A stretch of 64,000 nucleotides of DNA from IMG/VR virus record IMGVR_UViG_3300025871_000007; one strand, 5' to 3'. The notes under the pieces are model-generated. The model was not told the origin of the DNA. It saw only the letters and a list, made by a program, of their open reading frames with translations, and did no database searches. Shown piece by piece: positions 1-64,000 of the stretch. Both the position numbers and the translations under genes were made by a program. Source of the DNA: an uncultured virus (IMG/VR IMGVR_UViG_3300025871_000007). Lineage: Duplodnaviria; Heunggongvirae; Uroviricota; Caudoviricetes. Each line of letters begins with the position of its first letter. Within the stretch, counting starts at the first letter, position 1.

Positions 1-828
1 TTTTAGAACATTAGCTAGTCTAGTTTCAATGGAGGAAATTTTTCTTTGAGAATGACATCCTTTAAGACTATACCTAAGTAATTCTTCACGATGCTCTTCT
101 GCCCATTTTTTTGATGCAATACTTTTTTCTTGTCTACAGATAATTCCTTCTTCTGTATTATAATACCAATTTTTTATATAATCTCTTGCTTTTTGTTTAG
201 TTTCTTCAGAATGTTTTTTACCGAAAAAAGGATTATTTTCACCGCTATGATATTTTAAATAACATTCTCGACATATGGTATATTGTATTATTTTAATTTC
301 CTTAGTTAATCTATTCTCGATACTCCTAGTAATTAAATTTTCTGTAGTTCCACAATATTTACAAGTTTTAGGAAGTTTTGATTCTTCTTGTCTTTTTAAA
401 AAATCTTCATAATCGAGGCCACGAGATTCTATTTGTTTTCTTTTATTTTCTGGATCTTCAAGCCATTTTAAACTTGCTTCTTTAAGTTTCTGTTTTGTTT
501 CTTCTGATTTAGACTTCCCCTTAGTTCTTTCACTTATTTGTTTACCAAAACAAGTATTACAGACATTTTGAATTACTGTTTTGGTTTCTTCCATAAATTG
601 ATTTTTTATAGTTATTGTTTTTAAATCTTCTGTAGTTCCACAATATTTGCAATACTTAATAGTAAAAGATTCTGCTTTATATCCATTAAGTTGTTTTTGT
701 CTCCATTCTTTAGAATTATTGACATAACAATCCTGACAGATGTTACATACGTATGTTTTTCCTTTTATGGTAGTAGTGTGCAAATTTTCTATTGTTCCAC
801 ACTTTTTACATTTTTTGACTTTAATCAT
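1..828 (-). CDS. NUMOD3-containing putative homing endonuclease/DNA-binding protein with three Zn-binding repeats (3' end runs off window; absent from ORF track)
   Basis: Manual translation from ATG at 828 (RBS-like AAGGAAG) is open to base 1. It contains CKKCGTIENL, CKYCGTTEDL and CKYCGTTENL, each followed by CxxC, plus NUMOD3-like NPFFGKKHSEETKQK. Confidence 0.7.
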   Translation of the reverse strand, partial: MIKVKKCKKCGTIENLHTTTIKGKTYVCNICQDCYVNNSKEWRQKQLNGYKAESFTIKYCKYCGTTEDLKTITIKNQFMEETKTVIQNVCNTCFGKQISERTKGKSKSEETKQKLKEASLKWLEDPENKRKQIESRGLDYEDFLKRQEESKLPKTCKYCGTTENLITRSIENRLTKEIKIIQYTICRECYLKYHSGENNPFFGKKHSEETKQKARDYIKNWYYNTEEGIICRQEKSIASKKWAEEHREELLRYSLKGCHSQRKISSIETRLANVLK

Positions 829-873
829 ACTATCTTCCTTTTCATTTCATATATTATTATATATAATAGTACA

Positions 874-1803
874 TTAAAGTGGTGTATTGCTTCTAATGTT
901 AAATCCTAACATTGAGGTTAATGGAATAGTACCACTATGTTCTATCATACCTAAAGCAGAACCGAAAATTCCCCCCGCCGCAAACGGCAAACTTCCTAAA
1001 CCAACCCCCGCATGATTTGCGTAGTTCATTTTGGTTAAACCCATTTGTTGGGTATAAGAAGTTAAAAGTCTATCATACCAACTTTGTACATGTCCAACTT
1101 TATCATAAGTAATAGTAAGTCCTGCGTCGGATGTAGAAAAGTTTAAATCTACTTCTAAAATACCCCAGCTCATTAAAGCTCGAATCATTGCACCTTGTAC
1201 AATTAAATCTACAAAATTATAAGGAACAGCATAACCTGTACTTCTTAAATAAGGATTATTTATTCTATCAGTATCTGCTGTAGTAAATTCCCAATAAAAA
1301 CTTGTTACAGGAGGATAAAAGTTAATTTCTATTAATGAACCTTCTATATATCGCATAAGTTCGCTAATAGCGAATTTCTTATAATATCCTCCTGCAACTG
1401 ATGCAACACCATTATCACCAAATCCATCTACGTCTTCTATAATAGTTCCAGGATTAGGTAATCTTTTTCTAACTAAATCCAATCTATCAATAACATTCAT
1501 TAAAATTTGATGTTCTTGGCTAGTTAGCATATAAAATAGAAAAGGATTTAATTCACTATAATCTGTAATAGGAGGAGTTAATCTAGGATATAAACAATTA
1601 TTATTTATTACTAAACCCACAGCATCTGTAAGACCAGTAGAAGTATATGTATCAGCTCTCCATACATAGTAATCTCTTAGAGTGGTATAACCTGTAGATG
1701 TATCATATACAATATAGCAACGATAATCATCTTCTGTTAATGTTTCTGTTGTAAAAGTTATACCATCTGATAATTGTTCTACTATATCAAAGTCTAGTAA
1801 CAT
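874..1803 (-). CDS. Putative virion head-completion/neck protein
   Basis: 309 aa ORF downstream of capsid genes; assignment mainly from position. Confidence 0.4.
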   Translation of the reverse strand: MLLDFDIVEQLSDGITFTTETLTEDDYRCYIVYDTSTGYTTLRDYYVWRADTYTSTGLTDAVGLVINNNCLYPRLTPPITDYSELNPFLFYMLTSQEHQILMNVIDRLDLVRKRLPNPGTIIEDVDGFGDNGVASVAGGYYKKFAISELMRYIEGSLIEINFYPPVTSFYWEFTTADTDRINNPYLRSTGYAVPYNFVDLIVQGAMIRALMSWGILEVDLNFSTSDAGLTITYDKVGHVQSWYDRLLTSYTQQMGLTKMNYANHAGVGLGSLPFAAGGIFGSALGMIEHSGTIPLTSMLGFNIRSNTPL

Positions 1804-1824
1804 TGTATAATCCTATTTTAGATC

Positions 1825-2832
1825 TTAAAGATCTTGTTTTTTAGAATAAACAAACATACGAATATCTTTATCATCTACGCCGCTAAGAATATAATCTAAT
1901 TCATCAGCGGTTAGTTTTTCTGTATTGACCCATTGGATAAATTCTACAGGAGAAATACCTTTATGAGGTTGATCAGAATAACTTAGTTGTAATTGTAGAA
2001 GTTTAGCTTCAATTACTGGACGAATCGGTTTTTTAGGTTTTGCTTGACCACTTGCAGCTTTAAGTTCGGACATCACTTTAAACTGTTCAATTTTCTCTTT
2101 GTTTTCTGCTAGAATAGTAATTTCTTTTAAATATTCTTCTGGTGTAAGTCTTTGTAGAAGAACCTTACCATCTCTACTCGACATAGCTACACGAAGTTCT
2201 CTGGATTTTTTAAGTGTTTCTAGATCGTATTGTTCGAGAAGATCAACTATTGCTCCACGAGCAATTTTATTTTCACCAGATACACCGTTTTGTCCTCTAT
2301 CAAGATCGGAGATAACGACATGCCCATTACTTACGTTTTTAACATAATAGGTTTCTTCACCAAATTCATCGAAGAATGATCTAAGTTGAGGTGATAGAGA
2401 TTTTTTAGAATTAAATCCAATATCACCATCTAATCTAGCTTTCATTTCCTGAATTTTTTGTTTTGTAGATTTAGCAGGTGCACCTTGAGTAGTAACAATT
2501 TTATCTTGTACTTCGTCATTGTTATAATCTGTTAATTCTTTTGCTTGCTTCATCTGAGGATATTCTACATATTCTACTTTTTTTGAAGCAGGGATTTCTG
2601 GTTCTTGATCAAAAGAACTGGAATCTTTAATAGGCTGAAAGTTTTTAGTTCTAGTACTCAATTCTTCTAATCTTCTTTTAGCATATTCTTTTTCTGCTTC
2701 TTGTTGTACGGCTAATTTTTCCATAATAGCTTCTGGTGCTATAGGATTGACATTTCTTAGATTCTTATCAAATTGAGGTGCATTCAATTGTGAATCAATG
2801 TCTGGATTGAAGACGTTTTGTTGTTCTTTCAT
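1825..2832 (-). CDS. Hypothetical protein (head module)
   Basis: 335 aa ORF with AAGGAG RBS; no recognised motif. Confidence 0.6.
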   Translation of the reverse strand: MKEQQNVFNPDIDSQLNAPQFDKNLRNVNPIAPEAIMEKLAVQQEAEKEYAKRRLEELSTRTKNFQPIKDSSSFDQEPEIPASKKVEYVEYPQMKQAKELTDYNNDEVQDKIVTTQGAPAKSTKQKIQEMKARLDGDIGFNSKKSLSPQLRSFFDEFGEETYYVKNVSNGHVVISDLDRGQNGVSGENKIARGAIVDLLEQYDLETLKKSRELRVAMSSRDGKVLLQRLTPEEYLKEITILAENKEKIEQFKVMSELKAASGQAKPKKPIRPVIEAKLLQLQLSYSDQPHKGISPVEFIQWVNTEKLTADELDYILSGVDDKDIRMFVYSKKQDL

Positions 2833-2872
2833 TTCATTTAAACTCCTTACCCTTCTGGGTATATAATTTTAC

Positions 2873-2906
2873 AAAAAATATAGAAAGTTTTAATAGTATT
2901 TTAAGT
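2873..2906 (-). promoter_or_regulatory. Putative late promoter ACTTAAAA-N16-TATATTTT
   Basis: Same spaced motif found upstream of four other structural/packaging genes. Confidence 0.55.
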
Positions 2907-2908
2907 AT

Positions 2909-2941
2909 AAAAAAATAGGATGCTCTTTTGGAGCATCCTAT
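2909..2941 (-). terminator. Rho-independent terminator after major capsid gene
   Basis: 11-bp stem ATAGGATGCTC/GAGCATCCTAT with a 5-nt loop, followed by a T-run on the minus strand. Confidence 0.85.
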
Positions 2942-2970
2942 CATTGAAGAGTATATATTGCTAAAAAATC

Positions 2971-4161
2971 TTACGCTGTCATCCAAGTTGGGACGGTAGC
3001 GCTGGATTTCATTGCAACAGCAACTGCTCTTGGGTTAAGAACGATCTGGCTAATTTGTTCTAGGAATAACCAACCATAGGAGGGATATCCAAATACGAAC
3101 TGATCAGCTGGGAATACGCTTAACTCAACGCGGACTGGCATTGCACCAAGGTAACGGCCTTCAGTTACTGCAAAAATCATACCAGCAGGAACGGAAACGC
3201 TTTCAATACCGGCTTCGTCAACACCAGCAGTTACGTAAACATTGACTCCCCAAATTGAACCAAAAATACCAGTTAGAAGTAGATCTCTTGAAGTAATAGG
3301 ATCGAAATCTATAGCATTGATATTTTTCTTCAAATCGCCTAATTCAGCACGATTCATGAGGAACTTGTCTACTTGTAATCTCCAACGCTCAACTTCATAT
3401 TGGAGAGTTTCTAGAGCAGACTTTGAAACTGTTCCAGTTATATTAACAACATCGTTGTTTAGAGTAGAAGCTGCATAGAGCTCTTTTAAGCCCTGGCGGT
3501 CTTCTTTTAACATAATCTGGAATGTAGTTTTGTCATGAGTACGCTCAACAACATCAAATTGTCTTTGAGCAATCTCAGACACAGTGATCTTAGGTAGTGC
3601 AGTTACGAGAAATTCGGGTGGGAATACTCTCTGGCCGCGTACTTGAGATCCAATTGTTTGACCATCTTCGTTAGTTACAAGAGCAACTACGTTAATATCT
3701 TTTTCGTACGAGTTAACCTGGCCTTGAGCTAAGTTATGTGTACGGAATACCTGACGAATAAATCCTTCATAGTCTAGACGATCTAGAACAAGAGGAATCA
3801 TCTCTGCACCAAAGCGAAGTCTTTCTTCAGGAAGTCCAGAAAGAGCAGCTTGGATGATTTGTTGTTTTTCTTCTGGTGTATAGTATGCCTTGTCGTGGGC
3901 AACACGTTTTTCTCTTAGTGCAGCAAAATGCTGTAATTGAGTTAGTGCATCTTTCTTGTCATAAGCTCTTAGTTGACCTTGGTCATCGAAAAGTCTGCTT
4001 GAACCTTTTTGTGCTCTACCATCAGAGGATACGCCACCATATCCTTTGGGTTCTAATAGTTCTTCACTATAAAGTCTGCTTGCTACTTTCTTGGTTTTTT
4101 CTTCAGCGGTTTTATTCATAACTTCTTTCTTTTCCAAACCTTCATTCCATATATTTGCCAT
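2971..4161 (-). CDS. Major capsid protein (HK97-fold predicted)
   Basis: 396 aa, strong RBS (GGGAGG), position after scaffold/decoration genes, C-terminal ...IVLNPRAVAV typical of HK97-type capsids, followed by a terminator. Confidence 0.8.
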   Translation of the reverse strand: MANIWNEGLEKKEVMNKTAEEKTKKVASRLYSEELLEPKGYGGVSSDGRAQKGSSRLFDDQGQLRAYDKKDALTQLQHFAALREKRVAHDKAYYTPEEKQQIIQAALSGLPEERLRFGAEMIPLVLDRLDYEGFIRQVFRTHNLAQGQVNSYEKDINVVALVTNEDGQTIGSQVRGQRVFPPEFLVTALPKITVSEIAQRQFDVVERTHDKTTFQIMLKEDRQGLKELYAASTLNNDVVNITGTVSKSALETLQYEVERWRLQVDKFLMNRAELGDLKKNINAIDFDPITSRDLLLTGIFGSIWGVNVYVTAGVDEAGIESVSVPAGMIFAVTEGRYLGAMPVRVELSVFPADQFVFGYPSYGWLFLEQISQIVLNPRAVAVAMKSSATVPTWMTA

Positions 4162-4180
4162 GGTTTAATTCCTCCCTACC

Positions 4181-4915
4181 TTATACCAAATCTAGTTTTA
4201 TATAAAGTTCGGGATCGTCGGCAGTTGGAACTTTAGTAATAAAACCTATTGCTGAAGAACCGCTAGTAGCAGTAAAATAACCAGAACTGTTATAATAAAT
4301 AGAACCATTAAGAGCATAAGCTGTGGCTGATGTAGTATCGTACTGTAGAGTAGCGATCTCACCGAAATCTTCTAATAGAGCTGCTTTGCCTGACCCAAGA
4401 GTTTGATTAATACCAGAAAGGTTAATATCTTTATACATATAAGTTACATATACAGTAGCAGTTGCACCAATACCGACTAGAGTATTTGTAATTGCGCCGC
4501 TTGTAACATCGATAGTAAAATCTGTAGTTTCGGTATATCTGCTTGCAGTAGCAGTGTCGGCTGCATTGCAAACAACATATGAACTAGCTTTTACATATGG
4601 ATTTACATAGATAACATTGGGAGTGGCTGCGTTCTCACCAAATGTGTGTTCTTCTGCATAAGCTGAACGATAAAAAGTAGTAGTGTTATCAGTAAAGAAA
4701 ACGCCTATAACTTTATCGCCTGTGCTATTTACAGTTTCAACAACTACTTTACCGTTTGAATCGGTAGCTAGAGTTGCTAATTGACCTGCTACGAAAGTAG
4801 CAGTTGGGGATACATCTCTCCAACCAGTTACTGGCATATTAGAAAGGCGTCTTACACCTGTTCCATTGTTAATACCAGTTCTTCCTATTGGAGGTAGTAC
4901 ACTAAAATCTGACAT
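4181..4915 (-). CDS. Putative capsid decoration/cement protein
   Basis: Thr/Ala/Gly-rich 244 aa ORF between scaffold and MCP, ending ...KVPTADDPELYIKL. Confidence 0.55.
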   Translation of the reverse strand: MSDFSVLPPIGRTGINNGTGVRRLSNMPVTGWRDVSPTATFVAGQLATLATDSNGKVVVETVNSTGDKVIGVFFTDNTTTFYRSAYAEEHTFGENAATPNVIYVNPYVKASSYVVCNAADTATASRYTETTDFTIDVTSGAITNTLVGIGATATVYVTYMYKDINLSGINQTLGSGKAALLEDFGEIATLQYDTTSATAYALNGSIYYNSSGYFTATSGSSAIGFITKVPTADDPELYIKLDLV

Positions 4916-4933
4916 TATACATTTCTCCTATAA

Positions 4934-7063
4934 TTACTTTCCTGATCTCTGTTCTGCGTAAGCATTACGCCAGAAATCGCGATAAGTTGTGTCACTTTGT
5001 TTGGTGACTTGAGATCCACGGAGAGCGACTGAACCTTTTTCGCTCGCAGTTTTTACTTGCGGTTTAGTTTCTTCAGCTTCTTTTACAGAAGCGTTGAATT
5101 CACCGGAGTATTTCTTTGTAAAAGATGCTACTTTAATAAACTCGTCAATGTTTTGTTTTGCGAGATGATTAAAAGCTTCTGATATAACTTCTTCTTGAGC
5201 TTTTTGATATCCATCTAAGAATGAGTTATGTGCAATAGCTTCTGCAGCTTCTTTTACTATACCAGCTTCTACCATATTTTTAACCATTGCTTCTTTTAAA
5301 GGATTAGAAATAAGATCCTTTAACTGTTGTACTGAAGCAACTTCCATTGCAAGCTTAATTTTAGCAACAGCTTCTTCTACTTCTTGAGCTGTTTTAGTAT
5401 TAGCTTGCTTTATTGTAATCATTTGTTCTTCTGCAGCTTTATTTGCAGGTTTAGAAATCTCCATTCCAGGATCCTTAGGTTGATTTCCGCCTTTCTCTCT
5501 TCCCTGACCTAGGAATTTCTCTTTTTTATCTTTAGTCATTTCTCCAGATTTCATATCTGAATCAATTTCTGTTTTTTGTTTTCCTGCCATTTCAGCATTA
5601 ATATCTGAAAATTGGTATTCTTTAGGCTGCTTGAAAGGATATAGATTAGCTTTTCTAGCTTCAGCTAGTTTTGTCATTCTTTCTTTAATTTTCTCTAGAA
5701 TTTCTTCTTTAGCTTCTTTTTTACCCATTGTAGCTTTCATTGGATCTCCGCCTTCTCCTTTTCCTTGTTCAGGCTCACCTGCTTGAGCAGAAGAAACATT
5801 TACTTTTTTACCACCAGCAGCCGCATCCATAGCCATCTTTTCTGCTTTTTCTTCTACTGGTTCTTCTTTTTCTTCTTTCTCTTCTTTCTTTTCAAAAGGT
5901 TTGAGACCTTCTTCTTTCTTTTCTTCTTTAGGCTTTCCAATACCGGAAAGCATATCTTTTCCTTTTCCTATTTCGTCTTTTGCTTTGCCAATCATAGCAT
6001 CGCTTTTAATAGCAGAATCTGCATCAAGTTTGCTTGAACCTCTTTCATCAAGAAACTTTTTAAGAACGTCAGTTAGCATTTTTAATGCATCTTTCAAATC
6101 GCCTTCTTTAGATCCCATTGCAAGAGGATCAGTTTCTGGCATTTCTTCTTCCATTCCTTTACCTAAACCTAGACCCATTCCTAATGAATCTAGACCGGCT
6201 TTTTTAATTACTGCATCTGCATAGGCTTTTCTTGCTTGAGAAGCGCTATCTATAGCATAAGATAGTTGATTTAGAGAATCTGTAATGTTAGTAACAGATT
6301 CTAGCTTTCCGCTGTTTACAAGAATTTCTTCTTTTGACATAATATAAGTACTCCTAACACTATTTGTTTTACCTATACTAGCTGCTTTAGGTGACTGCAT
6401 CTGTGGTTGTATATTAGGCGCATGCATTGGTTGCATTTGAACAGGTGCATTTTTAGGAGTAGCAGGTGCACTTGCTTGGCCACCAATTGGCGCTTTTGCC
6501 ATAGACGGAGCACTTGGCATTGGCATAGGCGGTGTTAATGGTTTTTGATTTACATCACTTGTTGTATCAGATTTTTTACGACCTTCTAAGAGATCTTGAA
6601 AATATTGTATTATACCTTTTTCGTCTCTAGACGGTAAAAGTTCTTTTAGGCGATCTACACGCCATCCTTTTTCATCTACTAGTTTTCGTATTAAAATATC
6701 TAAACCAAGATCTTCTAAAGATATAATATCTTCAGAGTCTTCTAGTTTTTCTAGAATTAAAATATCTTTTATATCCTGTTCTAATCTTTTTTCAGAGCGT
6801 TCATCTAATAATTGCTCAGGTGTTTTTACTGGCATTGGAGCAGCAGGACCTTTTGCTGCAGGTGGTACTCCACCACCTCCGCCGCCACCGATAGGAGGTA
6901 TTGCCCCTCCACCACCCGGCAATGGTGGTCTACCAGTACCGGCAACTCCCTTTGCATCTACATTAGTACCACCCATACCAACAGGTGTATGATCTTGAGG
7001 CATTTTATCAGGACTTAGACTTCCTTCGCCTTCTGTTGGTGTAATGGGTAATGGTTCTGCCAT
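4934..7063 (-). CDS. Putative capsid scaffolding protein
   Basis: 709 aa; Pro/Gly-rich and K/E-rich low-complexity segments, helical C-terminus, directly upstream of decoration and MCP genes. Confidence 0.55.
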   Translation of the reverse strand: MAEPLPITPTEGEGSLSPDKMPQDHTPVGMGGTNVDAKGVAGTGRPPLPGGGGAIPPIGGGGGGGVPPAAKGPAAPMPVKTPEQLLDERSEKRLEQDIKDILILEKLEDSEDIISLEDLGLDILIRKLVDEKGWRVDRLKELLPSRDEKGIIQYFQDLLEGRKKSDTTSDVNQKPLTPPMPMPSAPSMAKAPIGGQASAPATPKNAPVQMQPMHAPNIQPQMQSPKAASIGKTNSVRSTYIMSKEEILVNSGKLESVTNITDSLNQLSYAIDSASQARKAYADAVIKKAGLDSLGMGLGLGKGMEEEMPETDPLAMGSKEGDLKDALKMLTDVLKKFLDERGSSKLDADSAIKSDAMIGKAKDEIGKGKDMLSGIGKPKEEKKEEGLKPFEKKEEKEEKEEPVEEKAEKMAMDAAAGGKKVNVSSAQAGEPEQGKGEGGDPMKATMGKKEAKEEILEKIKERMTKLAEARKANLYPFKQPKEYQFSDINAEMAGKQKTEIDSDMKSGEMTKDKKEKFLGQGREKGGNQPKDPGMEISKPANKAAEEQMITIKQANTKTAQEVEEAVAKIKLAMEVASVQQLKDLISNPLKEAMVKNMVEAGIVKEAAEAIAHNSFLDGYQKAQEEVISEAFNHLAKQNIDEFIKVASFTKKYSGEFNASVKEAEETKPQVKTASEKGSVALRGSQVTKQSDTTYRDFWRNAYAEQRSGK

Positions 7064-7090
7064 TTATATGCCTATAGGTGTTCTAACTTG

Positions 7091-7122
7091 TAAAAATAGA
7101 AAAACGACCATATTTTTTAAGT
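7091..7122 (-). promoter_or_regulatory. Putative late promoter ACTTAAAA-N16-TATTTTTA
   Basis: Recurrent spaced motif; lies upstream of the scaffold/capsid operon. Confidence 0.55.
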
Positions 7123-7144
7123 TAAAAAAATCAAATTTTCTGGT

Positions 7145-8593
7145 CTATTCTTTGAGAATATCTAAAAGTGTTCTGTTTTCTTGAGTAGGTACAGAAGATT
7201 CCTGATCAACAAGAGGAATTTTTTGTGACGCTATCTCGGTAGATTCAGGTATAGGTGCATTATCTTCTTGTTCTTTAATTATAGATGGTTCTTCAGATTC
7301 ACCTTCATTAATAATAATAGTAGTTGCTTTTCTATAATTATCAATTACAGAGTTAAAAGCATACTTATGAATTTCTTCTTTTCTAGAAGTTTTGATATAA
7401 CCTTCTATGCTATTTAATACATAAGATTTTAAAATAGGATTCATATCTTGATTAATTACTAATGGATTAACTTTCTTTTGCCATTCACTATAGACTTTAT
7501 TTAATGTATTTATTCCCTTATAATTCTTTAGATATTTCCAAAAATCATCTGCTGCATATCTAAACATTTCTTCTAAATCATCTAGATACTGTTCAGAACT
7601 TAGTTTAGAAAGAAGAGTTTCTGCTTCATTTTTATTTTCTTTTTTAGCAATATTTTCGATAAGATCATCTGCATTTTCTGTGTTTTCTAAAGTATTTTTA
7701 ATAGATAAGGATTCCTTATCAGTATTTATTTTAGAAACAAGCTTATCTTCTTCTATTCCAGCAGTTTTAAATAAAACATTCCATCCAGGAAGACCAGAAT
7801 CTTTAAAGATATGTTTTAATGATTCTACTACTTCGTCTAGATTAAATGTTGTATGACTTGGATCTTCTGCATTAATAATATCTTTTATTTTAGAGAAATA
7901 CTTAGAAATTACATTTTCAGGATTTTCGCCTGGTGCATATGCTTTTTTCTCTGTATGTACAGATGCCTGAACATTAGATTGTTGTGTCATCCTAGAATCA
8001 GGAGTTACATTAGTAGGATCTGAGAAATATTCTACAAGCTCATTCTTAATAAATTCTATTAATTGTTCATTAGAAGTAATTTCTTCACCAGAATTATCTA
8101 ATTGTATTGAAGGTGATTTAGGTTGTGTTGATTGCATTGCAGGATCTAATGCAATTTTTTCTTTTCTTGGGATTTTGGGATCTTCTAAAGATGCAACTAA
8201 ATTGTTTATTTTAGCTGCTTTTTCATAAAGAATTTGATCAATATCCATTTTTATTTCTCCTTGTGAAGATCCTTGATGTTGAAAACCTTGACCACCTGGT
8301 GATTTATAAGTAACATGAAGCTTTAATTCTTCTTCAAATGCTTTATTAGTATTATATCTAGATTTCTGTTCTTTAACAAGTTCCATAACCTGTTTTTTGG
8401 TTTGAACAAATCTTTCATCTACTTTTTGACCATAATCAAATATTTCTACAATATATCCTTGTCCAAATTCTGAACCAGGAGCTACTTTCATAACATGAAT
8501 ATCTGTTCCTTGTCCAGTAGAATGAGGATTTGCAGCTGATTTAATAGGTTTGATTACTAAATACGTATCTGCACTTATTTTTATAGTAAACAT
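7145..8593 (-). CDS. Hypothetical head-associated protein
   Basis: 482 aa ORF in head module with multiple K-x-A sites. Confidence 0.55.
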   Translation of the reverse strand: MFTIKISADTYLVIKPIKSAANPHSTGQGTDIHVMKVAPGSEFGQGYIVEIFDYGQKVDERFVQTKKQVMELVKEQKSRYNTNKAFEEELKLHVTYKSPGGQGFQHQGSSQGEIKMDIDQILYEKAAKINNLVASLEDPKIPRKEKIALDPAMQSTQPKSPSIQLDNSGEEITSNEQLIEFIKNELVEYFSDPTNVTPDSRMTQQSNVQASVHTEKKAYAPGENPENVISKYFSKIKDIINAEDPSHTTFNLDEVVESLKHIFKDSGLPGWNVLFKTAGIEEDKLVSKINTDKESLSIKNTLENTENADDLIENIAKKENKNEAETLLSKLSSEQYLDDLEEMFRYAADDFWKYLKNYKGINTLNKVYSEWQKKVNPLVINQDMNPILKSYVLNSIEGYIKTSRKEEIHKYAFNSVIDNYRKATTIIINEGESEEPSIIKEQEDNAPIPESTEIASQKIPLVDQESSVPTQENRTLLDILKE

Positions 8594-8598
8594 ATTTA

Positions 8599-9474
8599 TT
8601 AAACAAGTTTTTCAAGATTAGAAATTATTCTATCAAATTGATTAGCTATTCTTCTCTTCTCTTCTGAAGTTTTTGCCCTATCAATCATTCCATATACTAT
8701 ATTAGAAATTTCTTTTGCATAAGTAGCATTTTCATCTGCTACTTTTAATAATCTACCCGGTACAAGTTCTGATATAGCATCTATAACATAGGCTTTGACT
8801 GCAGCGGGTGAAGTTACTACTGATAACTCAAAAAAATCAACACCCTTAAGAAGTTCTGCTACTTTTTTTCCGTTTCTTCTTCTACCGCGGTGATATTTTA
8901 AACATTCACAAATTTCTGCTTCTTTAAGTATTTCTTTTCCACATGCAGTACATACAGAATGAGTTATGGAACAACCCATAGAAACAGGTACTCGAGTAGG
9001 GTACTTTATTAAATCTCTTGCTATTTTTGGTGCTTTAATGCTATCTATTCCAAATAAAGTTGTTACATGCATATCTTCATAAGGTTTATTTATTAATACA
9101 GCGTCGAATACCAATCCAATTGAATTTTCTATTTTATCTGATTCATGATTCTTATACATTGCTGCTGTTCTGAATGAATAATACCTTTTGATATTTTTAT
9201 CTGAATTTAGATCTTCAAGTTCTGTTATATCAAAGTAATCTGAATTTTTATTTACTGCATGTTCCCATAGCGCAGATTTATTTACTTTTCCATAATAATC
9301 ACCTGCATCTAATGCCCGTGTAGTAGCATATACATAATCTTCTACTGCTTTAGAAATAATCATATGATCTTTCTGGGATTCAATTATAGAAGCAATCTTT
9401 TCTTTATCTTTAGAACTAAATTGCTTAAATTCTTGCGGCTTTAATTCACCCATTTTGTACGTAGAAGTATTCAC
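8599..9474 (-). CDS. Prohead maturation protease (HK97/herpes-like serine protease)
   Basis: Motifs NKNSDYF, YKNHES (His), VSMGC (Ser), a Cys-rich insert and FELSVVTSPA; position between portal and scaffold. Confidence 0.75.
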   Translation of the reverse strand: MNTSTYKMGELKPQEFKQFSSKDKEKIASIIESQKDHMIISKAVEDYVYATTRALDAGDYYGKVNKSALWEHAVNKNSDYFDITELEDLNSDKNIKRYYSFRTAAMYKNHESDKIENSIGLVFDAVLINKPYEDMHVTTLFGIDSIKAPKIARDLIKYPTRVPVSMGCSITHSVCTACGKEILKEAEICECLKYHRGRRRNGKKVAELLKGVDFFELSVVTSPAAVKAYVIDAISELVPGRLLKVADENATYAKEISNIVYGMIDRAKTSEEKRRIANQFDRIISNLEKLV

Positions 9475-9499
9475 AGTAATCTCCAGATTATAGAATATT

Positions 9500-9534
9500 A
9501 AAAAAATATAAAATTATATAAAATTTTTTTAAGT
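9500..9534 (-). promoter_or_regulatory. Putative late promoter ACTTAAAA-N16-TATATTTT
   Basis: Recurrent spaced motif; lies upstream of the protease gene. Confidence 0.5.
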
Positions 9535-9894
9535 TAAGTTAATACATTGTTGAGCTAATTCTAGAAACTCAGAAATAATATCAGATGTTGTATTATTAGT
9601 TTCCAAAACTATAGCTACACAATCATCTAATATAGAATTTACTTCTTCGACAGAAGAGCTATTTAATGCTAATTCTTTACTTATTTCTTTTACTTGAGTT
9701 TCTTGCTCAATAGAGAGACCATCTGGGAGGGCTTTATAGTAAAGTGTTTCTGCATGTTCAAAATCTAAATCGAACTTAGATTGTATAAAATCAAGAATAT
9801 TATATTTATCATTATTGGAAGAAGGATCTTGTAATCTAATCCATACAATAATTTCTTTTTCTTTATCTGATGATATAAATGCAATTCTTTTCAT
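9529..9894 (-). CDS. Hypothetical protein
   Basis: 121 aa ORF in operon, starts MKRIAF. Confidence 0.6.
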   Translation of the reverse strand: MKRIAFISSDKEKEIIVWIRLQDPSSNNDKYNILDFIQSKFDLDFEHAETLYYKALPDGLSIEQETQVKEISKELALNSSSVEEVNSILDDCVAIVLETNNTTSDIISEFLELAQQCINLT

Positions 9895-9902
9895 GATAGC
9901 AA

Positions 9903-10379
9903 TTAAATAAAATTCATCACATTCAAAATGGCCAAAAGTTCCACTTCGCCTTTTTCTATCAAGATGCTTGTCATTTCTTTAGTAATTTCAATATCGTATG
10001 TTGCTAATAGGTTTAAGAGTTCTTGTAGATATGCTACCAGTAGAAATCTTTCATAATATTCTGTTCCATTTAAAACATCTGCACATAATGTATAGTTCAT
10101 AGTAGCAATGTATTCATTATGTTTTTCACATAACCACTCAGCTTTTTCAATATCAGTCATTTTAGAAACAAGTTTCACTTGTTCTTTAAGTTTTAATTCC
10201 TCTTTAGCTAATATTTCTATTAAATCTAATTCAGTATTATCTTCTTTTGTGGAAGATTCTTTATTAGATTTTTTATTTTTCTTCTCTTCCCTAATAAACT
10301 TTTTTAATTCTTTTTGAACTTGAAGTTGTAATTCTTCTTTGGAACTTAATTTGAAATCTTCATTTTTCTTCTTAGCCAT
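9903..10379 (-). CDS. Hypothetical protein
   Basis: 158 aa ORF with GGAGG RBS. Confidence 0.6.
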   Translation of the reverse strand: MAKKKNEDFKLSSKEELQLQVQKELKKFIREEKKNKKSNKESSTKEDNTELDLIEILAKEELKLKEQVKLVSKMTDIEKAEWLCEKHNEYIATMNYTLCADVLNGTEYYERFLLVAYLQELLNLLATYDIEITKEMTSILIEKGEVELLAILNVMNFI

Positions 10380-10394
10380 AATGCCTCCAATAGA

Positions 10395-10808
10395 CTACTT
10401 ATGGGTATGCATATCCCTTAAATGTTTTTTAGCTTCTTCTTCTGTTTTATGAGAAGATATAATATGTCCATCATTGTGATCTTTGATGCACCACTCAGCT
10501 TTTTCTCCTTGACTATTCTTATGTCCAGGGCAATGAGATACAAAACTATATTTATAAATTTGAGATGTAAGATAAGCTATCTTTCTTTTTAGAAGATTTT
10601 CGTATACAGAAGCGTAATTATATTGAGTATCTTCTTTTTCCTTTATGAATTGATCTGTATTTTTTTGCATTTCTAAACCTTCCTCTAAATTAGTAAGAGA
10701 GATAGGCGATTGGTTAGAAGAAATAGGATTATTTTGCGGTTCTTCTGTTTGACTTATTTCTGCTAATTTCTTGTATATCTTATTTACTAGATTAATATGA
10801 TTATACAT
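10395..10808 (-). CDS. Hypothetical protein with His/Cys-rich C-terminal domain
   Basis: C-terminus HCPGHKNSQGEKAEWCIK...SSHKTEEEAKKHL. Confidence 0.6.
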   Translation of the reverse strand: MYNHINLVNKIYKKLAEISQTEEPQNNPISSNQSPISLTNLEEGLEMQKNTDQFIKEKEDTQYNYASVYENLLKRKIAYLTSQIYKYSFVSHCPGHKNSQGEKAEWCIKDHNDGHIISSHKTEEEAKKHLRDMHTHK

Positions 10809-11169
10809 AATTTAAACAATATATGCTTATACTACCACTAGCGCTGCCGCTTACACCTTTTATAAGTAAATAAGAAGGTTGTGGTTCTAGAAATTCTTTT
10901 CCAATAAGATCTCTTTGTATAAAAAAATCATCATTTAAGATTCTAACACCTGCAAAATTAGTTTGGCTTGTTTGAAATTCTTTTAATTCTTGTCTAGTTA
11001 TAAAATTGAATTCTACTGTTATACCAGAAGTATTTTTAAAATAAATAACAGTTGGTTTTGTACCTTGACTCCAACGACCAGTAGACGTTATTTCCATTTC
11101 GCAGTTGTATACCTGATAAGTATGAGTACTTAATCCTGTACTAGTAACAGTTATAATTTTATTCTTCAC
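10801..11169 (-). CDS. Hypothetical (possibly virion) protein
   Basis: 122 aa beta-rich-looking ORF coupled to the portal gene. Confidence 0.55.
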   Translation of the reverse strand: MKNKIITVTSTGLSTHTYQVYNCEMEITSTGRWSQGTKPTVIYFKNTSGITVEFNFITRQELKEFQTSQTNFAGVRILNDDFFIQRDLIGKEFLEPQPSYLLIKGVSGSASGSISIYCLNYV

Positions 11170-11171
11170 AA

Positions 11172-14100
11172 TTAATCTCCTAATCTATCGAATGATTCTT
11201 GAAGTTCTTTATCTAAAAGATGTGGGTAATCTATCCACTTGGTAAAATTTTCTCTAAATCTTTGTAATTGATCAGATCCTTCTTTATTTAAACATTTACC
11301 TTGATTATCCCAAACTTTCCCTTTAATAAGTTTGTCGTCTATACTTCCTTGTTTAATTCTTTGTTCATTTAATTCATATCCTACTATCTCTTGATTTGAA
11401 TAAATAGGATATAATATTTGGTATAATTTATATGTATCTAATTCTTCAGAAGAAAGATTATAATCAGGTTCTTTAAAAGCTTTTCTGATCTTCTTCTCCA
11501 GATCTTCGTTTATAAACTCAAAATTCCTTAAAAAGATATTACTTATAGAATCGTTTTCTTGCGCAATCCATTTAGATGCATATAATATATTATTATGTAA
11601 AAAGAAAGGAACATATCCTCTATATTTTATTTTTTCTTGCTGCATTCTAGCAGTTATTAGCATTTCTTGCAATTGAGCAGATTTAGATTCTTTGTCTTCT
11701 TCAGTAGAAGAAAACTGCTTTGCAAGTTTTTCTCTTTCTATTTTTTCCCATTCAGGAATATCAATAATATCTGCAACAAATTCTACTTTATCAAATCTAG
11801 CTTTTTTATGTAACTTGGATATTTTAGATATTAATCGTCTAGTAGGATCTATTAAATCTACTGGACAAGAACCAACTCTAATATCTCCAACATAAAAATC
11901 TTTATAACGTCTTATTTGAGAATCTAATTTATTGCCGAATTCTTCATCACATCCTTCAGTAGCTGGTGATAATAAACATACTTCTAAAGTAGGTGATAAT
12001 AAAAATGCAAGATTTCTTCCTTTGCTTAATAATTCATCAGTTGGAAAGATTTGTCCTTCTTTTGTTAATATATTTTCTACTTTTACATTATAAATACCTT
12101 GTTCATTAAATCCTTTTAATTGCCCAAAACAAAAAGCAGTTACACCTAATCCTTTTATCTTAGAACAAAAATTAGATTGTTTAATATCAGCTTGTTTACT
12201 AAAAAAGAATTCTTTTGCCCAACCTTCTAGTTCATTAGAGATTAATAAATCTGTAAATCCTTGATATTCTTTATTTTGTGTATACGGAACAAAACCTGTT
12301 TTTCCATATGCAAATAGTTTTCCTTGTATATATAGCTTTTTAAAATTATCAATAAGATCTTCAACAGGTTTATTTTTAGATAGATTTTCTCCTATCTTAT
12401 AAAAAAGTAAGGAAACAGGACCAGGAATTTCTTGTGCTTTTAAATTTTTATTCCAAGTTTCTTCTTCTACTGCATCCATATACTTAGAAGTAGATAACTC
12501 TATATTTGCTTCTTTCTGTCTAACTTGATCTGGATGTAATAATACTTCTTCTTGTATTACTTCTGCAGTTTTAGATTCGCTTATAAATTCATTATCTTGT
12601 GCAATATGCTCGATATCTAAATTAACTTGTTCTCTAGGTTTAGAGAGACCAAATTTATTTCTTAATCCTTTAAAAGCTGAACCTAATGCTGACATCGGAG
12701 CACTTATACTACCAGCTGCAGGAGGTTGTGCATATATACCAATTCTTTCTTCTAATTCTTTTTGTTGTTTCTTCTTAATTAATTCTTCTTCTAGATCGAA
12801 ACCCATTGATTGTAGTAGTGTTAATGCAGAAAGAGGACCTTTACCCTGTGCATAAACATTATTCATAAAAGTTAAAAATGCTTGATCATCTCTAAGCATT
12901 AGTTTTTTATGCCAAGCTAATTTTGGTATAATTAAGCGCTCTTCTAATTCTTTTCCTTTTCTAGCTATTCTATATTGTCCGACAATTTCTCTTTTATCTC
13001 TTCTATACCAACCATTTCTTTTTGCCATTCCGCGTAGAAACTTATTCTGAATCCAACGAACTTCAAATAAATCTCTTTTAGCTTTATATCTAGCTAATTG
13101 TGTTTGTAATCCAACATTGGCAGAAGCATATGTAGCTTCTCCTGTCATAAATTGTTGACTTACACCTAATGCTATCATTTTCTTTTTAGCAATTTCATCC
13201 CACTCTCTGTCTAATTTCATTACTTTATCTGCTACTGTAAGAAATTCTACATTTAGGGCATAATGATAGATTAGAGCAAAGTTAGGATCAAAGGTAGCTT
13301 GTTGTAACATTTGAGCTAATGCTATCTGATGATCTGCACTTGGTATCCAACCTTTTTGTGGATCTCCTAATTTAAATAGCTTTAAAGGATAAATAAAATT
13401 ATCAGCAATAGTAATCTGAGATTCTCGTAACTTATCCTCATACATGAGAAGCCTGAAAATGCGATCTAAGATTGAAGTTCCACGTAAATCATACGGATTA
13501 CTTCTTCTTGCTATATGCGTTATTTCGTCTGGATCTAATATTAAATTTTTACCAGATAATACTCGTTTAATGATTTCATGAGGTAATCTTTTCTTGAGTT
13601 CTTGGTCTTGGGGTTTAGTAGAATTTACTAGATGTTTTAATTCATCGTCAGGGATTAATTCTACTGAATATTCTTGATCTGCGAATGGGCTAGCAGATAA
13701 TTCAACGAAATCAGGATTATGAATAATGATGTGTTTCCACATTCCTTTTTCATCATCCCAAGGTGTGTTAATAAATACTTCGCCTATCTTGAGATATTCA
13801 AGATCAATAGCAGGAAGCATAGAAAAGAATTGTGTTTGATCGAAGCAATCTTGTACATGTTGCTTAATAATTTTATCATCACAAACTACTTCTGCTTTAG
13901 AATACGGAAGCTCTGCATGCATGTCGAGAACAGCACCAACAACCTCATCATGATCATAAAACCATCTACGCCATCTATTTTTTTGTTTAATAGATCTAGG
14001 TAGATAAATAGCAGTAGTAGTAATTTCTGGATCATAGAAACGTCTTGAGGAGTTTCTAAGAATATTTAATCCGCCATTTGCTAATCCAGAGGATAGGCCT

Positions 14101-14249
14101 AATGTTGCTAAACTACCAAAATTAGTAGAATTATACGTAGCGGCAGTTTTCTCTCTAGCACCGGATTCAGAAGAATCGCCTAACCAAGCTCTAGAGTTAA
14201 TAGAGCTAGGATACATGCTTTCAAAATTCTTTTCGTAAGTTGAACTCAT
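11172..14249 (-). CDS. Portal protein with long C-terminal extension
   Basis: N-terminal ~500 aa has portal-like motifs (DEVVGAVLDMHAELP, EITHIARRSNPYDLRGTSIL, ALGVSQQFMTGEATYASA); lies upstream of protease/scaffold/capsid. Confidence 0.75.
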   Translation of the reverse strand: MSSTYEKNFESMYPSSINSRAWLGDSSESGAREKTAATYNSTNFGSLATLGLSSGLANGGLNILRNSSRRFYDPEITTTAIYLPRSIKQKNRWRRWFYDHDEVVGAVLDMHAELPYSKAEVVCDDKIIKQHVQDCFDQTQFFSMLPAIDLEYLKIGEVFINTPWDDEKGMWKHIIIHNPDFVELSASPFADQEYSVELIPDDELKHLVNSTKPQDQELKKRLPHEIIKRVLSGKNLILDPDEITHIARRSNPYDLRGTSILDRIFRLLMYEDKLRESQITIADNFIYPLKLFKLGDPQKGWIPSADHQIALAQMLQQATFDPNFALIYHYALNVEFLTVADKVMKLDREWDEIAKKKMIALGVSQQFMTGEATYASANVGLQTQLARYKAKRDLFEVRWIQNKFLRGMAKRNGWYRRDKREIVGQYRIARKGKELEERLIIPKLAWHKKLMLRDDQAFLTFMNNVYAQGKGPLSALTLLQSMGFDLEEELIKKKQQKELEERIGIYAQPPAAGSISAPMSALGSAFKGLRNKFGLSKPREQVNLDIEHIAQDNEFISESKTAEVIQEEVLLHPDQVRQKEANIELSTSKYMDAVEEETWNKNLKAQEIPGPVSLLFYKIGENLSKNKPVEDLIDNFKKLYIQGKLFAYGKTGFVPYTQNKEYQGFTDLLISNELEGWAKEFFFSKQADIKQSNFCSKIKGLGVTAFCFGQLKGFNEQGIYNVKVENILTKEGQIFPTDELLSKGRNLAFLLSPTLEVCLLSPATEGCDEEFGNKLDSQIRRYKDFYVGDIRVGSCPVDLIDPTRRLISKISKLHKKARFDKVEFVADIIDIPEWEKIEREKLAKQFSSTEEDKESKSAQLQEMLITARMQQEKIKYRGYVPFFLHNNILYASKWIAQENDSISNIFLRNFEFINEDLEKKIRKAFKEPDYNLSSEELDTYKLYQILYPIYSNQEIVGYELNEQRIKQGSIDDKLIKGKVWDNQGKCLNKEGSDQLQRFRENFTKWIDYPHLLDKELQESFDRLGD

Positions 14250-14303
14250 TATTTACCTTCAAAAAATATTCATTTCATTTAATTAAAACAATAATTAGAT
14301 AAC

Positions 14304-15011
14304 TTAGATAGTAGTACCATGTAGATTTATAATATCTTTTCCTTTTTCTACTATCTGACGTACTAATTCTAGTTCGTCACCTTCGGTATAATCCATTGAA
14401 TCATGCATATCTATTAAAGTTTTTGCATCATTATAAATAGCTTGTAGTTTACTAATTTCTTCTTCTTCGCTATATCCTTCTTCTTCTAATTCTTCATACA
14501 TTTCTGCTACTTTTTTAAGACCTTCTTTAACAGAACTCATTTTTCCAGAAGCAATTTGTTCAGGAGTTAAATTACCATAAGGATTTGTAGCTTTAGTTTC
14601 ACCAGTATAAGGATCTACATAAGTTCCTTCTTGTGCTTGAAATTCACCGGCTTGAAAAGGTGTTCCTGTTACCAAAGTCTCTTCTCCTTCTAATTGACTT
14701 TTAGCAGAAGAAAGTTCATTTTCTAGCATGGTTTTATAATCACCAGTTGTTCCTGGAATAGCTTCTTCTAGTTCTTGAATTCTAGCTTTTAATTGACCAG
14801 TTGGAAGACTACCTGTATCAATACCTTCAGAAGTTCCAATTCCTTCTGCTACTTTAAAAGATATAAATCCATTATCTTTTGTAACAGCTAATGAAGCTTG
14901 TTTAATATTACTAATATTATTTTCTTCAGCAATTTTAGTTATTACATTTTCTAGTTCTTTATAAAGATCTGATTCTTTTGCAAGAACTATTGTGTTTGAA
15001 TTGATTTTCAT
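14304..15011 (-). CDS. Hypothetical acidic protein (possible internal head protein)
   Basis: 235 aa, AAGGAG RBS, K-x-A sites. Confidence 0.55.
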   Translation of the reverse strand: MKINSNTIVLAKESDLYKELENVITKIAEENNISNIKQASLAVTKDNGFISFKVAEGIGTSEGIDTGSLPTGQLKARIQELEEAIPGTTGDYKTMLENELSSAKSQLEGEETLVTGTPFQAGEFQAQEGTYVDPYTGETKATNPYGNLTPEQIASGKMSSVKEGLKKVAEMYEELEEEGYSEEEEISKLQAIYNDAKTLIDMHDSMDYTEGDELELVRQIVEKGKDIINLHGTTI

Positions 15012-15047
15012 GATAAAATTTCTCCTTTTGATATTACATAATAATAT

Positions 15048-15239
15048 TTAAATTTTTTTAAGAAGTTTTCCTAAAATAAAACTTAATGTACATGCTGAAA
15101 AAGTTATTAAACCTGCTTGTAAATCATATTGAACTGTTATACCAATACAAGCACTTAAACAAATAAGAATAAGAATTATCTTCAATGAATTATAAAGAAA
15201 TTTAACAAATTTATGAAATTTACTTGCTGTTTCTTGCAT
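15048..15239 (-). CDS. Small membrane protein
   Basis: 63 aa with two hydrophobic stretches. Confidence 0.5.
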   Translation of the reverse strand: MQETASKFHKFVKFLYNSLKIILILICLSACIGITVQYDLQAGLITFSACTLSFILGKLLKKI

Positions 15240-16368
15240 ATTTTAATAACTCATCTATATTTTTAAACGTTGCTAAAGAAATATCTTTTTTCATTTTCTC
15301 TTCCATCGGAATAAGATAATCTTCATAATAATTAGGTTCTTCTGTATATTTCTCTGCTTCTGTTTCATGATCCAAAGCTATATCTTTTTGTGCGTCAAGA
15401 AGTTCAGTTTCTGAAGGATCTCGATTATCTAATTCATTAAAAATATCTGTTATAGTATTATCGTGCTCACTTTCTATTTCAATACCCTTAAGCAATTCAT
15501 CTTTAGGTACATCTTCTTCTTTTATTTGATCTTCAATAGAGGATTTTCTAAATGTTTGTTTCTTTTCTGGTATCTTAACTACTTCTTTGGGTAGGTTTTT
15601 TTGTTCTTCATACCATTTAAGTTTACCACCTTCTGTTCTAGGTTCCGGATCTTTAATAGGTGATATCTCTGTGATTCCTTCTGGTTTCCATTGCTCTCTA
15701 CCTTCCCATCCACCGGCAGGAGTATTACCTTTACCCCAACCCTTCCAATCTGTATATGCACCAGACCACTGTGGAGTTATTTTTTGCTTAGGTTTTTGTG
15801 GTAAACCTTTTTCTATGTTTTCTTGCTTGTAAAATTCTCTATATTGATCTAATTCATCATACCAGTTTTGTAATATTTCACGTTCTTCAGGTGAAACTAA
15901 AAGCATTCTTTTAGCAATTAAAGCTTGTTGTTTTGCTAATTCTTTAGTAGGATCCTCATAAAAACTGAATTCTTGTGGATCGATATAATCTACACCTGCT
16001 ACAGTTTCTGCGTATTTAGTTGTAAGATTAACTTCTGCTACAATATCTTTTTCATTTTCATCTATAAGTAAATCAAATAAAGATTCTTCTTCTTCAGGAT
16101 CAGCTTCTTCTGGATTATGCCCAATAATATCTAATATTCTTTCTACAACATTAAACATAGAATTAAGTTTTTTAGATACTCCGCCTTTACCAGAAAAATC
16201 TAGCATATCAAGATATAATTTACGAAATGATTCAGATTCTTTTTTAAATTCTTCTAAAGAAATATTACCGTTTTCTTCTATAGCTTGAGCAATTTCTTCC
16301 CAAGTTCTGGGGTAAGGCATTTTTTCAATAATATCTAACCAGGATTGTGCTTGAGCAAATTTTTCCAT
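15220..16368 (-). CDS. Hypothetical acidic protein (possible internal head protein)
   Basis: 382 aa; C-terminal FKNIDELLKYA motif shared with neighbour. Confidence 0.6.
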   Translation of the reverse strand: MEKFAQAQSWLDIIEKMPYPRTWEEIAQAIEENGNISLEEFKKESESFRKLYLDMLDFSGKGGVSKKLNSMFNVVERILDIIGHNPEEADPEEEESLFDLLIDENEKDIVAEVNLTTKYAETVAGVDYIDPQEFSFYEDPTKELAKQQALIAKRMLLVSPEEREILQNWYDELDQYREFYKQENIEKGLPQKPKQKITPQWSGAYTDWKGWGKGNTPAGGWEGREQWKPEGITEISPIKDPEPRTEGGKLKWYEEQKNLPKEVVKIPEKKQTFRKSSIEDQIKEEDVPKDELLKGIEIESEHDNTITDIFNELDNRDPSETELLDAQKDIALDHETEAEKYTEEPNYYEDYLIPMEEKMKKDISLATFKNIDELLKYARNSK

Positions 16369-16385
16369 TCTTAGTACTCCGAAAC

Positions 16386-18713
16386 TTATTCTTTTGTATC
16401 TAAACCAGGTTGTTGTGTTTCTTCATTAGAAGTTTCTGTTGGGCCTAAATCGTTTTTTTCAGCCAGATTCCCAAACTCACCTGCGTGTTTAAGAAGATCA
16501 TCTATACTTGTAAAAGAAGATATTCTAGTACCATCTATCATTGATACATCATTAGGATTCTGCTGTTCTTGAAGGGTAGATGTTACCGGTGGTTGATCTT
16601 GTTCGCTAACTTCATATGGTTGAAAAGGATGTGAAGTATTATCGTCCGCTTGCTTATTAACATTAGATCCTTTTTCTTCTTTAGAATGAAGTTTTCCTTC
16701 TTGATCATATACAGGATTAGATTTTGGTTTATTTTCTTCTTCACCATATTTTAAAAACTCATCTAGATTTTTAAATCTAGCATACATTCCTTTTGTTTGT
16801 ACTTCGCTTACAATATTTAAATTCATACCATAAGGAATAAAATATTGTTGCAATTCGTCTAAAGTAGTAAATCCTTGTTGCATGTTGATTAGACTATTTA
16901 AAAGAACTTGAACTTCGTCATTAGATTGTGAAGGAATGGAATTATATACTCTAAATCTACCAAGACCGACAGGTGCTGTTTTTAATAATCCCATCCAAAT
17001 AACTGAAGGTTGTCCATTTGCATCCGGTCTTGTTATTTCTGCATTTAAGGATTGATCTCTATTGGGGTCTATTTCGATAGCATATTTATTTTTTAAAGAA
17101 CTTTCACTTGTTCTTAAAAATTCTTTCGCTAGTTGAAATAATTCTTCTGTTAATTCAGAATATTCGCTTTCTTCAGGAATATCTTTAGAAGCATCTAATA
17201 CTTCTATTATTGCAAATTCTTCTGGTTCTTCGCCACACATATCACAACAAGCAGCTTTTTGAAGAGCTTTAAGAAATTTAGCTTCTTTATCGCATAACTC
17301 GATGTCTAAAGCTTCTTTGCTAGTTTCGGGTAAGGTTTTTTCTTCTAGATCTTTTTCTTTAATATATTCTTCTGGAAGTTCTAGTTGATTAAAACTTTGA
17401 TTATATAATCTATATTCTTCTTGGTTAATATTTGCAGATTTATCTAATTCTTTTGCTTGTCGTATATAAGCATTCATTATATTCACCTTTTGTCTTTTTA
17501 TCCAGGTATCTACAGATTTTGCATAAATATCTTCATTTTCTTGTACTTCACCTGGATATTCTACTTTTGCAACACTATAAGGTATAATTTCTTTAAATTT
17601 ACCAGTAGGTTTATTTTGTTCATCAAGTATTTCTACAATCATCCAAGGTACTTGAAATTTTTCTAATTCATTATTATACATTTCTTTGGAAAGAGCATAG
17701 AAATCAAATTTGTTGGGACCTAATGCTTTTTCTATTTGATAAATCATTTTACTATTAATTACTTTATTAGCTTCAACTTGAAAAGTATCAGGATCTAATT
17801 TCTTTTTAAGTTCTAATAATTGAGGTTTATTTTTTTCAATAATATCTTTTCGTAGTTGTTGCACATCTACTTTGTAAAAATCTTGAAGAAGTTCATTATC
17901 TATTTGTTTTTTTAGATCTTTCTTGTAAGCTTCAAAATCTTGTCTTTCTTTTTCTTCAAAAATTACTTCTGGATTAAAATCAGAAACAAAGTATCTTACT
18001 ATCGCTCTCTTAATAGCAGAAGATGGGGCATTTTGAATTAAAGCTGAACTTACTTCTTCGTATGCTTCTTGTGGAACTAAACCGTGCGATATTAAAAACT
18101 CTAGTACAGAAATTAGATTAGGTAACGATCCTGTATTAGTATTAATCATTTCTGCTTTAATATCTGTATCTTCAGTAATACCATAATTGATAGATAAATA
18201 ATCTGCTATATTTTTATTATATGTACCATTATGTTTAAGAACTTGTATTAAAGATTGTCCTGAAGTTACAAGATCAGATTTAACTTTATCATATGCTTCT
18301 GGTGCTATTAGATTTTCTGATACTAACTCTCCCACTATTAGCATAATATCGTCTAAAATAGATATTTTAGTATTTATATCACCTTCTGCTTCTGTTTGTC
18401 TAGTAATACCAAAATATTTTTCAACAAAAGCTTCTACTTCTGGTGTAAGATAGCCTTTACTTTTTAATATTTGAAGAAGAGGTCTTGAAAATCTTTGAGT
18501 ATAAGAAAAATCACCAATTAAATCTACAATATCACCTGCAACAATATCTTCTCCGTTTACATCTTGTACGGAAGTAATAGAATCATCTTCTTCAAAATAT
18601 TTGTATTTACTTTCATCTTCGGGTGCTTGATCGTCTTTAACATAACCAGTATCTTCACCTGTTGGAAAGTAATTAAATTCGTAATCTAATGTTAATGCTA
18701 TCTTAGTTTTCAT
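16386..18713 (-). CDS. Large hypothetical acidic protein (possible internal head protein)
   Basis: 775 aa; two copies of an FxxxDxxLKx(A/G) motif. Confidence 0.6.
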   Translation of the reverse strand: MKTKIALTLDYEFNYFPTGEDTGYVKDDQAPEDESKYKYFEEDDSITSVQDVNGEDIVAGDIVDLIGDFSYTQRFSRPLLQILKSKGYLTPEVEAFVEKYFGITRQTEAEGDINTKISILDDIMLIVGELVSENLIAPEAYDKVKSDLVTSGQSLIQVLKHNGTYNKNIADYLSINYGITEDTDIKAEMINTNTGSLPNLISVLEFLISHGLVPQEAYEEVSSALIQNAPSSAIKRAIVRYFVSDFNPEVIFEEKERQDFEAYKKDLKKQIDNELLQDFYKVDVQQLRKDIIEKNKPQLLELKKKLDPDTFQVEANKVINSKMIYQIEKALGPNKFDFYALSKEMYNNELEKFQVPWMIVEILDEQNKPTGKFKEIIPYSVAKVEYPGEVQENEDIYAKSVDTWIKRQKVNIMNAYIRQAKELDKSANINQEEYRLYNQSFNQLELPEEYIKEKDLEEKTLPETSKEALDIELCDKEAKFLKALQKAACCDMCGEEPEEFAIIEVLDASKDIPEESEYSELTEELFQLAKEFLRTSESSLKNKYAIEIDPNRDQSLNAEITRPDANGQPSVIWMGLLKTAPVGLGRFRVYNSIPSQSNDEVQVLLNSLINMQQGFTTLDELQQYFIPYGMNLNIVSEVQTKGMYARFKNLDEFLKYGEEENKPKSNPVYDQEGKLHSKEEKGSNVNKQADDNTSHPFQPYEVSEQDQPPVTSTLQEQQNPNDVSMIDGTRISSFTSIDDLLKHAGEFGNLAEKNDLGPTETSNEETQQPGLDTKE

Positions 18714-18716
18714 GCT

Positions 18717-19052
18717 TTAGCCTCTAGACTTTACTTGCTTTTTGATAACTATGGAATTTGAGTGTTGATTATACATTTCATCAGAAACTGCTTTACTGGT
18801 TTTTAATACCACATCAACAGTATGATCATGATTAAGCATGCATTTTTCCGCAATATGAATTTGCATTTGCGGATATTTATCTTGATAAACTTTTGCAGCA
18901 GCATCTTGAAAGGGTGTGTCTAAAAGAAGACCTTTTTTTCCAATACCTTTAAATGATGTTCGTATATATCTATCTAGATTTAGATCTATTAGATCTTGAA
19001 AAGAGAACTTTACTAAACCTCTTTTAGAATTTATTTGAATAATTTCTGGCAT
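18717..19052 (-). CDS. Hypothetical protein
   Basis: 111 aa, GAGGTG RBS; first gene of the structural block. Confidence 0.6.
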   Translation of the reverse strand: MPEIIQINSKRGLVKFSFQDLIDLNLDRYIRTSFKGIGKKGLLLDTPFQDAAAKVYQDKYPQMQIHIAEKCMLNHDHTVDVVLKTSKAVSDEMYNQHSNSIVIKKQVKSRG

Positions 19053-19099
19053 GATAATGCACCTCAGTTATAAGTATTTACTGAATATAATTTCTAAAG

Positions 19100-19131
19100 A
19101 AAAATTAAAAATATGAAGGTAGTTTTTAAGG
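19100..19131 (-). promoter_or_regulatory. Putative late promoter CCTTAAAA-N16-TAATTTTT
   Basis: Recurrent spaced motif at the head of the structural block. Confidence 0.5.
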
Positions 19132-19153
19132 TAATATCTAAAACAACAAAAAG

Positions 19154-20761
19154 TTATATAAAGTTGTAGAATATTACATTACTTTTTGAAGTTTGTAGTC
19201 TAAATTCTTTAAAATTATCTAAAGAATTCCTGTACTTACATTTGCAGGATTTGAAAAAATTAAATGCTTTTTGCCAAGTTAAATCTTCAATTGCTAAATT
19301 TAAAATGTTTTTTGAATTACTTCCAGTCATATCTTGAACATCTCTCATTTGATTTTTAATCAAATTACTCATAGTGTCAAGATCCTTGAAAGTTAATTCT
19401 GGAAAAAATTTACCTTTTTCAAACTTGTAAATTCCTCTTCTACAAATTTCCAAAGAGGCACTTACAGGATCGAAAAAAGTATGTTGAATATTACCAATAA
19501 AGCTTGAATATGCAGGCATTACTTCTATTTTGTGAATTCCTAGTGAATTACAATATTTATTTATTAAACTAGTTGTTAATGTTCTGTGCCAAATATTTTT
19601 TATCTTTCTATTAAATTCTCTATTTTCTTGATTTATAGTTTTTTCGTTAAATTGTAATTCTTCACAAACAAAATAAGCTACTTTATAGTGAATTGCTTTT
19701 TTAAATAAATCTTTCCAAACAATAGAAATTTCATATTTTCTTTTATTATTTTGATACTTTTGTTTTTCGTCTTCAGAAGATATTTTTAACTTTACAGAAA
19801 GTTTAGATAGATCATAACATCCCTTATTTATAATTTTAGTTGTATCTTTTAATTTATCACAGATACACCAACCAATATATTGTGGATTTAAATCAACTGC
19901 AAGATATCTATTTCTTTTTTTATTCTTTAATTTTCTTTCTTTCTGTTCTTGATAAAATTCTTTTGTTATTTGTTTTCTTACTTCTTTATTTTCTTTTGGA
20001 ATCTTGCTAAGTTCTCTTAACCAAGAATTTTTATTAAAAGCAAATCCATTTAACAACTCTTCATCAAAAGTTAACCAAATAAATTCAGTTGAAATTCTAA
20101 CAGATATAGGAATTTTATTTTGATTTATTAAATACTGAAGTTTTGTTAATTCAGTTTTTTGTTTCTTAGAACATTTAAATTCGATCCAACACTTTTCTGC
20201 TAGTGTTGGTTTAAAAAGAATTTTTTGATTTTCAAGATCAAAATCTACCTTTTCATTCCCTGAATGATATGCTGCTCCATGTAGATAAATTGATCGTATT
20301 CGATTTTTCTTATATTCTTCTTTAAGTAGATATATATCTTCTTTATTATTAGATTTTGTATCATTCGATAGAACTGATATTCTTTGAAGAAGAGTTTTTC
20401 CACCTAAAACTATATCTTTTGAAAGGGAGTTTTCTAATTCTTGAAGTTTTTTAGTTAGTTTAAATTTTCTAGTTTTATTTGTACAGTTGTTTAGTTCTTC
20501 TTTAATATTTTCTTGTTTTTCTATATTTTGATTTTTAAAAGTAATAACTTGTTTAACTTTAGTTTCTATTTCTTCATTTAAACTAGAATAAATATAATCA
20601 TTGATTTTAAACTTTTTCTTTATTTTATTTTTGAAATCTTTGTTAGTTAAAAGTTTATAATTTTTAAACATTTTTCTATAAGCATAGGAATATCTATTTT
20701 GATATTCTTTTATCAAATCTATATTATCTGTTTTATGTATTTTTAATTTATAAGTTATCAT
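19154..20761 (-). CDS. tnpB: IS200/IS605-family TnpB-related RuvC protein
   Basis: RuvC-I YLAVDLNP, RuvC-II FVCEEL, EVMPAYSSFIG and RuvC-III FDPVSASLEICRRG; very basic; no Zn ribbon. Confidence 0.8.
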   Translation of the reverse strand: MITYKLKIHKTDNIDLIKEYQNRYSYAYRKMFKNYKLLTNKDFKNKIKKKFKINDYIYSSLNEEIETKVKQVITFKNQNIEKQENIKEELNNCTNKTRKFKLTKKLQELENSLSKDIVLGGKTLLQRISVLSNDTKSNNKEDIYLLKEEYKKNRIRSIYLHGAAYHSGNEKVDFDLENQKILFKPTLAEKCWIEFKCSKKQKTELTKLQYLINQNKIPISVRISTEFIWLTFDEELLNGFAFNKNSWLRELSKIPKENKEVRKQITKEFYQEQKERKLKNKKRNRYLAVDLNPQYIGWCICDKLKDTTKIINKGCYDLSKLSVKLKISSEDEKQKYQNNKRKYEISIVWKDLFKKAIHYKVAYFVCEELQFNEKTINQENREFNRKIKNIWHRTLTTSLINKYCNSLGIHKIEVMPAYSSFIGNIQHTFFDPVSASLEICRRGIYKFEKGKFFPELTFKDLDTMSNLIKNQMRDVQDMTGSNSKNILNLAIEDLTWQKAFNFFKSCKCKYRNSLDNFKEFRLQTSKSNVIFYNFI

Positions 20762-20800
20762 AAGTTTTATTTAGGAAATAATAATTCTTAAATAAAACTT
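20762..20800. repeat. Inverted repeat/hairpin upstream of tnpB (candidate IS left end)
   Basis: AAGTTTTATTTAGGAA-N7-TTCTTAAATAAAACTT: 16-bp stem with one mismatch. Confidence 0.6.
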
Positions 20801-20848
20801 TTAATATAGTTTTTACAGATTTTGTAAAATTTTAGATTGTTTAGATTA

Positions 20849-21511
20849 TTATGAGGGTATAATTAGCTGTTTAGAGGTATCACCTGAATCTATCCATTGT
20901 ATTATTCTAGGTATTTTAGATCTAATTTCAAAGAAATTACACCAATCTTGTAATCTAAGTAATCTTCTCTTCACATCATTTATACTTTCTTGCGTAGGAG
21001 GAGTCATTCTGCATAAAGCACCTTTAGTGCCGTCTAGCTTTATCATTTTCCAATATCTACCACGTAATCTATTAGTAAGATGTGAAGGTTTAGTTATATC
21101 TTTAGGAAGCATAAATCTAATTAATTCAAAATCACATGAGAAACTATGAAAATTATGAATTGTACATCTTCCATTAGTTTTATCTAATTGTTCGCATCTA
21201 TCTGAATATTTAACAGTTCTTTTAACAGCTTTAAGGGTATATGTTTTATTATTAAAATCTACTGGTTTATCTATTACTTCAATACTGGGAGGTGTTTGTT
21301 CTGAAGGTAGATAATCTATAGAAACAAATCTACAACATGCTCCGCAGTTTTCTGGGCAAGTAAAACCGCGCAAAAGACCAGGAGAAACAGTAAGCGTAAT
21401 AGGATGATATTCTTGTCCCTGATATACAAATGGAACTTCAGTTACAGAACTGAAAAATTGAGTTATTATTCTAGGTATTGAGTCATTTTCTTTTGAATAA
21501 TTTGAATTCAT
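20849..21511 (-). CDS. YkgJ/CxxCxxCC-like Zn/Fe-chelating protein
   Basis: CPENCGACCRF, CEQLDKTNGRCTIH...SC. Confidence 0.6.
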   Translation of the reverse strand: MNSNYSKENDSIPRIITQFFSSVTEVPFVYQGQEYHPITLTVSPGLLRGFTCPENCGACCRFVSIDYLPSEQTPPSIEVIDKPVDFNNKTYTLKAVKRTVKYSDRCEQLDKTNGRCTIHNFHSFSCDFELIRFMLPKDITKPSHLTNRLRGRYWKMIKLDGTKGALCRMTPPTQESINDVKRRLLRLQDWCNFFEIRSKIPRIIQWIDSGDTSKQLIIPS

Positions 21512-21552
21512 TTCTTTTCCTTTAGTAAATAAATATATTATAGTAATATCAT

Positions 21553-21573
21553 CCTGCTTATAAAATAAGCAGG
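21553..21573. repeat. Perfect 9-bp hairpin in AT-rich region next to iterons
   Basis: CCTGCTTAT-AAA-ATAAGCAGG. Confidence 0.6.
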
Positions 21574-21624
21574 TACTATATTTTACTCTATATTTATATT
21601 CTCTATATATTCTCTATTATATAG

Positions 21625-21712
21625 AACCAAGGCGTTTGCCTTGTTTAACCAAGGCGGGCACGCTGTTTAACCAAGGCGTTTGCCTTGTTTAACCAAGGCG
21701 TTTGCCTTGTTT
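21625..21712. repeat. 4 x 22-bp tandem repeat (iteron-like; candidate replication origin)
   Basis: AACCAAGGCGTTTGCCTTGTTT at 21625, 21669 and 21691; variant AACCAAGGCGGGCACGCTGTTT at 21647. Confidence 0.9.
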
Positions 21713-22367
21713 ACATTGATTGTTCTTTATGATAAATAGATATAAGTTTATCATTCTTTTTTCTTTTTAATGTTAATTCTAAAGATTTTTTACGATCTTC
21801 TTCTATATCCTTTTCTTTCTGTAATTCCTGTAATTTTTTAGCTACTACTTCCTCTTTAATACATCTTTCTTTATCTAAACTCGATATGTATTCATCTTTA
21901 AATAACGATGGAAATAAATCTATATATACTTCTTCTAAAGGAAAATTAATAGTTAATAAACTTCCTATAATTCTTTTAATATTTACTCTATATTCATAAG
22001 TATTTTTACTTTGTGCAGAATACTGTTTAGATTTTCTTCTTTTAATATATCCTAAATAAGTTAGTTCTGTTAATTCTTTACGTATTGTTGCTTCATCAGA
22101 CTTTAGCATAGTTTCTTGTTTAAATATATTACCTGATTTATGTATCCAGCAACATTCTTTGATTTCTTTATCAGTAAATTCCTCTTCAAGATATTCTTGT
22201 ATTTCTTTTTCTTTAAATCCTCTATCTGTCCAATATAATAAATGATTTAACAAAATTGCTTTATTATTAGACCCACTAATATCTATTAACTCTTTTCGTA
22301 TAACGGTTACTGGCCATTTTTTAAAATGATTTTGTTGTAATTTTTTTGTTTTTTTCTTATCCTGCAT
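21711..22367 (-). CDS. Phage replication-initiator-like winged-helix protein
   Basis: AILLNHLLYW...WIHKS...TIRKELTELTYLGYI...YEYRVN resembles N-terminal wHTH domains of phage replication initiators; abuts the tandem repeats. Confidence 0.6.
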   Translation of the reverse strand: MQDKKKTKKLQQNHFKKWPVTVIRKELIDISGSNNKAILLNHLLYWTDRGFKEKEIQEYLEEEFTDKEIKECCWIHKSGNIFKQETMLKSDEATIRKELTELTYLGYIKRRKSKQYSAQSKNTYEYRVNIKRIIGSLLTINFPLEEVYIDLFPSLFKDEYISSLDKERCIKEEVVAKKLQELQKEKDIEEDRKKSLELTLKRKKNDKLISIYHKEQSM

Positions 22368-22447
22368 ATACTCTCTCTTTTTATTATATGTATAGTATAA
22401 ATATAAATATATAGAAAAACTATAAAATTCTATATATATTATACCAT

Positions 22448-22954
22448 ATGAAAACTATTACTACTGAATTTAAAGAATTATGTATTTCTAAGCTAGGTCA
22501 AAATAATGGAGAAAGAGTATACTTTTTTTATATGAAATTATCTAAAAAAAGTTATTCTACTGAAAAAGGTTTAAATTTAACTACAAGAAGATCTAAAAGC
22601 TTAAATTATTTATTAGATAATTATGGAGAAGAAGCTCTTTTAAAAACGATCGATATTTTTGAAAAGAAAATAGAGTCTGGTTCTGCTACGGTTTTAACTA
22701 TACCTTATTTTAATAAATGTGTTGAAAATTACAAACCAGAGATTTCTGTTCAATCTAATCCTTTATTTAATTCACAAGGATCACAAGAACAAATTTATCC
22801 TATAAAACTTAAACAACTATATGATAATCCAATTGAAGCATTAAAATGGTTATATAAATGCTCAGGATGTAATACAGAATTTGATGGATTTAATGAAACA
22901 TGCCCTAGTTGTAAGAAACTAATTAATTGGAAACTGGTTATTAACAATGTTTAA
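22448..22954 (+). CDS. Hypothetical protein with C-terminal Zn ribbon
   Basis: CSGC...CPSC at the C-terminus; first gene of the plus arm. Confidence 0.55.
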   Translation: MKTITTEFKELCISKLGQNNGERVYFFYMKLSKKSYSTEKGLNLTTRRSKSLNYLLDNYGEEALLKTIDIFEKKIESGSATVLTIPYFNKCVENYKPEISVQSNPLFNSQGSQEQIYPIKLKQLYDNPIEALKWLYKCSGCNTEFDGFNETCPSCKKLINWKLVINNV

Positions 22955-23192
22955 AATCATCTCTAAAAGACAATATGAATTATATTCTAAGCTAGAACAA
23001 AGCATTGATTTACTCTTGCAACAACCACCAGATCCTTTACTTGCAGAAGATATGGATGAAGAACCTATTTCTACATCCCAACGAATAGATTTACTAAAAA
23101 TTTTTTATAAGAGATTAACTCTTGGAATTTATGGAAGTTCTTTGAAAAATAAGTTATTTAATTCTTCTCCAAAATCTAAGGATATTAAATGA
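22947..23192 (+). CDS. Hypothetical protein
   Basis: 81 aa ORF overlapping both neighbours. Confidence 0.55.
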   Translation: MFKIISKRQYELYSKLEQSIDLLLQQPPDPLLAEDMDEEPISTSQRIDLLKIFYKRLTLGIYGSSLKNKLFNSSPKSKDIK

Positions 23193-24307
23193 TTTTATTC
23201 TTTGCAGATCTACATTTAGGTATTAAAACTTACTCTTCTTATGATAATAAAGGACTAACTACCGCTGAATACGAAGCTAGAAAAGTCTTAGAAGCAATTT
23301 ATTCTAGATCACAAGCTTCTGATATTACATCAATTATTTGTGGTGGTGATTTCTTTCATACTAACCAACCTAGTTCAGAAAATATAAGTTTTGCTATTTC
23401 TTGGTTTCTTAAAATGGATAAGTTAAATAAACCATTTTATATTATACCTGGAAATCACGATGCAGCACTATATTCTAATAGCTTAATATTCTTAAATTCT
23501 TTGAATACTAAAAATATTAAACTTATTCTTCAACCTACAGAGTATAAATGGAATGAATGGAATCTTAATTTTATTCCATATATTTATTCTGATACTATGA
23601 AGAGTAAAGAAAAAGAATTTGAATCTAATATTTTACAAGCTATATCTTCTGCAGATACTAAAACTATTATAATATCTCACATTCAAGAATGTACTGCAAA
23701 AATAGGAACTGAATCTATAATGATATCAAAAGGTGTAGATATTATTGACATAAATAATATTCATTATTCTAAAGATTTATATTTACTTTCTGGTCACATG
23801 CACAAACAGCAATCATATAAAAAAGGACATATGACAGTTGCTTATCCAGGAAGTTGTTTTTACCAAGACATAACAGATTGTAATATATTAAAAGGATTTT
23901 TATTATTTAATGCACAAGGTAATATTTCTTTTGAAGAAATATCTTCTATTAGAAAGTTTATTTCTATTTATATTCCTAAAGATATGGATTATGAAAGAAT
24001 TATTGAAATGCGAAGATTACAAAATAATTCTGTAATTTTTCTTTCTTTAGAACAAGAAAAAGATATAAATACAGAAGACCATATTAAACAATTATTATCT
24101 ATTAAGAATTGCTTACTTGGTAATATAAAGTGGAATCAAAGTGCTTCTTCAGATGAAATTATATCTTCTTTTTTAACAAATTGTGATCCCTATCTACTGC
24201 TAAAAGAAGATATTGATAGTAAAGAAGATTTATCTATGGATATAAAGAAAGATTTAATTAATAAAGGTTTTTCTTATCTAGATTTAATTACTGGTAATAC
24301 ACGTTGA
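23189..24307 (+). CDS. sbcD: SbcD/Mre11-like nuclease
   Basis: ADLHLG, GGDFFH, PGNHD, SGHMH and YPGS motifs; coupled to an SMC-like ATPase. Confidence 0.88.
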   Translation: MILFFADLHLGIKTYSSYDNKGLTTAEYEARKVLEAIYSRSQASDITSIICGGDFFHTNQPSSENISFAISWFLKMDKLNKPFYIIPGNHDAALYSNSLIFLNSLNTKNIKLILQPTEYKWNEWNLNFIPYIYSDTMKSKEKEFESNILQAISSADTKTIIISHIQECTAKIGTESIMISKGVDIIDINNIHYSKDLYLLSGHMHKQQSYKKGHMTVAYPGSCFYQDITDCNILKGFLLFNAQGNISFEEISSIRKFISIYIPKDMDYERIIEMRRLQNNSVIFLSLEQEKDINTEDHIKQLLSIKNCLLGNIKWNQSASSDEIISSFLTNCDPYLLLKEDIDSKEDLSMDIKKDLINKGFSYLDLITGNTR

Positions 24308-26397
24308 TTATACAAGAGATTATTTTAAAAGGCTTCGGTTCTTACCGTGATTTAACTCATATTAAAATACCACTAGGTTTAACTGGTATTGTAGGTTCTT
24401 ATTGTAGTAATGAAGTTAAATCTGTAGGTGCAGGTAAAACTACTATTGTATCTGCTTTAAACTATGCATTTTTTGGAAAAGGTGAATTTGATAAGATAGA
24501 AGAAATAATTAATGATCAATTATCACCTAAAGATGGATTTTTTGTTAAAGTTATTTTTTCTCAAGGTAATACTGTTTATGAAGTAGAAAGAGGAAAGAAT
24601 CCAGATTCTTATTTAGAGTTTACTGAAAATGGAATTTCTAGAGGAGATCCTAAGATAGATAAAAGAACAGAAGAAATTCAGAAAGTAATTGGTATGGATT
24701 ATCAAATGTTCACAGCTTCTATTTTCTTTGAACAAGATAGATTAAATAAACTTGTAGATACAGATCCTTCTACTAGGAGAAATTATATTGAAAAAGTTTT
24801 AGGTATAGATATTTGGTCTTCTGCTTCTAAACTTATAATAAAAGATAAAAATTCTATTAAAAAAGATCTAGAGTCTTTATCTGAATCTATTTCTTCTCTA
24901 AATCTACTTATAAATGATTATACTATTCAGATATCTAATTTAGAAGATATTGCTAAAGATCTTTCTTATAAAGAAATTAGAAAACAAGAATTATTAGAAA
25001 AGCTTACATCTTTACAAGATTTTAAAAATAATAGGGAATTATTAAGAGATTATACCTCAGAAAAGCATGTTATTGAAACTAAGAAACAATATTATTCTAG
25101 TAAATTAGAACAACTAGCTTTACAAGATGCTAATGACGCAAAAGAATTACTCCCTTTAGAAAAAAAATTAGTAATATGCAATCAGGATTTACTGAAAATA
25201 AAACAAGAAAGAAGTAAATTAAAAGTAGATTTAGATATAGTAAATATTGCTGTAGAAAAACTTAATGAAGAAATTCATTCTTTAACTTCAGATTTAGCAG
25301 GGCATAATGTTGCATTAAATCATTTAAGGCAGTTAAAAAAAGAACTAAAGGAAGGTATTTGTCCAACTTGTACTCAAGAAATCTCAAAAGAATTCATAAT
25401 AGCTAAACATCTTTCCTTAGATAAAGAAATCCAGTGTATAGTAAATAATATTAATAATATTTTTGAAAAACAAGCATTTCTTAAACAAGAGATAGATAAT
25501 TTAAATCAAAAAAATCTAAAGATTTTATTAACAGATAAAGATAAGATATTAGATAATCTTATTAACGAGGAAACAATATTATCTAAACAAATATCTACTA
25601 TAACTTCAAGGATTACAACTAAAGATTCTTTGCATCAAGAATTTTCTGAACATCTAAAAGAATTAGAAGAAAAAGAAAAATTCATAGATTTAAAAATTGC
25701 AGAACTTGAAAAATTACTTACTTCTTCTATTAGTATAGAAATACTTTCAGATTTAGAAAAAGAATCTAGAGAAATAGAAGAAAGTATTAATAAATTACAT
25801 CAAGATATAGGTAGATTAAATAAAATACGAGAAGATCTTGTTATATTACAAACAGAAAAAGATGTAAAAGAAAAAACTTTAAAAGAAAAAGAACAAGATT
25901 TTTCTATCTCCAAAATTCTAGAAGAAGAATTTACAAGAATACCAAGCAGTATTTTAACATCTTCTGTTTCTTGTATAGAAAAAGAAGCAGGTAATATTAT
26001 TCATTCATTTTTTCCTGAAATGAATATTATAGTTCAAGAAGATCTAACTAAAGTTAATAAACCTCTTCAAGTATTTTTTACTATAGATGGAAAAAGAAGA
26101 AATTATAAAAGATTATCAGGTGGTCAACGTACTATAGCTAATCTGGCATTAAGGTTAGGTTTTTCTAAAGTTATTTCATCCAGAGTAGGTGTGCAATTAA
26201 ATTTTCTAATTTTAGATGAGCCTTTTGCTTTTCTAGATAATCATAATAGAGAAATCGTGAAAAAAATATTAATGGAACTTAAAAAATCGTTTTCTCAAAT
26301 CATTGTTATATCACATGTGGATAATATCCAAGATTTTCCTAATTTGATAAAAGTAATGATGGGAGAAGATGGTGTGAGTAGAATATCTACTAATTAA
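24304..26397 (+). CDS. sbcC: SbcC/Rad50-like ATPase
   Basis: Walker A GAGKTT, coiled coil with CPTC Zn hook, LSGGQ signature, LILDEPF Walker B, ISH. Confidence 0.9.
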   Translation: MIIQEIILKGFGSYRDLTHIKIPLGLTGIVGSYCSNEVKSVGAGKTTIVSALNYAFFGKGEFDKIEEIINDQLSPKDGFFVKVIFSQGNTVYEVERGKNPDSYLEFTENGISRGDPKIDKRTEEIQKVIGMDYQMFTASIFFEQDRLNKLVDTDPSTRRNYIEKVLGIDIWSSASKLIIKDKNSIKKDLESLSESISSLNLLINDYTIQISNLEDIAKDLSYKEIRKQELLEKLTSLQDFKNNRELLRDYTSEKHVIETKKQYYSSKLEQLALQDANDAKELLPLEKKLVICNQDLLKIKQERSKLKVDLDIVNIAVEKLNEEIHSLTSDLAGHNVALNHLRQLKKELKEGICPTCTQEISKEFIIAKHLSLDKEIQCIVNNINNIFEKQAFLKQEIDNLNQKNLKILLTDKDKILDNLINEETILSKQISTITSRITTKDSLHQEFSEHLKELEEKEKFIDLKIAELEKLLTSSISIEILSDLEKESREIEESINKLHQDIGRLNKIREDLVILQTEKDVKEKTLKEKEQDFSISKILEEEFTRIPSSILTSSVSCIEKEAGNIIHSFFPEMNIIVQEDLTKVNKPLQVFFTIDGKRRNYKRLSGGQRTIANLALRLGFSKVISSRVGVQLNFLILDEPFAFLDNHNREIVKKILMELKKSFSQIIVISHVDNIQDFPNLIKVMMGEDGVSRISTN

Positions 26398-26413
26398 TTA
26401 AGGAGCAGTACAA

Positions 26414-27832
26414 ATGATATTAACTAAATTATATGAGGAGTTTCTTAAAAATACAAATCTAACAGACTCTACTTATAAAACAACCTTCGTTAGAATTCAA
26501 GATATATTTGATTACCTAAATCAGATTTCTTTTAAAACATTTAAGTATACATTAAACGACGATTCTTTTATATATGATTTCGAAGAATCCTCGTCTAAAG
26601 TTCCTTCTTATGTGATTGAAACGATGAAGAATATGTTTGATAAATTCTTCTCTTTTCCTGTAGGAACTTCTATAACTTTAGAAGTATACTACAACAATTT
26701 AGTTTATCGTGTGGTACACGAAGACGGTAGAATTATAATTCCACCACAATTAGAGTTTATGGAAAAATATAAGCTATTTCCTTTCTTTATTGCTACATTA
26801 CAAGAAAAAGACGCATACGATACTTTTGAATATCTTTTTAGATTTTTATATATCAAAGAAGCACAAAAGAATTCATTTACACCTTTAAGAAATTTGTTTG
26901 AAAGAAAAGATGCAATACAGGAAATAGATGATGGAGAAATATCTGAAAAATCTATTAGTTCTTATAGCCTAGTAATAGAAGATTTGCAAGATAATAAAGA
27001 AAAAATTATAAAACAAATAGAAAAGAATAAAAAGAAACGAGAAGAACTACGTGATTTGAAGAATAATTTAATTCAATTCGCCCATTTTAAAGATAAGTAC
27101 GAATTAGAGTATAATTCTCTAACAGACGATTTTAAATATCTTAAAGAACAAAAAAATAGTTATCTAAAAAAATATCAAGAAATCCTAGAACTTATTAAAG
27201 AAATAGACGGTCATTTATCTGATATTAATGCAGCAGAAGAAAAAGATAATACACAACTCAAATATTACCTAGATCAAAAGAAATTTTTACAAGATAAAGG
27301 TGCTATGTTTACTAATACTATAAAAGAATTAGGAGATATGCAAGAAACAACTAAATTTAGATTAGAAGAATTAGATGTTACATTTCAAAAATATAAATCT
27401 TTTAATTTACAAGATTTAGATAAGCTTTCTAAAGATTTAGAAAAGTTGGAAATTAAAGAAGAAAAATTACATATGTCTCTTATAGAAATAGACGGTAATA
27501 TAAAACATGCAAAAGAAGCACAAAATGATACTGCAATAAAACTAGAAAAATCTAGTTATGCGGATCACGTAGTAAATAGTAGTATGATACAAGCAATACC
27601 TGATTTTCTTGCTAAACCTGATTTTCCACAATCTGTAACAATTGTTAGAAACTATCTAAAACAATATTTTGTATATCTTTGTGAAAAAGCTATTCAAGAA
27701 TTGGATATTAAAGAATTAACTACTTCTATTATATTTAATATATTAAGAGACAGTTTTGGATTTAATCCTTTAATATTATTTTCAGCAGAAGAATTAAAAG
27801 GATTTTCTAATATAATTGAGATAGAAAATTAA
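26414..27832 (+). CDS. Coiled-coil protein, SMC-like architecture without visible ATPase motifs
   Basis: Long heptad K/E/L-rich centre. Confidence 0.55.
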   Translation: MILTKLYEEFLKNTNLTDSTYKTTFVRIQDIFDYLNQISFKTFKYTLNDDSFIYDFEESSSKVPSYVIETMKNMFDKFFSFPVGTSITLEVYYNNLVYRVVHEDGRIIIPPQLEFMEKYKLFPFFIATLQEKDAYDTFEYLFRFLYIKEAQKNSFTPLRNLFERKDAIQEIDDGEISEKSISSYSLVIEDLQDNKEKIIKQIEKNKKKREELRDLKNNLIQFAHFKDKYELEYNSLTDDFKYLKEQKNSYLKKYQEILELIKEIDGHLSDINAAEEKDNTQLKYYLDQKKFLQDKGAMFTNTIKELGDMQETTKFRLEELDVTFQKYKSFNLQDLDKLSKDLEKLEIKEEKLHMSLIEIDGNIKHAKEAQNDTAIKLEKSSYADHVVNSSMIQAIPDFLAKPDFPQSVTIVRNYLKQYFVYLCEKAIQELDIKELTTSIIFNILRDSFGFNPLILFSAEELKGFSNIIEIEN

Positions 27833-27833
27833 C

Positions 27834-28220
27834 ATGAATTTTGAGATACGAAAAGCATTTTCTTTTCTAAAGAAGTTTAAGAAATTAAAAAATCAAATAG
27901 AAGTATCTAATCAACACACTCAAGCTATAAATGAACAAAAAGAAAAGTTAGATCTATTTGAATTTGAAATTCTAAAAGAAAAATCTGAAGAGTATTATAT
28001 ATCTTTTCAAGATTTTCTTTTCTTTATAGAAAACGAACAATATTCGTTAAGAGATATTTTGTCTAGATTTAAGCATATAGGCGAATTAGATAAAAAGAAA
28101 TTTTCTTATCTTGAAGCTTATGCTATACCAACAGAAGATGGAATTTTATTAACAACTAATCAACCTGAGGGAAAGAAAGTAAACAAAGTAAAAATTGTTT
28201 CCTGTTCTACAAAACAATGA
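27834..28220 (+). CDS. Hypothetical protein
   Basis: 128 aa ORF in operon. Confidence 0.55.
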   Translation: MNFEIRKAFSFLKKFKKLKNQIEVSNQHTQAINEQKEKLDLFEFEILKEKSEEYYISFQDFLFFIENEQYSLRDILSRFKHIGELDKKKFSYLEAYAIPTEDGILLTTNQPEGKKVNKVKIVSCSTKQ

Positions 28221-29044
28221 ATAAAGAATTAGAAGTTAAAGAAGCTGAAATTATTGAACAATCTATAGATTCAACAGCTGTAGTACCTGCATGTTCTTCT
28301 GCAGTAAGTGTATCTAACTCACAAGATACACTAGAGGATCTATATGGATACTATGCAGGTGGTAAATCGCATCTTTGTCCTATCTGTCAAAAATCTAATC
28401 ATATGGAAATCAATCTTCTTCGTGCTAGAGATCATTTAAGTTATGATGAAATAGCTAGAAGAATGAAATCTGCTGCAGTAACACCTTCTAATCTAGAAAA
28501 ACATTTTAAAAATCATTTTATAATTGCGGAAAGGCAAAGAAAACTTATAGCATTAAAAGAGGATAGCACTAGTTCTGCAGATCTTGCTTTGGTGAATAAA
28601 ATCTTTGAAGGAGAAATGGATATCTTTGCTGCTACACAAGCAATTCTAGAATCTAAATCTAGAAGGCATTTAGCAGTAATGAATAGATTAGAATTTTTAA
28701 AAGCGCATTTAGAAGTAGATACTGCTGATGATATAGATAAACAAGAATTTATTCAATTAAATAAAACAGCGGGTGAAATAGAGGATTCAATGGAGAAGAT
28801 AGTCTCGTTACGAGATAAAAAATTATTTCCTGCTTCTCAAGTAGAATTATCCAATGCTATACTCAAATGGAAATTAAATACTTTTGCTAAATTAATAGAT
28901 AGTTTGCAATTTGCACTTCTTAAACTAGAAAAAGATCCAAGACATACTTTAATTATTGCAGAAATAAGATCAGAATTAGCAAAAAATTTAAGTCCAATAG
29001 AAGATGAAATATTAAGATCCGGTGGAATATTAGGTAACAAGTAG
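28217..29044 (+). CDS. Zn-finger/HTH protein (possible terminase small subunit or regulator)
   Basis: CPIC...SYDEIARR...HFKNH followed by a helical region. Confidence 0.35.
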   Translation: MNKELEVKEAEIIEQSIDSTAVVPACSSAVSVSNSQDTLEDLYGYYAGGKSHLCPICQKSNHMEINLLRARDHLSYDEIARRMKSAAVTPSNLEKHFKNHFIIAERQRKLIALKEDSTSSADLALVNKIFEGEMDIFAATQAILESKSRRHLAVMNRLEFLKAHLEVDTADDIDKQEFIQLNKTAGEIEDSMEKIVSLRDKKLFPASQVELSNAILKWKLNTFAKLIDSLQFALLKLEKDPRHTLIIAEIRSELAKNLSPIEDEILRSGGILGNK

Positions 29045-29053
29045 GTATTAATT

Positions 29054-29488
29054 ATGGCAAAGAACTCAATTGATGCAATTATAAACGATGCTTCTATGGC
29101 TACTATATATCTTCAAGCTTTATTATCTAATAAATCCAAATCTGAAAGTCAAAGGTTGTCAGAAAGTATTGAAGAACTTTTAGCAGATATTCTTGTTCAA
29201 GCACAAATAGCACTACAACATCTTATAGACAGAGAAAACGCAATACAAAAACTTCAAGGTACTATTATTGGTATAGAAGATGAATTAGATAGCGAAGAAT
29301 ATGCAGCAAAGGAAAGGCCTACACCTAGAAACAAAACTCCAAGAGTTGCTTCACCTGTAAGTAGACCTAATTATTTTCAACAAGAATTTGTTGCTGAAGA
29401 ACCCAAGCAAGAACAACAAGAAAACTCTACGAATAAACCCTCGTATTTAGTCAATATTTCTGAAAAAGAATCAACTACTAAACCTTAA
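29054..29488 (+). CDS. Hypothetical protein
   Basis: 144 aa ORF. Confidence 0.55.
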   Translation: MAKNSIDAIINDASMATIYLQALLSNKSKSESQRLSESIEELLADILVQAQIALQHLIDRENAIQKLQGTIIGIEDELDSEEYAAKERPTPRNKTPRVASPVSRPNYFQQEFVAEEPKQEQQENSTNKPSYLVNISEKESTTKP

Positions 29489-29533
29489 TTTTTATCGAAA
29501 CTATTTATTATTTTAAAACAGTAATGAATAGTT

Positions 29534-30172
29534 ATGAATATTCTTAATCTAACACAACAAAACTCTGAAAGAATCTTTATCGTTGGTGCTTTGGAAGGTG
29601 ATTATAAAGCACTAATTAATATTCTGTATGAACAGAATTTTAATTATAAAGATATCTTAATACTAACAGGTAATTTTATAGATAACGAGAACTATAAGAA
29701 TTTGCTAGATATTATTTATTTTTTGAAAGATAATAAAAACTGTTATTCAGTAAAGGGAAAGAAAGAAATAGATTTTCTTGAAGATTATAATGAAGATAAA
29801 TTACCTGATTTCTTAAAAGAACTTTGTACTTTAGAAGTAATATCTTATTTAGATAAATTACCCTTATGTATTCAAATTAATGATTATATAGTTGTAAGTA
29901 AGGGTTTAGAGCCTAATATTTCGTTATCACAGCAACAAGAAGAAGCATTATATTTTATACCACATTACGATAAAGAATCTAAATTTTATCAATTTGATAA
30001 TCCAGAAAAGAAATCATGGTTTGATTTTGAATTTCAAGAAGGAAAGATTTGTTTCAGCGATATAGAATTAGAAGAAATTATAGTAACAGCAGGATATAAT
30101 CTTAAGAATAGTGAAGCAATTTTATCTGCTGTAATCATATTAGATAATGATCAGCCAATAATTATTAATTAG
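29534..30172 (+). CDS. Calcineurin-like (PPP) phosphoesterase homolog with degenerate catalytic motifs
   Basis: IFIVGALEG, LTGNFID, VKGKKE and VSKG occupy the positions of GDxHG, GDxxDRG, GNHE and HAG. Confidence 0.65.
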   Translation: MNILNLTQQNSERIFIVGALEGDYKALINILYEQNFNYKDILILTGNFIDNENYKNLLDIIYFLKDNKNCYSVKGKKEIDFLEDYNEDKLPDFLKELCTLEVISYLDKLPLCIQINDYIVVSKGLEPNISLSQQQEEALYFIPHYDKESKFYQFDNPEKKSWFDFEFQEGKICFSDIELEEIIVTAGYNLKNSEAILSAVIILDNDQPIIIN

Positions 30173-30181
30173 GAGAATAGA

Positions 30182-30478
30182 ATGAAAATAAATAAGGATA
30201 TTGAAGATTTTTATAATAGATTAGCAGCGCAAGATGCATTACATTTATATCATGATGAACAACCCTTTGATATTGAATATGAAGGATATATTTCTGCAGA
30301 AGTAAATCTTTATTTCGTATTGGATAATCAAAGATTTATTGCAATATGTAATCCTTATGCTAATACAGTAAAATATATTATGACAGATTCTGGAACTACT
30401 GTAGAGGATAAAGATATAATAGAAAAAATAAAAATTGCAGCTTCTCATTTGCTAGAAGCAGGTAGATATTTAAAATAA
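30182..30478 (+). CDS. Hypothetical protein
   Basis: 98 aa, AGGAG RBS. Confidence 0.55.
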   Translation: MKINKDIEDFYNRLAAQDALHLYHDEQPFDIEYEGYISAEVNLYFVLDNQRFIAICNPYANTVKYIMTDSGTTVEDKDIIEKIKIAASHLLEAGRYLK

Positions 30479-30491
30479 CAGGAGAATTACG

Positions 30492-31034
30492 ATGGGAATT
30501 GAACAAGAATATTACGTACCTCTTTACAGGATAGCTATATCAAATATACCTGAAGAATACCGTCTTGAAAAAATGACAGAATGGTTAGCTAAAAACGCTC
30601 TAAAAGTTTCTAATCAAATGGTTAGAAGAACGCTTAAAAAAGCAGGAAGAGAAGATCTTGCAGATTATTTTATACAACAAGAAGACATCGGCATTGGTGA
30701 TAGTGTTAAATCAAGAATGACAGGAAGATTTGGTACTGTAGTAAAAGAACATTGGGATGGAGAAACTGTTTGTGTGCAATGGGAAACAGGTGGAATGCAA
30801 CCTATTTCTAAGGGTGCATTATTTAAAATGCATACAAAGAAAAGAGATGATTATGAGAAAAAAGATTTTGCTATAGCTAAATCAGAAATGGATGAATATG
30901 AATCCATGACAGATAAAAAGAAGGTTATTCAAGAACCTAAAGAAACAGAAGAACCTTTAAAAGAAGGAAAAAAAGCTTCTACTGAAGAATATGAATCTTG
31001 GATAAAAGAAAAATTAGCTAAAACACAAGAATAA
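30492..31034 (+). CDS. Hypothetical protein with SH3/KOW-like beta-barrel segment
   Basis: IGIGDSVKSRMTGRFGTVV...VCVQWETG; AGGAG RBS. Confidence 0.5.
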   Translation: MGIEQEYYVPLYRIAISNIPEEYRLEKMTEWLAKNALKVSNQMVRRTLKKAGREDLADYFIQQEDIGIGDSVKSRMTGRFGTVVKEHWDGETVCVQWETGGMQPISKGALFKMHTKKRDDYEKKDFAIAKSEMDEYESMTDKKKVIQEPKETEEPLKEGKKASTEEYESWIKEKLAKTQE

Positions 31035-31049
31035 AATATTTAGAATTTC

Positions 31050-32012
31050 GTGAAAAAATATAGTTCTATATTAGATTATCAAAAATCTATTCTTTCGCCA
31101 GAAATTTGGAATTCTGATTTTTCTTTGAAAGAAGAAGTTAAAGAATTTCTTGGTGCATGTTTAAAAAATTTTTTTGATTATCTTAATATTAAAGGTTCAA
31201 ATAAGTGGATATTGGAAGCTATGATTGCTTCTTCTCTTGCCACCTATTTTTACACTGATTATTCTGATTTAGATGTTAAGCTTTTTATTGATATAGATTT
31301 ATTTTTAGAATATAACCCAGATTTTTCTACTTTAAGTGACGAACAACTTCTTAAATGGTTAAAAGAAAAAGGAAGAGAATCTTACTGGTTAACCCAAAAA
31401 GTACCAAATACTGATCATAGAATAGATATTTATTTTTTGTCTGGCAAGCATTTAGAAAGATTAAATACTATTAAATACGATTCTATTTATTTTCTTTCTA
31501 CAGACGATTGGTTGAAATTACCTGAAAAGCCGGATTATTCTAATCCAAGTTTTATTTTAGAAATAGCGAAAAGAAAAGCACAACCATATTTAGATATAAT
31601 AATAGATGATATAGAACAAACAAAACAAGATTGTATAGATTTTTTAGTTCTACAAGACTTTCTAAAATCTTTAGAAGCAGACGATTTATATAATCTTCAA
31701 CAAGAATTTCTAACTCAACTAGACTATGTTCATAGAGATTTAGAACAATTAATTATAGATAAAAATGCTATTAAACAATTAAGGGAAATAGCTTTTGATA
31801 AAAATTATCTAGATACAGAATTAGAAAAGTTAATGGGTTCTTTAAATTATTCAGATGGTAATCTTATTTTTAAGCTTTTACAAAGATACGGATACTTAAG
31901 TATACTTGTAGAAGTTAGTAAATACTTCAAAGAAAAAGATACAGTTCCAAACGAAGTAGAAAAACTATTGATGCTACTTAATCAAGTAAATGAAACAGAA
32001 ATACAGTTATAG
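31050..32012 (+). CDS. Pol-beta-superfamily nucleotidyltransferase
   Basis: SSLATYFYTDYSDLDVKLFID (GS...DxD-like) plus a downstream acidic RIDIYF. Confidence 0.65.
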   Translation: MKKYSSILDYQKSILSPEIWNSDFSLKEEVKEFLGACLKNFFDYLNIKGSNKWILEAMIASSLATYFYTDYSDLDVKLFIDIDLFLEYNPDFSTLSDEQLLKWLKEKGRESYWLTQKVPNTDHRIDIYFLSGKHLERLNTIKYDSIYFLSTDDWLKLPEKPDYSNPSFILEIAKRKAQPYLDIIIDDIEQTKQDCIDFLVLQDFLKSLEADDLYNLQQEFLTQLDYVHRDLEQLIIDKNAIKQLREIAFDKNYLDTELEKLMGSLNYSDGNLIFKLLQRYGYLSILVEVSKYFKEKDTVPNEVEKLLMLLNQVNETEIQL

Positions 32013-32748
32013 TAAGATATCTACTTATTTAGAATGTCCTTTTAGATATAAAAAGCAATATATAGAAAAGATAAAAGAAAAACCTAAATGGCAGATATTC
32101 TTTGGTATAACAGCAGCAGATATTTTAGAGAAAGTATATAAAGAAGAAAGTTTTCATAATTCTCTTTTAGAAGATAGTAAATTAAAAGAACTAATAAATT
32201 ATTACTGGATACCTAATCAATACAAGAAAGAATATTCAGAAATAAATCAAGAAAGTTATTTATTTTTAAACTATAAATCAAAGAAAGAAGAAGAAACACA
32301 AAAAGAAAATCTTTTTAAATATCTAAAATTTTACTTTCAGAATAATAAAATAGAAAGAAAATTTGGTATTGAAGTTCCTTTTGAAGTAGAATTTGATGAT
32401 TTTTTATTGACAGGAAAAATAGATAAATTAGAACTTATTAATAATAAAATATATATTATTGATAACAAAGTAACAAGTAATTTTTTAAACGATCTTTTTG
32501 AAAGTATACAGTTAGGAATCTATATATTTGCAATAGAAAATTTAATCAAAAGATTTTCTGTAGAAAAAATAGGATATTATTATATCAAACAAAGTAAAGA
32601 ACAATTAATAGATAGAACAGATTTTAATGATTATAGTGTTCATCAAAAACTACGACAAGCTGTTAGTGGAATACGAGATAACATTTTTCCTGCTTGTTCT
32701 AATCAATTTTGTAATTGGTGTCAATTTAAGAAAGAGTGCGGGTTATGA
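31990..32748 (+). CDS. RecB/Cas4-like PD-(D/E)XK nuclease
   Basis: SYSKISTYLECP, TGKIDKL, IIDNK, QLGIY and C-terminal CNWCQFKKEC. Confidence 0.8.
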   Translation: MKQKYSYSKISTYLECPFRYKKQYIEKIKEKPKWQIFFGITAADILEKVYKEESFHNSLLEDSKLKELINYYWIPNQYKKEYSEINQESYLFLNYKSKKEEETQKENLFKYLKFYFQNNKIERKFGIEVPFEVEFDDFLLTGKIDKLELINNKIYIIDNKVTSNFLNDLFESIQLGIYIFAIENLIKRFSVEKIGYYYIKQSKEQLIDRTDFNDYSVHQKLRQAVSGIRDNIFPACSNQFCNWCQFKKECGL

Positions 32749-33797
32749 GAAGTAAAATATTACAAGATTTTTATACAGAACTAAAATTTTCAGATATTAT
32801 TTCCGATCTTCTTAAGAAGTATTCAAAATGGTTTACACAAGAAGAATTAACTCTTATTCAACAAGAAGTTCCAAGAAGTTATATTCCTTGGATATTTAAA
32901 CAATATGAGGCTATGATTAAGAGTATTGATAGAATAAAAAATACTAATCCAAATCTTGCAAGAAATTCATATATACAAGCTAAATTTACTTTTCTTGAGG
33001 ATATACCTAATTATCTTCAATATCTTAAAGAATTTGAAAATCATAAACAAGATTTAAGAACTAAAGGATATTCAGCCGATATTAATGATTATTCAATTGA
33101 AAGCTTGAAAAATTTAATTAATTCTGAATATCAATCTAACGTAAAATACACAAAATATGTAGATATAAATGAACTAAAACAAAATATACCAATAGCGTAT
33201 GAAGATGAAAATTGGATCATTTTTACCCCACAAACAGAAGAACAAGCTTGTGAAGTAGGTAAGGGTACAGATTGGTGTACTACTAGAGATAGTTTTAATA
33301 CATATTTTTCTAATGGTCCTATTTACAATCTTATTAATAAGAATGATAATAGAAGATGGCAATACGATAAATTTTCTGGTATGTTTTTTACAGAAGATGA
33401 TAATGATATAGATATTGAGAACTTTTTAATTAAATATGAGAATCAGCTTACGCAAGACTTATTCTTGTTTTTAACACAAACGTCTGGAAATTTATCTTTT
33501 CTATATTCAGATACAGATTCCCCAGAATTTATAGCATCTCAAGATTTTGATCCTGATGCAAATCATCCGAGTGAATTACCTTATTATCTTTATAATAGTT
33601 ATCCGCTTTTTCAAGAGAAAGGAGATACAGCTTATAAGAACTTTGTACTTACTGCATTATCTGTTGCAGATCTTTCTGTAGAGACAATTCAAGAATATTA
33701 TTTACTTTTAAAAAATACACCAGAACAAGAAAGAAAAAAATATCAAACACTAGAACCTCTAGAATTTATTTTATCTTTACTAGACGCATTACCATAA
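32745..33797 (+). CDS. Hypothetical phage protein
   Basis: Contains EQACEVGKGTDWCTT, a motif style seen in large-phage proteins; ATGA overlap start chosen. Confidence 0.5.
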   Translation: MRSKILQDFYTELKFSDIISDLLKKYSKWFTQEELTLIQQEVPRSYIPWIFKQYEAMIKSIDRIKNTNPNLARNSYIQAKFTFLEDIPNYLQYLKEFENHKQDLRTKGYSADINDYSIESLKNLINSEYQSNVKYTKYVDINELKQNIPIAYEDENWIIFTPQTEEQACEVGKGTDWCTTRDSFNTYFSNGPIYNLINKNDNRRWQYDKFSGMFFTEDDNDIDIENFLIKYENQLTQDLFLFLTQTSGNLSFLYSDTDSPEFIASQDFDPDANHPSELPYYLYNSYPLFQEKGDTAYKNFVLTALSVADLSVETIQEYYLLLKNTPEQERKKYQTLEPLEFILSLLDALP

Positions 33798-33814
33798 CTT
33801 AACTAGAAATAGAT

Positions 33815-34852
33815 ATGAATAATTTATCTCTAAAAAAGAAAACAGCTATTCTTCCAGAGATTCTTGAAAACATAAATGAAAATATGTTTGAATCTCAAGA
33901 TCCTGAAGAAAAAAAAGAAATATCTGCACCTGCAGAAGAATCTAAACTTCTTCCAATAGATCAACCCTATCATAAACCAGAAGAAACAGGTTTACCACCT
34001 ATACCTACAGATATTCATCTCTGGACATTACCTATTCCAGATGATTACAATATGAAAAATGATCATTCTTATAATGTCTTTAAATATCTCGATTCATTAG
34101 GATACAGAGATGTTATTTGGCATCTAGCTGAATCCCATCCGAAAGTAGATGTTTGCGATGAATTAGAAGGTTTATCTTTTACTACTGATTGGTTACTATT
34201 TGCTTCTCAGCATAATCCTCCTTCACCTATTTTTAGTAGAAGTCACCCAGATTGTAGATGCTATGTAGAATGTCATCCTCCTTTTACTTATCAAGAAATA
34301 CCAGATAATGCTCCTGGTTTACCTATCTATGCAAATCAAGATACTCTAGATGAATATAAACGACAAATATTTTCTAATTTGTTTGTTATTTATGTAGATT
34401 CTCAAACTCTTGCTCCACCGCAGGATACCCTACAGTTACCTATTTACAGTTATTTATATTCTAATAGAACAAAATTTGCTAAAGAATCCAGAAAATGGGT
34501 AGAAGATATTAAACCTATTAAAACACTAAAAACATTTAGATTATTACAACCTTTAGGTATTTATAGACCTATGATAGATAGTTATGAAGGAATACAGATA
34601 AGTATTTCTGATAACATAAGTCAAATATTCTTTCCTTTATTAAACAGAACAGCACAAGTTCCTACTGAGCTAGTAGAAGAACTTTCTTTAAAGCAATCTA
34701 CTGAAGAACCCAAAGTAGATCAATATGTGTATGTAGATGAAGAGAAAACTATAGGTGTTATAACAAGAATATTAAATGATAAGATTTATTGCTACATTCC
34801 AGAATTTGATGATACTTTTGAAGTATCTTCTGTCACTCCTTTAAGTTTTTAA
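33815..34852 (+). CDS. MuF/SPP1-gp7-like minor head protein domain protein
   Basis: VCDELEG...SHPDCRCY matches the HPxCRC motif of MuF domains. Confidence 0.55.
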   Translation: MNNLSLKKKTAILPEILENINENMFESQDPEEKKEISAPAEESKLLPIDQPYHKPEETGLPPIPTDIHLWTLPIPDDYNMKNDHSYNVFKYLDSLGYRDVIWHLAESHPKVDVCDELEGLSFTTDWLLFASQHNPPSPIFSRSHPDCRCYVECHPPFTYQEIPDNAPGLPIYANQDTLDEYKRQIFSNLFVIYVDSQTLAPPQDTLQLPIYSYLYSNRTKFAKESRKWVEDIKPIKTLKTFRLLQPLGIYRPMIDSYEGIQISISDNISQIFFPLLNRTAQVPTELVEELSLKQSTEEPKVDQYVYVDEEKTIGVITRILNDKIYCYIPEFDDTFEVSSVTPLSF

Positions 34853-34860
34853 AAAAATTT

Positions 34861-34888
34861 AAGAATCTTTTTATTAGTTTATATTATA
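34861..34888 (+). promoter_or_regulatory. Putative early/middle promoter AAGAAT-N15-TATTATA
   Basis: Shares spacing and downstream box with sites at 43062 and 52880. Confidence 0.4.
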
Positions 34889-34909
34889 AGAACTAATAGA
34901 GGTATAATC

Positions 34910-35464
34910 ATGCCTAGAATTCCTATTAGTCAAGAAAAAGATCCTTTCTCTAGTTTTATAGAAGAATTTAAGCAACCAGAAGATGGGCTGGATTATGAAG
35001 ATCTGCAATCCTATGCAGTTAGCTTTGATTCAAAAGATATTCAATTAATAGATCCACATAATCTAGAACAGATTATACTCGAATTAAATAACATACCTAG
35101 AACTTTATTTAGATACAAAATGATTGCTGATACACAAACAAAACTTGTACAGCAATTAGAAGACGAATATAACAAGTGGTATGCAGAAAAATGGATAGAA
35201 ATAGATAATGAAAAAGAACCTAAATATGATAGATCCGGTAATCAAGTAGGAGAGACAAAAGTAGTAAGAACAGAAGGTGCAAAAGAAAAGATTATTATTA
35301 CTACATATAGCGAAGAATATTCTCTTTTTCAGCATAGATTAAGAGAAGAAAAATATAGATTAGCAATTATACGATCAGCAGCTGCATCCATAGATAACTA
35401 TTCTTATAAGCTGCATGCAATACTTGGATACCAAGAAATGCTCATACAGAGAAAGGTGCAATAA
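34910..35464 (+). CDS. UvsY-like recombination mediator (tentative)
   Basis: Helical 184 aa protein with UvsY-like size and pattern, in operon with SSB-like and RuvC genes. Confidence 0.4.
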   Translation: MPRIPISQEKDPFSSFIEEFKQPEDGLDYEDLQSYAVSFDSKDIQLIDPHNLEQIILELNNIPRTLFRYKMIADTQTKLVQQLEDEYNKWYAEKWIEIDNEKEPKYDRSGNQVGETKVVRTEGAKEKIIITTYSEEYSLFQHRLREEKYRLAIIRSAAASIDNYSYKLHAILGYQEMLIQRKVQ

Positions 35465-35465
35465 C

Positions 35466-36281
35466 ATGAATGGAAAAAATCTAAGAGAAAAATTTACAGA
35501 AAATAGCTTAGCAAGTAAAGTTTTAAGAGAAGTAGATCCATCTGGAAGTATATATTTCGAAAAAGATAAGAATATACCTTCAATCAAAGCAATTCAACTA
35601 GAAGATAAAGTAATTAAAATTTGTGTAGAGGATAAAGAAAAAACTGTTTCATTTTTGGAAGATATTATTTTAAGTACTTCGGGAACAACTGAAGAGGAAG
35701 CTTTAAAAAAAGTAATTGCACAAGAAGATAGAATATTCAAACACATGCTGCTAAAAGCAAGTGAACAAAATAATGAAGTTATTTCTGATGATTTTACATA
35801 TAAAGGAATTACCAAATCTAATTTAGAAACTGTGCAATACGAAGTAGAAAGACATCGACTTGTTGTAGATAAATTTTTAATGAGCACTTTGGCTAGTAAT
35901 GACATACTAGAAAATAAAGAAAACTTTCCAGCACAGGATTTTGATAAAATAACAGAACAGATATTACTAGATTATTCGTTGATAGGAAGTATTTGGGGTG
36001 TTAATATATTTGATATGGGTTTTGATCTTTTACCTTTAAGAGCTATATTCGCAGTGACAGACGGTAGATATTTAGGTGGTAAAAGAATTAATTCTATTAC
36101 ATCTACTACGTTAGATAATTCTAATGTTAAGGTAACTGTAAACGAAAGTTTATCCATAATTAACCCCAGAGCTGTAGCATGTTTGTTAGATGATTCCTAT
36201 ACAAGTAATCGCTTGCATTTAAAAAAGATTAAAGAAATAGATAAGAAATATAAAGAATTATATCTTAATAAGAAAGCATAA
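35466..36281 (+). CDS. Truncated paralog of the major capsid protein
   Basis: Shares LETxQYEVERxRLxVDKFLM, GSIWGVN, IFAVTxGRYLG and NPRAVA with the ORF at 2971..4161; ATG at 35466 chosen. Confidence 0.85.
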   Translation: MNGKNLREKFTENSLASKVLREVDPSGSIYFEKDKNIPSIKAIQLEDKVIKICVEDKEKTVSFLEDIILSTSGTTEEEALKKVIAQEDRIFKHMLLKASEQNNEVISDDFTYKGITKSNLETVQYEVERHRLVVDKFLMSTLASNDILENKENFPAQDFDKITEQILLDYSLIGSIWGVNIFDMGFDLLPLRAIFAVTDGRYLGGKRINSITSTTLDNSNVKVTVNESLSIINPRAVACLLDDSYTSNRLHLKKIKEIDKKYKELYLNKKA

Positions 36282-36331
36282 CTAGCCATATAATAAGGCC
36301 AGATAGCTAATATAAATTAAGGAGTTTTAAA

Positions 36332-37435
36332 ATGACAGATGTAAATGATAAAATGAGTCGGTATGCCTCACAAATTGATGAATTTGATGGATCTAAAAAA
36401 ACTGATTATAACATCAGGGAAATTAAAATTCAAAAAGAAGTACCTAATCCTATCAGATTAGTAGATACACCTAATGGTGTTGAACGTTATTATGTATCTT
36501 GGATTATCTGCGATGATGATAAGAAAAGACCTTTTATTCTTGAAAACGATTTTGAAGGTAAAAGTATTCTTCTTAAACTTTTAGGTGATAAAGAGAATTT
36601 TTATAAAGGCGGTATTCTAGAATCAGTAAAAGATCCTGTTACTAACAAAGGAAAATATGTATGGGAGGATAAAGATCCAGAGCTTCTACTCAGAGTTGCT
36701 TACAATAATGATCCTACCGGTGATGCAGGATCTTGGAAGCCCAGAGAAGAATATATTTTTAATGCTATTCAAAGAAATCCCGATAAAGATGAGAGTGGTA
36801 CTCTTTATTTTTGGTGTAAAGAAAATAAGCAAACTAAGCTTCTAAAAATGGGAGTTATGGCATATAAAAATCTACAAGATGTTCGTCTTAATGATGGTGA
36901 ATTATCAGAATATGATATCAACTATCTTAAGAAAGGAACAGGTTATGGAACAAAACATAATATTCTAAAAGCCGGTGCAAATGTTCCTAATGTAGTTATC
37001 GGCCCATTAACAGAAGATGAAAAATCTTATACAAGAAATGATCTACAGAAAGAAGCAAAACTAACATCATCTTCTGATATCTTGAAGTATCTAAGAAATA
37101 CAATATCCAGAATAGATACAATCAAAGGTACCAACTGGATTATGCAACTAGAATCTCTAGCAAGACAACAAGAAGGACAAGTTGAAGTGCAACAACCTGC
37201 ACCTCAAGTAGCAGTTCCACCTCAAGCAGCCACACCTTCTAGAGTAGCTTCTAGAGTAGCAGCCCCAGTAGCTAAGGAGATTTGTGGTTATTGTAAAAAA
37301 GAAATTCCAATGAATTCTGTAACTTGCCCTGCTTGTAATAATGTTCTTCAAGAACCTTGTGCTAAATGCGGCACACTGTTTTCAGTTTTTGAAACAATAT
37401 GTCCGAGCTGTAAAACAGAGTATAAAGTAGGTTAA
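36332..37435 (+). CDS. Putative ssDNA-binding protein with C-terminal double Zn ribbon
   Basis: AAGGAG RBS, replication operon context, Pro/Ala linker, four CxxC pairs. Confidence 0.45.
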   Translation: MTDVNDKMSRYASQIDEFDGSKKTDYNIREIKIQKEVPNPIRLVDTPNGVERYYVSWIICDDDKKRPFILENDFEGKSILLKLLGDKENFYKGGILESVKDPVTNKGKYVWEDKDPELLLRVAYNNDPTGDAGSWKPREEYIFNAIQRNPDKDESGTLYFWCKENKQTKLLKMGVMAYKNLQDVRLNDGELSEYDINYLKKGTGYGTKHNILKAGANVPNVVIGPLTEDEKSYTRNDLQKEAKLTSSSDILKYLRNTISRIDTIKGTNWIMQLESLARQQEGQVEVQQPAPQVAVPPQAATPSRVASRVAAPVAKEICGYCKKEIPMNSVTCPACNNVLQEPCAKCGTLFSVFETICPSCKTEYKVG

Positions 37436-37439
37436 ATAC

Positions 37440-37994
37440 ATGTGCTATTATCTGGGGGCGGATCTTTCTTTGAATTCCAGTGGTCTAGTAATTCTAGATA
37501 AATCTGCAAACATAGTAAAACAATATCTTTTGACGCCTCCTGATGGTTCTAGAGGCGTTGAAAGATTATTTTTTTTAGAACAATCTTTAATAGAATTTTT
37601 AGATCAGAATCATATATTATATTGTTGTATTGAGAGTCCCGCATTAGGCACAGAACAAGGTAGATTATTTGATTTAGGTGAATGGGCTGGAATTTTTAAA
37701 TTACATCTCTTTAAAAGAAACATAGAATATCTTTTAATAGCACCTAATCAGTTAAAAAAATATGCTTCTGGTCAAGGACAAAGTAGAAAAGATACAATAA
37801 TGTTAGATATCTATAAAAATTACAATATAGAAATTAGACAGAACGATTTAGCAGACGCATATATTCTTGCAAGAATTTGCAGAGATTATCAGATATATAA
37901 CACACCCAATTCGTCTTTAGAGCTTAAGAAATATCAAGAAGAAGTTTTATTATCTATAAGAAAAAAATATCAAGATATAAATCTTTTAATATGA
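37440..37994 (+). CDS. ruvC: RuvC-like Holliday junction resolvase
   Basis: LGADLSLNSSG, CCIESP, APNQLKKYASGQG..K, NDLADA. Confidence 0.8.
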   Translation: MCYYLGADLSLNSSGLVILDKSANIVKQYLLTPPDGSRGVERLFFLEQSLIEFLDQNHILYCCIESPALGTEQGRLFDLGEWAGIFKLHLFKRNIEYLLIAPNQLKKYASGQGQSRKDTIMLDIYKNYNIEIRQNDLADAYILARICRDYQIYNTPNSSLELKKYQEEVLLSIRKKYQDINLLI

Positions 37995-38158
37995 AAAGAT
38001 TCGATTTAACCTTAATTGTGGAAGGAGTAATTATAAGTTACTCCTTTTTTGATAGGGATAAGATGCTTTCTTATCTACAAACTGCCTTGGATACTGGAAA
38101 AGTAGAGACCCATTATATTTCTGAAGCAGAAGTTAGCCCAATAGGACCTAAGAGATAA
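37991..38158 (+). CDS. Small 55-aa hypothetical protein (below track cut-off)
   Basis: ATGA overlap with the ruvC stop; its TAA abuts the polymerase ATG. Starts MKRFDLTLIVEGV. Confidence 0.55.
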   Translation: MKRFDLTLIVEGVIISYSFFDRDKMLSYLQTALDTGKVETHYISEAEVSPIGPKR

Positions 38159-41100
38159 ATGTATCATAATAGTTTATGTGAAAAATGTGGATTATGGAAG
38201 GATGCTAAGCATCCTTGTGTTACAGGAAGAGGCGATCCATCAGCAAAATTACTTATTTTAGGAGAAGCCTTAGGAGAACAAGAGGACTTACAAGGATTAC
38301 CTTTTGTAGGTTCTTCTGGACAAAGACTACAAGCATATCTCGATAGATTAAATATCAAATATTATATAAGTAATGCTGTAAAATGTAGACCTACTTCTAA
38401 AAGTTTAAATAGAAAAGGTGAAACTATTCTTCATAATAGAACACCTACTGCTAAAGAAATAAAATTATGTTCAGCAAAAACATATCAGTTAATAGATAAA
38501 ATAAAACCTACTGTAATATTAACTCTAGGATCTATACCTGTAACTCAATTATTACATTTGGGTCTAAGTATGACATCTGTTCGTGGAAGAACGTATTATC
38601 ATCCACAATTAGAATGTCATATTGTACCTACTTGGCATCCTGCTTATTTAGGATACAGTGGAGATAAACTTGTAGAAAAGCAATTTATGCAAGATCTTCA
38701 TCAGGCTATAGAATTATTAAAAGCACCCAGAGTAAGACAAATTAACTCTAATCCGAGATCACTTCAGGATCCTGTAGAAATTAAGGAATATCTGGAGTAT
38801 TTAAATACTATTGAAGAATGTGCCATTGACTTAGAAACAACAGGGTTAAATCCTAGAAAAGATAGGATAACAGATATCTCTTTATGTGCAAAATGCGGTG
38901 AAGGTGTACATATAAGATGGATAGATATACTTCCATATTTTGAGTGCTTAAAAAAACTTCTAGAAAAACCAGAATTAAAATGTGTATTTCAAAACGGCAA
39001 GTTTGATACTGCTTTTCTAAAAGCTATTGGTATTAATGTAGCAAATTTTTATTTTGATACCCAATTGGCTTATCATACAACTACAATGACTTTTGAAGGT
39101 GAAGGAAAATCTCTTTATAGTTTGGAGGTTATGTCTTGGCTTTTAACAAGAGAAGGAAATTACAAAGCAATTCTAGAAGAATTTGGTGGAATAGCAGGTC
39201 ATCAAAATGGAATATTGCAGAAGAAAGCAGAGAAGAAAGAAAAGGAGATAAAGAAGGAACAAGAGAAGAAGGAAGAAAAGAAAAAAGAACAGAAGTCAGA
39301 GAAAACTAAACAAGTAATCAGAGTTCCAGTAGTAGAATGTAATTCTTTATTTGATGATATGGCAGAACCAGTAGTTAAAACTAATATCGCAAATGAATAT
39401 TTTTCTCATTTATCTACTGAAGAAGATGGTAAATTTCTTGAAAAGTTTACACCAGCAAAGAAATTAAGAAGAACATTATTAGAAGAAGATCCAAATATTT
39501 TTATAATAAATGAAGAACAAGAAAAAGAATTACAGACTTATGTAACCTTTGTTTCAGACAAGCTTAAAAAGAAATTAGAATCTACAAAACTAACAGCTTT
39601 AGAGTATTATTCAGCAATGGATGCGGATGTTACCTTTCAAATTTATAAGAGATTGAAACCACAGATAGATTCAGAATTTAAAGAGGTATTTTATGATTTA
39701 ATTATGCCTCTTTCTTCTACACTACAACGATTAGAACAGAACGGTATTCTTCTAGATACTCCTTACATAGATATGCTTTTAGACGAGAATCGTGCTAGAA
39801 CAGCAGAAATAAAAAATTCTTTTTTTAAGAAAGTAAAGAAAGAATTTAATATGGATTCACCAAAAGAATTAAGAGAAGTTATTTATGATCATTTAAGAAT
39901 TCCAGTAGAAGAAGAATATATGACTAATGGTGGAAAAAGTGGAGTAAAAATGCCTTCCACCGATAAAAATGCTATAGAGTATTTAGCTAAAAAACATCCT
40001 ATTTTAAATGGAATTGTAGAATACAGAAAACTCGAGAAAGAAAATTCTACATACTTGGATGGATTTAAAAATCATGTAGATCCTGTTACTGGAAGAATTC
40101 ATACATCTTTTTTGCAGCATGCTACCGCAACTGGCAGATTATCTTGTATAGCTGAAGGTACCAAGATTGCTATAGTAGGAGAAGAAAAAAATATAGAAGA
40201 TGTCCAACCAGGAGATTTTGTTTATAATTATGATAATGATGGAAATTTAACTATTTCTAAAGTATTAAATAAATCATATAGCGGATACGGTGATTGTGTA
40301 AGAGTTAAATGGCAAAGTTCAGGAAATGGAAAAATAGGTGAATTAATTTGTACACCTGAACATAGAATACTACATAAGTATAATGGCTGGACAGAAGCTA
40401 AAGATTTAAAACATTATGATAAGGTATATCACCTAAGAAAAGGAAAAACTTACTCTTATGATCCTCGTCCACGACTATATGGTACAAATTCTTTTTGTGA
40501 AGACGAACAAAGATTTATAAAAAGAGTATATTTTAAGGCAGATCCTAAAAAGACACATATTCATCATATAGATCACAATCCTTCTAATAACAGAATTTCT
40601 AATTTGGAAATTTTAGATAGTGCTGAACATAATAGATATCATTCTAGATTGCTATACGAAAAAGGAATAGTTAGTGAAAGGCACATGCATACATCAGAAG
40701 CGCATGCAAAACGATTACAATCTTTAAAATATGGTAAAGATAATCCAACATATATTTATAAAACTAAAGAAGAACTTATTCAAATGTTAAAGGATGCCAA
40801 AGGTATAGTTACGCATATTCCAATGGATTTTTTAACATATAAACAAAAATGTGAAACAGAAGGTATCAATCTTAAAGAACTTTGTGACTGTTTCTCAAGA
40901 GGTAAGTTTTTTATTTCTCAAGAAGATGTTTTTAAAGTATGGGATAAATATAAAGATTATGAATATCCTATATATAGATGTGCAGGTGAATTGCATATAA
41001 GTCAAGATAAGTTTAAAAGATTATTAAAGTATTATGATATATCAACTAATCATGTAATTCTATCAGTTAAACCTGCAGGTAAATATCATGTTTGGGATTT

Positions 41101-41935
41101 AGAGATAGAAAATTATCCAAATTTTATTGCTAATGAAATCTGTGTTCATAATTCTAGTGCACCTAATACACAAAATATACCTAGAGATAACCGTATTCGT
41201 AATATGATTATTCCTAGAGAGGGATGCAAACTTGTAACTGCTGACTTATCACAAGCAGAATTAAGAATTCTAGCTATGATGGCAGACGATAAGAAAATGA
41301 TAGATGCTTTTGCATCTGGATATGACTTCCATGCTTATACTGCATGTGCAATGTTTGGTATAAAACCAGAGATATTTGATAAAGAAAATAATCCAGATCA
41401 TAAAGCAAAACGATCTCTAGCAAAAAATATTAATTTCGGTATTGCGTATCAAATGTCAGCAAATTCATTAGCTTCAGATGTGAATATTTCATTAAAAGAA
41501 GCACAAGATTTTATTGACAAATTTTACAATACTTATTTTAATGTAAAAAGATGGATAGATAAAACAAAATCTTTTGCTTTAAAGAATGGATATGTACAAA
41601 CATTGCACGGAAGACGTAGATATTTGCCGTATGTACACAGTTCAGATCAAAAAGTTCGTGAAGGTGCATTAAGGCAAGCCGTAAATACACCAATTCAAGG
41701 CACTGCTAGTGATTGTGCTTGTTTTGGTCTTATTAGAATTCAAAAGTTTATAGACGAGAAACAGTTAAAAACAAAACCTATCATGATTATACATGATGAA
41801 ATTGTTCTAGAAACGCCTTTTGAAGAAGTAGAGTTAATGGTAGAAAAATTACCATATTTTATGACACAAAATTTACCAAAAGTAACAATTCCATTAGTAG
41901 CAGACGCAGAAGTTTTAACGAGATGGAAGAAATAG
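38159..41935 (+). CDS. polA: Family A DNA polymerase with N-terminal family-4 uracil-DNA glycosylase domain and an intein
   Basis: UDG motifs GEALGEQED, PFVG, NAVKCRP, WHPAY; exonuclease IDLETTG; polymerase motifs TGRLS, DLSQAELR, AKNINFGIAY, IHDE. Confidence 0.92.
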   Translation: MYHNSLCEKCGLWKDAKHPCVTGRGDPSAKLLILGEALGEQEDLQGLPFVGSSGQRLQAYLDRLNIKYYISNAVKCRPTSKSLNRKGETILHNRTPTAKEIKLCSAKTYQLIDKIKPTVILTLGSIPVTQLLHLGLSMTSVRGRTYYHPQLECHIVPTWHPAYLGYSGDKLVEKQFMQDLHQAIELLKAPRVRQINSNPRSLQDPVEIKEYLEYLNTIEECAIDLETTGLNPRKDRITDISLCAKCGEGVHIRWIDILPYFECLKKLLEKPELKCVFQNGKFDTAFLKAIGINVANFYFDTQLAYHTTTMTFEGEGKSLYSLEVMSWLLTREGNYKAILEEFGGIAGHQNGILQKKAEKKEKEIKKEQEKKEEKKKEQKSEKTKQVIRVPVVECNSLFDDMAEPVVKTNIANEYFSHLSTEEDGKFLEKFTPAKKLRRTLLEEDPNIFIINEEQEKELQTYVTFVSDKLKKKLESTKLTALEYYSAMDADVTFQIYKRLKPQIDSEFKEVFYDLIMPLSSTLQRLEQNGILLDTPYIDMLLDENRARTAEIKNSFFKKVKKEFNMDSPKELREVIYDHLRIPVEEEYMTNGGKSGVKMPSTDKNAIEYLAKKHPILNGIVEYRKLEKENSTYLDGFKNHVDPVTGRIHTSFLQHATATGRLSCIAEGTKIAIVGEEKNIEDVQPGDFVYNYDNDGNLTISKVLNKSYSGYGDCVRVKWQSSGNGKIGELICTPEHRILHKYNGWTEAKDLKHYDKVYHLRKGKTYSYDPRPRLYGTNSFCEDEQRFIKRVYFKADPKKTHIHHIDHNPSNNRISNLEILDSAEHNRYHSRLLYEKGIVSERHMHTSEAHAKRLQSLKYGKDNPTYIYKTKEELIQMLKDAKGIVTHIPMDFLTYKQKCETEGINLKELCDCFSRGKFFISQEDVFKVWDKYKDYEYPIYRCAGELHISQDKFKRLLKYYDISTNHVILSVKPAGKYHVWDLEIENYPNFIANEICVHNSSAPNTQNIPRDNRIRNMIIPREGCKLVTADLSQAELRILAMMADDKKMIDAFASGYDFHAYTACAMFGIKPEIFDKENNPDHKAKRSLAKNINFGIAYQMSANSLASDVNISLKEAQDFIDKFYNTYFNVKRWIDKTKSFALKNGYVQTLHGRRRYLPYVHSSDQKVREGALRQAVNTPIQGTASDCACFGLIRIQKFIDEKQLKTKPIMIIHDEIVLETPFEEVELMVEKLPYFMTQNLPKVTIPLVADAEVLTRWKK
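40145..41152 (+). mobile_element. Intein with HNH endonuclease in DNA polymerase (336 aa)
   Basis: TGRLS|CIAEGT...CTPEH...HHIDHNPSNN...VWDLEIENYPNFIANEICVHN|SSAPN. Confidence 0.92.
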
Positions 41936-41948
41936 GAGGATATTTTAT

Positions 41949-43064
41949 ATGAAAGTTTTACTTGAAACTCAAAATCTAAGAAATTGCTTAAATTATATTA
42001 GCAAAATAACAACGAAAAGCAAGAAAAGTGGTGGATCACCTTTATACTCACAAGTTCAATTGGATTTTAAGAATAATAATTTAACATTATACGCTTACGA
42101 TTCAAGTTATGGTCTACAAATTTCATACGGAGAAGTAAATTGCGAAGATTCTCGTTATCTTATTGATGCAGAAGGCATTTCTCATGTCGTAAAATATAGT
42201 GAACAAGAGAAATTAGATTTTGATTTTAAAGAAACTCGTTTAGTTGTAAAAGATGGTAATAGTTCTTATAAATTTAACTATTTTTCTTCTGAAAATTCTT
42301 TAAGTTACATTTTTGAAAATATATCAGAACAATCTGAAGTATTATTAACTACTAATGCAGCAGAATTTAGTAAAATTTTTAAGTTTTTGGATCCTTGCAT
42401 TGCGAATGATGCGGCAAGACCTTTTTTAAATGGCATTCAGTTTGATGGTAATTTTGTAGCAGCAGACGGAAACATATGCGGGGTATATTCTAATGATATA
42501 AAGCAAGAAAATACAGTATTTTTACTGAGTGAGAGTCTTGATTTGATATCATCATTACCAGAGAATAAAGATATTCTAATTTACAAAGCAAATAATCTTA
42601 ATATTATAGAATGCGATAATTTAAAAATGATTACTCCACAAATCAATGGTGCTTTTCCAAATTATAATAAAATCATAGATATAACTTCTAATTATTCGTA
42701 CAAATTTGCAGTGGAGAAATCTAGATTGCAAAAAGTCAGTGAAAAACTAACACCATTTGCAGATATACACCAACGATTAATGGCTTCTGCAGTATTTACT
42801 AAAGATGGTAATCTACAATTAGCAGCAGCTTCTGAAGGTACAAAGGAAGGATTAGAGATTATAAATAGTATTGAAGCAGTTTCACCGAAAGAAGATATTA
42901 CATTTTATTTAAATATTAGATTACTAGCAAGTTTGGTTAGATCCATACCTAGTGATTTAATTTATATCAAATATAGTGATAATGTAAAAGCACCATTATT
43001 AATTACGGATGAAGGACAATTTTCTAATTTTCTAAGTGTTTATAACTATATTAAAAATAGCTAG
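41949..43064 (+). CDS. dnaN: DNA polymerase sliding clamp (beta-clamp-like)
   Basis: 371 aa; ARPFLNGI, AADG and GAFPNY motifs; follows the polymerase. Confidence 0.75.
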   Translation: MKVLLETQNLRNCLNYISKITTKSKKSGGSPLYSQVQLDFKNNNLTLYAYDSSYGLQISYGEVNCEDSRYLIDAEGISHVVKYSEQEKLDFDFKETRLVVKDGNSSYKFNYFSSENSLSYIFENISEQSEVLLTTNAAEFSKIFKFLDPCIANDAARPFLNGIQFDGNFVAADGNICGVYSNDIKQENTVFLLSESLDLISSLPENKDILIYKANNLNIIECDNLKMITPQINGAFPNYNKIIDITSNYSYKFAVEKSRLQKVSEKLTPFADIHQRLMASAVFTKDGNLQLAAASEGTKEGLEIINSIEAVSPKEDITFYLNIRLLASLVRSIPSDLIYIKYSDNVKAPLLITDEGQFSNFLSVYNYIKNS

Positions 43065-43089
43065 AAATATCTAATAGTTTTATATTATA
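43062..43089 (+). promoter_or_regulatory. Putative early/middle promoter TAGAAA-N15-TATTATA
   Basis: Identical boxes and spacing at 52880; precedes the queD cluster. Confidence 0.45.
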
Positions 43090-43113
43090 ATTAATTAATA
43101 GGATAAAAGTAGA

Positions 43114-43581
43114 ATGAAAATACAAAAAAAATTTACTACTGAAACAGCCCATATAGTAAGAGAAGCTTCATCGATTCGTTGCAAGAATAATATACATGGT
43201 CATAGCTATACTTGGATAGTAACAATACAAGGTGGTCTAGATCATGCAGGAATGATTATAGATTTTAAAGATTTAAAACCTATTAAGGATTTTATAGATC
43301 TTTTTGATCACGCAACTGTTTTTTGGTCTAAGGAACCGGATTGTGAAATTCTAGCTTTTTTTCAAGATAAATTTTCAAGAGTTCTTATCATGAAACAAAA
43401 TCCTACAGCAGAAAATATGGCAAGATCACTTTTCAAATTTACTAAAGATTGGTTACAAAAAGATTATCCTACACTTTCTGTTGCAGAGGTAGCGGTATGG
43501 GAAACCGCTACAGGATGTGGTATTGCTACCGAATGCAATGGGAATGATATTTTAGTTTACACTCATTCAGATACTAACTAA
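43114..43581 (+). CDS. queD: 6-carboxytetrahydropterin synthase
   Basis: TAH, IHGHSY, IDFKDLK, NPTAENMA, WET. Confidence 0.9.
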   Translation: MKIQKKFTTETAHIVREASSIRCKNNIHGHSYTWIVTIQGGLDHAGMIIDFKDLKPIKDFIDLFDHATVFWSKEPDCEILAFFQDKFSRVLIMKQNPTAENMARSLFKFTKDWLQKDYPTLSVAEVAVWETATGCGIATECNGNDILVYTHSDTN

Positions 43582-43596
43582 GTGTGGTGATTTTTA

Positions 43597-44028
43597 ATGT
43601 CTTTTAAAAAGGCTAATTTTGTTAATTGGGATGATATTGCTGCCTATTGTAGAGAATTAAGAGTACAAGAAACACCAGATGTAATTTTAGCAGTCCATCG
43701 TGGTGGTCTTCCTATAGGAGTTCTTCTAAGTCATAAATTTCATGTTCCAGTAGAAATACTATATTTTTCTAGATATGATAGTAATACAAAGATTAAATGT
43801 AATCTTTCTAGAAAAGAAGAATATAATAGAATATTAGTAGTAGACGATGTATCTGATAAAGGAGAATCCTTAGAAAGAATTACAGAATTTTTATCAAAGA
43901 AGTATTATATTAAAGAATTAACTACACTTACATATGCAATAAAAAATAAAACACAATTTAAACCAAATTATTTCAAAAAAGAATATGACGATCATATTTG
44001 GTTAATCTTTCCTTGGGAGGCAATATGA
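43597..44028 (+). CDS. Purine phosphoribosyltransferase (Gpt/Hpt-like)
   Basis: RGGL, PRPP loop LVVDDVSDKGESL, C-terminal WLIFPWE. Confidence 0.85.
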   Translation: MSFKKANFVNWDDIAAYCRELRVQETPDVILAVHRGGLPIGVLLSHKFHVPVEILYFSRYDSNTKIKCNLSRKEEYNRILVVDDVSDKGESLERITEFLSKKYYIKELTTLTYAIKNKTQFKPNYFKKEYDDHIWLIFPWEAI

Positions 44029-44711
44029 CAGAAAAAGAATGGAATTTAGATATTACAGAAAGCTTCACGTCCATACAGGGAGAAGGAATTCATGAAGGGG
44101 TTCCTTCCCATTTTATTCGACTTGCAAAATGTAATGCTTCATGTCCTTTCTGTGATTCTAAATATAGCTGGAAATCTGGAGATAAATATGATTATCAAGG
44201 TATTTCAGCACATTTAAGTATGATGTATATTGCAAATCCAAAAGTTAATATGCTAACTATAACAGGTGGTGAGCCAACTTTACAAGATTTAAACCCACTA
44301 ACATCTTTAGTTAAAGATTTTTATAATTGGTTTATAGAAGTAGAAACAAATGGTTTGATTCATAAAGATAGAGAATTGGAAAAAGACGTAGATTTATGGA
44401 TTGTTTCACCAAAACTATACTCAGAAGATATAATAAAAAGATATAATCAAGAAATTTTAGATAGATTTTTATATACGAATCATATCTTTAAATTTGTTAT
44501 AGGAACAGAAGAAGAACTAAGTATTGTTTTAGATTTTATAAAATCATATAAATTGGATCTAGATAATAATATTTGGTTAATGCCTAAAGGTACTTCAATA
44601 GAAGAAATTAGAAAATCAAGCAAACTACTTGTCCCTGTTTGCCTAAGAAAAGGATGGAATTTATCTTCCAGACAACAGATAGTTATTTGGGGCAATAAAA
44701 AAGGAGTATAA
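44025..44711 (+). CDS. queE: 7-carboxy-7-deazaguanine synthase (radical SAM)
   Basis: SIQGEG, CNASCPFCDS, TGGEP, ETNG, VSPK; ATG at 44025 after GGAGG. Confidence 0.9.
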   Translation: MTEKEWNLDITESFTSIQGEGIHEGVPSHFIRLAKCNASCPFCDSKYSWKSGDKYDYQGISAHLSMMYIANPKVNMLTITGGEPTLQDLNPLTSLVKDFYNWFIEVETNGLIHKDRELEKDVDLWIVSPKLYSEDIIKRYNQEILDRFLYTNHIFKFVIGTEEELSIVLDFIKSYKLDLDNNIWLMPKGTSIEEIRKSSKLLVPVCLRKGWNLSSRQQIVIWGNKKGV

Positions 44712-44715
44712 TGTT

Positions 44716-44946
44716 ATGAATTATTATTGTAAAAATGGTGCATATCATACCTATAAGTGCTGCAATACATGCTGGAATTTACATCCAAAAGCAGAGAAAA
44801 ATAAAATGTTTTTCGGTAGTGAGACCTTTAATAAAGTATTAGATCAAAATTTTATTCAAAAAGCAAAACAAGTAGGATTTACTGAGCAACAAATAGAATT
44901 CTTATCACAGATTATTTCTACAAGATTAAGTGTAGTTATGGAGTAA
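44716..44946 (+). CDS. Small Cys-rich hypothetical protein
   Basis: 76 aa, AAGGAG RBS. Confidence 0.5.
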   Translation: MNYYCKNGAYHTYKCCNTCWNLHPKAEKNKMFFGSETFNKVLDQNFIQKAKQVGFTEQQIEFLSQIISTRLSVVME

Positions 44947-44951
44947 GAAGG

Positions 44952-45407
44952 ATGAAAATAATTACAACTTCTGATGGTAAGTGTAAAATACTTTCTTTTC
45001 TTTCTGAAAAGAATATAGCAGCATTTACACTCGATTCTGGTGATTGTCATAATGCAGAACCTATTAAATTAACGTTAAACACATATATCTCCGATTTAGA
45101 TATTATTGCAAGATGTGAGGGTCTTGATAAAGATTTAAGAATTTTTACTGTTTGTTCTTCTTGCCGTAAAACTTATAATGATTGTAGCTGTGATCATCTT
45201 CATTCTATTGCTTCTAATTATCAATTATGTGTTAGAGATCTAGAAGGAAAATTACTAGGTTATATACAAAGAATAGAAATTTTTGGTAGTGCAGATCAAG
45301 ATAAACCTATTGTTAAAATATATAAATATGAAATAGATAATAGTAATACAGAAGATATAGTAGTTAAAAGAGATGAAAATGGACAACCTAAACTTTTTAT
45401 ATATTAG
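44952..45407 (+). CDS. Hypothetical Cys-rich protein
   Basis: CSSC...CSCDH. Confidence 0.5.
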   Translation: MKIITTSDGKCKILSFLSEKNIAAFTLDSGDCHNAEPIKLTLNTYISDLDIIARCEGLDKDLRIFTVCSSCRKTYNDCSCDHLHSIASNYQLCVRDLEGKLLGYIQRIEIFGSADQDKPIVKIYKYEIDNSNTEDIVVKRDENGQPKLFIY

Positions 45408-45480
45408 AATTTTAAGGAAGAAATATCAACAGAAATGTTGTTTGACCGTTTCCTAATTTATTTTCTTAGGAGAAAAGATT

Positions 45481-46143
45481 ATGGGTAGAGATACAAATTG
45501 CGTAGTACTTCTTTCTGGTGGTTTAGATTCAACAGTTATGCTGTATTGGGTGAAAGAGAGATATGATAAGGTATTTCCTCTTTATATTAACTATGGATCA
45601 AGTCATAAAGAAAAAGAATTTTATGCCGCACAACAAACATGTAAGGAATTAGGATTATTTCTAGAAGAAGTAAAGTTAACTGGCAATATACTTTCAGATT
45701 CTTCTCTAGTAGACAAATCTATTAGAACTCCAGATGATTTAAAAGATACAATTAATACAGTTGTTCCATTTAGAAATATTATGATGATTAGTATCGCAGC
45801 TAGTTATGCAGATAAAGTAAATGCCGGTGTAATTGCAACTAGTCCAACACGAGAAGATTTCGATGTTTTCAGAGATTGTAGAAGAGAATTTCATGATGCA
45901 TTAGAAAAAACTTTACAGATTGCTGCAAAGTACGATCAACCCTATCAAATTTTAACACCTTTTATTACTAATACTAAAGAAGATGTTATTCGTATTGGTG
46001 TTGATATGGATGTAGATTTTTCAAAAACCTGGTCTTGTTATAATCCACAAAGAGACGAACCCTGTGGTGTATGTCCAGCATGTAGGGTTAGAGAAAAAGG
46101 ATTTATGCTAGCTGGTGTAAAAGATCCACTTAGGAGAAATTAA
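45481..46143 (+). CDS. queC: 7-cyano-7-deazaguanine (preQ0) synthase
   Basis: LSGGLDS, VPFRN, DCR, TWSCY, CGVCPACRVR. Confidence 0.92.
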   Translation: MGRDTNCVVLLSGGLDSTVMLYWVKERYDKVFPLYINYGSSHKEKEFYAAQQTCKELGLFLEEVKLTGNILSDSSLVDKSIRTPDDLKDTINTVVPFRNIMMISIAASYADKVNAGVIATSPTREDFDVFRDCRREFHDALEKTLQIAAKYDQPYQILTPFITNTKEDVIRIGVDMDVDFSKTWSCYNPQRDEPCGVCPACRVREKGFMLAGVKDPLRRN

Positions 46144-46751
46144 TGCTTAGTTCATTAGATACGTTTTATTACACAGATGAAAATATAGATTATATAGGTG
46201 ATCAACTTCATAGTCTATTCAATTTTAAAACTGCTAATATGATAGGAGATTCTGTTTTTGCTTTTGAAGGAAAAATGGATGTAAAAACTGATCATATGGT
46301 AGATATTGAAGATGTAAAAGAAAATGATTATATCTGGTCGCCTAAAGCTCTTAACTTTATTATAGAGATCTTTAACATCAATATAGAAACTGCAGTACTA
46401 TATCAAAGAGCTTTTATGCAGATTTGTACAAATGTTCTTAAAGATATATTAGCAGAATCAAATATTATAGTTTATTTAGTTAAACTGAAAGGTGATGATA
46501 TTCTAGTTAAAACATTGGATGGAGAAGTTTGGAAGAAGCTTTCTGTATCTATTGCTACAGTAAGTCATATTTCTGGTTTAATCCACGTAGGTATTAATAT
46601 AGATACAGATATGAATATACCTGTTCCAGCAATAGGATTACAAGAACTTATCGATTTGCATGTATACGAATTTGGTGTTCGTGTACTAGAACAATTTAAA
46701 GACTTTCATAAATCTATAAAATTTGCTTCAGTTAAAATAAAAGGTGTTTAA
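46143..46751 (+). CDS. DUF366-like protein
   Basis: YIGDQL, DSVFAFEG, MVDIED, FIIE, YQR, GDDI, KLSVSIA, IHVGINI pattern recognised as DUF366-like. Confidence 0.7.
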   Translation: MLSSLDTFYYTDENIDYIGDQLHSLFNFKTANMIGDSVFAFEGKMDVKTDHMVDIEDVKENDYIWSPKALNFIIEIFNINIETAVLYQRAFMQICTNVLKDILAESNIIVYLVKLKGDDILVKTLDGEVWKKLSVSIATVSHISGLIHVGINIDTDMNIPVPAIGLQELIDLHVYEFGVRVLEQFKDFHKSIKFASVKIKGV

Positions 46752-46754
46752 TAT

Positions 46755-47399
46755 ATGGAAGAACAACTAATTAAATTACTCCAAAAAGAATCGTTTAAGA
46801 AAATGGAAGAAGGAGCAAGACTTCTTCTTGAGGGTTTAGGTGAAGTAACAGCACCAGAATCTACCAGTCCCTTAACAACATATTCGACAATTTCTTTGGA
46901 TGATCCTAATTTTAAGAAAACACCTTATAGGATAGCAAAAGCTTGGGTAGAAATGTGTATAGGTCTTTCGCAAAAACACGAAGTAACAAAAATATTAGAA
47001 ACCAATTTTCCAAGTAATTATACAGGAATGATAATTATTGATTCAATTAATTGTTATTCAATGTGTCCACATCATGCACTTCCTGTAGCTTATCGTGTAG
47101 ATTTTGGATATATACCTTCTGATAAAATGTTGGGTCTTTCGAAGATTCCTAGATTTATAAAACTCTTAGCTAAACAACCCATACTTCAAGAGGATTTTAC
47201 TAAACAATGTATTGAACAATTTGTCGAACATGTTAAACCTGAAGGTGCTATTTGTGTGGTAAAAGGTGTACATAATTGCATGGTTTGCAGAGGCGTTGGT
47301 GCTATTAATTCAAGTGCTACTACGTCAGAAGTCTACGGAAGTTTTGAAAAACTAGAAACTAGAACAGAATTTTTAAATTTAGTTAAAAAGAATACATAA
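46755..47399 (+). CDS. folE: GTP cyclohydrolase I
   Basis: TPYRIAK, SMCPHHALP, GLSKIPR, LQE, HNCMVCRG. Confidence 0.92.
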   Translation: MEEQLIKLLQKESFKKMEEGARLLLEGLGEVTAPESTSPLTTYSTISLDDPNFKKTPYRIAKAWVEMCIGLSQKHEVTKILETNFPSNYTGMIIIDSINCYSMCPHHALPVAYRVDFGYIPSDKMLGLSKIPRFIKLLAKQPILQEDFTKQCIEQFVEHVKPEGAICVVKGVHNCMVCRGVGAINSSATTSEVYGSFEKLETRTEFLNLVKKNT

Positions 47400-47965
47400 T
47401 GGTATATACTAAACAACAAAATATAGAGATATCTAAAAAAAGATATCAGTATGTTCAACAAATCATTAAACTGCTTCCTTCTAAAACTTATTTACATGAA
47501 TGTTCTTTTGAAGAAGACAAGTTTGGTGGATCTGATTTTATAATCATTCAAAAAGCAATTAATGTCAGTTATGCATGTAGATTATTAAATGATAAACCGC
47601 ATTGGGATCGTATAACTTTTCGTGTGCATACTTATGATCATACTGATGTACCTAATCAAAAATATAGTGAATACTATAAAATTCAAAGAGATGAAGTAAC
47701 TTGGGATAGGTATTTCTTTGGTCATATAAATACTAGTAATATAATAACAAAGTGGTTAATTTTTGATAGAAGAAAAGCTATAGATAGTGGCATTTTTAAT
47801 ATGCCAGTTCAGCTTAATAACTTCAACTATCCCAGAAATCTAAAATGGAATGATTCAAAAAAAGAAGATGATAGAACAGGATTTATTTCTTGTAGGATGT
47901 CTGATTTTTTTAAAGTTGGTGCAGTATTACATAGTTACGATAAGAAAGGTACTTTAGATGTTTAA
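47399..47965 (+). CDS. Hypothetical protein, possibly PD-(D/E)XK-like fold
   Basis: EEDKFGGSDF segment; weak. Confidence 0.35.
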   Translation: MVYTKQQNIEISKKRYQYVQQIIKLLPSKTYLHECSFEEDKFGGSDFIIIQKAINVSYACRLLNDKPHWDRITFRVHTYDHTDVPNQKYSEYYKIQRDEVTWDRYFFGHINTSNIITKWLIFDRRKAIDSGIFNMPVQLNNFNYPRNLKWNDSKKEDDRTGFISCRMSDFFKVGAVLHSYDKKGTLDV

Positions 47966-48194
47966 TAATTTTTTTAGAAAGAAAGAAAAAGTAATAATGG
48001 ATACTATACGAGATGATGATACAGTACATTTTCTAACCACACAAAGAATTATTGAAATATTAAATGATCCCAAACTGGCATCAGAAGATGAGATTAGAAA
48101 TTTAGCTTATACTGTTTTAGAAACTTTAGATATTTTAAGTAATGCAATTATGCAAAGTATCACTGATAAAGGTGATCCTTCAAATTTACATTAA
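47958..48194 (+). CDS. Hypothetical protein
   Basis: 78 aa overlapping ORF. Confidence 0.5.
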   Translation: MFNNFFRKKEKVIMDTIRDDDTVHFLTTQRIIEILNDPKLASEDEIRNLAYTVLETLDILSNAIMQSITDKGDPSNLH

Positions 48195-48204
48195 GGAAGT
48201 ATGT

Positions 48205-49380
48205 ATGAGTAATATAATAGAATTTATATCTAAATGTTTTGCTTTTAAAAAACTCAGAAAAGCAAATTATAAATGTGAATTTACTGGTGTAGAACTTTCA
48301 GGAAGTACTGGATTTGCAGTATATTCTATTTATAATATTGCAGAAATAGAAGAGTATGTAAAATCATATGAAAATAAAGATGAGATTATTTACTGGGTTT
48401 TCGATAGAATGTGGGAAGATTGGCTTTTGATAATTTCAAAAGATGTTCACTTCGAGCAAGAAGAAAAGGTTAGACAATCAATTAAATCGTTAGATGACTA
48501 TGCAAAAAAGATTATAGATAAAGTTATAGATAATCTAAAAACTCCTCTAGGTTCTAGAACAGCATATATTAATGAGTACGATCCTACTCTGCTTCTTCCA
48601 GTTAAAAGACAACCTACACGTGAAGCAATTGGATATGAGTATATTCCTTTTGTAGGTCTAGATGTATGGAATGGTTATGAATTATCTTATCTGGATAGAA
48701 ATGGAAAACCTGTAAATAAAATGATTCGTATTGCTTATGATTCAGATAGTGAATCTATTATAGAATCTAAATCGTTAAAACTTTATTTTAATTCTTTTAA
48801 TAACACTATAGTAGAAAAATTAGGTAAAGGTAATATAATAGATATTATTAAGCAAGATTTAAAACAAGCAATTAAATGTAATTCTATAGAAGCATACTTT
48901 ATAGAAACAAATTATATTCATGATTTTGCTAAGTATTACTATCCTATAGATCAATTACGTTGTGATAAGTATTCATATGATTATGACCCAGATTTGCTTG
49001 AAATTCAACCTTCATTATATAATTATCCTATTTTTCTAAAGACAGATTTACTTAAATCTAACTGTAGACACAGTGGTTTACCAGATTGGGGAACTGCTTA
49101 TATTTCTTATGAACCAAATTCTGCGCAATTGGATCCTTATTCTGTTTTAAAATATATAATTTCTTTCAGAAATCACAGAGAATTTCATGAAGAGTGTTGT
49201 GAAAGAATTATGCACGATATCATGTTTAAAATTAACCCAAAATGGTTACGTGTAGAACTTCGGTACACACGTAGGGGCGGTTTAGATATCAACCCAATTC
49301 GTGTATTTGATTCAATAGGTGAGTATAATTATGATTTTCATGTTGAATTTTCTAGATATGCAAGGGAGATAAGGCAATAG
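48205..49380 (+). CDS. queF: Bimodular preQ0 reductase (QueF) with extra N-terminal domain
   Basis: YDPTLL, DVWNGYELS, QueF motif IESKSLKLYFNSFN, KSNC...PDWG, FHEECCERI, YTRRGGLDINP. Confidence 0.88.
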   Translation: MSNIIEFISKCFAFKKLRKANYKCEFTGVELSGSTGFAVYSIYNIAEIEEYVKSYENKDEIIYWVFDRMWEDWLLIISKDVHFEQEEKVRQSIKSLDDYAKKIIDKVIDNLKTPLGSRTAYINEYDPTLLLPVKRQPTREAIGYEYIPFVGLDVWNGYELSYLDRNGKPVNKMIRIAYDSDSESIIESKSLKLYFNSFNNTIVEKLGKGNIIDIIKQDLKQAIKCNSIEAYFIETNYIHDFAKYYYPIDQLRCDKYSYDYDPDLLEIQPSLYNYPIFLKTDLLKSNCRHSGLPDWGTAYISYEPNSAQLDPYSVLKYIISFRNHREFHEECCERIMHDIMFKINPKWLRVELRYTRRGGLDINPIRVFDSIGEYNYDFHVEFSRYAREIRQ

Positions 49381-50403
49381 ATGGAGAGATTAGTTCTTTC
49401 TGCTTTCATACGCTATTATCATATCTGCAAATACTTAGGAGCCAAGAACTTACTTGGCTCCAAGCATTATCCAGAGCAGATAGTAAAAGCTTTGGATTAT
49501 GTTCAAGGCACAGATGCTATTAATCCTATAACAGGAGAAAGAGATAAAGGTATAGATGGCGTAAATCTTATTATAGATTCTGGAGCTTTTTCTGTTTGGA
49601 ATGCAGGTGGTAAATTAGATGTAATGGAATATATTGAATTTTTACGAAAATTTGAAAAAGAACACAGATCTAAATTTAATGAAGTATGGTATGTTAATTT
49701 AGACGTTATTCCAGGAAAACAAGGTGAATCACCTACTATGCAGCAAATTAATGATGCAATAGAGGAAGGATTTAAGAATTATGATATCATGCGAAATGAA
49801 TTTGATAATGTAATTCATGTATTCCACCAAGGTGATTCAGAAGAAGCATTATTACGATTATTAGATACAAAACCTGCTTATATTGGTATATCTCCTTCTA
49901 ATGATGTTATGACACCTCAGAGAACCATTTGGTTGGACGAAACTTTTAAGAAAGTACCGAAGGAAGTTAGAACTCATGGATTTGCTGTAACATCTTTTGA
50001 TTTAATGAAATCATTCGATTGGTTTAGTGTAGATTCAACTTCTTGGTTTATGATAGGAATGTATGGAAAGTTATCTATACCTTTTAATTCTAAAGGAAAG
50101 GTTGTGTTAGGTGACGACGATGTATATTCCAAAAAAGAAATTAGTGTTTCTGTAGAAAAAGCAAGTAAAGGTCCAGATGGATATAAATTTTTAATGCAAT
50201 CACATAAAAAAGGTAATAAAGCTTTTCTTGAACAAGTAAATCAATATATAGAATATCTGTGCAAGAGATATCCATTTATAACACCTTCAGATTTATTTGG
50301 TGAAAGAAATCAAGCAAGAGTATTTGCTAATTTAAATGTGTTTTTAGATTTCGAAAGACAAGGTAAAAGAACCTGTAATGTAGAAGTAAATTCATTGTTC
50401 TAA
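49381..50403 (+). CDS. dpdA: DNA 7-deazaguanine transglycosylase (TGT-like DpdA family)
   Basis: IDSGAFS, LDVIPG, VFHQG, HGFA, SVDSTSW; at the end of the preQ0/preQ1 biosynthesis cluster. Confidence 0.75.
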   Translation: MERLVLSAFIRYYHICKYLGAKNLLGSKHYPEQIVKALDYVQGTDAINPITGERDKGIDGVNLIIDSGAFSVWNAGGKLDVMEYIEFLRKFEKEHRSKFNEVWYVNLDVIPGKQGESPTMQQINDAIEEGFKNYDIMRNEFDNVIHVFHQGDSEEALLRLLDTKPAYIGISPSNDVMTPQRTIWLDETFKKVPKEVRTHGFAVTSFDLMKSFDWFSVDSTSWFMIGMYGKLSIPFNSKGKVVLGDDDVYSKKEISVSVEKASKGPDGYKFLMQSHKKGNKAFLEQVNQYIEYLCKRYPFITPSDLFGERNQARVFANLNVFLDFERQGKRTCNVEVNSLF

Positions 50404-50418
50404 AGGAGAAGGATATTT

Positions 50419-50625
50419 ATGGTAATATATAATCCTCCACCTCAAAACCAGAGTAGAAAAAAAAGAATTCTTGGTAGAATAGTAAGATTATTATTTTGGA
50501 TTTGGTTATTTGGAGCAATACCTATAGGTGTTCTTATTAATAGTACCGCTGCACTGTATTGGATTTTAAGCCCATTTATAGTTATAGTAATATTAGGAAT
50601 CGCCAATCATATTTGGAATGGATAA
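50419..50625 (+). CDS. Small two-TM membrane protein
   Basis: 68 aa with two hydrophobic segments. Confidence 0.6.
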   Translation: MVIYNPPPQNQSRKKRILGRIVRLLFWIWLFGAIPIGVLINSTAALYWILSPFIVIVILGIANHIWNG

Positions 50626-50648
50626 TTAAATTAAAATTAGAGGAAAAT

Positions 50649-50954
50649 ATGGAGACACTTGGTAAAATAACATTTGAAAAGGATGTATTAAATAGTTTAA
50701 AATTTTATACCATGTTATCAATTTTTCTTGGTAGTCAGGGTATGTCTGAAGAAAGATGTTCTAGAGCTCTTACAGAATATATTCATATGTTAAAAGAAAA
50801 TGATGATCATTTTAAAGATCCAGAAGTTATGTGTGCTTATTTACAAGAAGCTTATAATAAGTTACCAGCTGATTTTCTAGAATTATTCGAAATACCTTCT
50901 GGGCTGGGTGATGGGATACGAATACTTGATAAAACCTATAATTGGATAAAATAA
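50649..50954 (+). CDS. Hypothetical protein
   Basis: ATG after GAGG RBS. Confidence 0.5.
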   Translation: METLGKITFEKDVLNSLKFYTMLSIFLGSQGMSEERCSRALTEYIHMLKENDDHFKDPEVMCAYLQEAYNKLPADFLELFEIPSGLGDGIRILDKTYNWIK

Positions 50955-50968
50955 CTTAAGGAGTAGAT

Positions 50969-52378
50969 ATGGCAGACGTAAAAGTTAAAGAAAAGAAAGA
51001 AAGTACATTTGTTGCGGATAAAGAACTATCTCCAGTAATTAATCAAATAAATAAAGAATTTGGTACCACCAAAATTACTACTCTTACTAAAGCTAAATCT
51101 TTTGCAGTTAAAAGATATTTTAGTGGTTCTTTTGGTATTGATCACATTACTGGTGGTGGATATACCTATAAAAGAATTCTTTTATTATATGGTCATAAAA
51201 GTAGCGGAAAGAATAGTCAGCTTTACCAAATGCTTGCTTATAATCAGAGACTATGCAGACATTGTAAAGGTGTTCTTCCTGAATATTTTGAAGCAAAAAC
51301 ATACGATAGATGGACAAATATTTTAGTTAATTATAAAAATATACCTGTGTGTAATTGTGGAAAAGCACAAGGTAAGATATTTCTTCTTCTAGATTATGAA
51401 AAGTCGCTAGGTGTAGAAGAACCAAGACCTACTATAGTTAGATCTATTACAAATAGAAATACTGGCGATGAAATCAATGAAAATGATTTTAATCAACAGG
51501 TAGATATTCTAAAAGATCTTAAAGCTAAAGATAAACTAACAGATGTAGAACAATCTATGATAAAAAACATAGAAACTTGGCTACAAAATCTAGATATAAA
51601 AGAACAAGAAATTACTAAGATACCAGAAACCGATTATATGTCAGCTTGTGGAATTAATATCGATAATCTTTTGGTTGCAGAACCCAAGTTTATGGACGAA
51701 GGTATTGATATTGTTAAGAAGATTGTTAAATCTAGAGAAGTAGATGGAATTATTTGGGATTCTATCCAAGCTGCAATTCCAATGTATGTGGAAAAACGAG
51801 ATGCAGAAGAAGCAACAATGGGTGTTGAAGCAAAATTAACAGGTCTTTTAATGAGACAGATTGGTGCAGCATTTGCAGCAGATGATCTTCTTGATCCTGG
51901 CGAAGCATATAAACCTACAGTATTTATTACTTCACAAGTTAGAAGTGAATTAGGTACAATGTATGCTAAACCAGATTCATACTCTGGCGGTAATGCTTTA
52001 GCTCATCATATTTCTCTTGCTCTAGAAGTTAAAAGAGATAAGTTTCTAGATCAAAACGGAAGAGAGGCTGCTTGGGGGACTGTTTATTATGGTCAGCAAA
52101 CTAGAGTTAGAGCAGAAAAAAGTAAAATAAGTTCACCAGGTGAAATGTTCACATATGATTATTACTTTAAGGCAACTCCACAATTTCCTGTTGGTACTAT
52201 AGATCATATTAAAGAGATAATGGATTTAGGTATCGCTTTTTCACTAATAAAGCAAAGAGGACCTTATTTCGATTGCAACGGAAAAACGTTTCAAGGTAAA
52301 AATGCTTTACGAGAAGCTCTTGCAATGGATCCTTCTTTCACTTCACAATTATATAATGATATTATAAAAAGGTGCTAG
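50969..52378 (+). CDS. recA: RecA/UvsX-like recombinase with insertions
   Basis: GSFGIDHITGGG, GHKSSGKN, IIWDSI, TSQVR, SGGNALAHH. Confidence 0.85.
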   Translation: MADVKVKEKKESTFVADKELSPVINQINKEFGTTKITTLTKAKSFAVKRYFSGSFGIDHITGGGYTYKRILLLYGHKSSGKNSQLYQMLAYNQRLCRHCKGVLPEYFEAKTYDRWTNILVNYKNIPVCNCGKAQGKIFLLLDYEKSLGVEEPRPTIVRSITNRNTGDEINENDFNQQVDILKDLKAKDKLTDVEQSMIKNIETWLQNLDIKEQEITKIPETDYMSACGINIDNLLVAEPKFMDEGIDIVKKIVKSREVDGIIWDSIQAAIPMYVEKRDAEEATMGVEAKLTGLLMRQIGAAFAADDLLDPGEAYKPTVFITSQVRSELGTMYAKPDSYSGGNALAHHISLALEVKRDKFLDQNGREAAWGTVYYGQQTRVRAEKSKISSPGEMFTYDYYFKATPQFPVGTIDHIKEIMDLGIAFSLIKQRGPYFDCNGKTFQGKNALREALAMDPSFTSQLYNDIIKRC

Positions 52379-52882
52379 ATGAATTATAAGAAGATATCCA
52401 CCAAGAGAGAAAAAGAAATTGCAAAAGATATTTCAGGACAAAGACATGTAGGTTCTGGAAATGTCTGGTTTAAAAGAGGCGATGCAAGTAATGAATTTCT
52501 TCTTATAGAAGATAAATTTGTTATATCAGATAGATACAGTATTAAGTTAGATATAATAGATAAATTAACATCACAAGCACATAAACAAGGAAAATTACCT
52601 ATTTTGAGATTTGGATTTAGTAATAGATCCATATTTCAGAACTATGCATGTATAGAATCTTGTTATTGTAACCAAGAAGCAGAAGTAGGCTCTATTATGT
52701 TCTATACTTCTAGTAAGAAAAGTAAAACTATTAAATATAATGATTTATACGCTGCATTAACTACCTTTCAAGGTGATCCCATTGTATTAAAGTTGGTATT
52801 CTATGAAGAAAGAAGAACCTTCTATATAATAGAATGGCAAGATTTTTTAAAATCTCAAGAAAATCTTATTGTTTCTTTTTAG
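52379..52882 (+). CDS. Hjc-like PD-(D/E)XK resolvase/nuclease
   Basis: REKEIAK...GSG...GDA...LIEDK. Confidence 0.6.
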   Translation: MNYKKISTKREKEIAKDISGQRHVGSGNVWFKRGDASNEFLLIEDKFVISDRYSIKLDIIDKLTSQAHKQGKLPILRFGFSNRSIFQNYACIESCYCNQEAEVGSIMFYTSSKKSKTIKYNDLYAALTTFQGDPIVLKLVFYEERRTFYIIEWQDFLKSQENLIVSF

Positions 52883-52907
52883 AAAAACTATATAATATAA
52901 TATTATA
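52880..52907 (+). promoter_or_regulatory. Putative early/middle promoter TAGAAA-N15-TATTATA
   Basis: Identical boxes and spacing at 43062; precedes the helicase loader operon. Confidence 0.45.
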
Positions 52908-52937
52908 TAGTATAATACCATTTAAAGGGTTAATATA

Positions 52938-53666
52938 TTGAAATGTCCTTACGGAATCTGTAGCGGAACGGGCTTTATGCCAGTAATCTCTGCAACAGGT
53001 GAGCAAGAATTTACTCCGTGTAAATGCCGCCTGGAAAGAATACAGAAAGAATCGTTAAGAAAAAAAAGAATAGAAGCCAGAATCCCGGTTCGATACTGGG
53101 ATTATTCTTTTGATAATTATAAAGCTCTAGCAAAAATGCTAGAGCCTAAGTTATTACCAGCAGTTATTGCTTCAAATGCAGAATATCTTAAAGTTTTAGA
53201 AAATTATATAGATAACCCTCAAAAATTATTAGAAGGTCCTCAGGTTCTATGGATTTGGGGTACAGATGATAATGCTTGTCATACAACCCTAGCTACTGTT
53301 TTAGCAGATAGCTTATTAAAAGTTAATGTGAAAGTTCTTTTTCTTGAATTTTATAAACTAATGGAGATGTTTACAAATTTTTCTTCAAGATCTGAATATT
53401 TTCAGCAATTACAAGGGTATCAAGTATACATTTTAGATGACGCATTCGATACCACTAGATGTAATCCTACAAATTATAAACAATCTCAGTTATTTGGGTT
53501 TGTTAATGATTTATTAAATGATAATAAGCATATAATCTGTACATCTAATATTAGTGCTAAAAGTATTGACAATATTTTTAGTCAATTAAGAATAATTATT
53601 AATAGATCTGTGGAAGAAGTTAGACTTCAAGGATCTTTTACACCTATTCTTCAACATCTTAAATAA
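52938..53666 (+). CDS. DnaC/IstB-like helicase loader with degenerate Walker A
   Basis: N-terminal C..C.G.G...PCKC, IPVRY..SFDNY, YILDD, ICTSN; upstream of dnaB. Confidence 0.7.
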   Translation: MKCPYGICSGTGFMPVISATGEQEFTPCKCRLERIQKESLRKKRIEARIPVRYWDYSFDNYKALAKMLEPKLLPAVIASNAEYLKVLENYIDNPQKLLEGPQVLWIWGTDDNACHTTLATVLADSLLKVNVKVLFLEFYKLMEMFTNFSSRSEYFQQLQGYQVYILDDAFDTTRCNPTNYKQSQLFGFVNDLLNDNKHIICTSNISAKSIDNIFSQLRIIINRSVEEVRLQGSFTPILQHLK

Positions 53667-53668
53667 AT

Positions 53669-53890
53669 ATGGCAAAATTATTAACCTTCAAGTGTGAAGA
53701 TGTAATTTTTGATGTTTATGATACTGAAAGAGTTCCTATGGACTCAAGTAAATATCAATATTTTATCACACCAAGAAGATTTGCACGAATAGAAGCCTGG
53801 AGAATTCAAAATAACTTAAATTCTCCAATTTCTACTAAAGAACAATTAGATTATCTTATACAAAATGATATGATAGGGACGTATAAATAG
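53669..53890 (+). CDS. Hypothetical protein
   Basis: 73 aa ORF in operon. Confidence 0.5.
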   Translation: MAKLLTFKCEDVIFDVYDTERVPMDSSKYQYFITPRRFARIEAWRIQNNLNSPISTKEQLDYLIQNDMIGTYK

Positions 53891-53895
53891 AATCT

Positions 53896-55365
53896 ATGTC
53901 AGATACCTTTGCACTACCAGAATTGCCAATAGATTTAGATAATGAAGCATTAATTTTATCTAATGCTCTTAAAAATAAAAAGAATAGAGATCTTTTTATA
54001 AGAAAAACAGATTATCTTGATTTTAGATACAAAGAAAATCAAGTGGTAGCATGGGCAATTAAAGCAGTAGAAGAACAGAAGATGGATATTAATTCTGATG
54101 CTGTTTTATTAAAGTCAAAATCCTGTCCTGTAAGATATAATGTAGATTACAACTTTATTGATAGTTTAATTCAAAACTTTCCAGAAGTTGGTGAAGTAAA
54201 CTATGACACTCATATTTCTAAACTACAATTAGATAAGATTAAATCTGAATTAGTAACAACATTCCATAAATCCATATATACTGCATGTTTAAATCCTAGA
54301 TCAGATTTAAACTTTTTAGCAGCAAGAATGCAAAACGTAAATGATATCCTTCAAAAAGGATATTCCTATAGTCAAGTTCAATTCAAAGATATGAAGCAAG
54401 TCGTAGACGAATATAGAGAATATCGCAAACATTCTCAAGGTTTTTATACTACTGGATTTACACAATTGGATGCATATTTAACTGAAGGATATAAACCAAA
54501 GGGTATCTGTATTATTGCAGGTTTGCCTGGGATGGGTAAAAGCTCTCTGTGTTTAAGTTCAATGAATAACCTTGCTAATCAAGGTATTTATTCTGCACAG
54601 TTTGCATTAGAAATGGATAATAATGCATTAGCCAGTAAACTAGCTTCTTACAATTCGAGAATAAGTGTAGAAAGAATTATAAAGCACTATGATAAATTAA
54701 CAGATGAAGAAAAGAAACTATTAGAATATGAACTTGATAGATTAGCTACTAATAAGTATCTACGATTTAATGATACGCCATCACAAAATCTGGATACTAT
54801 TCGAGAACAAATAATGGTATTACAAGATCATTTGAAACAAGAATATATAGTAGTTTCAATAGACTTATTTGGTAAAATAAGAGAGTTTCAAGATAGTGAT
54901 AGTTTTGCTACAGATTATGAAAAGAAATTAAATGAAGTACAGATTATGGCAAAGGAAACAGGTGTATGTATTATACCTGTTGCACAGATACATAGATTAG
55001 AATCTGGAAGAAAATTTAAAAGACCAAAAATGAGTGATTTGAAAAACTCAGGTGCCTGGGAAGAAGTAGCAGATTTAATTTTAGCAGTGCATAGACCGTG
55101 GTATGACCCAGAAACAGCAATGAAGAAACAGATAGCTGAAAATGAATATAGATACGGAACAGGAGAAGAACCAGAAGAATTAGAGGACGATCCTAATGAA
55201 TCTATTGCGGAAGTAATTATTCTTAAACAGAGGATGGGTGAAGGGAATAAGATTATTAATTTCTTTTTTGATAAAATAACAACTAGATATAGTGCTATTA
55301 CACCAGAATTTCAAGATACTTTGAATGCCCAAAAAGATATAGATCCTGAGGACGTACCCATATGA
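53896..55365 (+). CDS. dnaB: Replicative DnaB-like helicase
   Basis: TGFTQLD, GLPGMGKS, ALEM, AQIHR, SDLKNSGAWEEVAD, KQRMG. Confidence 0.9.
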   Translation: MSDTFALPELPIDLDNEALILSNALKNKKNRDLFIRKTDYLDFRYKENQVVAWAIKAVEEQKMDINSDAVLLKSKSCPVRYNVDYNFIDSLIQNFPEVGEVNYDTHISKLQLDKIKSELVTTFHKSIYTACLNPRSDLNFLAARMQNVNDILQKGYSYSQVQFKDMKQVVDEYREYRKHSQGFYTTGFTQLDAYLTEGYKPKGICIIAGLPGMGKSSLCLSSMNNLANQGIYSAQFALEMDNNALASKLASYNSRISVERIIKHYDKLTDEEKKLLEYELDRLATNKYLRFNDTPSQNLDTIREQIMVLQDHLKQEYIVVSIDLFGKIREFQDSDSFATDYEKKLNEVQIMAKETGVCIIPVAQIHRLESGRKFKRPKMSDLKNSGAWEEVADLILAVHRPWYDPETAMKKQIAENEYRYGTGEEPEELEDDPNESIAEVIILKQRMGEGNKIINFFFDKITTRYSAITPEFQDTLNAQKDIDPEDVPI

Positions 55366-55559
55366 ATATAATTGATGTAGATATATGTAAATCCTGTAAA
55401 AATTTAAATCTCTTGACAAAAGAATTTCATCTTTATTATCTAGATTGCAAGATTAATGGAAATAAATTTATTTTGGAAAAAGAATTATTTAACTGTGATT
55501 CTTTTAAACCCATCATAGAACAGAAGAAAGAAGGATTCTTTAAAAAATTATTTAAATAG
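55362..55559 (+). CDS. Small Cys-containing hypothetical protein
   Basis: 65 aa, ATGA-coupled. Confidence 0.5.
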   Translation: MNIIDVDICKSCKNLNLLTKEFHLYYLDCKINGNKFILEKELFNCDSFKPIIEQKKEGFFKKLFK

Positions 55560-55561
55560 AT

Positions 55562-56548
55562 ATGCAAAACTATAACGTAGAAAAAATACTTAAAGATCTT
55601 AATATAGCATATAAAAAATCTGGTAATAATGCTAGAATTAAATGTTTAAATCCTCATCACAACGAAAAAGAACCCTCCATGTTTGTTCATTTAGATGACG
55701 GAAAGTTTCACTGCTTTGGTTGCGGAACTAAAGGTAATATTTTTACTCTAGCAAAAATGGAATTAAAGCTAGATGATAATGAAGCAAAAAAATATGTAAT
55801 TGAGCAGACAAAAGGTGGTAATACCGAAGAAGAGGTATACAATCATCTTATAGAAGAAATGTCAAAGAGATCTCAGAAAAAAGAATGCTCTGAATTTACA
55901 GAAGTTAGAGAATTAGATACACTACCGATTACTTCTAATTTTTATCTAGAATACCAAAGAGGATTTACTAAAGAAGAAATTCATAGATGGAATATACGGC
56001 AGGTTAATACTCCTAGACAACCCTATCATAACTGGATTTATATTCCTATTTATTATAAAGGAAAGCTAAGAACTTGGTTTATTAGAAGTCCTCTTTCTAA
56101 TAGAAAAGTATATGGTTATCATAAAGAAGGTGATACAGTAGTAGGATATCCAAGAAAGGATATCTTATTTGGATACGATACAATTCCTTTTAATACGGAA
56201 GAAGTTTATGGATTTGAAGGAATTTTTGATAAAATTTGGTTTGAAAGAACCAGACGGCAATCTCTAGCGTTTTTGGGTAATAGAATTTCTAAAGAACAGC
56301 GAGAAGCATTAAAAAGATTTAAAACTCTAGTTTTAGGGTTAGACAATGATAATGCTAGTTTACAGTTAATAGAAGATGCATTACAGCTATCTTCTGTTTT
56401 AGAGGTACGAGTATGGTGCCCACCCGTATCTAAAAAAGATGCAAACGAATGCACACTAGAAGAAATGCTAGAATCTATATTTAAAGAAGTAGATATAGCA
56501 GAATTTATAAAATCAGAGAGGTTTTTACAATGGTCCTTGAGCAAGTAG
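55562..56548 (+). CDS. dnaG: DNA primase (CHC2 Zn finger + TOPRIM)
   Basis: CLNPHHNEKEPS...FHCFGCG, FEGIFD, LDND, KDANE. Confidence 0.88.
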   Translation: MQNYNVEKILKDLNIAYKKSGNNARIKCLNPHHNEKEPSMFVHLDDGKFHCFGCGTKGNIFTLAKMELKLDDNEAKKYVIEQTKGGNTEEEVYNHLIEEMSKRSQKKECSEFTEVRELDTLPITSNFYLEYQRGFTKEEIHRWNIRQVNTPRQPYHNWIYIPIYYKGKLRTWFIRSPLSNRKVYGYHKEGDTVVGYPRKDILFGYDTIPFNTEEVYGFEGIFDKIWFERTRRQSLAFLGNRISKEQREALKRFKTLVLGLDNDNASLQLIEDALQLSSVLEVRVWCPPVSKKDANECTLEEMLESIFKEVDIAEFIKSERFLQWSLSK

Positions 56549-56748
56549 ATTCATCTAATATCGATGCAGCAGGATATGATTCAACTAGTAGCAAAATGAT
56601 TATCAGATTCAAAACTGGTATATATTACGAGTATCTAAAAGTTCCAGAAGTTATTTATAACAGATTTAAAGAAGCACAATCTAAAGGTAGTTTTTTTAAT
56701 CAAAATATAAGAAATTCTTATAATTGTAATAGAATAGATACCTTATAA
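56530..56748 (+). CDS. KTSC-domain protein
   Basis: VDSSNIDAAGYD...YEYLKVP...AQSKGSFFNQNIR. Confidence 0.85.
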   Translation: MVLEQVDSSNIDAAGYDSTSSKMIIRFKTGIYYEYLKVPEVIYNRFKEAQSKGSFFNQNIRNSYNCNRIDTL

Positions 56749-56809
56749 GTTTAAATGGTAGTTGTTGCATTATAAGAAATATATTATATTTAAATTACGG
56801 AATCAAATA

Positions 56810-57241
56810 ATGAAATTAAAAATAAATTTAGAAAAATTACCTCCTACATATGACTCACTTATTATAGACAGATTAGAAAAGAAAAATCTACCTTCTTGTA
56901 TGGGTGGAATGCTTCTTCCTATTTTAAATCAGATAGAAGAAATAGAAGACACAGATATTATAGCACCTACTGAAAGTATACCAGAAATCAATCGAGCGAA
57001 TGTAGATCTAACAGAAGTTTGTGCTAATTCTGACAAAGTCCTTACAGGAAATAGTATGACTGTTTCTGGTTTAAAACATATACTAGCATTTAAAGAATCT
57101 AAGGCAAATGCTTTTGTAGACCAATGTGAAAAATGCATTAATTGTACGTATATAGAAGTATGTAATAATCTAACACGCAATACACTACAATCATTTGCAA
57201 TAATGCAATCTTTATCAATTAAAGGAGTATCGAATGAATAA
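56810..57241 (+). CDS. Hypothetical Cys-containing protein
   Basis: CEKCINC...C; directly upstream of tubulin; ATG start chosen. Confidence 0.5.
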   Translation: MKLKINLEKLPPTYDSLIIDRLEKKNLPSCMGGMLLPILNQIEEIEDTDIIAPTESIPEINRANVDLTEVCANSDKVLTGNSMTVSGLKHILAFKESKANAFVDQCEKCINCTYIEVCNNLTRNTLQSFAIMQSLSIKGVSNE

Positions 57242-58325
57242 ATTCTTTAGATTTATAGGTTTGGGTCAATGCGGTCTACGAATATCTCAAGAATTTGAAA
57301 AAATGGGATTTTATACGTCTATTATTAATTCTGACGAAATAGATGAAAGAGGATATGAGATAGAATCCGATAGATTGCTTGTTTTAAAAGGAACAGGAAC
57401 AGGTAAATCTTTAAAGATAGGAAAACAAATTATAGAAAATAATAAAAGTAAATTTGAATCCTTTATCAGAAAGAATTGCAATAAGAATGGTGTTACAATC
57501 TTTATTGCAGGAGGTGGTGGAGGAACAGGTGGATCTTTTATTGCTCCTGCAGTAGAATATACAAAAAGTTTAGGGTATAAAGTAGGCGTAATTTATACTC
57601 TTCCACCTAAAATGCTAGGCATCGTAACAGCAAAAAATTCCTTGATTACTTTAAAAGAACTTTTAAAACTTGAAACAGATTTCTTTATGCTGGTAGATAA
57701 TGAATTATTAATAGAAGAAGTAGGAAAAGATGATACTTGGTGGGGTAAGATAAATAGAATGATATTATCTACTTTCTATTCATCTACTGAAATTATACGT
57801 GAAAATAAAACAGCTCAACAAGGTTTAGGTTCTATAGATAGAGGTGAGGTAATTAGAAGTTTAACTTATGGAAAAGGTTATACAGATATTAGAAGATACT
57901 ATCTAACCACAGAAGATTGTGGAAAAAGTGAAGAGGAGCTAAGTACTTTACTTTTTCATCCTCAACTTGTAGAAGGATATAATTATAAAGAATCCAAATG
58001 TTATTTGGTATCGATAGACGTACCACAATCTGGAAATTATAGCTTGATATCAAAGAAAATATTTGATATTATAAAGCATCGCGTAGGTAATGCTATATCA
58101 ATATTGGGTATGTTTACAGATCCACTTTTAAAAGATTCTGTTAAAGTAACAATTATAAATTCTGGATTACAATTACCTAAAATACTCCAATCTAGAATAA
58201 AGAATCTAAGAAGAGATGAAAATGCTTTTCAACATAAACAAGAAAAGGAGGATCAAACTATTCAAGTTATTTCAGAATTAACATTTGATGAAGATCTCTC
58301 ACTAGATAAAGACTTTCAACTATAA
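57234..58325 (+). CDS. Tubulin/FtsZ-family GTPase (PhuZ/TubZ-like)
   Basis: IGLGQCG, GGGGGTGG signature, VDNE, IDRGE. Confidence 0.85.
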   Translation: MNKFFRFIGLGQCGLRISQEFEKMGFYTSIINSDEIDERGYEIESDRLLVLKGTGTGKSLKIGKQIIENNKSKFESFIRKNCNKNGVTIFIAGGGGGTGGSFIAPAVEYTKSLGYKVGVIYTLPPKMLGIVTAKNSLITLKELLKLETDFFMLVDNELLIEEVGKDDTWWGKINRMILSTFYSSTEIIRENKTAQQGLGSIDRGEVIRSLTYGKGYTDIRRYYLTTEDCGKSEEELSTLLFHPQLVEGYNYKESKCYLVSIDVPQSGNYSLISKKIFDIIKHRVGNAISILGMFTDPLLKDSVKVTIINSGLQLPKILQSRIKNLRRDENAFQHKQEKEDQTIQVISELTFDEDLSLDKDFQL

Positions 58326-58353
58326 TAGCTATCAAATTATACGGAGGCTTTAC

Positions 58354-58968
58354 ATGAATTCTAATGTAGAAACATTATATGTAGAATATACGCAAGAAAA
58401 AAATACTTTTAAGAAAGAAAGAATTCTAGGTAAAATATTTAAATGTTATGAACCTTTATCTAATAAACTTTCTTATAAATATTCCAGGATTTTCCCATCA
58501 TATGAAGCAGAGGATTGGAAAATCTTGGTAAATCTAGGAATATGGGAAGGAGTTAATAAAACTCCTACTAAAGAATTAGTTAGAAAATATATCTACTTTA
58601 GAATAAAGCATCAAATTGCAAAAGAAATACAACTTATAACAGCTAGAAAGCAAACTTATTTTCATGAGGTAGAATTAGATTCTGTTATTATTTGTCCAGA
58701 AAATTCTGAAGAAACTCGTAAGATTACTAAATTAGATATAGAAGCTGCTATAAATAAATTACCAGATAAAACAAAACAGATTATTAAATTATGGATGGAT
58801 GATGTTCCAGTATGTCCTGATTCAGCCAAATCATCTTTAATGCAAGCATCAATATGTGATGAAGTTAATCTTTCTTTTCCAGCAGTTTACTTTAGATTAG
58901 AAAGAGCATTTGAATTGTTGTATTGTTATCTATCAGATTATAAGGAAAGTATTTATGAGGAATGGTAG
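58354..58968 (+). CDS. Sigma-70/ECF-like phage sigma factor
   Basis: Region-2-like YEPLSNKLSYKY...EDW..LVNLGIWE; region-4-like AINKLPDKTKQII...AVYFRLERA. Confidence 0.55.
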   Translation: MNSNVETLYVEYTQEKNTFKKERILGKIFKCYEPLSNKLSYKYSRIFPSYEAEDWKILVNLGIWEGVNKTPTKELVRKYIYFRIKHQIAKEIQLITARKQTYFHEVELDSVIICPENSEETRKITKLDIEAAINKLPDKTKQIIKLWMDDVPVCPDSAKSSLMQASICDEVNLSFPAVYFRLERAFELLYCYLSDYKESIYEEW

Positions 58969-59167
58969 AAATATTTGTATCTATATGTCTGATTATAACC
59001 TTTATTGTTCTTTAGATAAAGAGGTTAGAGAACTATATTATAAAAAATATGGTCAAGCTCTTTCCAAAAGCGAAGTGATTAATAAAGGATTAGCAGTTTT
59101 AAAAGATACATTAACTAAATCAGAAAATCTTTCTGAGCTACCCAAATATAGCAGGATATTCAAGTGA
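58955..59167 (+). CDS. Small ribbon-helix-helix-like protein
   Basis: RNICIYM...LSKSEVINKGL; ATG start chosen. Confidence 0.4.
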   Translation: MRNGRNICIYMSDYNLYCSLDKEVRELYYKKYGQALSKSEVINKGLAVLKDTLTKSENLSELPKYSRIFK

Positions 59168-61617
59168 TAATTTCAGATAAAATATATATTCCATTATGTA
59201 AGTTAGGTGCTAAAGCAAATGATTTAGCTAAGATTTTTACCTATCAAAATCCAGAATATTTTGAAAAATCTAAAATGGGTTTTAGCACCACAAAATGCAG
59301 TCCTTTTCTTGCACATTATGCTTTTCAAGAATCCGAAACAAAGGAAAAATGCATAGTAGTACCTAGAGGTGCTATTAAGAAAGTTAAAACTTTTCTAGAA
59401 AAGAATAATATATCCTTACGCCACTTAGATAACAGAAATGAAGGTAAAGATATAGATATCGAGTTAACAGACACAAGATTAGAACCCCAGCAGTTAGAAA
59501 TCATAGAGCTTTTAAAAGCTAATGAGGGTGGATTGATAGAAATGCTACCGGGCGGTGGGAAGACAATTGCTGCTTTGGGTTTTATCTCAAAAGTAAAAAA
59601 ATCTACTCTTATTCTAGTACATGAACATAGACTTAGAACACAATGGGAAGAAGAAATTAAAAGAAGACTTCAAGGAGATTTTACTCTAGGAAGATTAGAT
59701 GGTGACGAGAAACGGGAAGGTGATATAACAATCGGAATTATTAATTCCGTTTATCTGATGTATAAAGAAAATAAAGATATCTTTTCAAAATATGGTGTAG
59801 TTATAGTCGATGAATGCTTTCCTTGGTATTCTAAAGTATTAACTAATTCTGGATATAAAAATATTAAAGATGTACAAAAAGGAGATATTGTTCTAACTAC
59901 GAATGAGACTACTAAAGAATTAGAATGGAAATCTGTAGTTAACAATATACAAAAAAAATCAAGAAAAAATCTTATAAGTATAAAACTTAATAATGGTAAA
60001 AGTATTGTTTGTACAGAAGATCATAACATATATACTACTAAAGGATGGATATCAGCTAAAAATCTTGTATTAAATGATGAACTTATTACTGTGGATACTA
60101 TTATTTATGGAAGAACTATCGAGAAGAAAAAAGAAAAACAAAGTGATTGCAATTATTCCCTGTTACATTTGTGGAAAAGATGTGGAAATATTATCTGGAA
60201 CTCAAACAAAGGAAACTTACAGACTGACAGGAAGAGCATATTGTTCAAGGGAATGTTCAAAAGCTTATGTCAGAAAAACGAGCAGCGAGACAATGACAAG
60301 AACAAATTTGAAATATCGAGATATTATTGTCAAAAGAATGTTGGAAAACAATCCTTCAAAGGATCCAGAGATAGCAAAAAAAGCTGTACAAAAAAATCGA
60401 GAAAATGGTACTTACGATTTAAATTGTTTCGAACATTGCGGAAATGGGCGGGCATGTTCAAAAGAACATCAATCTTTATTAGATTCTCTGAATTTCATAC
60501 AAGATATTTGGATAAAAGAATGTCCAGTTCCTACCAAAATGGGAAGAACTTCAGGATATCCAACTTGTTACAAATTGGATATTGGTTGCAAAGAATTAAA
60601 AATTGGAATAGAAGTAGATGGGGATACTCATTTAAACAAACAACAGATACAATTAGACAAAAAGAAGGATATATTCTTACAAGGATTGGGGTGGAAAGTA
60701 TTACGCTTTACTCACTCGCAGATTCACGAAAACTTGACATCTTGCGTGGCGAAGATTATGTCTATGATCTTACAATAGAAGATAATCATAACTATTTTGT
60801 GGAAAATATATTAGTACATAATTGCCATCATACACCAGCAAAAATGTTTGAATTAGTAGTAAATAATATACCTGCTAAATATAGAATAGGTTTAACAGGT
60901 ACTGTTAAAAGAAAAGATCAAAAAGAAATATTAATGTTCGATATTTTAGGCCCTGTTCTTATTTCTATAGGAGCAGAGGACTTGAAACATCGTGTTACTT
61001 CTTTTACCTATGAAATAGTAGAGACTAATTGTAAAATAGATGCACCTACAAGAAAACTATGGGCTGATGGTGCAAGAGTAACAAAAGTAGATTATGTTTC
61101 TCTTTTAAGCCTACTGGTTAAAAATCAGCAAAGAAATACTATAATTTTAGAAAAAATTATAGAATCCATAAAAGAAGGATATAAGCCTTTAATATTATCA
61201 GATAGAGTAGATCATTGTAAATATCTTTATCAATATTTATTAGATTTAGGATATAATGTTGTATTATTAATAGGAGCTACACGCAAGCAATCTAATTGGG
61301 AAGAAATCAGACAAGATAATAGCATACAAGCTATTGTAGCACAGCGAAGCATCGCTGAAGAAGGTCTAGATTACCCTTCTCTATCCGCACTGCATTTAAC
61401 CTGTCCATCTACTAATTTACCAAAACTAAAACAAAGAATAGGACGTATTAGACGTGTAGCAGAAGATAAGATATTACTACCTAAAGTATACGATTATGCA
61501 GATAATGCAGTACAATTAAAAGATCAATTTGGAAAGCTTCAGTTTCCATTAAAGAGATCGGCAAGATCTCGTGAAAGTTTTTATAAAAAGTTACAAGAGG
61601 AATATGAAAGTGCTTAA
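59164..61617 (+). CDS. SF2 (UvsW/DEAD-like) helicase with intein
   Basis: PGGGKT, DE|CHH split by the intein, GLTGT, EEGLD, QRIGRIRR. Confidence 0.9.
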   Translation: MIISDKIYIPLCKLGAKANDLAKIFTYQNPEYFEKSKMGFSTTKCSPFLAHYAFQESETKEKCIVVPRGAIKKVKTFLEKNNISLRHLDNRNEGKDIDIELTDTRLEPQQLEIIELLKANEGGLIEMLPGGGKTIAALGFISKVKKSTLILVHEHRLRTQWEEEIKRRLQGDFTLGRLDGDEKREGDITIGIINSVYLMYKENKDIFSKYGVVIVDECFPWYSKVLTNSGYKNIKDVQKGDIVLTTNETTKELEWKSVVNNIQKKSRKNLISIKLNNGKSIVCTEDHNIYTTKGWISAKNLVLNDELITVDTIIYGRTIEKKKEKQSDCNYSLLHLWKRCGNIIWNSNKGNLQTDRKSILFKGMFKSLCQKNEQRDNDKNKFEISRYYCQKNVGKQSFKGSRDSKKSCTKKSRKWYLRFKLFRTLRKWAGMFKRTSIFIRFSEFHTRYLDKRMSSSYQNGKNFRISNLLQIGYWLQRIKNWNRSRWGYSFKQTTDTIRQKEGYILTRIGVESITLYSLADSRKLDILRGEDYVYDLTIEDNHNYFVENILVHNCHHTPAKMFELVVNNIPAKYRIGLTGTVKRKDQKEILMFDILGPVLISIGAEDLKHRVTSFTYEIVETNCKIDAPTRKLWADGARVTKVDYVSLLSLLVKNQQRNTIILEKIIESIKEGYKPLILSDRVDHCKYLYQYLLDLGYNVVLLIGATRKQSNWEEIRQDNSIQAIVAQRSIAEEGLDYPSLSALHLTCPSTNLPKLKQRIGRIRRVAEDKILLPKVYDYADNAVQLKDQFGKLQFPLKRSARSRESFYKKLQEEYESA
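59815..60822 (+). mobile_element. Intein in helicase Walker B motif (336 aa)
   Basis: VIVDE|CFPWYSKVLT...CTEDH...VYDLTIEDNHNYFVENILVHN|CHH. Confidence 0.92.
60107..60778 (+). CDS. DUF559/Vsr-like endonuclease encoded in the +1 frame inside the helicase intein
   Basis: CYICG..., YCSREC, YKLDIG, IGIEVDGDTH, DKKKDIFLQGLGWKVLRF; ORF is open from 60074, ATG at 60107 chosen. Confidence 0.8.
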   Translation: MEELSRRKKKNKVIAIIPCYICGKDVEILSGTQTKETYRLTGRAYCSRECSKAYVRKTSSETMTRTNLKYRDIIVKRMLENNPSKDPEIAKKAVQKNRENGTYDLNCFEHCGNGRACSKEHQSLLDSLNFIQDIWIKECPVPTKMGRTSGYPTCYKLDIGCKELKIGIEVDGDTHLNKQQIQLDKKKDIFLQGLGWKVLRFTHSQIHENLTSCVAKIMSMILQ

Positions 61618-61659
61618 TATATACATGAGCACATATTTGGAGAAGAGATCTATAATTAA

Positions 61660-62430
61660 ATGGATACGCAAGAACAACAAATTTCTCTCAATGAGAAATC
61701 ATTAGATAAAAATGCAAAAGTAAGTAGAAATTTTGAAAATAGAACAGAATTGGAAACACAAGAGTTATATGATACAATAAAAGAAGCAGTATTGTGTGCT
61801 CAAGATCCTCAAAACGATGATTCTGATAAAGCACTGGCCTTTATTGTATTTGTATTTGATCCTCTTATCAGAAAGATAGCAGGAAAGATCTACTTTTATA
61901 TCAAAGATTGTGAAGAATATGAGGATATTCTTCAAGAAACTTACGCTACCTTTATACGATTAGTATATGGGTATAATCCTTCCATTTCCGCCTTCCCTTA
62001 TTACATTAGAAATATGTTACCAAGACAAGTTAAAGCATGGAGTCAAAGAACAAAAAGAAAATCTTACATTCCAGTAGATACTGTTATAGTTGATAATGCA
62101 ATAGCAGATCCTTTTATGAATAGTAAGGATAGTGTTTATGAGAGATATAATAGCTATGTAATGCAAGAAGAATATAAAGAATTTATTATGCAAAGAGCAG
62201 AAAGAAAAACAAAGAGTAATACAGTAAAAGAAGTTTGCTATAATTACTTTTTGGGATCTTCCTCGTGTACTCAACTTGCAAAAAAATTAGGAATTTCATA
62301 CCACGCAGTCTACGAAATTATACAAAGAATTAAACTGGAACTTCAAGTATTTTTAGAAGAAAATACTCTTACAGAACTTGAAGCTAGCAGTATGTTTCAG
62401 GATGAGACAAAAATAGATATAGAAAAATGA
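61660..62430 (+). CDS. Sigma-70-like phage sigma factor
   Basis: FDPLIRKIA, EDILQETY, YNP...FPYY, C-terminal HTH TQLAKKLGISYHAVYEI. Confidence 0.75.
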   Translation: MDTQEQQISLNEKSLDKNAKVSRNFENRTELETQELYDTIKEAVLCAQDPQNDDSDKALAFIVFVFDPLIRKIAGKIYFYIKDCEEYEDILQETYATFIRLVYGYNPSISAFPYYIRNMLPRQVKAWSQRTKRKSYIPVDTVIVDNAIADPFMNSKDSVYERYNSYVMQEEYKEFIMQRAERKTKSNTVKEVCYNYFLGSSSCTQLAKKLGISYHAVYEIIQRIKLELQVFLEENTLTELEASSMFQDETKIDIEK

Positions 62431-62582
62431 TAAAAAGTATATTAGTATTAATCTCCAGTGAAATTCATTGGAAAGTAAAACAAAAGTGTAAGCATAATAA
62501 ATTGACTATTCAAGAAGTTACAGCTACACTCTTAGAAGAATTTTCTAAAGGAACTTTTGATAGTTTACTAAATATCAAATAA
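62427..62582 (+). CDS. Small ribbon-helix-helix (ParG-like) protein, 51 aa
   Basis: ATGA overlap with the sigma stop; MIKSILVLISSEIHWKVKQKC...TIQEVTATLLEEF. Confidence 0.55.
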   Translation: MIKSILVLISSEIHWKVKQKCKHNKLTIQEVTATLLEEFSKGTFDSLLNIK

Positions 62583-62584
62583 TA

Positions 62585-62615
62585 CCTTAAAGATTATATT
62601 TGTATTATTATTTTT
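62585..62615 (+). promoter_or_regulatory. Putative late promoter CCTTAAAG-N16-TATTTTT
   Basis: Same spaced motif as in the head module; upstream of the terminase. Confidence 0.5.
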
Positions 62616-62621
62616 ATAACA

Positions 62622-64000
62622 ATGTCAGATTTATTAACTAGCAGATTATTAGATCCCTCGTATTCTCCTTCAACTACTACTCTACCCACGTTTTTAACTC
62701 CTAGTAAAAAAGAATGCCCAGTACGTTTTACTACAGATATTGTCGAATTCTGTGAGCACGAAGAATTTTTGGGTACTAAGCTAAGACCACTACAAAAAAA
62801 CTTTCTTGTCGATTTATATTCATTAGACGATTCCGGATATCCAAAATACGATACAGGTGTTTTTATAGCAGGTATGCGTGGTGGTAAATCTGCTTTAGCA
62901 GCATTTATAGCTGCATTTCAAGTGCACAGATTACTATCTATGAAGGAACCAGCATTAGAGCTGCATCAGATTAAAGGGCAACGTCTTACTATACAATTTA
63001 TTGCTAACTCCGAAGCACAAGCGAAAGAAACGGCGTATGCTACCTTTGAAACACTTATTACAGATTCATTTTGGTATCAAAAGTATATAGGATGGTTAAA
63101 AGAGAGAGAAAGAGAAGAACATCTTCCTGTAAATTCATTATTTGAACATAAAGCACAAAGTATAGAATTTTATGAAAAGAATGTTGCTATTTTATCGCTA
63201 AATTCTAACTCCGCAACTGCAGTAGGTAAAACTTCAGCATGCTGTATATTTGATGAGCTTTCTCGTTTTGATGTAGCGGAGAATGATATACAAGCTAAAT
63301 CACAAAAGCGTGTTGCACAAGCTATTTATGACGGTGTAGCTAAAGCAGCAACATCTCTAATGCCTTTTTCTAAGGTTGTTACTATTACATCTCCTATGTA
63401 TGAAGATGATTATGGCATGAGATTATTATATCAATCTGGTACATTTAAAGGCGGAGAACAAAGTGGTATTATTCATACTCTAAGAAGGCAATACCCTGAT
63501 AAAGCAGAAAGAATGCTAGGATATCATTATACTACTTTTGAAATGAATCCTCTAAAGGATGCAAATGGCAATATTATACCAGGTGGATTTAGCCCAGAAC
63601 AAAGCTTTTTCAAGAGTAAAAGAAATGAGAGTCCAGAAGGTTTTAGAAGAGACTTTCTTGCTATACCACCCTCAGCAGTAAGTCCTTTCTTTGAATATCC
63701 TGAAAGAATAGAATCCTGTATTGTCAAGAATTCACAAGCAGTAATTTTCTTTGATAGGGAATTTCAAGAATCTGTAGACAGAGATGGATTACCACTAAGT
63801 GTTAGACATTATATAGGTAAATCTTTGGAAATAGTTAAGCCCAATAAAATGAAAGATTACTATATATCATGTGACCAGGGTGAAAAGAAAGATGCGTTTG
63901 TTGTAGCAATGGCACACGGAGAAACTATAGCTTATAGAACAGTAAATACAGAAGGAAAAGAAATAGAATATACTAGATATAAAGTTATAATAGATTTTAT
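62622..64000 (+). CDS. terL: Terminase large subunit (runs off window; absent from ORF track)
   Basis: Manual translation gives LRPLQ, Walker A AGMRGGKS, Walker B CIFDELS, TITSP and nuclease-like ISCDQG..KDAF. Confidence 0.85.
   Translation, partial: MSDLLTSRLLDPSYSPSTTTLPTFLTPSKKECPVRFTTDIVEFCEHEEFLGTKLRPLQKNFLVDLYSLDDSGYPKYDTGVFIAGMRGGKSALAAFIAAFQVHRLLSMKEPALELHQIKGQRLTIQFIANSEAQAKETAYATFETLITDSFWYQKYIGWLKEREREEHLPVNSLFEHKAQSIEFYEKNVAILSLNSNSATAVGKTSACCIFDELSRFDVAENDIQAKSQKRVAQAIYDGVAKAATSLMPFSKVVTITSPMYEDDYGMRLLYQSGTFKGGEQSGIIHTLRRQYPDKAERMLGYHYTTFEMNPLKDANGNIIPGGFSPEQSFFKSKRNESPEGFRRDFLAIPPSAVSPFFEYPERIESCIVKNSQAVIFFDREFQESVDRDGLPLSVRHYIGKSLEIVKPNKMKDYYISCDQGEKKDAFVVAMAHGETIAYRTVNTEGKEIEYTRYKVIIDF

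Follow-up and report, generated by a model that had tools for sequence, protein, structure and literature searches.

DUF366, a ligase-fold protein family, as a probable partner of the QueC step in preQ0 synthesis

Our analysis suggests that DUF366 assists QueC, probably as an enzyme, in the conversion of CDG to preQ0 during deazaguanine synthesis. Judged from genomics, we put the probability of this reading at roughly 0.65. The DUF366 gene at issue lies in what we call the window, the whole stretch of 64,000 nucleotides analysed here, which comes from an uncultured virus (IMG/VR record IMGVR_UViG_3300025871_000007). A sequence-only reading of this DNA had seen in DUF366 either an enzyme that tailors preQ1 or, alternatively, a protein that assists the CDG-to-preQ0 step, and it is the second option that the data favour, through co-occurrence, gene fusions and the type of QueC involved. 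If this is right, many uncultured bacteria, methanogens and phages use a fifth component in a pathway that was supposed to be complete, while DUF366, whose structure was solved in 2007, acquires a function and the ligase fold a new reaction. To our knowledge the DUF366 family has no assigned function, and we know of no partner that canonical QueC needs. A search of the accessible literature found no paper linking DUF366 to QueC; there was no mention of DUF366 in the accessible text of PMC13329287 or its searched supplement, nor in the accessible supplement of PMC10516641, and a term search of the accessible part of bioRxiv 2026.04.15.718813 was likewise negative for such a link.

The DUF366 gene and the deazaguanine cluster of the phage

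The stop codon of queC (TAA, 46141-46143) and the ATG of the DUF366 gene have one base in common (TAATG), and folE starts 3 nt 3' of the DUF366 gene, an arrangement that the sequence-only reading had described correctly (Table 1). Translational coupling of queC and DUF366 would be plausible. The overlap by itself carries little information, since overlaps are common in this block of + strand genes: with start codons of our choosing, 10 of 39 consecutive pairs overlap and 20 of 39 lie at most 5 nt apart, and folE and the 188-aa ORF share a one-base overlap identical to that of queC and DUF366.

Table 1. Features of the deazaguanine cluster, and of the unlinked dpdM homologue, in window coordinates
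Feature	Position	Strand	Details
dpdM homologue (preQ1 methyltransferase)	20849..21511	-	25 kb from que cluster
queD	43114..43581	+	PF01242, phrog_2389
phosphoribosyltransferase-family protein	43597..44028	+	PF00156
queE radical SAM enzyme	44025..44711	+	phrog_2076 E 3e-45; alternative upstream TTG start 43998 possible
two ORFs (76, 151 aa)	44716..45407	+	no known family; missing in syntenic relative L003
queC	45481..46143	+	220 aa; PF06508 187 bits; TIGR00364 150.6, cut-off 150.3
Shine-Dalgarno-like AGGAG	46132..46136	+	within queC 3' end, 6 nt upstream of DUF366 start; from sequence
DUF366 (PF04017) protein gene	46143..46751	+	202 aa, ATG start; biotin/lipoate-ligase fold (predicted); proposed QueC partner
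folE, GTP cyclohydrolase I	46755..47399	+	PF01227 146.6 bits
two ORFs (188, 78 aa)	47399..48194	+	no known family; L003 match for 78-aa ORF only
bimodular queF with N-terminal extension	48142..49380	+	PF14819 + PF14489; ESKSLKLY, Cys/Asp, HEEC, YTRRGG motifs
dpdA, DNA transglycosylase closest to phiSM DpdA1	49381..50403	+	phrog_887

The record nearest to the window, G001, is a phage genome of 236 kb, complete and with terminal repeats. The que cluster sits between polA/clamp and recA, and the order queC-DUF366-folE-queF-dpdA is repeated in the loci L003, L004/L005, L285, L290 and L291. As in phage dPreQ1/mdPreQ1 systems, the gene content is complete, with homologues of FolE, QueD, QueE, QueC, QueF, DpdA and DpdM, the last with eight metal-binding cysteines. 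The window's DpdA is 36% identical to phiSM CEPG_00053 over 219 aa (E 6e-36), and its DpdM homologue is 38% identical to phiSM CEPG_00054 over 137 aa (E 3e-29, all eight cysteines aligned) and also matches VH7D, phi-ST2 and phi-Grn1. Under the gene-content rules given in the accessible part of PMC10516641, the bases to be expected from this set of genes, DpdM homologue included, would be the known dPreQ1 and mdPreQ1, and the phage probably replaces some of its DNA guanines with a known modified base. DUF366 does not point to a new DNA base; those predicted for this phage are already described. The window nevertheless departs from the known systems in several respects: the phiSM, VH7D and Knocker records have no DUF366, the phiSM QueC carries YPDC where that of the window carries FRDC, dpdM is unlinked, and a phosphoribosyltransferase gene has been added. 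The latter occurs in 7 of 18 viral DUF366 loci and 0 of 79 cellular ones; as a guess, its product could recycle the guanine released by DpdA. Four other viral records, including the 76%-complete relative G006, yielded no DpdM, so that it may not be general in the window's phage group. A phrog_887 search of five viral records gave no match and is uninformative.

Three further features of the phage were recorded. Its QueF has about 120 extra N-terminal residues without a Pfam match, and the QueF proteins of L003, L004, L285 and L290 are also long (382-415 aa). PolA (window 38159-41935) combines an N-terminal UDG-like domain with an HNH-containing intein, the PolA of L003 being 906 aa in length. 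In addition, a tubulin/FtsZ-family gene (PF00091) lies at 57234-58325.

Family, fold and distribution of DUF366

The Pfam family DUF366 (PF04017) matched the window's protein at 147.3 bits (cut-off 29.9) over profile positions 5-184 of 184, and its sole sequence match in the PDB was 2DDZ, from Pyrococcus horikoshii (E 4e-18). An AlphaFold2 model of the window's protein (pLDDT 94.7) superimposed on 2DDZ with Z 27.4 and an rmsd of 1.4 Å over 185 aligned residues (Foldseek TM 0.84). The next structural neighbours were LipB (Z 13.1, rmsd 3.4, 166 aligned), biotin ligases (Z 12.5-11.7) and LplA (Z 11.6), which are tied to within about one Z unit, and Foldseek concurred. As modelled, the protein has the class II aaRS/biotin-synthetase core fold of biotin and lipoate ligases. 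Both the family and the fold that the sequence-only reading had proposed were thus recovered. The window's protein is a full-length relative of the 2DDZ protein, with the same fold and the same invariant residues, and differs from it in being phage-borne. We take the 2DDZ protein to be the product of P. horikoshii locus PH0223. In the accessible part of PMC1414084, PH0223 is listed as self-interacting.

Across 338 DUF366 homologues, D54, K132, H148 and N152 were invariant (338/338), and Y17, G19, D57, I64, E75, Q88, D119, S144, P160 and K198 were conserved at 97% or more. LipB-type acyltransferases use a catalytic Cys, and no conserved Cys was found in the columns of this alignment conserved at 85% or more. 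The Arg/Gly-rich ATP loop of BirA and LplA ligases, for which we used the motifs GRGR and RRxSGG from the ligase-set consensus, was found in 0 of the 338 sequences. A weak profile match (probability 22%) aligned GDD, K132 and GxN of DUF366 with PND, K and GxN of biotin ligases, and comparison with the LplA set gave no useful alignment. DUF366 has its core fold in common with the superfamily of BirA, LplA and LipB (Z 11-13), but is unlike them in having an acidic loop in place of the ATP loop and no C-terminal domain, as well as in its context of deazaguanine synthesis.

The sequence-only reading had called the family mostly archaeal, a description that the sampled sequences do not bear out, with the archaea represented by 14 control genomes, of which two (M. 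jannaschii and M. acetivorans) had DUF366. Of 530 genome stretches that matched one DUF366 pattern, the best 80 were all bacterial by title, and the nearest Atlas cluster was 75% viral among members with a record. No DUF366 was found in plasmids, and among 50,697 records of cultured phages there was one match, apparently bacterial. The record titled Microcystis phage MaAM05 (L100; MW495066.1, 104408-128965) has secDF, glyS, fabI, fliM and pomA around DUF366 and, to judge from these genes, looks like a piece of bacterial chromosome. A fusion of a Clp N-terminal domain to DUF366 was seen in a single record (P0145).

Association of DUF366 with QueC and with QueC type

In most loci DUF366 is a neighbour of queC. 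Of the cellular loci, 80 were fetched and 79 scored, and in 76 the two genes are adjacent; of the viral ones, 19 were fetched and 18 scored, with adjacency in nine. The 80th cellular locus (L039), which the ORF caller had missed, also reads queC-DUF366-queE. An apparent DUF366-QueE fusion in L039 was rejected as a shadow frame. Of the 30 loci read in the phylum of G004, 29 also had the two genes side by side. Of 80 metagenome loci fetched, 58 extended 800 nt or more upstream; 49 of these contained queC and 56 some preQ0 gene. In genome samples from three bacterial phyla, which were centred on carriers and contain some incomplete genomes, QueC was present in 115 of 116 DUF366 carriers: 16 of 17 Bacillota (phylum of G002), 54 of 54 in the phylum of G004 and 45 of 45 in that of G005. 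In the exception, G141, the DUF366 gene lies at the end of a contig; this is also the sole genome without QueE among the 80 of these 116 carriers tested for it (79/80). Two natural QueC-DUF366 fusions were found (P0122 and G253), each in a single record; no longer fused forms emerged from 7975 candidates, in a weak search, P0122 itself having come from another one. A complex prediction for the window's QueC and DUF366, using a 50-row alignment of each (score 0.00, mark 0.32), counts neither for nor against a complex.

The association extends to the kind of QueC. According to the accessible text of PMC13329287, canonical QueC is recognised by SGGxDS, VPxRN, Zn cysteines with Tyr, YxQxHxxE and YPDC. 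Cellular QueC linked to DUF366, here called DN-type, instead carries YGQ(K/R)(A/S)xxxE for YxQxHxxE and N.EEA..F(P/S)DN for YPDC, and where DUF366 is present QueC mostly lacks the His of the former motif and the Cys of the latter. The aromatic and Asp residues described as binding the base in Cap9 (accessible part of bioRxiv 2025.04.06.647259) are kept in DN-type QueC. In the phylum of G004, where 54 of 101 genomes carry DUF366, Pfam QueC scores were at most 193.7 bits in all 54 carriers and at least 200 in 40 of 42 QueC-positive non-carriers; of the two outliers, one is of DN type and sits at a contig end, and the other is fragmented. For the phylum of G005 the scores were at most 197.4 in all 45 carriers and at least 233.8 in all 47 QueC-positive non-carriers. 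Nine of the 45 carriers, probably a single lineage, have DUF366 and queC on separate contigs, and the DN motif was kept in all four that were checked. Divergent QueC was therefore present in 99 of 99 carriers of the two phyla, and canonical QueC in 87 of 89 QueC-positive non-carriers. Similarly, among 230 distinct QueC sequences, drawn from loci retrieved by DUF366 or QueC queries, DUF366 was present with 112 of 113 that have Asn at the column of the YPDC Cys, as opposed to 6 of 113 that have Cys there. In a QueC tree, one clade with 98% support holds 52 rows; in 51 of them DUF366 is next to queC or close to it, and the remaining one lies at the end of a contig. Because this DN clade mostly represents a single lineage, the genomes counted here do not stand for independent events. 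As 53 of the 54 carriers in the phylum of G004 have a single QueC and 49 have QueF, it appears that the preQ0 for Q synthesis must come from DN-type QueC.

The window's own QueC is, by its motifs, a milder variant of RDC type and not DN-type. It keeps SGGxDS, VPxRN, His42, Glu46, Cys133 and the four Zn cysteines with Tyr, with Ser for the Gln of YxQxHxxE and FRDC for YPDC; a Y131F variant of QueC is partly active, according to the accessible text of PMC13329287. It fell outside the DN clade in three trees, although a single clade was not rejected (AU p 0.37), so that two separate origins of the link between QueC and DUF366 are not demonstrated. Because it retains His and Cys and lies outside that clade, the logic of a degenerate QueC in need of a helper is not directly applicable to it. 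Among the 80 viral QueC loci nearest to the window's, DUF366 was near all eight of RDC type (six distinct sequences, first known through the DUF366 scan) and 0 of the 72 others, including 70 of 70 PDC-type loci without it. The phylum of G004 also provided six second copies of QueC with an EEANSGYRDC motif (L183-L188), an undescribed paralogue with neither que neighbours nor DUF366. These led us to reject a one-motif rule by which YRDC needs DUF366.

Competing explanations and a proposed reaction

The sequence-only reading had proposed that DUF366 acylates or aminoacylates the amine of preQ1 to give a new DNA base. The ligase fold fits such a role, as do the placing of QueF and DpdA in the same gene row in the window's phage group (5 of 18 viral loci, and also L285, L290 and L291) and the existence of N-formyl and N-methyl preQ1 (PMC10516641, accessible part). 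DUF366, however, occurs with and without QueF, so that preQ1 cannot be the general substrate of the family. In the sample of the G002 phylum (Desulfosporosinus; 151 genomes, with DUF366 in 17, QueC in 45 and QueF in 36), QueF was found in one of 17 DUF366 carriers, being absent also from the chromosome-level G002, while QueA was found in 17 of 17. Nor was QueF found in any of five other viral carriers (two with 90-100% completeness), in either DUF366-positive archaeal control or within any of 79 cellular DUF366 loci. Co-occurrence with deazaguanine genes, a check proposed in the sequence-only reading, was confirmed. With QueF missing from these carriers, no ATP loop and a DpdM homologue in the phage, we give preQ1 tailoring a very slim chance. 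DUF366 as a replacement for QueF was considered too, given that among QueC-positive Bacillota QueF was found in 1 of 16 carriers and 17 of 29 non-carriers (Fisher p 0.0005, without correction for kinship). That idea was dropped, since QueF is present in 49 of the 54 carriers of the G004 phylum and missing from 12 non-carriers. As a separate observation, 27 of the 45 QueC-positive genomes of the G002 phylum have QueA and no QueF match, with or without DUF366, and there may be a hole at the preQ0-to-preQ1 step in those Bacillota.

Other explanations concern the substrates and products of QueC. On the QueE side, DUF366 might deal with CDG or with the ammonia that QueE releases: it could carry or channel such a compound, or control damage, between QueE and QueC without being specific to QueC. 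DUF366 does lie between queC and queE, adjacent to the latter, in 19 of 79 cellular loci, and remains with queE/folE where queC has moved, with QueE in nearly all carriers tested. Two Bacillota (G023 and G057) have a full-length DUF366 beside queE/folE and a sole, canonical QueC elsewhere. The loci L036 and L084 contain DUF366-queE and lack queC; it is missing too from L008-L011, where DUF366 comes after a DpdA3-like gene some 3 kb from queE. Five viral fragments were also searched for QueC; at 21-41% completeness, they cannot demonstrate its absence. The arrangements in G023, G057 and L008-L011 keep a CDG-side role alive, and G023, G057, L036, L084 and the YRDC second copies count against a partner of QueC. 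Against a CDG-side role, queE lies elsewhere in two phyla in which queC is adjacent or fused, QueE is adjacent in 0 of 18 viral loci, and the presence of DUF366 tracks QueC type; on balance we consider it unlikely. The fold's known job is amide transfer to lysines, and K132 is invariant and K198 nearly so, which would suit a transferase or acceptor that works with a QueC variant to attach CDG to a protein amine, after the manner of Cap9/QatC. In those systems the target of the QueC homologue is a defence protein, a precedent for an amine that is not ammonia capturing CDG-AMP, and the accessible parts of 10.1101/2025.04.06.647259 and PMC13329287 describe no ligase-fold partner there; DN-type QueC moreover has the His-less YxQ(x)5E form of Cap9 (PMC13329287, accessible text). 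Protein deazaguanylation nevertheless seems very unlikely, given that the DN-type enzyme is the only QueC in most carriers, that QueF is present in 49 of 54 carriers in one phylum and QueA in all 17 Bacillota carriers, and that the neighbours scanned included no conserved target gene. Finally, the missing ATP-binding motifs, and the many que pathways that do without DUF366 (such as all 70 PDC-type viral loci), could be taken to mean a non-catalytic or vestigial passenger of que operons, which is highly improbable for a protein whose polar residues are invariant in 338 of 338 sequences, which is retained when unlinked from queC (nine genomes), and which is found fused. In L008-L011, four large-phage loci, the gene directly upstream of DUF366 encodes a TGT-like protein (L008:6739-7983, L010:7237-7983) that is probably DpdA3, a label based on matches to Campylobacter and Flavobacterium phage proteins; a DpdA3-like protein is present in four of the five other viral DUF366 carriers.

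Returning to DUF366 as a partner of QueC, we propose the following scheme for the window's phage. FolE, QueD, QueE and QueC, together with DUF366, would produce preQ0; QueF would convert it to preQ1, which DpdA1 would exchange into DNA; and DpdM would methylate part of the preQ1 in DNA, giving the known, restriction-blocking pair dPreQ1/mdPreQ1. ATP activation would be performed by QueC. The invariant polar residues and absent ATP loops suit an enzyme whose pocket is polar and acidic and which forms no adenylate itself. As QueC supplies adenylated intermediates, the simplest role for DUF366 would be to resolve one of these, or an amidine side product, to free preQ0. With the Lys/Asp/His/Asn pocket of the ligase fold and without its ATP loop, it may work in the manner of a transferase or lyase that needs no ATP, with an intermediate or product of QueC as substrate (CDG-AMP, the amide ADG, the ADG adenylate or the amidine); if DUF366 is a partner at all, the odds of such an activity are about even. 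More tentatively, and with some doubt, the two proteins might constitute a second kind of preQ0 synthase, in which DN-type QueC activates CDG and DUF366 turns the amide, adenylate or amidine into the nitrile preQ0. Were this true, much of several bacterial phyla, as well as methanogens and giant phages, would normally make the queuosine/archaeosine precursor by this route.

Such a two-protein synthase would also account for the failure of the phage 9g Gat-QueC to feed Q synthesis: with this protein, a queC mutant formed dG+ without recovering Q (PMC6884629, accessible part). Its QueC domain has His-less and N.EEA..YPDN motifs, as in the main DUF366-linked clade, and groups beside the DN clade on a long-branch join. 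It differs from the window's QueC, which is stand-alone and of RDC type, in its fused glutaminase and in making G+ rather than preQ0 usable for Q, and no GATase domain was matched in the 220 aa of the latter. Phage 9g has no DUF366, so Gat-QueC works without it, and one locus (L016) carries DUF366 and Gat-QueC together, which indicates that DUF366 is no simple substitute for the Gat domain.

Follow-up and report, generated by a model that had tools for sequence, protein, structure and literature searches.

A predicted Vsr-like homing endonuclease gene in the +1 frame of a contiguous intein in a phage SF2 helicase

That the endonuclease of an intein may be encoded out of frame is not new in principle and is already in print (2025 and 2026 preprints), and several systems come close to the locus reported below. 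The "fractured genes" of Dassa et al. (2009, PMC2677866) are split inteins in phage DNA-metabolism enzymes (gp41, NrdA, NrdJ, and IMPDH) whose two halves flank a free-standing endonuclease gene of Vsr-like or GIY-YIG type; these genes have an N-part stop, a spacer of 27 to 51 bases, a C-part with its own Met, and trans splicing, and the 3' end of the nuclease gene overlaps the intein C-part by 6 to 69 bp. The non-canonical actinobacteriophage inteins of Gosselin, Arsenault, and Gogarten (bioRxiv 10.1101/2025.01.02.630785) are contiguous, and their endonucleases are encoded outside the intein frame and missed by annotation; the Vsr-like nucleases among them are antisense, the same-strand out-of-frame case is endonuclease-VII-like and lies in "frame 3," and the interrupted genes encode DNA polymerase, minor capsid, terminase, and thymidylate synthase. 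Phillips, DeSimone, and Gogarten (bioRxiv 10.64898/2026.09.14.751524) describe a cyanobacterial dnaX intein, in a bacterial chromosomal gene, with an out-of-frame LAGLIDADG endonuclease in a "+2 ORF" and with omega low in the nuclease frame and high in the host frame. Gorbalenya 1998 is described differently by these two preprints, as a case of antisense LAGLIDADG in the former and of alternate ORFs in dnaX in the latter. The EDxHD homing endonucleases have as their prototype I-Bth0305I (Taylor et al. 2011, PMC3239194), which is encoded in a recA group I intron; it has NUMOD-type motifs at the N-terminus, and its Vsr-like catalytic domain, in which E, D, H, and D are conserved, is at the C-terminus. 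In phage DNA methylases, ShiLan-type insertions (Arsenault et al. 2025, PMC11855218) carry an out-of-frame HNH nuclease; lacking intein splicing domains, they are retained in the host protein.

The locus analyzed here comes from an uncultured virus (IMG/VR record IMGVR_UViG_3300025871_000007); the window denotes the whole analyzed stretch of 64,000 nucleotides. Its SF2 helicase ORF (59164-61617, + strand; 817 aa) is stop-free from end to end and matches Pfam ResIII, Helicase_C, and Intein_splicing (E 4e-19), and a 336-aa intein (59815-60822, CFPWY...ILVHN) is inserted in the Walker-B site as DE↓C...HN↓CHH, where the arrows mark the junctions. We consider it highly probable that this is a mobile intein at DE↓CHH of a phage SF2 helicase and that its Vsr-like/EDxHD (DUF559) homing endonuclease is a separate gene in the +1 frame. 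The features are as follows.

59164..59814, + strand: N-extein of the SF2 (ResIII/DExH) helicase, ending in Walker-B VVIVDE (junction ...VVIVDE↓CFPWY); Pfam ResIII 7.4e-21 and DEAD 2.1e-6, and PHROG DNA helicase families.
59815..60114, + strand: intein N-terminal splicing lobe, residues 1-100, with Cys1 and TEDH containing His70; Pfam Intein_splicing, PT-HINT, and Hint.
60115..60675, + strand: helicase-frame "shadow" linker, spanning intein residues 101-287; it is basic, free of stops, weakly conserved, and without a confident fold.
60107..60778, + strand: predicted +1-frame homing-endonuclease gene, 223 aa, from ATG 60107 to the stop TAG at 60776-60778.
60161..60256, + strand, +1 frame: zinc-ribbon-like CxxC...CxxxC, nuclease residues C19, C22, C46, and C50, with conserved Cys.
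60512..60775, + strand, +1 frame: putative Vsr-like/EDxHD catalytic core, nuclease residues ~136-223, with E169, D171, H175, D184, and K187.
60685..60778, + strand: dual-coding segment, in which the same bases are conserved both as the C-terminal end of the nuclease (LGWKVLRF...) and as the first part of the intein C-lobe (IGVESITLY...DYVYDLTIE).
60676..60822, + strand: intein C-terminal splicing lobe, residues 288-336, whose last two residues are His335-Asn336.
60823..61617, + strand: C-extein of the helicase, beginning at Cys+1 (CHHTPA...); Helicase_C 7.9e-9.

Like the fractured genes, this locus has a phage DNA-metabolism enzyme as host and a Vsr-like nuclease encoded on the same strand, at the endonuclease insertion point of the intein, as a distinct gene that has a predicted start of its own and a 3' end that overlaps the intein C-part (12 to 72 bp here). 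The host is an SF2 DExH helicase, and because its frame has no stop, a single precursor and cis splicing are predicted; the available part of PMC2677866 makes no mention that we found of such a contiguous out-of-frame form. A fractured gene or naturally split intein of the Dassa type was rejected for this locus because the intein frame has 0 stops in 59815-60822; over the same interval the +1 frame has 9 (0 in 60074-60775) and the third frame 34. With the actinobacteriophage inteins the locus shares a contiguous layout and an in-frame region without recognisable structure where an alternative frame folds as a nuclease, but it combines a same-strand +1 Vsr-like gene with a helicase host in a phage that is rich in AT and stands outside the actinophages. 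The dnaX intein is alike in its overlapping ORF inside the intein, its low-confidence in-frame linker, its coexisting intein-free alleles, and its frame-dependent selection, and differs from the EDxHD/Vsr-like nuclease, the +1 frame, the phage genes, and the several ATPase families at DE↓ sites seen here. I-Bth0305I has the same type of C-terminal domain, whereas the present protein carries an N-terminal four-Cys ribbon and is located in an intein. The ShiLan-type insertion resembles it as a homing nuclease hidden in the other frame of an insertion whose host frame is stop-free. The earlier note could not say whether its exact arrangement had been reported; any broad novelty is overstated, since intein nucleases in another frame or strand are already published. 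Searches of the openly accessible literature turned up no description of a contiguous intein with a Vsr-like gene on the same strand in +1, nor any mention of a CP-T1 intein.

The splicing blocks that the earlier note had read as intact are so. On the intein alone, Pfam Intein_splicing covers residues 8-336 (E 4.7e-20, exceeding the curated cut-off), and PT-HINT and Hint match too. Cys1, at 59815, stands directly 3' of VVIVDE; the TxxH motif reads T67-E-D-H70 (CTEDHNIYT), which we take to be block B; and the C-terminus, ...ILVHN↓CHH, places His-Asn before Cys+1. Across 46 aligned helicase-frame inteins, C1, H70, and N336 are invariant and H335 and V334 are at least 90% conserved, and relatives share the C-block ...HNYFANGxLVHN. 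Judged by the profile match and these residues, the element contains a HINT splicing domain, and motif II would read DECHH after splicing. In the AF2 model, the N-lobe (residues 1-100) is beta-rich with a pLDDT of 87-98 per 10-residue block, and a second beta-rich lobe is formed at residues 281-330 (five blocks of, in order, 74, 96, 70, 86, and 97) and 331-336 (97), including high-pLDDT strands of the helicase frame at residues 288-299. Between the lobes lies the K/R/S/N-rich middle that had been noticed as lacking any recognisable domain: its 187 residues include 28 K, 19 S, 18 R, and 14 N (pI 10.4; net charge +33), and its pLDDT is 42-74 per block.

The overlapping +1 frame, open over 60074-60778 (234 aa), has a Pfam DUF559 match above the cut-off (E 1.2e-10, residues 166-231), in line with the Zn-finger plus DUF559/Vsr-like nuclease that the earlier note placed at 60074/60107-60778. 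Its product is 26-44% identical to 52 relatives. Over the 53 nuclease sequences, each of the four ribbon Cys is at least 90% conserved, and weak profile matches to eL24 and zinc-finger chains (E 0.005-0.05) are consistent with a domain that would bind zinc. E169 is invariant and D171, H175, D184, and K187 are at least 90% conserved, in agreement with the composite EDxHD motif as defined in the available part of PMC3239194, and these residues align with the IEV.G...D core of 3hrl and 3r3p. In sequence, 3hrl, a DUF559 protein, is nearer to the catalytic core (E 4e-12) than I-Bth0305I is (3r3p, E 1.6e-3). The AF2 model of the +1 product has a mean pLDDT of 91.5; Foldseek against the PDB returned no nuclease-fold match at E <= 1e-3, and among its matches, all with E >1e-3, 3r3p (I-Bth0305I) ranked first and second, 1vsr third, and 3hrl fifth, with TM scores to target of 0.68-0.70 for 3r3p and 0.78 for 3hrl (top-match span 0.68-0.78). 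Profile, alignment, and model together identify the +1 product as a predicted nuclease of zinc-ribbon plus DUF559/Vsr-like (EDxHD) type. Its TAG falls within the codons for T-I-E in the C-block of the intein, ...VYDLTIEDNHNYF..., also as first noticed; in the dual-coding segment, conservation is 0.56 in the helicase frame and 0.81 in the nuclease frame for the bin at 60685, and 0.59 and 0.38, respectively, at 60745.

The layout is not due to chance: given the nuclease, the helicase frame is open beyond expectation. The earlier note had expected an off-frame stop every 10-15 codons, and an unselected frame at 29% GC indeed has about one per 14. When synonymous codons were shuffled with the nuclease protein fixed, the helicase frame acquired a mean of 14.3 stops and was open in 0/2000 shuffles; the third frame over the same 223 nuclease codons has 16 stops. 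The same test on the other 58 open loci gave 0/2000 open shuffles in 41, with a largest P of 0.07. Substitutions in five close pairs of relatives, counted at helicase codon positions 1/2/3, were 62/35/181 in the N-extein, 22/17/60 in the intein's N-terminal part, 102/29/22 in the linker, and 82/54/347 in the C-extein. Changes in the exteins thus fall mostly at helicase position 3 and those in the linker at position 1, which is nuclease position 3, and because of this concentration we conclude that selection keeps the nuclease protein and holds the helicase frame merely open. Conservation per 30-nt bin is likewise higher in the nuclease frame than in the helicase frame in every linker bin. By these alignments, the nuclease frame is under purifying selection and the intein-frame peptide that it overlaps is not. 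The layout is kept by selection, and the description of the linker as a "stop-free shadow" of the nuclease was accurate; homologs conserve the nuclease frame and not the intein-frame linker. In 53 loci, the real shadow peptide was compared with third-position shuffles that keep the frame open, and no shift in hydropathy was seen (28 below and 25 above); hydrophobic fraction and net charge were slightly low, lying under the shuffle mean in 37/53 and 36/53 loci, shifts that we take as weak because the loci are related. Compared with two IMG/VR contigs from other samples (L004 and L005), the window shows one substitution and 0 indels over 1,201 nt. That substitution is nonsynonymous in both frames, and as the window's own lineage offers no usable variation, the evidence for selection comes from relatives.

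Of 116 loci fetched, 42 were dropped, namely L005 (a duplicate of L004) and 41 with a partial nuclease match (L044-L049, L076, L079, L082-L091, L093-L100, L102-L109, L111, L112, and L114-L118); near-duplicates (L004, L005, L007, L019, L026, L031, L032, L037, and L060) stand outside the 70-locus census, whose members were chosen solely by nuclease similarity. The same layout, with a stop-free helicase frame and the nuclease always in +1, occurs in 59/70 loci, in helicases, SNF2-like ATPases, and clamp loaders, and the junctions hhhhDE↓CF..GT and LVHN↓C/S are found in nearly all loci. Three groups of cultured Vibrio phages carry it; in the three such records inspected, the helicase CDS is annotated and the nuclease in none. 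The 11 loci without the layout comprise five free-standing genes (L011, L028, L033, L056, and L077, with their own starts), a single in-frame case, and five GC-rich loci that are distant; in the eight inspected (all but L101, L110, and L113), no split intein halves were found. Mobility is indicated by the relatives, which carry a homing signature in sequence, a near-identical element between diverged exteins: for L022/L023, 0/567 linker sites differ versus 88/1365 C-extein sites, and for L008/L013, 1/525 versus 105/696. An intein-free ortholog in a related phage (L122) reads IIDEVHHLPAHMF at the site, encoding DEVHH.

The earlier note had allowed for either separate translation of the nuclease or frameshift access to it, and separate translation is better supported by the relatives' sequences: an ATG lies within 15 codons upstream of the first CxxC in 41/52 loci (30% background), and an SD core stands just before the zinc ribbon in 33/54 (versus 10.6% per start-like triplet). 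The window itself has its nearest ATG 18 codons before CxxC, outside that limit, and no SD core precedes its candidate starts (60074, 60077, 60107, and GTG 60143), although one is present at 33/60 window ORFs; for this phage, independent initiation is therefore only inferred, and because of the missing SD, nuclease expression may be very low. RNA-library contigs (run X15) cover just 59939-60159 and 60676-60826, a coverage that does not show transcription. The same lack of an SD could favor a programmed +1 ribosomal frameshift or transcriptional slippage that yields a fusion of N-extein, intein N-lobe, and nuclease and no free protein, as could the A-rich run GAGAAGAAAAAAGAAAAAC (60122-60140) shortly after ATG 60107 and the opening of the +1 frame as early as intein residue 7-34 in L009, L050, L058, L063, L074, L078, L080, and L081. 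Such a fusion would be without the intein C-lobe, however, and for the majority of relatives the opening of the +1 frame lies no more than a few codons upstream of a conserved ATG, which frequently has a strong SD (AGGAGG, for example); inspection of the relatives' start regions, as distinct from a formal motif search, brought no shared slippery motif to notice, and the free-standing relatives have starts of their own. We therefore regard access by frameshift or slippage as unlikely.

It is also conceivable, with a slighter chance, that the nuclease of this phage is a silent or newly inactivated passenger, the open helicase frame being inherited and homing having ceased. The absent SD and the uninformative variation of the window lineage would fit, as would the four sequencing runs aligned to the stretch, in which no intein-free allele or joint was seen; against this, the ORF is not truncated, none of the conserved Cys or catalytic residues is missing, the nuclease model is confident, and decay of an unselected frame would show fast at the stop density given above. 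An assembly or sequencing artefact, with two compensating indels masking an ordinary in-frame intein nuclease, we consider next to impossible: homopolymer A runs do exist in the region and no support for it was found beyond them, whereas the indel-free agreement of the window with L004 and L005 is joined by metagenome contigs from runs of three studies that align with 0 gaps (two of these runs, X3 and X4, are possibly the source of this DNA), the identical +1 relation recurs in all 59 loci, and such errors would not leave the helicase frame stop-free. None of the three outcomes that the earlier note had named as refuting its reading (indel errors, a +1 ORF lacking DUF559/Vsr similarity, and homologs that conserve the intein frame alone) was observed, and that reading is supported.

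On the favored reading, of a mobile intein with a separate +1-frame endonuclease gene, that gene would be overprinted on the endonuclease-insertion loop of the intein instead of forming a domain of its polypeptide. The helicase would be read straight through (N-extein, HINT N-lobe, ~187-aa basic unstructured shadow, HINT C-lobe, C-extein), and the intein would splice in cis to restore DECHH, while translation of the nuclease would most likely begin internally and on its own, at ATG 60107 in the window, and the product would cut intein-free helicase alleles, whose repair would copy the whole element in; splicing, the start codon used, cleavage, and its target are all inferred. Holding the helicase frame open would cost the nuclease nothing, because in the +1 geometry a helicase-frame stop arises only where T closes one nuclease codon and the next begins with AA, AG, or GA, and a third-position T->C change is always synonymous.

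More tentatively, and with rather less than even likelihood, the locus may belong to a large, old clade of composite elements, undescribed in the available parts of the compared papers, in which Vsr-like +1 overprinting would be no rare accident but stable and ancestral. Such a geometry may be favored, with products evolving almost independently, since the synonymous T->C removes every helicase-frame stop; the element may move from one Walker-B DE↓ site to another in ATPases that are unrelated (DExH helicases, SNF2-like proteins, and clamp loaders); it may be intermediate between free-standing nuclease genes beside helicase genes and Dassa's fractured genes, which differ just by host-frame stops; and ribosomes crossing the nuclease start in the helicase frame may throttle its expression. 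Apart from that tentative reading, the finding shows that Vsr-like homing endonucleases exist as a whole clade of overprinted genes; gene callers retain one frame per stretch, and such inteins would pass as decaying or mini-inteins. The locus offers a natural case of ~200 dual-frame codons in which one frame is selected for protein and the other for the absence of stops alone, and it sets a contiguous form beside the fractured genes, the source of widely used split inteins; a long unstructured insert tolerated in a presumably splicing intein is also of practical interest for intein engineering. On a quick nuclease tree, in which 7/50 inner branches are well supported, two free-standing genes (L011 and L056) are placed, without strong support, among helicase-intein nucleases, and host-extein classes cluster, with 17 changes versus 27.1 in shuffles and 0/200 shuffles as low.

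The earlier note had proposed, from the sequence alone, a helicase intein whose middle is overprinted in the +1 frame by a Zn-finger plus DUF559/Vsr-like nuclease gene; our analysis confirmed the observation and supported its interpretation. The features concerned are as follows.

59164..61617, + strand: helicase ORF, 817 aa, zero stops
59815-60822, + strand: intein, 336 aa, starts CFPWYSKVLT, ends ...NILVHN
60074-60778, + strand: +1-frame ORF, 234 aa open, DUF559 match (Pfam, E 1.2e-10)

Pfam placed ResIII, DEAD, and Helicase_C in the 817-aa ORF with Intein_splicing between them, and the PHROGs label is DNA helicase. The intein starts straight after the Walker-B strand VVIVDE and is followed by CHHTPA, so the spliced protein would read DECHH, and the splicing residues Cys1, TEDH, His-Asn, and Cys+1 are all present. 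Structure prediction for this frame gave two confident beta-rich lobes, residues 1-100 (pLDDT 87-98 per block) and residues 281-336 (70-97), with a linker of pLDDT 42-74 between them. The middle (residues 101-287) is as K/R/S/N-rich as had been described (K28, S19, R18, and N14 of 187 residues; pI 10.4), and the helicase can be produced only by translation through the linker.

Between 59815 and 60822 the intein frame has 0 stops and the third frame 34; no +1-frame stop occurs from 60074 to 60775. The nuclease stop, TAG at 60776-60778, falls within the codons for T-I-E in the C-block of the intein (VYDLTIEDNHNYF), where the earlier note had placed it. A nuclease profile searched against PDB sequences gave E 4e-12 for a DUF559 structure (3hrl) and E 1.6e-3 for I-Bth0305I, a homing endonuclease (3r3p). 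In Foldseek, 3r3p was the top-ranked hit, 1vsr came third, and 3hrl came fifth; TM to target was 0.68-0.78, and every E-value exceeded 1e-3. The predicted +1 product has a mean pLDDT of 91.5 and shows a ribbon, a middle part made of helices, and an alpha/beta core. Across 53 sequences, E169 is invariant, and conservation is at least 90% at D171, H175, D184, K187, and the four N-terminal Cys; the conserved residues fit the EDxHD family as defined for I-Bth0305I in PMC3239194.

Chance and an assembly error were each weighed as explanations for the two open frames. When the nuclease protein was held fixed and its synonymous codons were shuffled, the helicase frame acquired a mean of 14.3 stops and was open in 0 of 2000 shuffles, and the actual third frame has 16 stops over the same 223 codons; the intein frame is held open, as the earlier note had suggested. 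Two IMG/VR contigs from other samples (L004 and L005) differ from the window over 1201 nt by one substitution and no indel, and gap-free contigs covering 59600-61000 came from three metagenome runs of different studies, two of which cover the interval whole and may both be the source of the window DNA. For practical purposes this rules out an indel artefact. The sole difference among the three assemblies, at column 641 of their alignment (A2; window 60340), is a G to T in L005 that changes the conserved nuclease Met78 (RM..NNP motif) to Ile and a helicase-frame Val to Phe.

Substitutions were counted by helicase codon position in five close pairs of related loci (L022/L023, L057/L062, L064/L065, L050/L051, and L008/L013).

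Substitutions at helicase codon positions 1/2/3, five pairs
N-extein: 62/35/181
Intein N-lobe: 22/17/60
Overlapped linker: 102/29/22
Intein C-block: 4/2/10
C-extein: 82/54/347

In the linker the excess shifts to helicase position 1 (position 3 of the nuclease codons). Purifying selection in the linker acts on the nuclease protein, and the helicase-frame peptide varies freely and is kept only stop-free, which bears out the earlier reading of the linker as a stop-free shadow. Column conservation is higher in the nuclease frame in each 30-nt bin from 60115 to 60715 (0.72 versus 0.41 in the helicase frame for the IEVDG core bin), and from 60745 onward the helicase frame is the better conserved. 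The segment at ~60685-60778 is conserved in both frames (nuclease LGWKVLRF; intein IGVESITLY...DYVYDLTIE) and, judged by this conservation, is genuinely dual-coding. The predicted structures agree with the selection result, since the +1 product is confident and the linker has low pLDDT.

The layout is widespread. A tblastn search of GenBank phages with the nuclease returned 40 records, 37 of them Vibrio phages, and each of the 30 matches listed lies under a helicase-annotated gene or one long unnamed ORF. In all three records inspected (OZ196825, MG592463, and CP-T1, NC_019457), the helicase CDS is uninterrupted, no nuclease CDS is annotated, and the nuclease match begins 622, 814, and 1042 bases, respectively, past the helicase start; each offset leaves a remainder of 1 on division by 3, which puts the nuclease in the +1 frame in those phages too. 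A profile of four nucleases (A1) retrieved 46 viral-contig and 70 genome-contig loci, and the frame survey was performed on the 74 loci with a match over most of the nuclease. The frame relative to which the nuclease is +1 was open for 506-1148 aa across the whole nuclease ORF in 63 of the 74, and the other off-frame was never open across it. With near-duplicates removed and the window and three Vibrio phages added, 59 of 70 loci have the same +1 layout; the helicase frame was open in 0 of 2000 shuffles for 42 of these 59 and in no more than 7% for the remaining, GC-rich loci. Junctions are alike in nearly all loci (hhhhDE/CF(P)xGT... and ...HNYFANGxLVHN/C or S, the slash marking the splice point), and the exteins are of the classes CHH (DExH helicases), CHY/CHR...KN and SSILKN (SNF2-like ATPases), and CHxS..QNAxLKxLEEP (clamp-loader or DnaX-like proteins), which indicates that the composite element occupies Walker-B DE sites of several ATPase families.

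Eleven loci lack the layout. Three have a free-standing nuclease gene directly upstream of an intein-free helicase (L056, with DESHH; L033; and L011, 2950-5087). In L011 the helicase reading frame breaks precisely at the target motif, DE..HH (...IIIDERTPRSSSDL, stop, then ...NGHHAAAPTY); a scar left by repair, a sequencing error, or a genuine frameshift might each account for the break. Free-standing nuclease genes lie elsewhere than beside a helicase in L028 and L077, and in L042 (1627-3912) the nuclease is in frame within an intein (...FVVHN/CRS) of a 762-aa non-helicase protein; in-frame, +1-overprinted, and free-standing forms therefore all exist in this nuclease family. The rest are distant DUF559 loci, GC-rich bacterial genes in L043 and L092 and known from the frame test alone in L101, L110, and L113. 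No split ("fractured") form was found among the eleven, those last three judged by frame test only. Two PHROG families labeled DNA helicase each match part of window 59164-61614, phrog_16259 (profile 330 aa) only the N-half and intein N-lobe and phrog_9690 (306 aa) only the intein C-lobe and C-half; phages may hold split forms of this helicase.

The nuclease gene is intact and, in relatives, selected. We propose that cis-splicing would remove the intein together with its shadow loop, and that the nuclease, translated separately, would cut empty DE/xHH alleles. An orthologous helicase without the intein (L122, C-extein 69% identical, from a viral contig of 179 kb) has the sequence IIDEVHHLP at this position. 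Intein and nuclease are near-identical in L022/L023 (0 of 567 linker sites differing) and L008/L013 (1 of 525) while their exteins differ by 6-15%, as would be expected after recent homing. In relatives, two features support separate initiation: an ATG no more than 15 codons before the first CxxC (41 of 52 loci versus a 30% background) and a Shine-Dalgarno (SD) core before a start (33 of 54 loci versus 10.6% per start-like triplet), many being strong AGGAGG. The window nuclease likely starts at ATG 60107, 18 codons before CxxC, where similarity to relatives begins; this ATG has no SD, whereas 33 of 60 window ORFs do, and nuclease expression in the window is the weakest link of the proposal. 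By the genetic code, a stop can arise in the helicase frame only where AA, AG, or GA comes after a nuclease codon whose last base is T. Because NNT and NNC are always synonymous, the helicase frame can stay open with the nuclease protein unchanged; were the phase the opposite one, an ATG before a codon that begins with A would make a stop unavoidable. Such coding geometry may lie behind the exclusive +1 layout, which common descent explains equally well.

Related arrangements have been described. Dassa et al. 2009 (PMC2677866) found Vsr-like nuclease genes between split intein halves, the N-part being closed by a stop codon and the 3' end of the nuclease gene overlapping the C-part; the window element has the same parts as these fractured genes but without stops. 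Gosselin et al. (bioRxiv 10.1101/2025.01.02.630785) describe contiguous actinophage inteins with antisense LAGLIDADG and antisense VSR-like genes, as well as same-strand "frame 3" endonuclease-VII-like genes, and give split inteins as the only other setting in which VSR-like nucleases were known. Phillips et al. (bioRxiv 10.64898/2026.09.14.751524), who credit Gorbalenya 1998, report an out-of-frame LAGLIDADG gene in a cyanobacterial dnaX intein, with frame-dependent selection as here, and Arsenault et al. 2025 (PMC11855218) report out-of-frame HNH insertions without an intein. The principle is thus already known. In the literature searched, no contiguous intein of a helicase, SNF2-like protein, or clamp loader was found to carry a Vsr-like gene in the +1 frame of the same strand; the element is a clean, widespread, annotation-blind example of overprinting, neither the first nor unique to the window.

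Other features of the same phage were recorded.

38159-41932, + strand: fusion protein, 1258 aa, joining a uracil-DNA-glycosylase-like domain to a 3'-5' exonuclease and family A DNA polymerase
43114-49377, + strand: 7-deazaguanine/queuosine-type cluster (PTPS/QueD, radical-SAM QueE-like, QueC, DUF366, GTP cyclohydrolase I, QueF-like)
50969-52375, + strand: RecA-like protein, 469 aa
57234-58322, + strand: gene for a GTPase of the Tubulin/FtsZ family (Pfam Tubulin, 1.1e-9), a short way upstream of the helicase region

A second intein, which has an HNH_3 motif in frame, lies within the polymerase fusion (Intein_splicing, residues 727-998), so the phage holds one canonical-style and one overprinted intein. 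The RecA match is split in two by a ~125-aa insertion after the Walker-A region, which carries CxxC and CxC motifs and has no intein profile match. The 7-deazaguanine/queuosine-type cluster suggests a modified guanine in the phage DNA.
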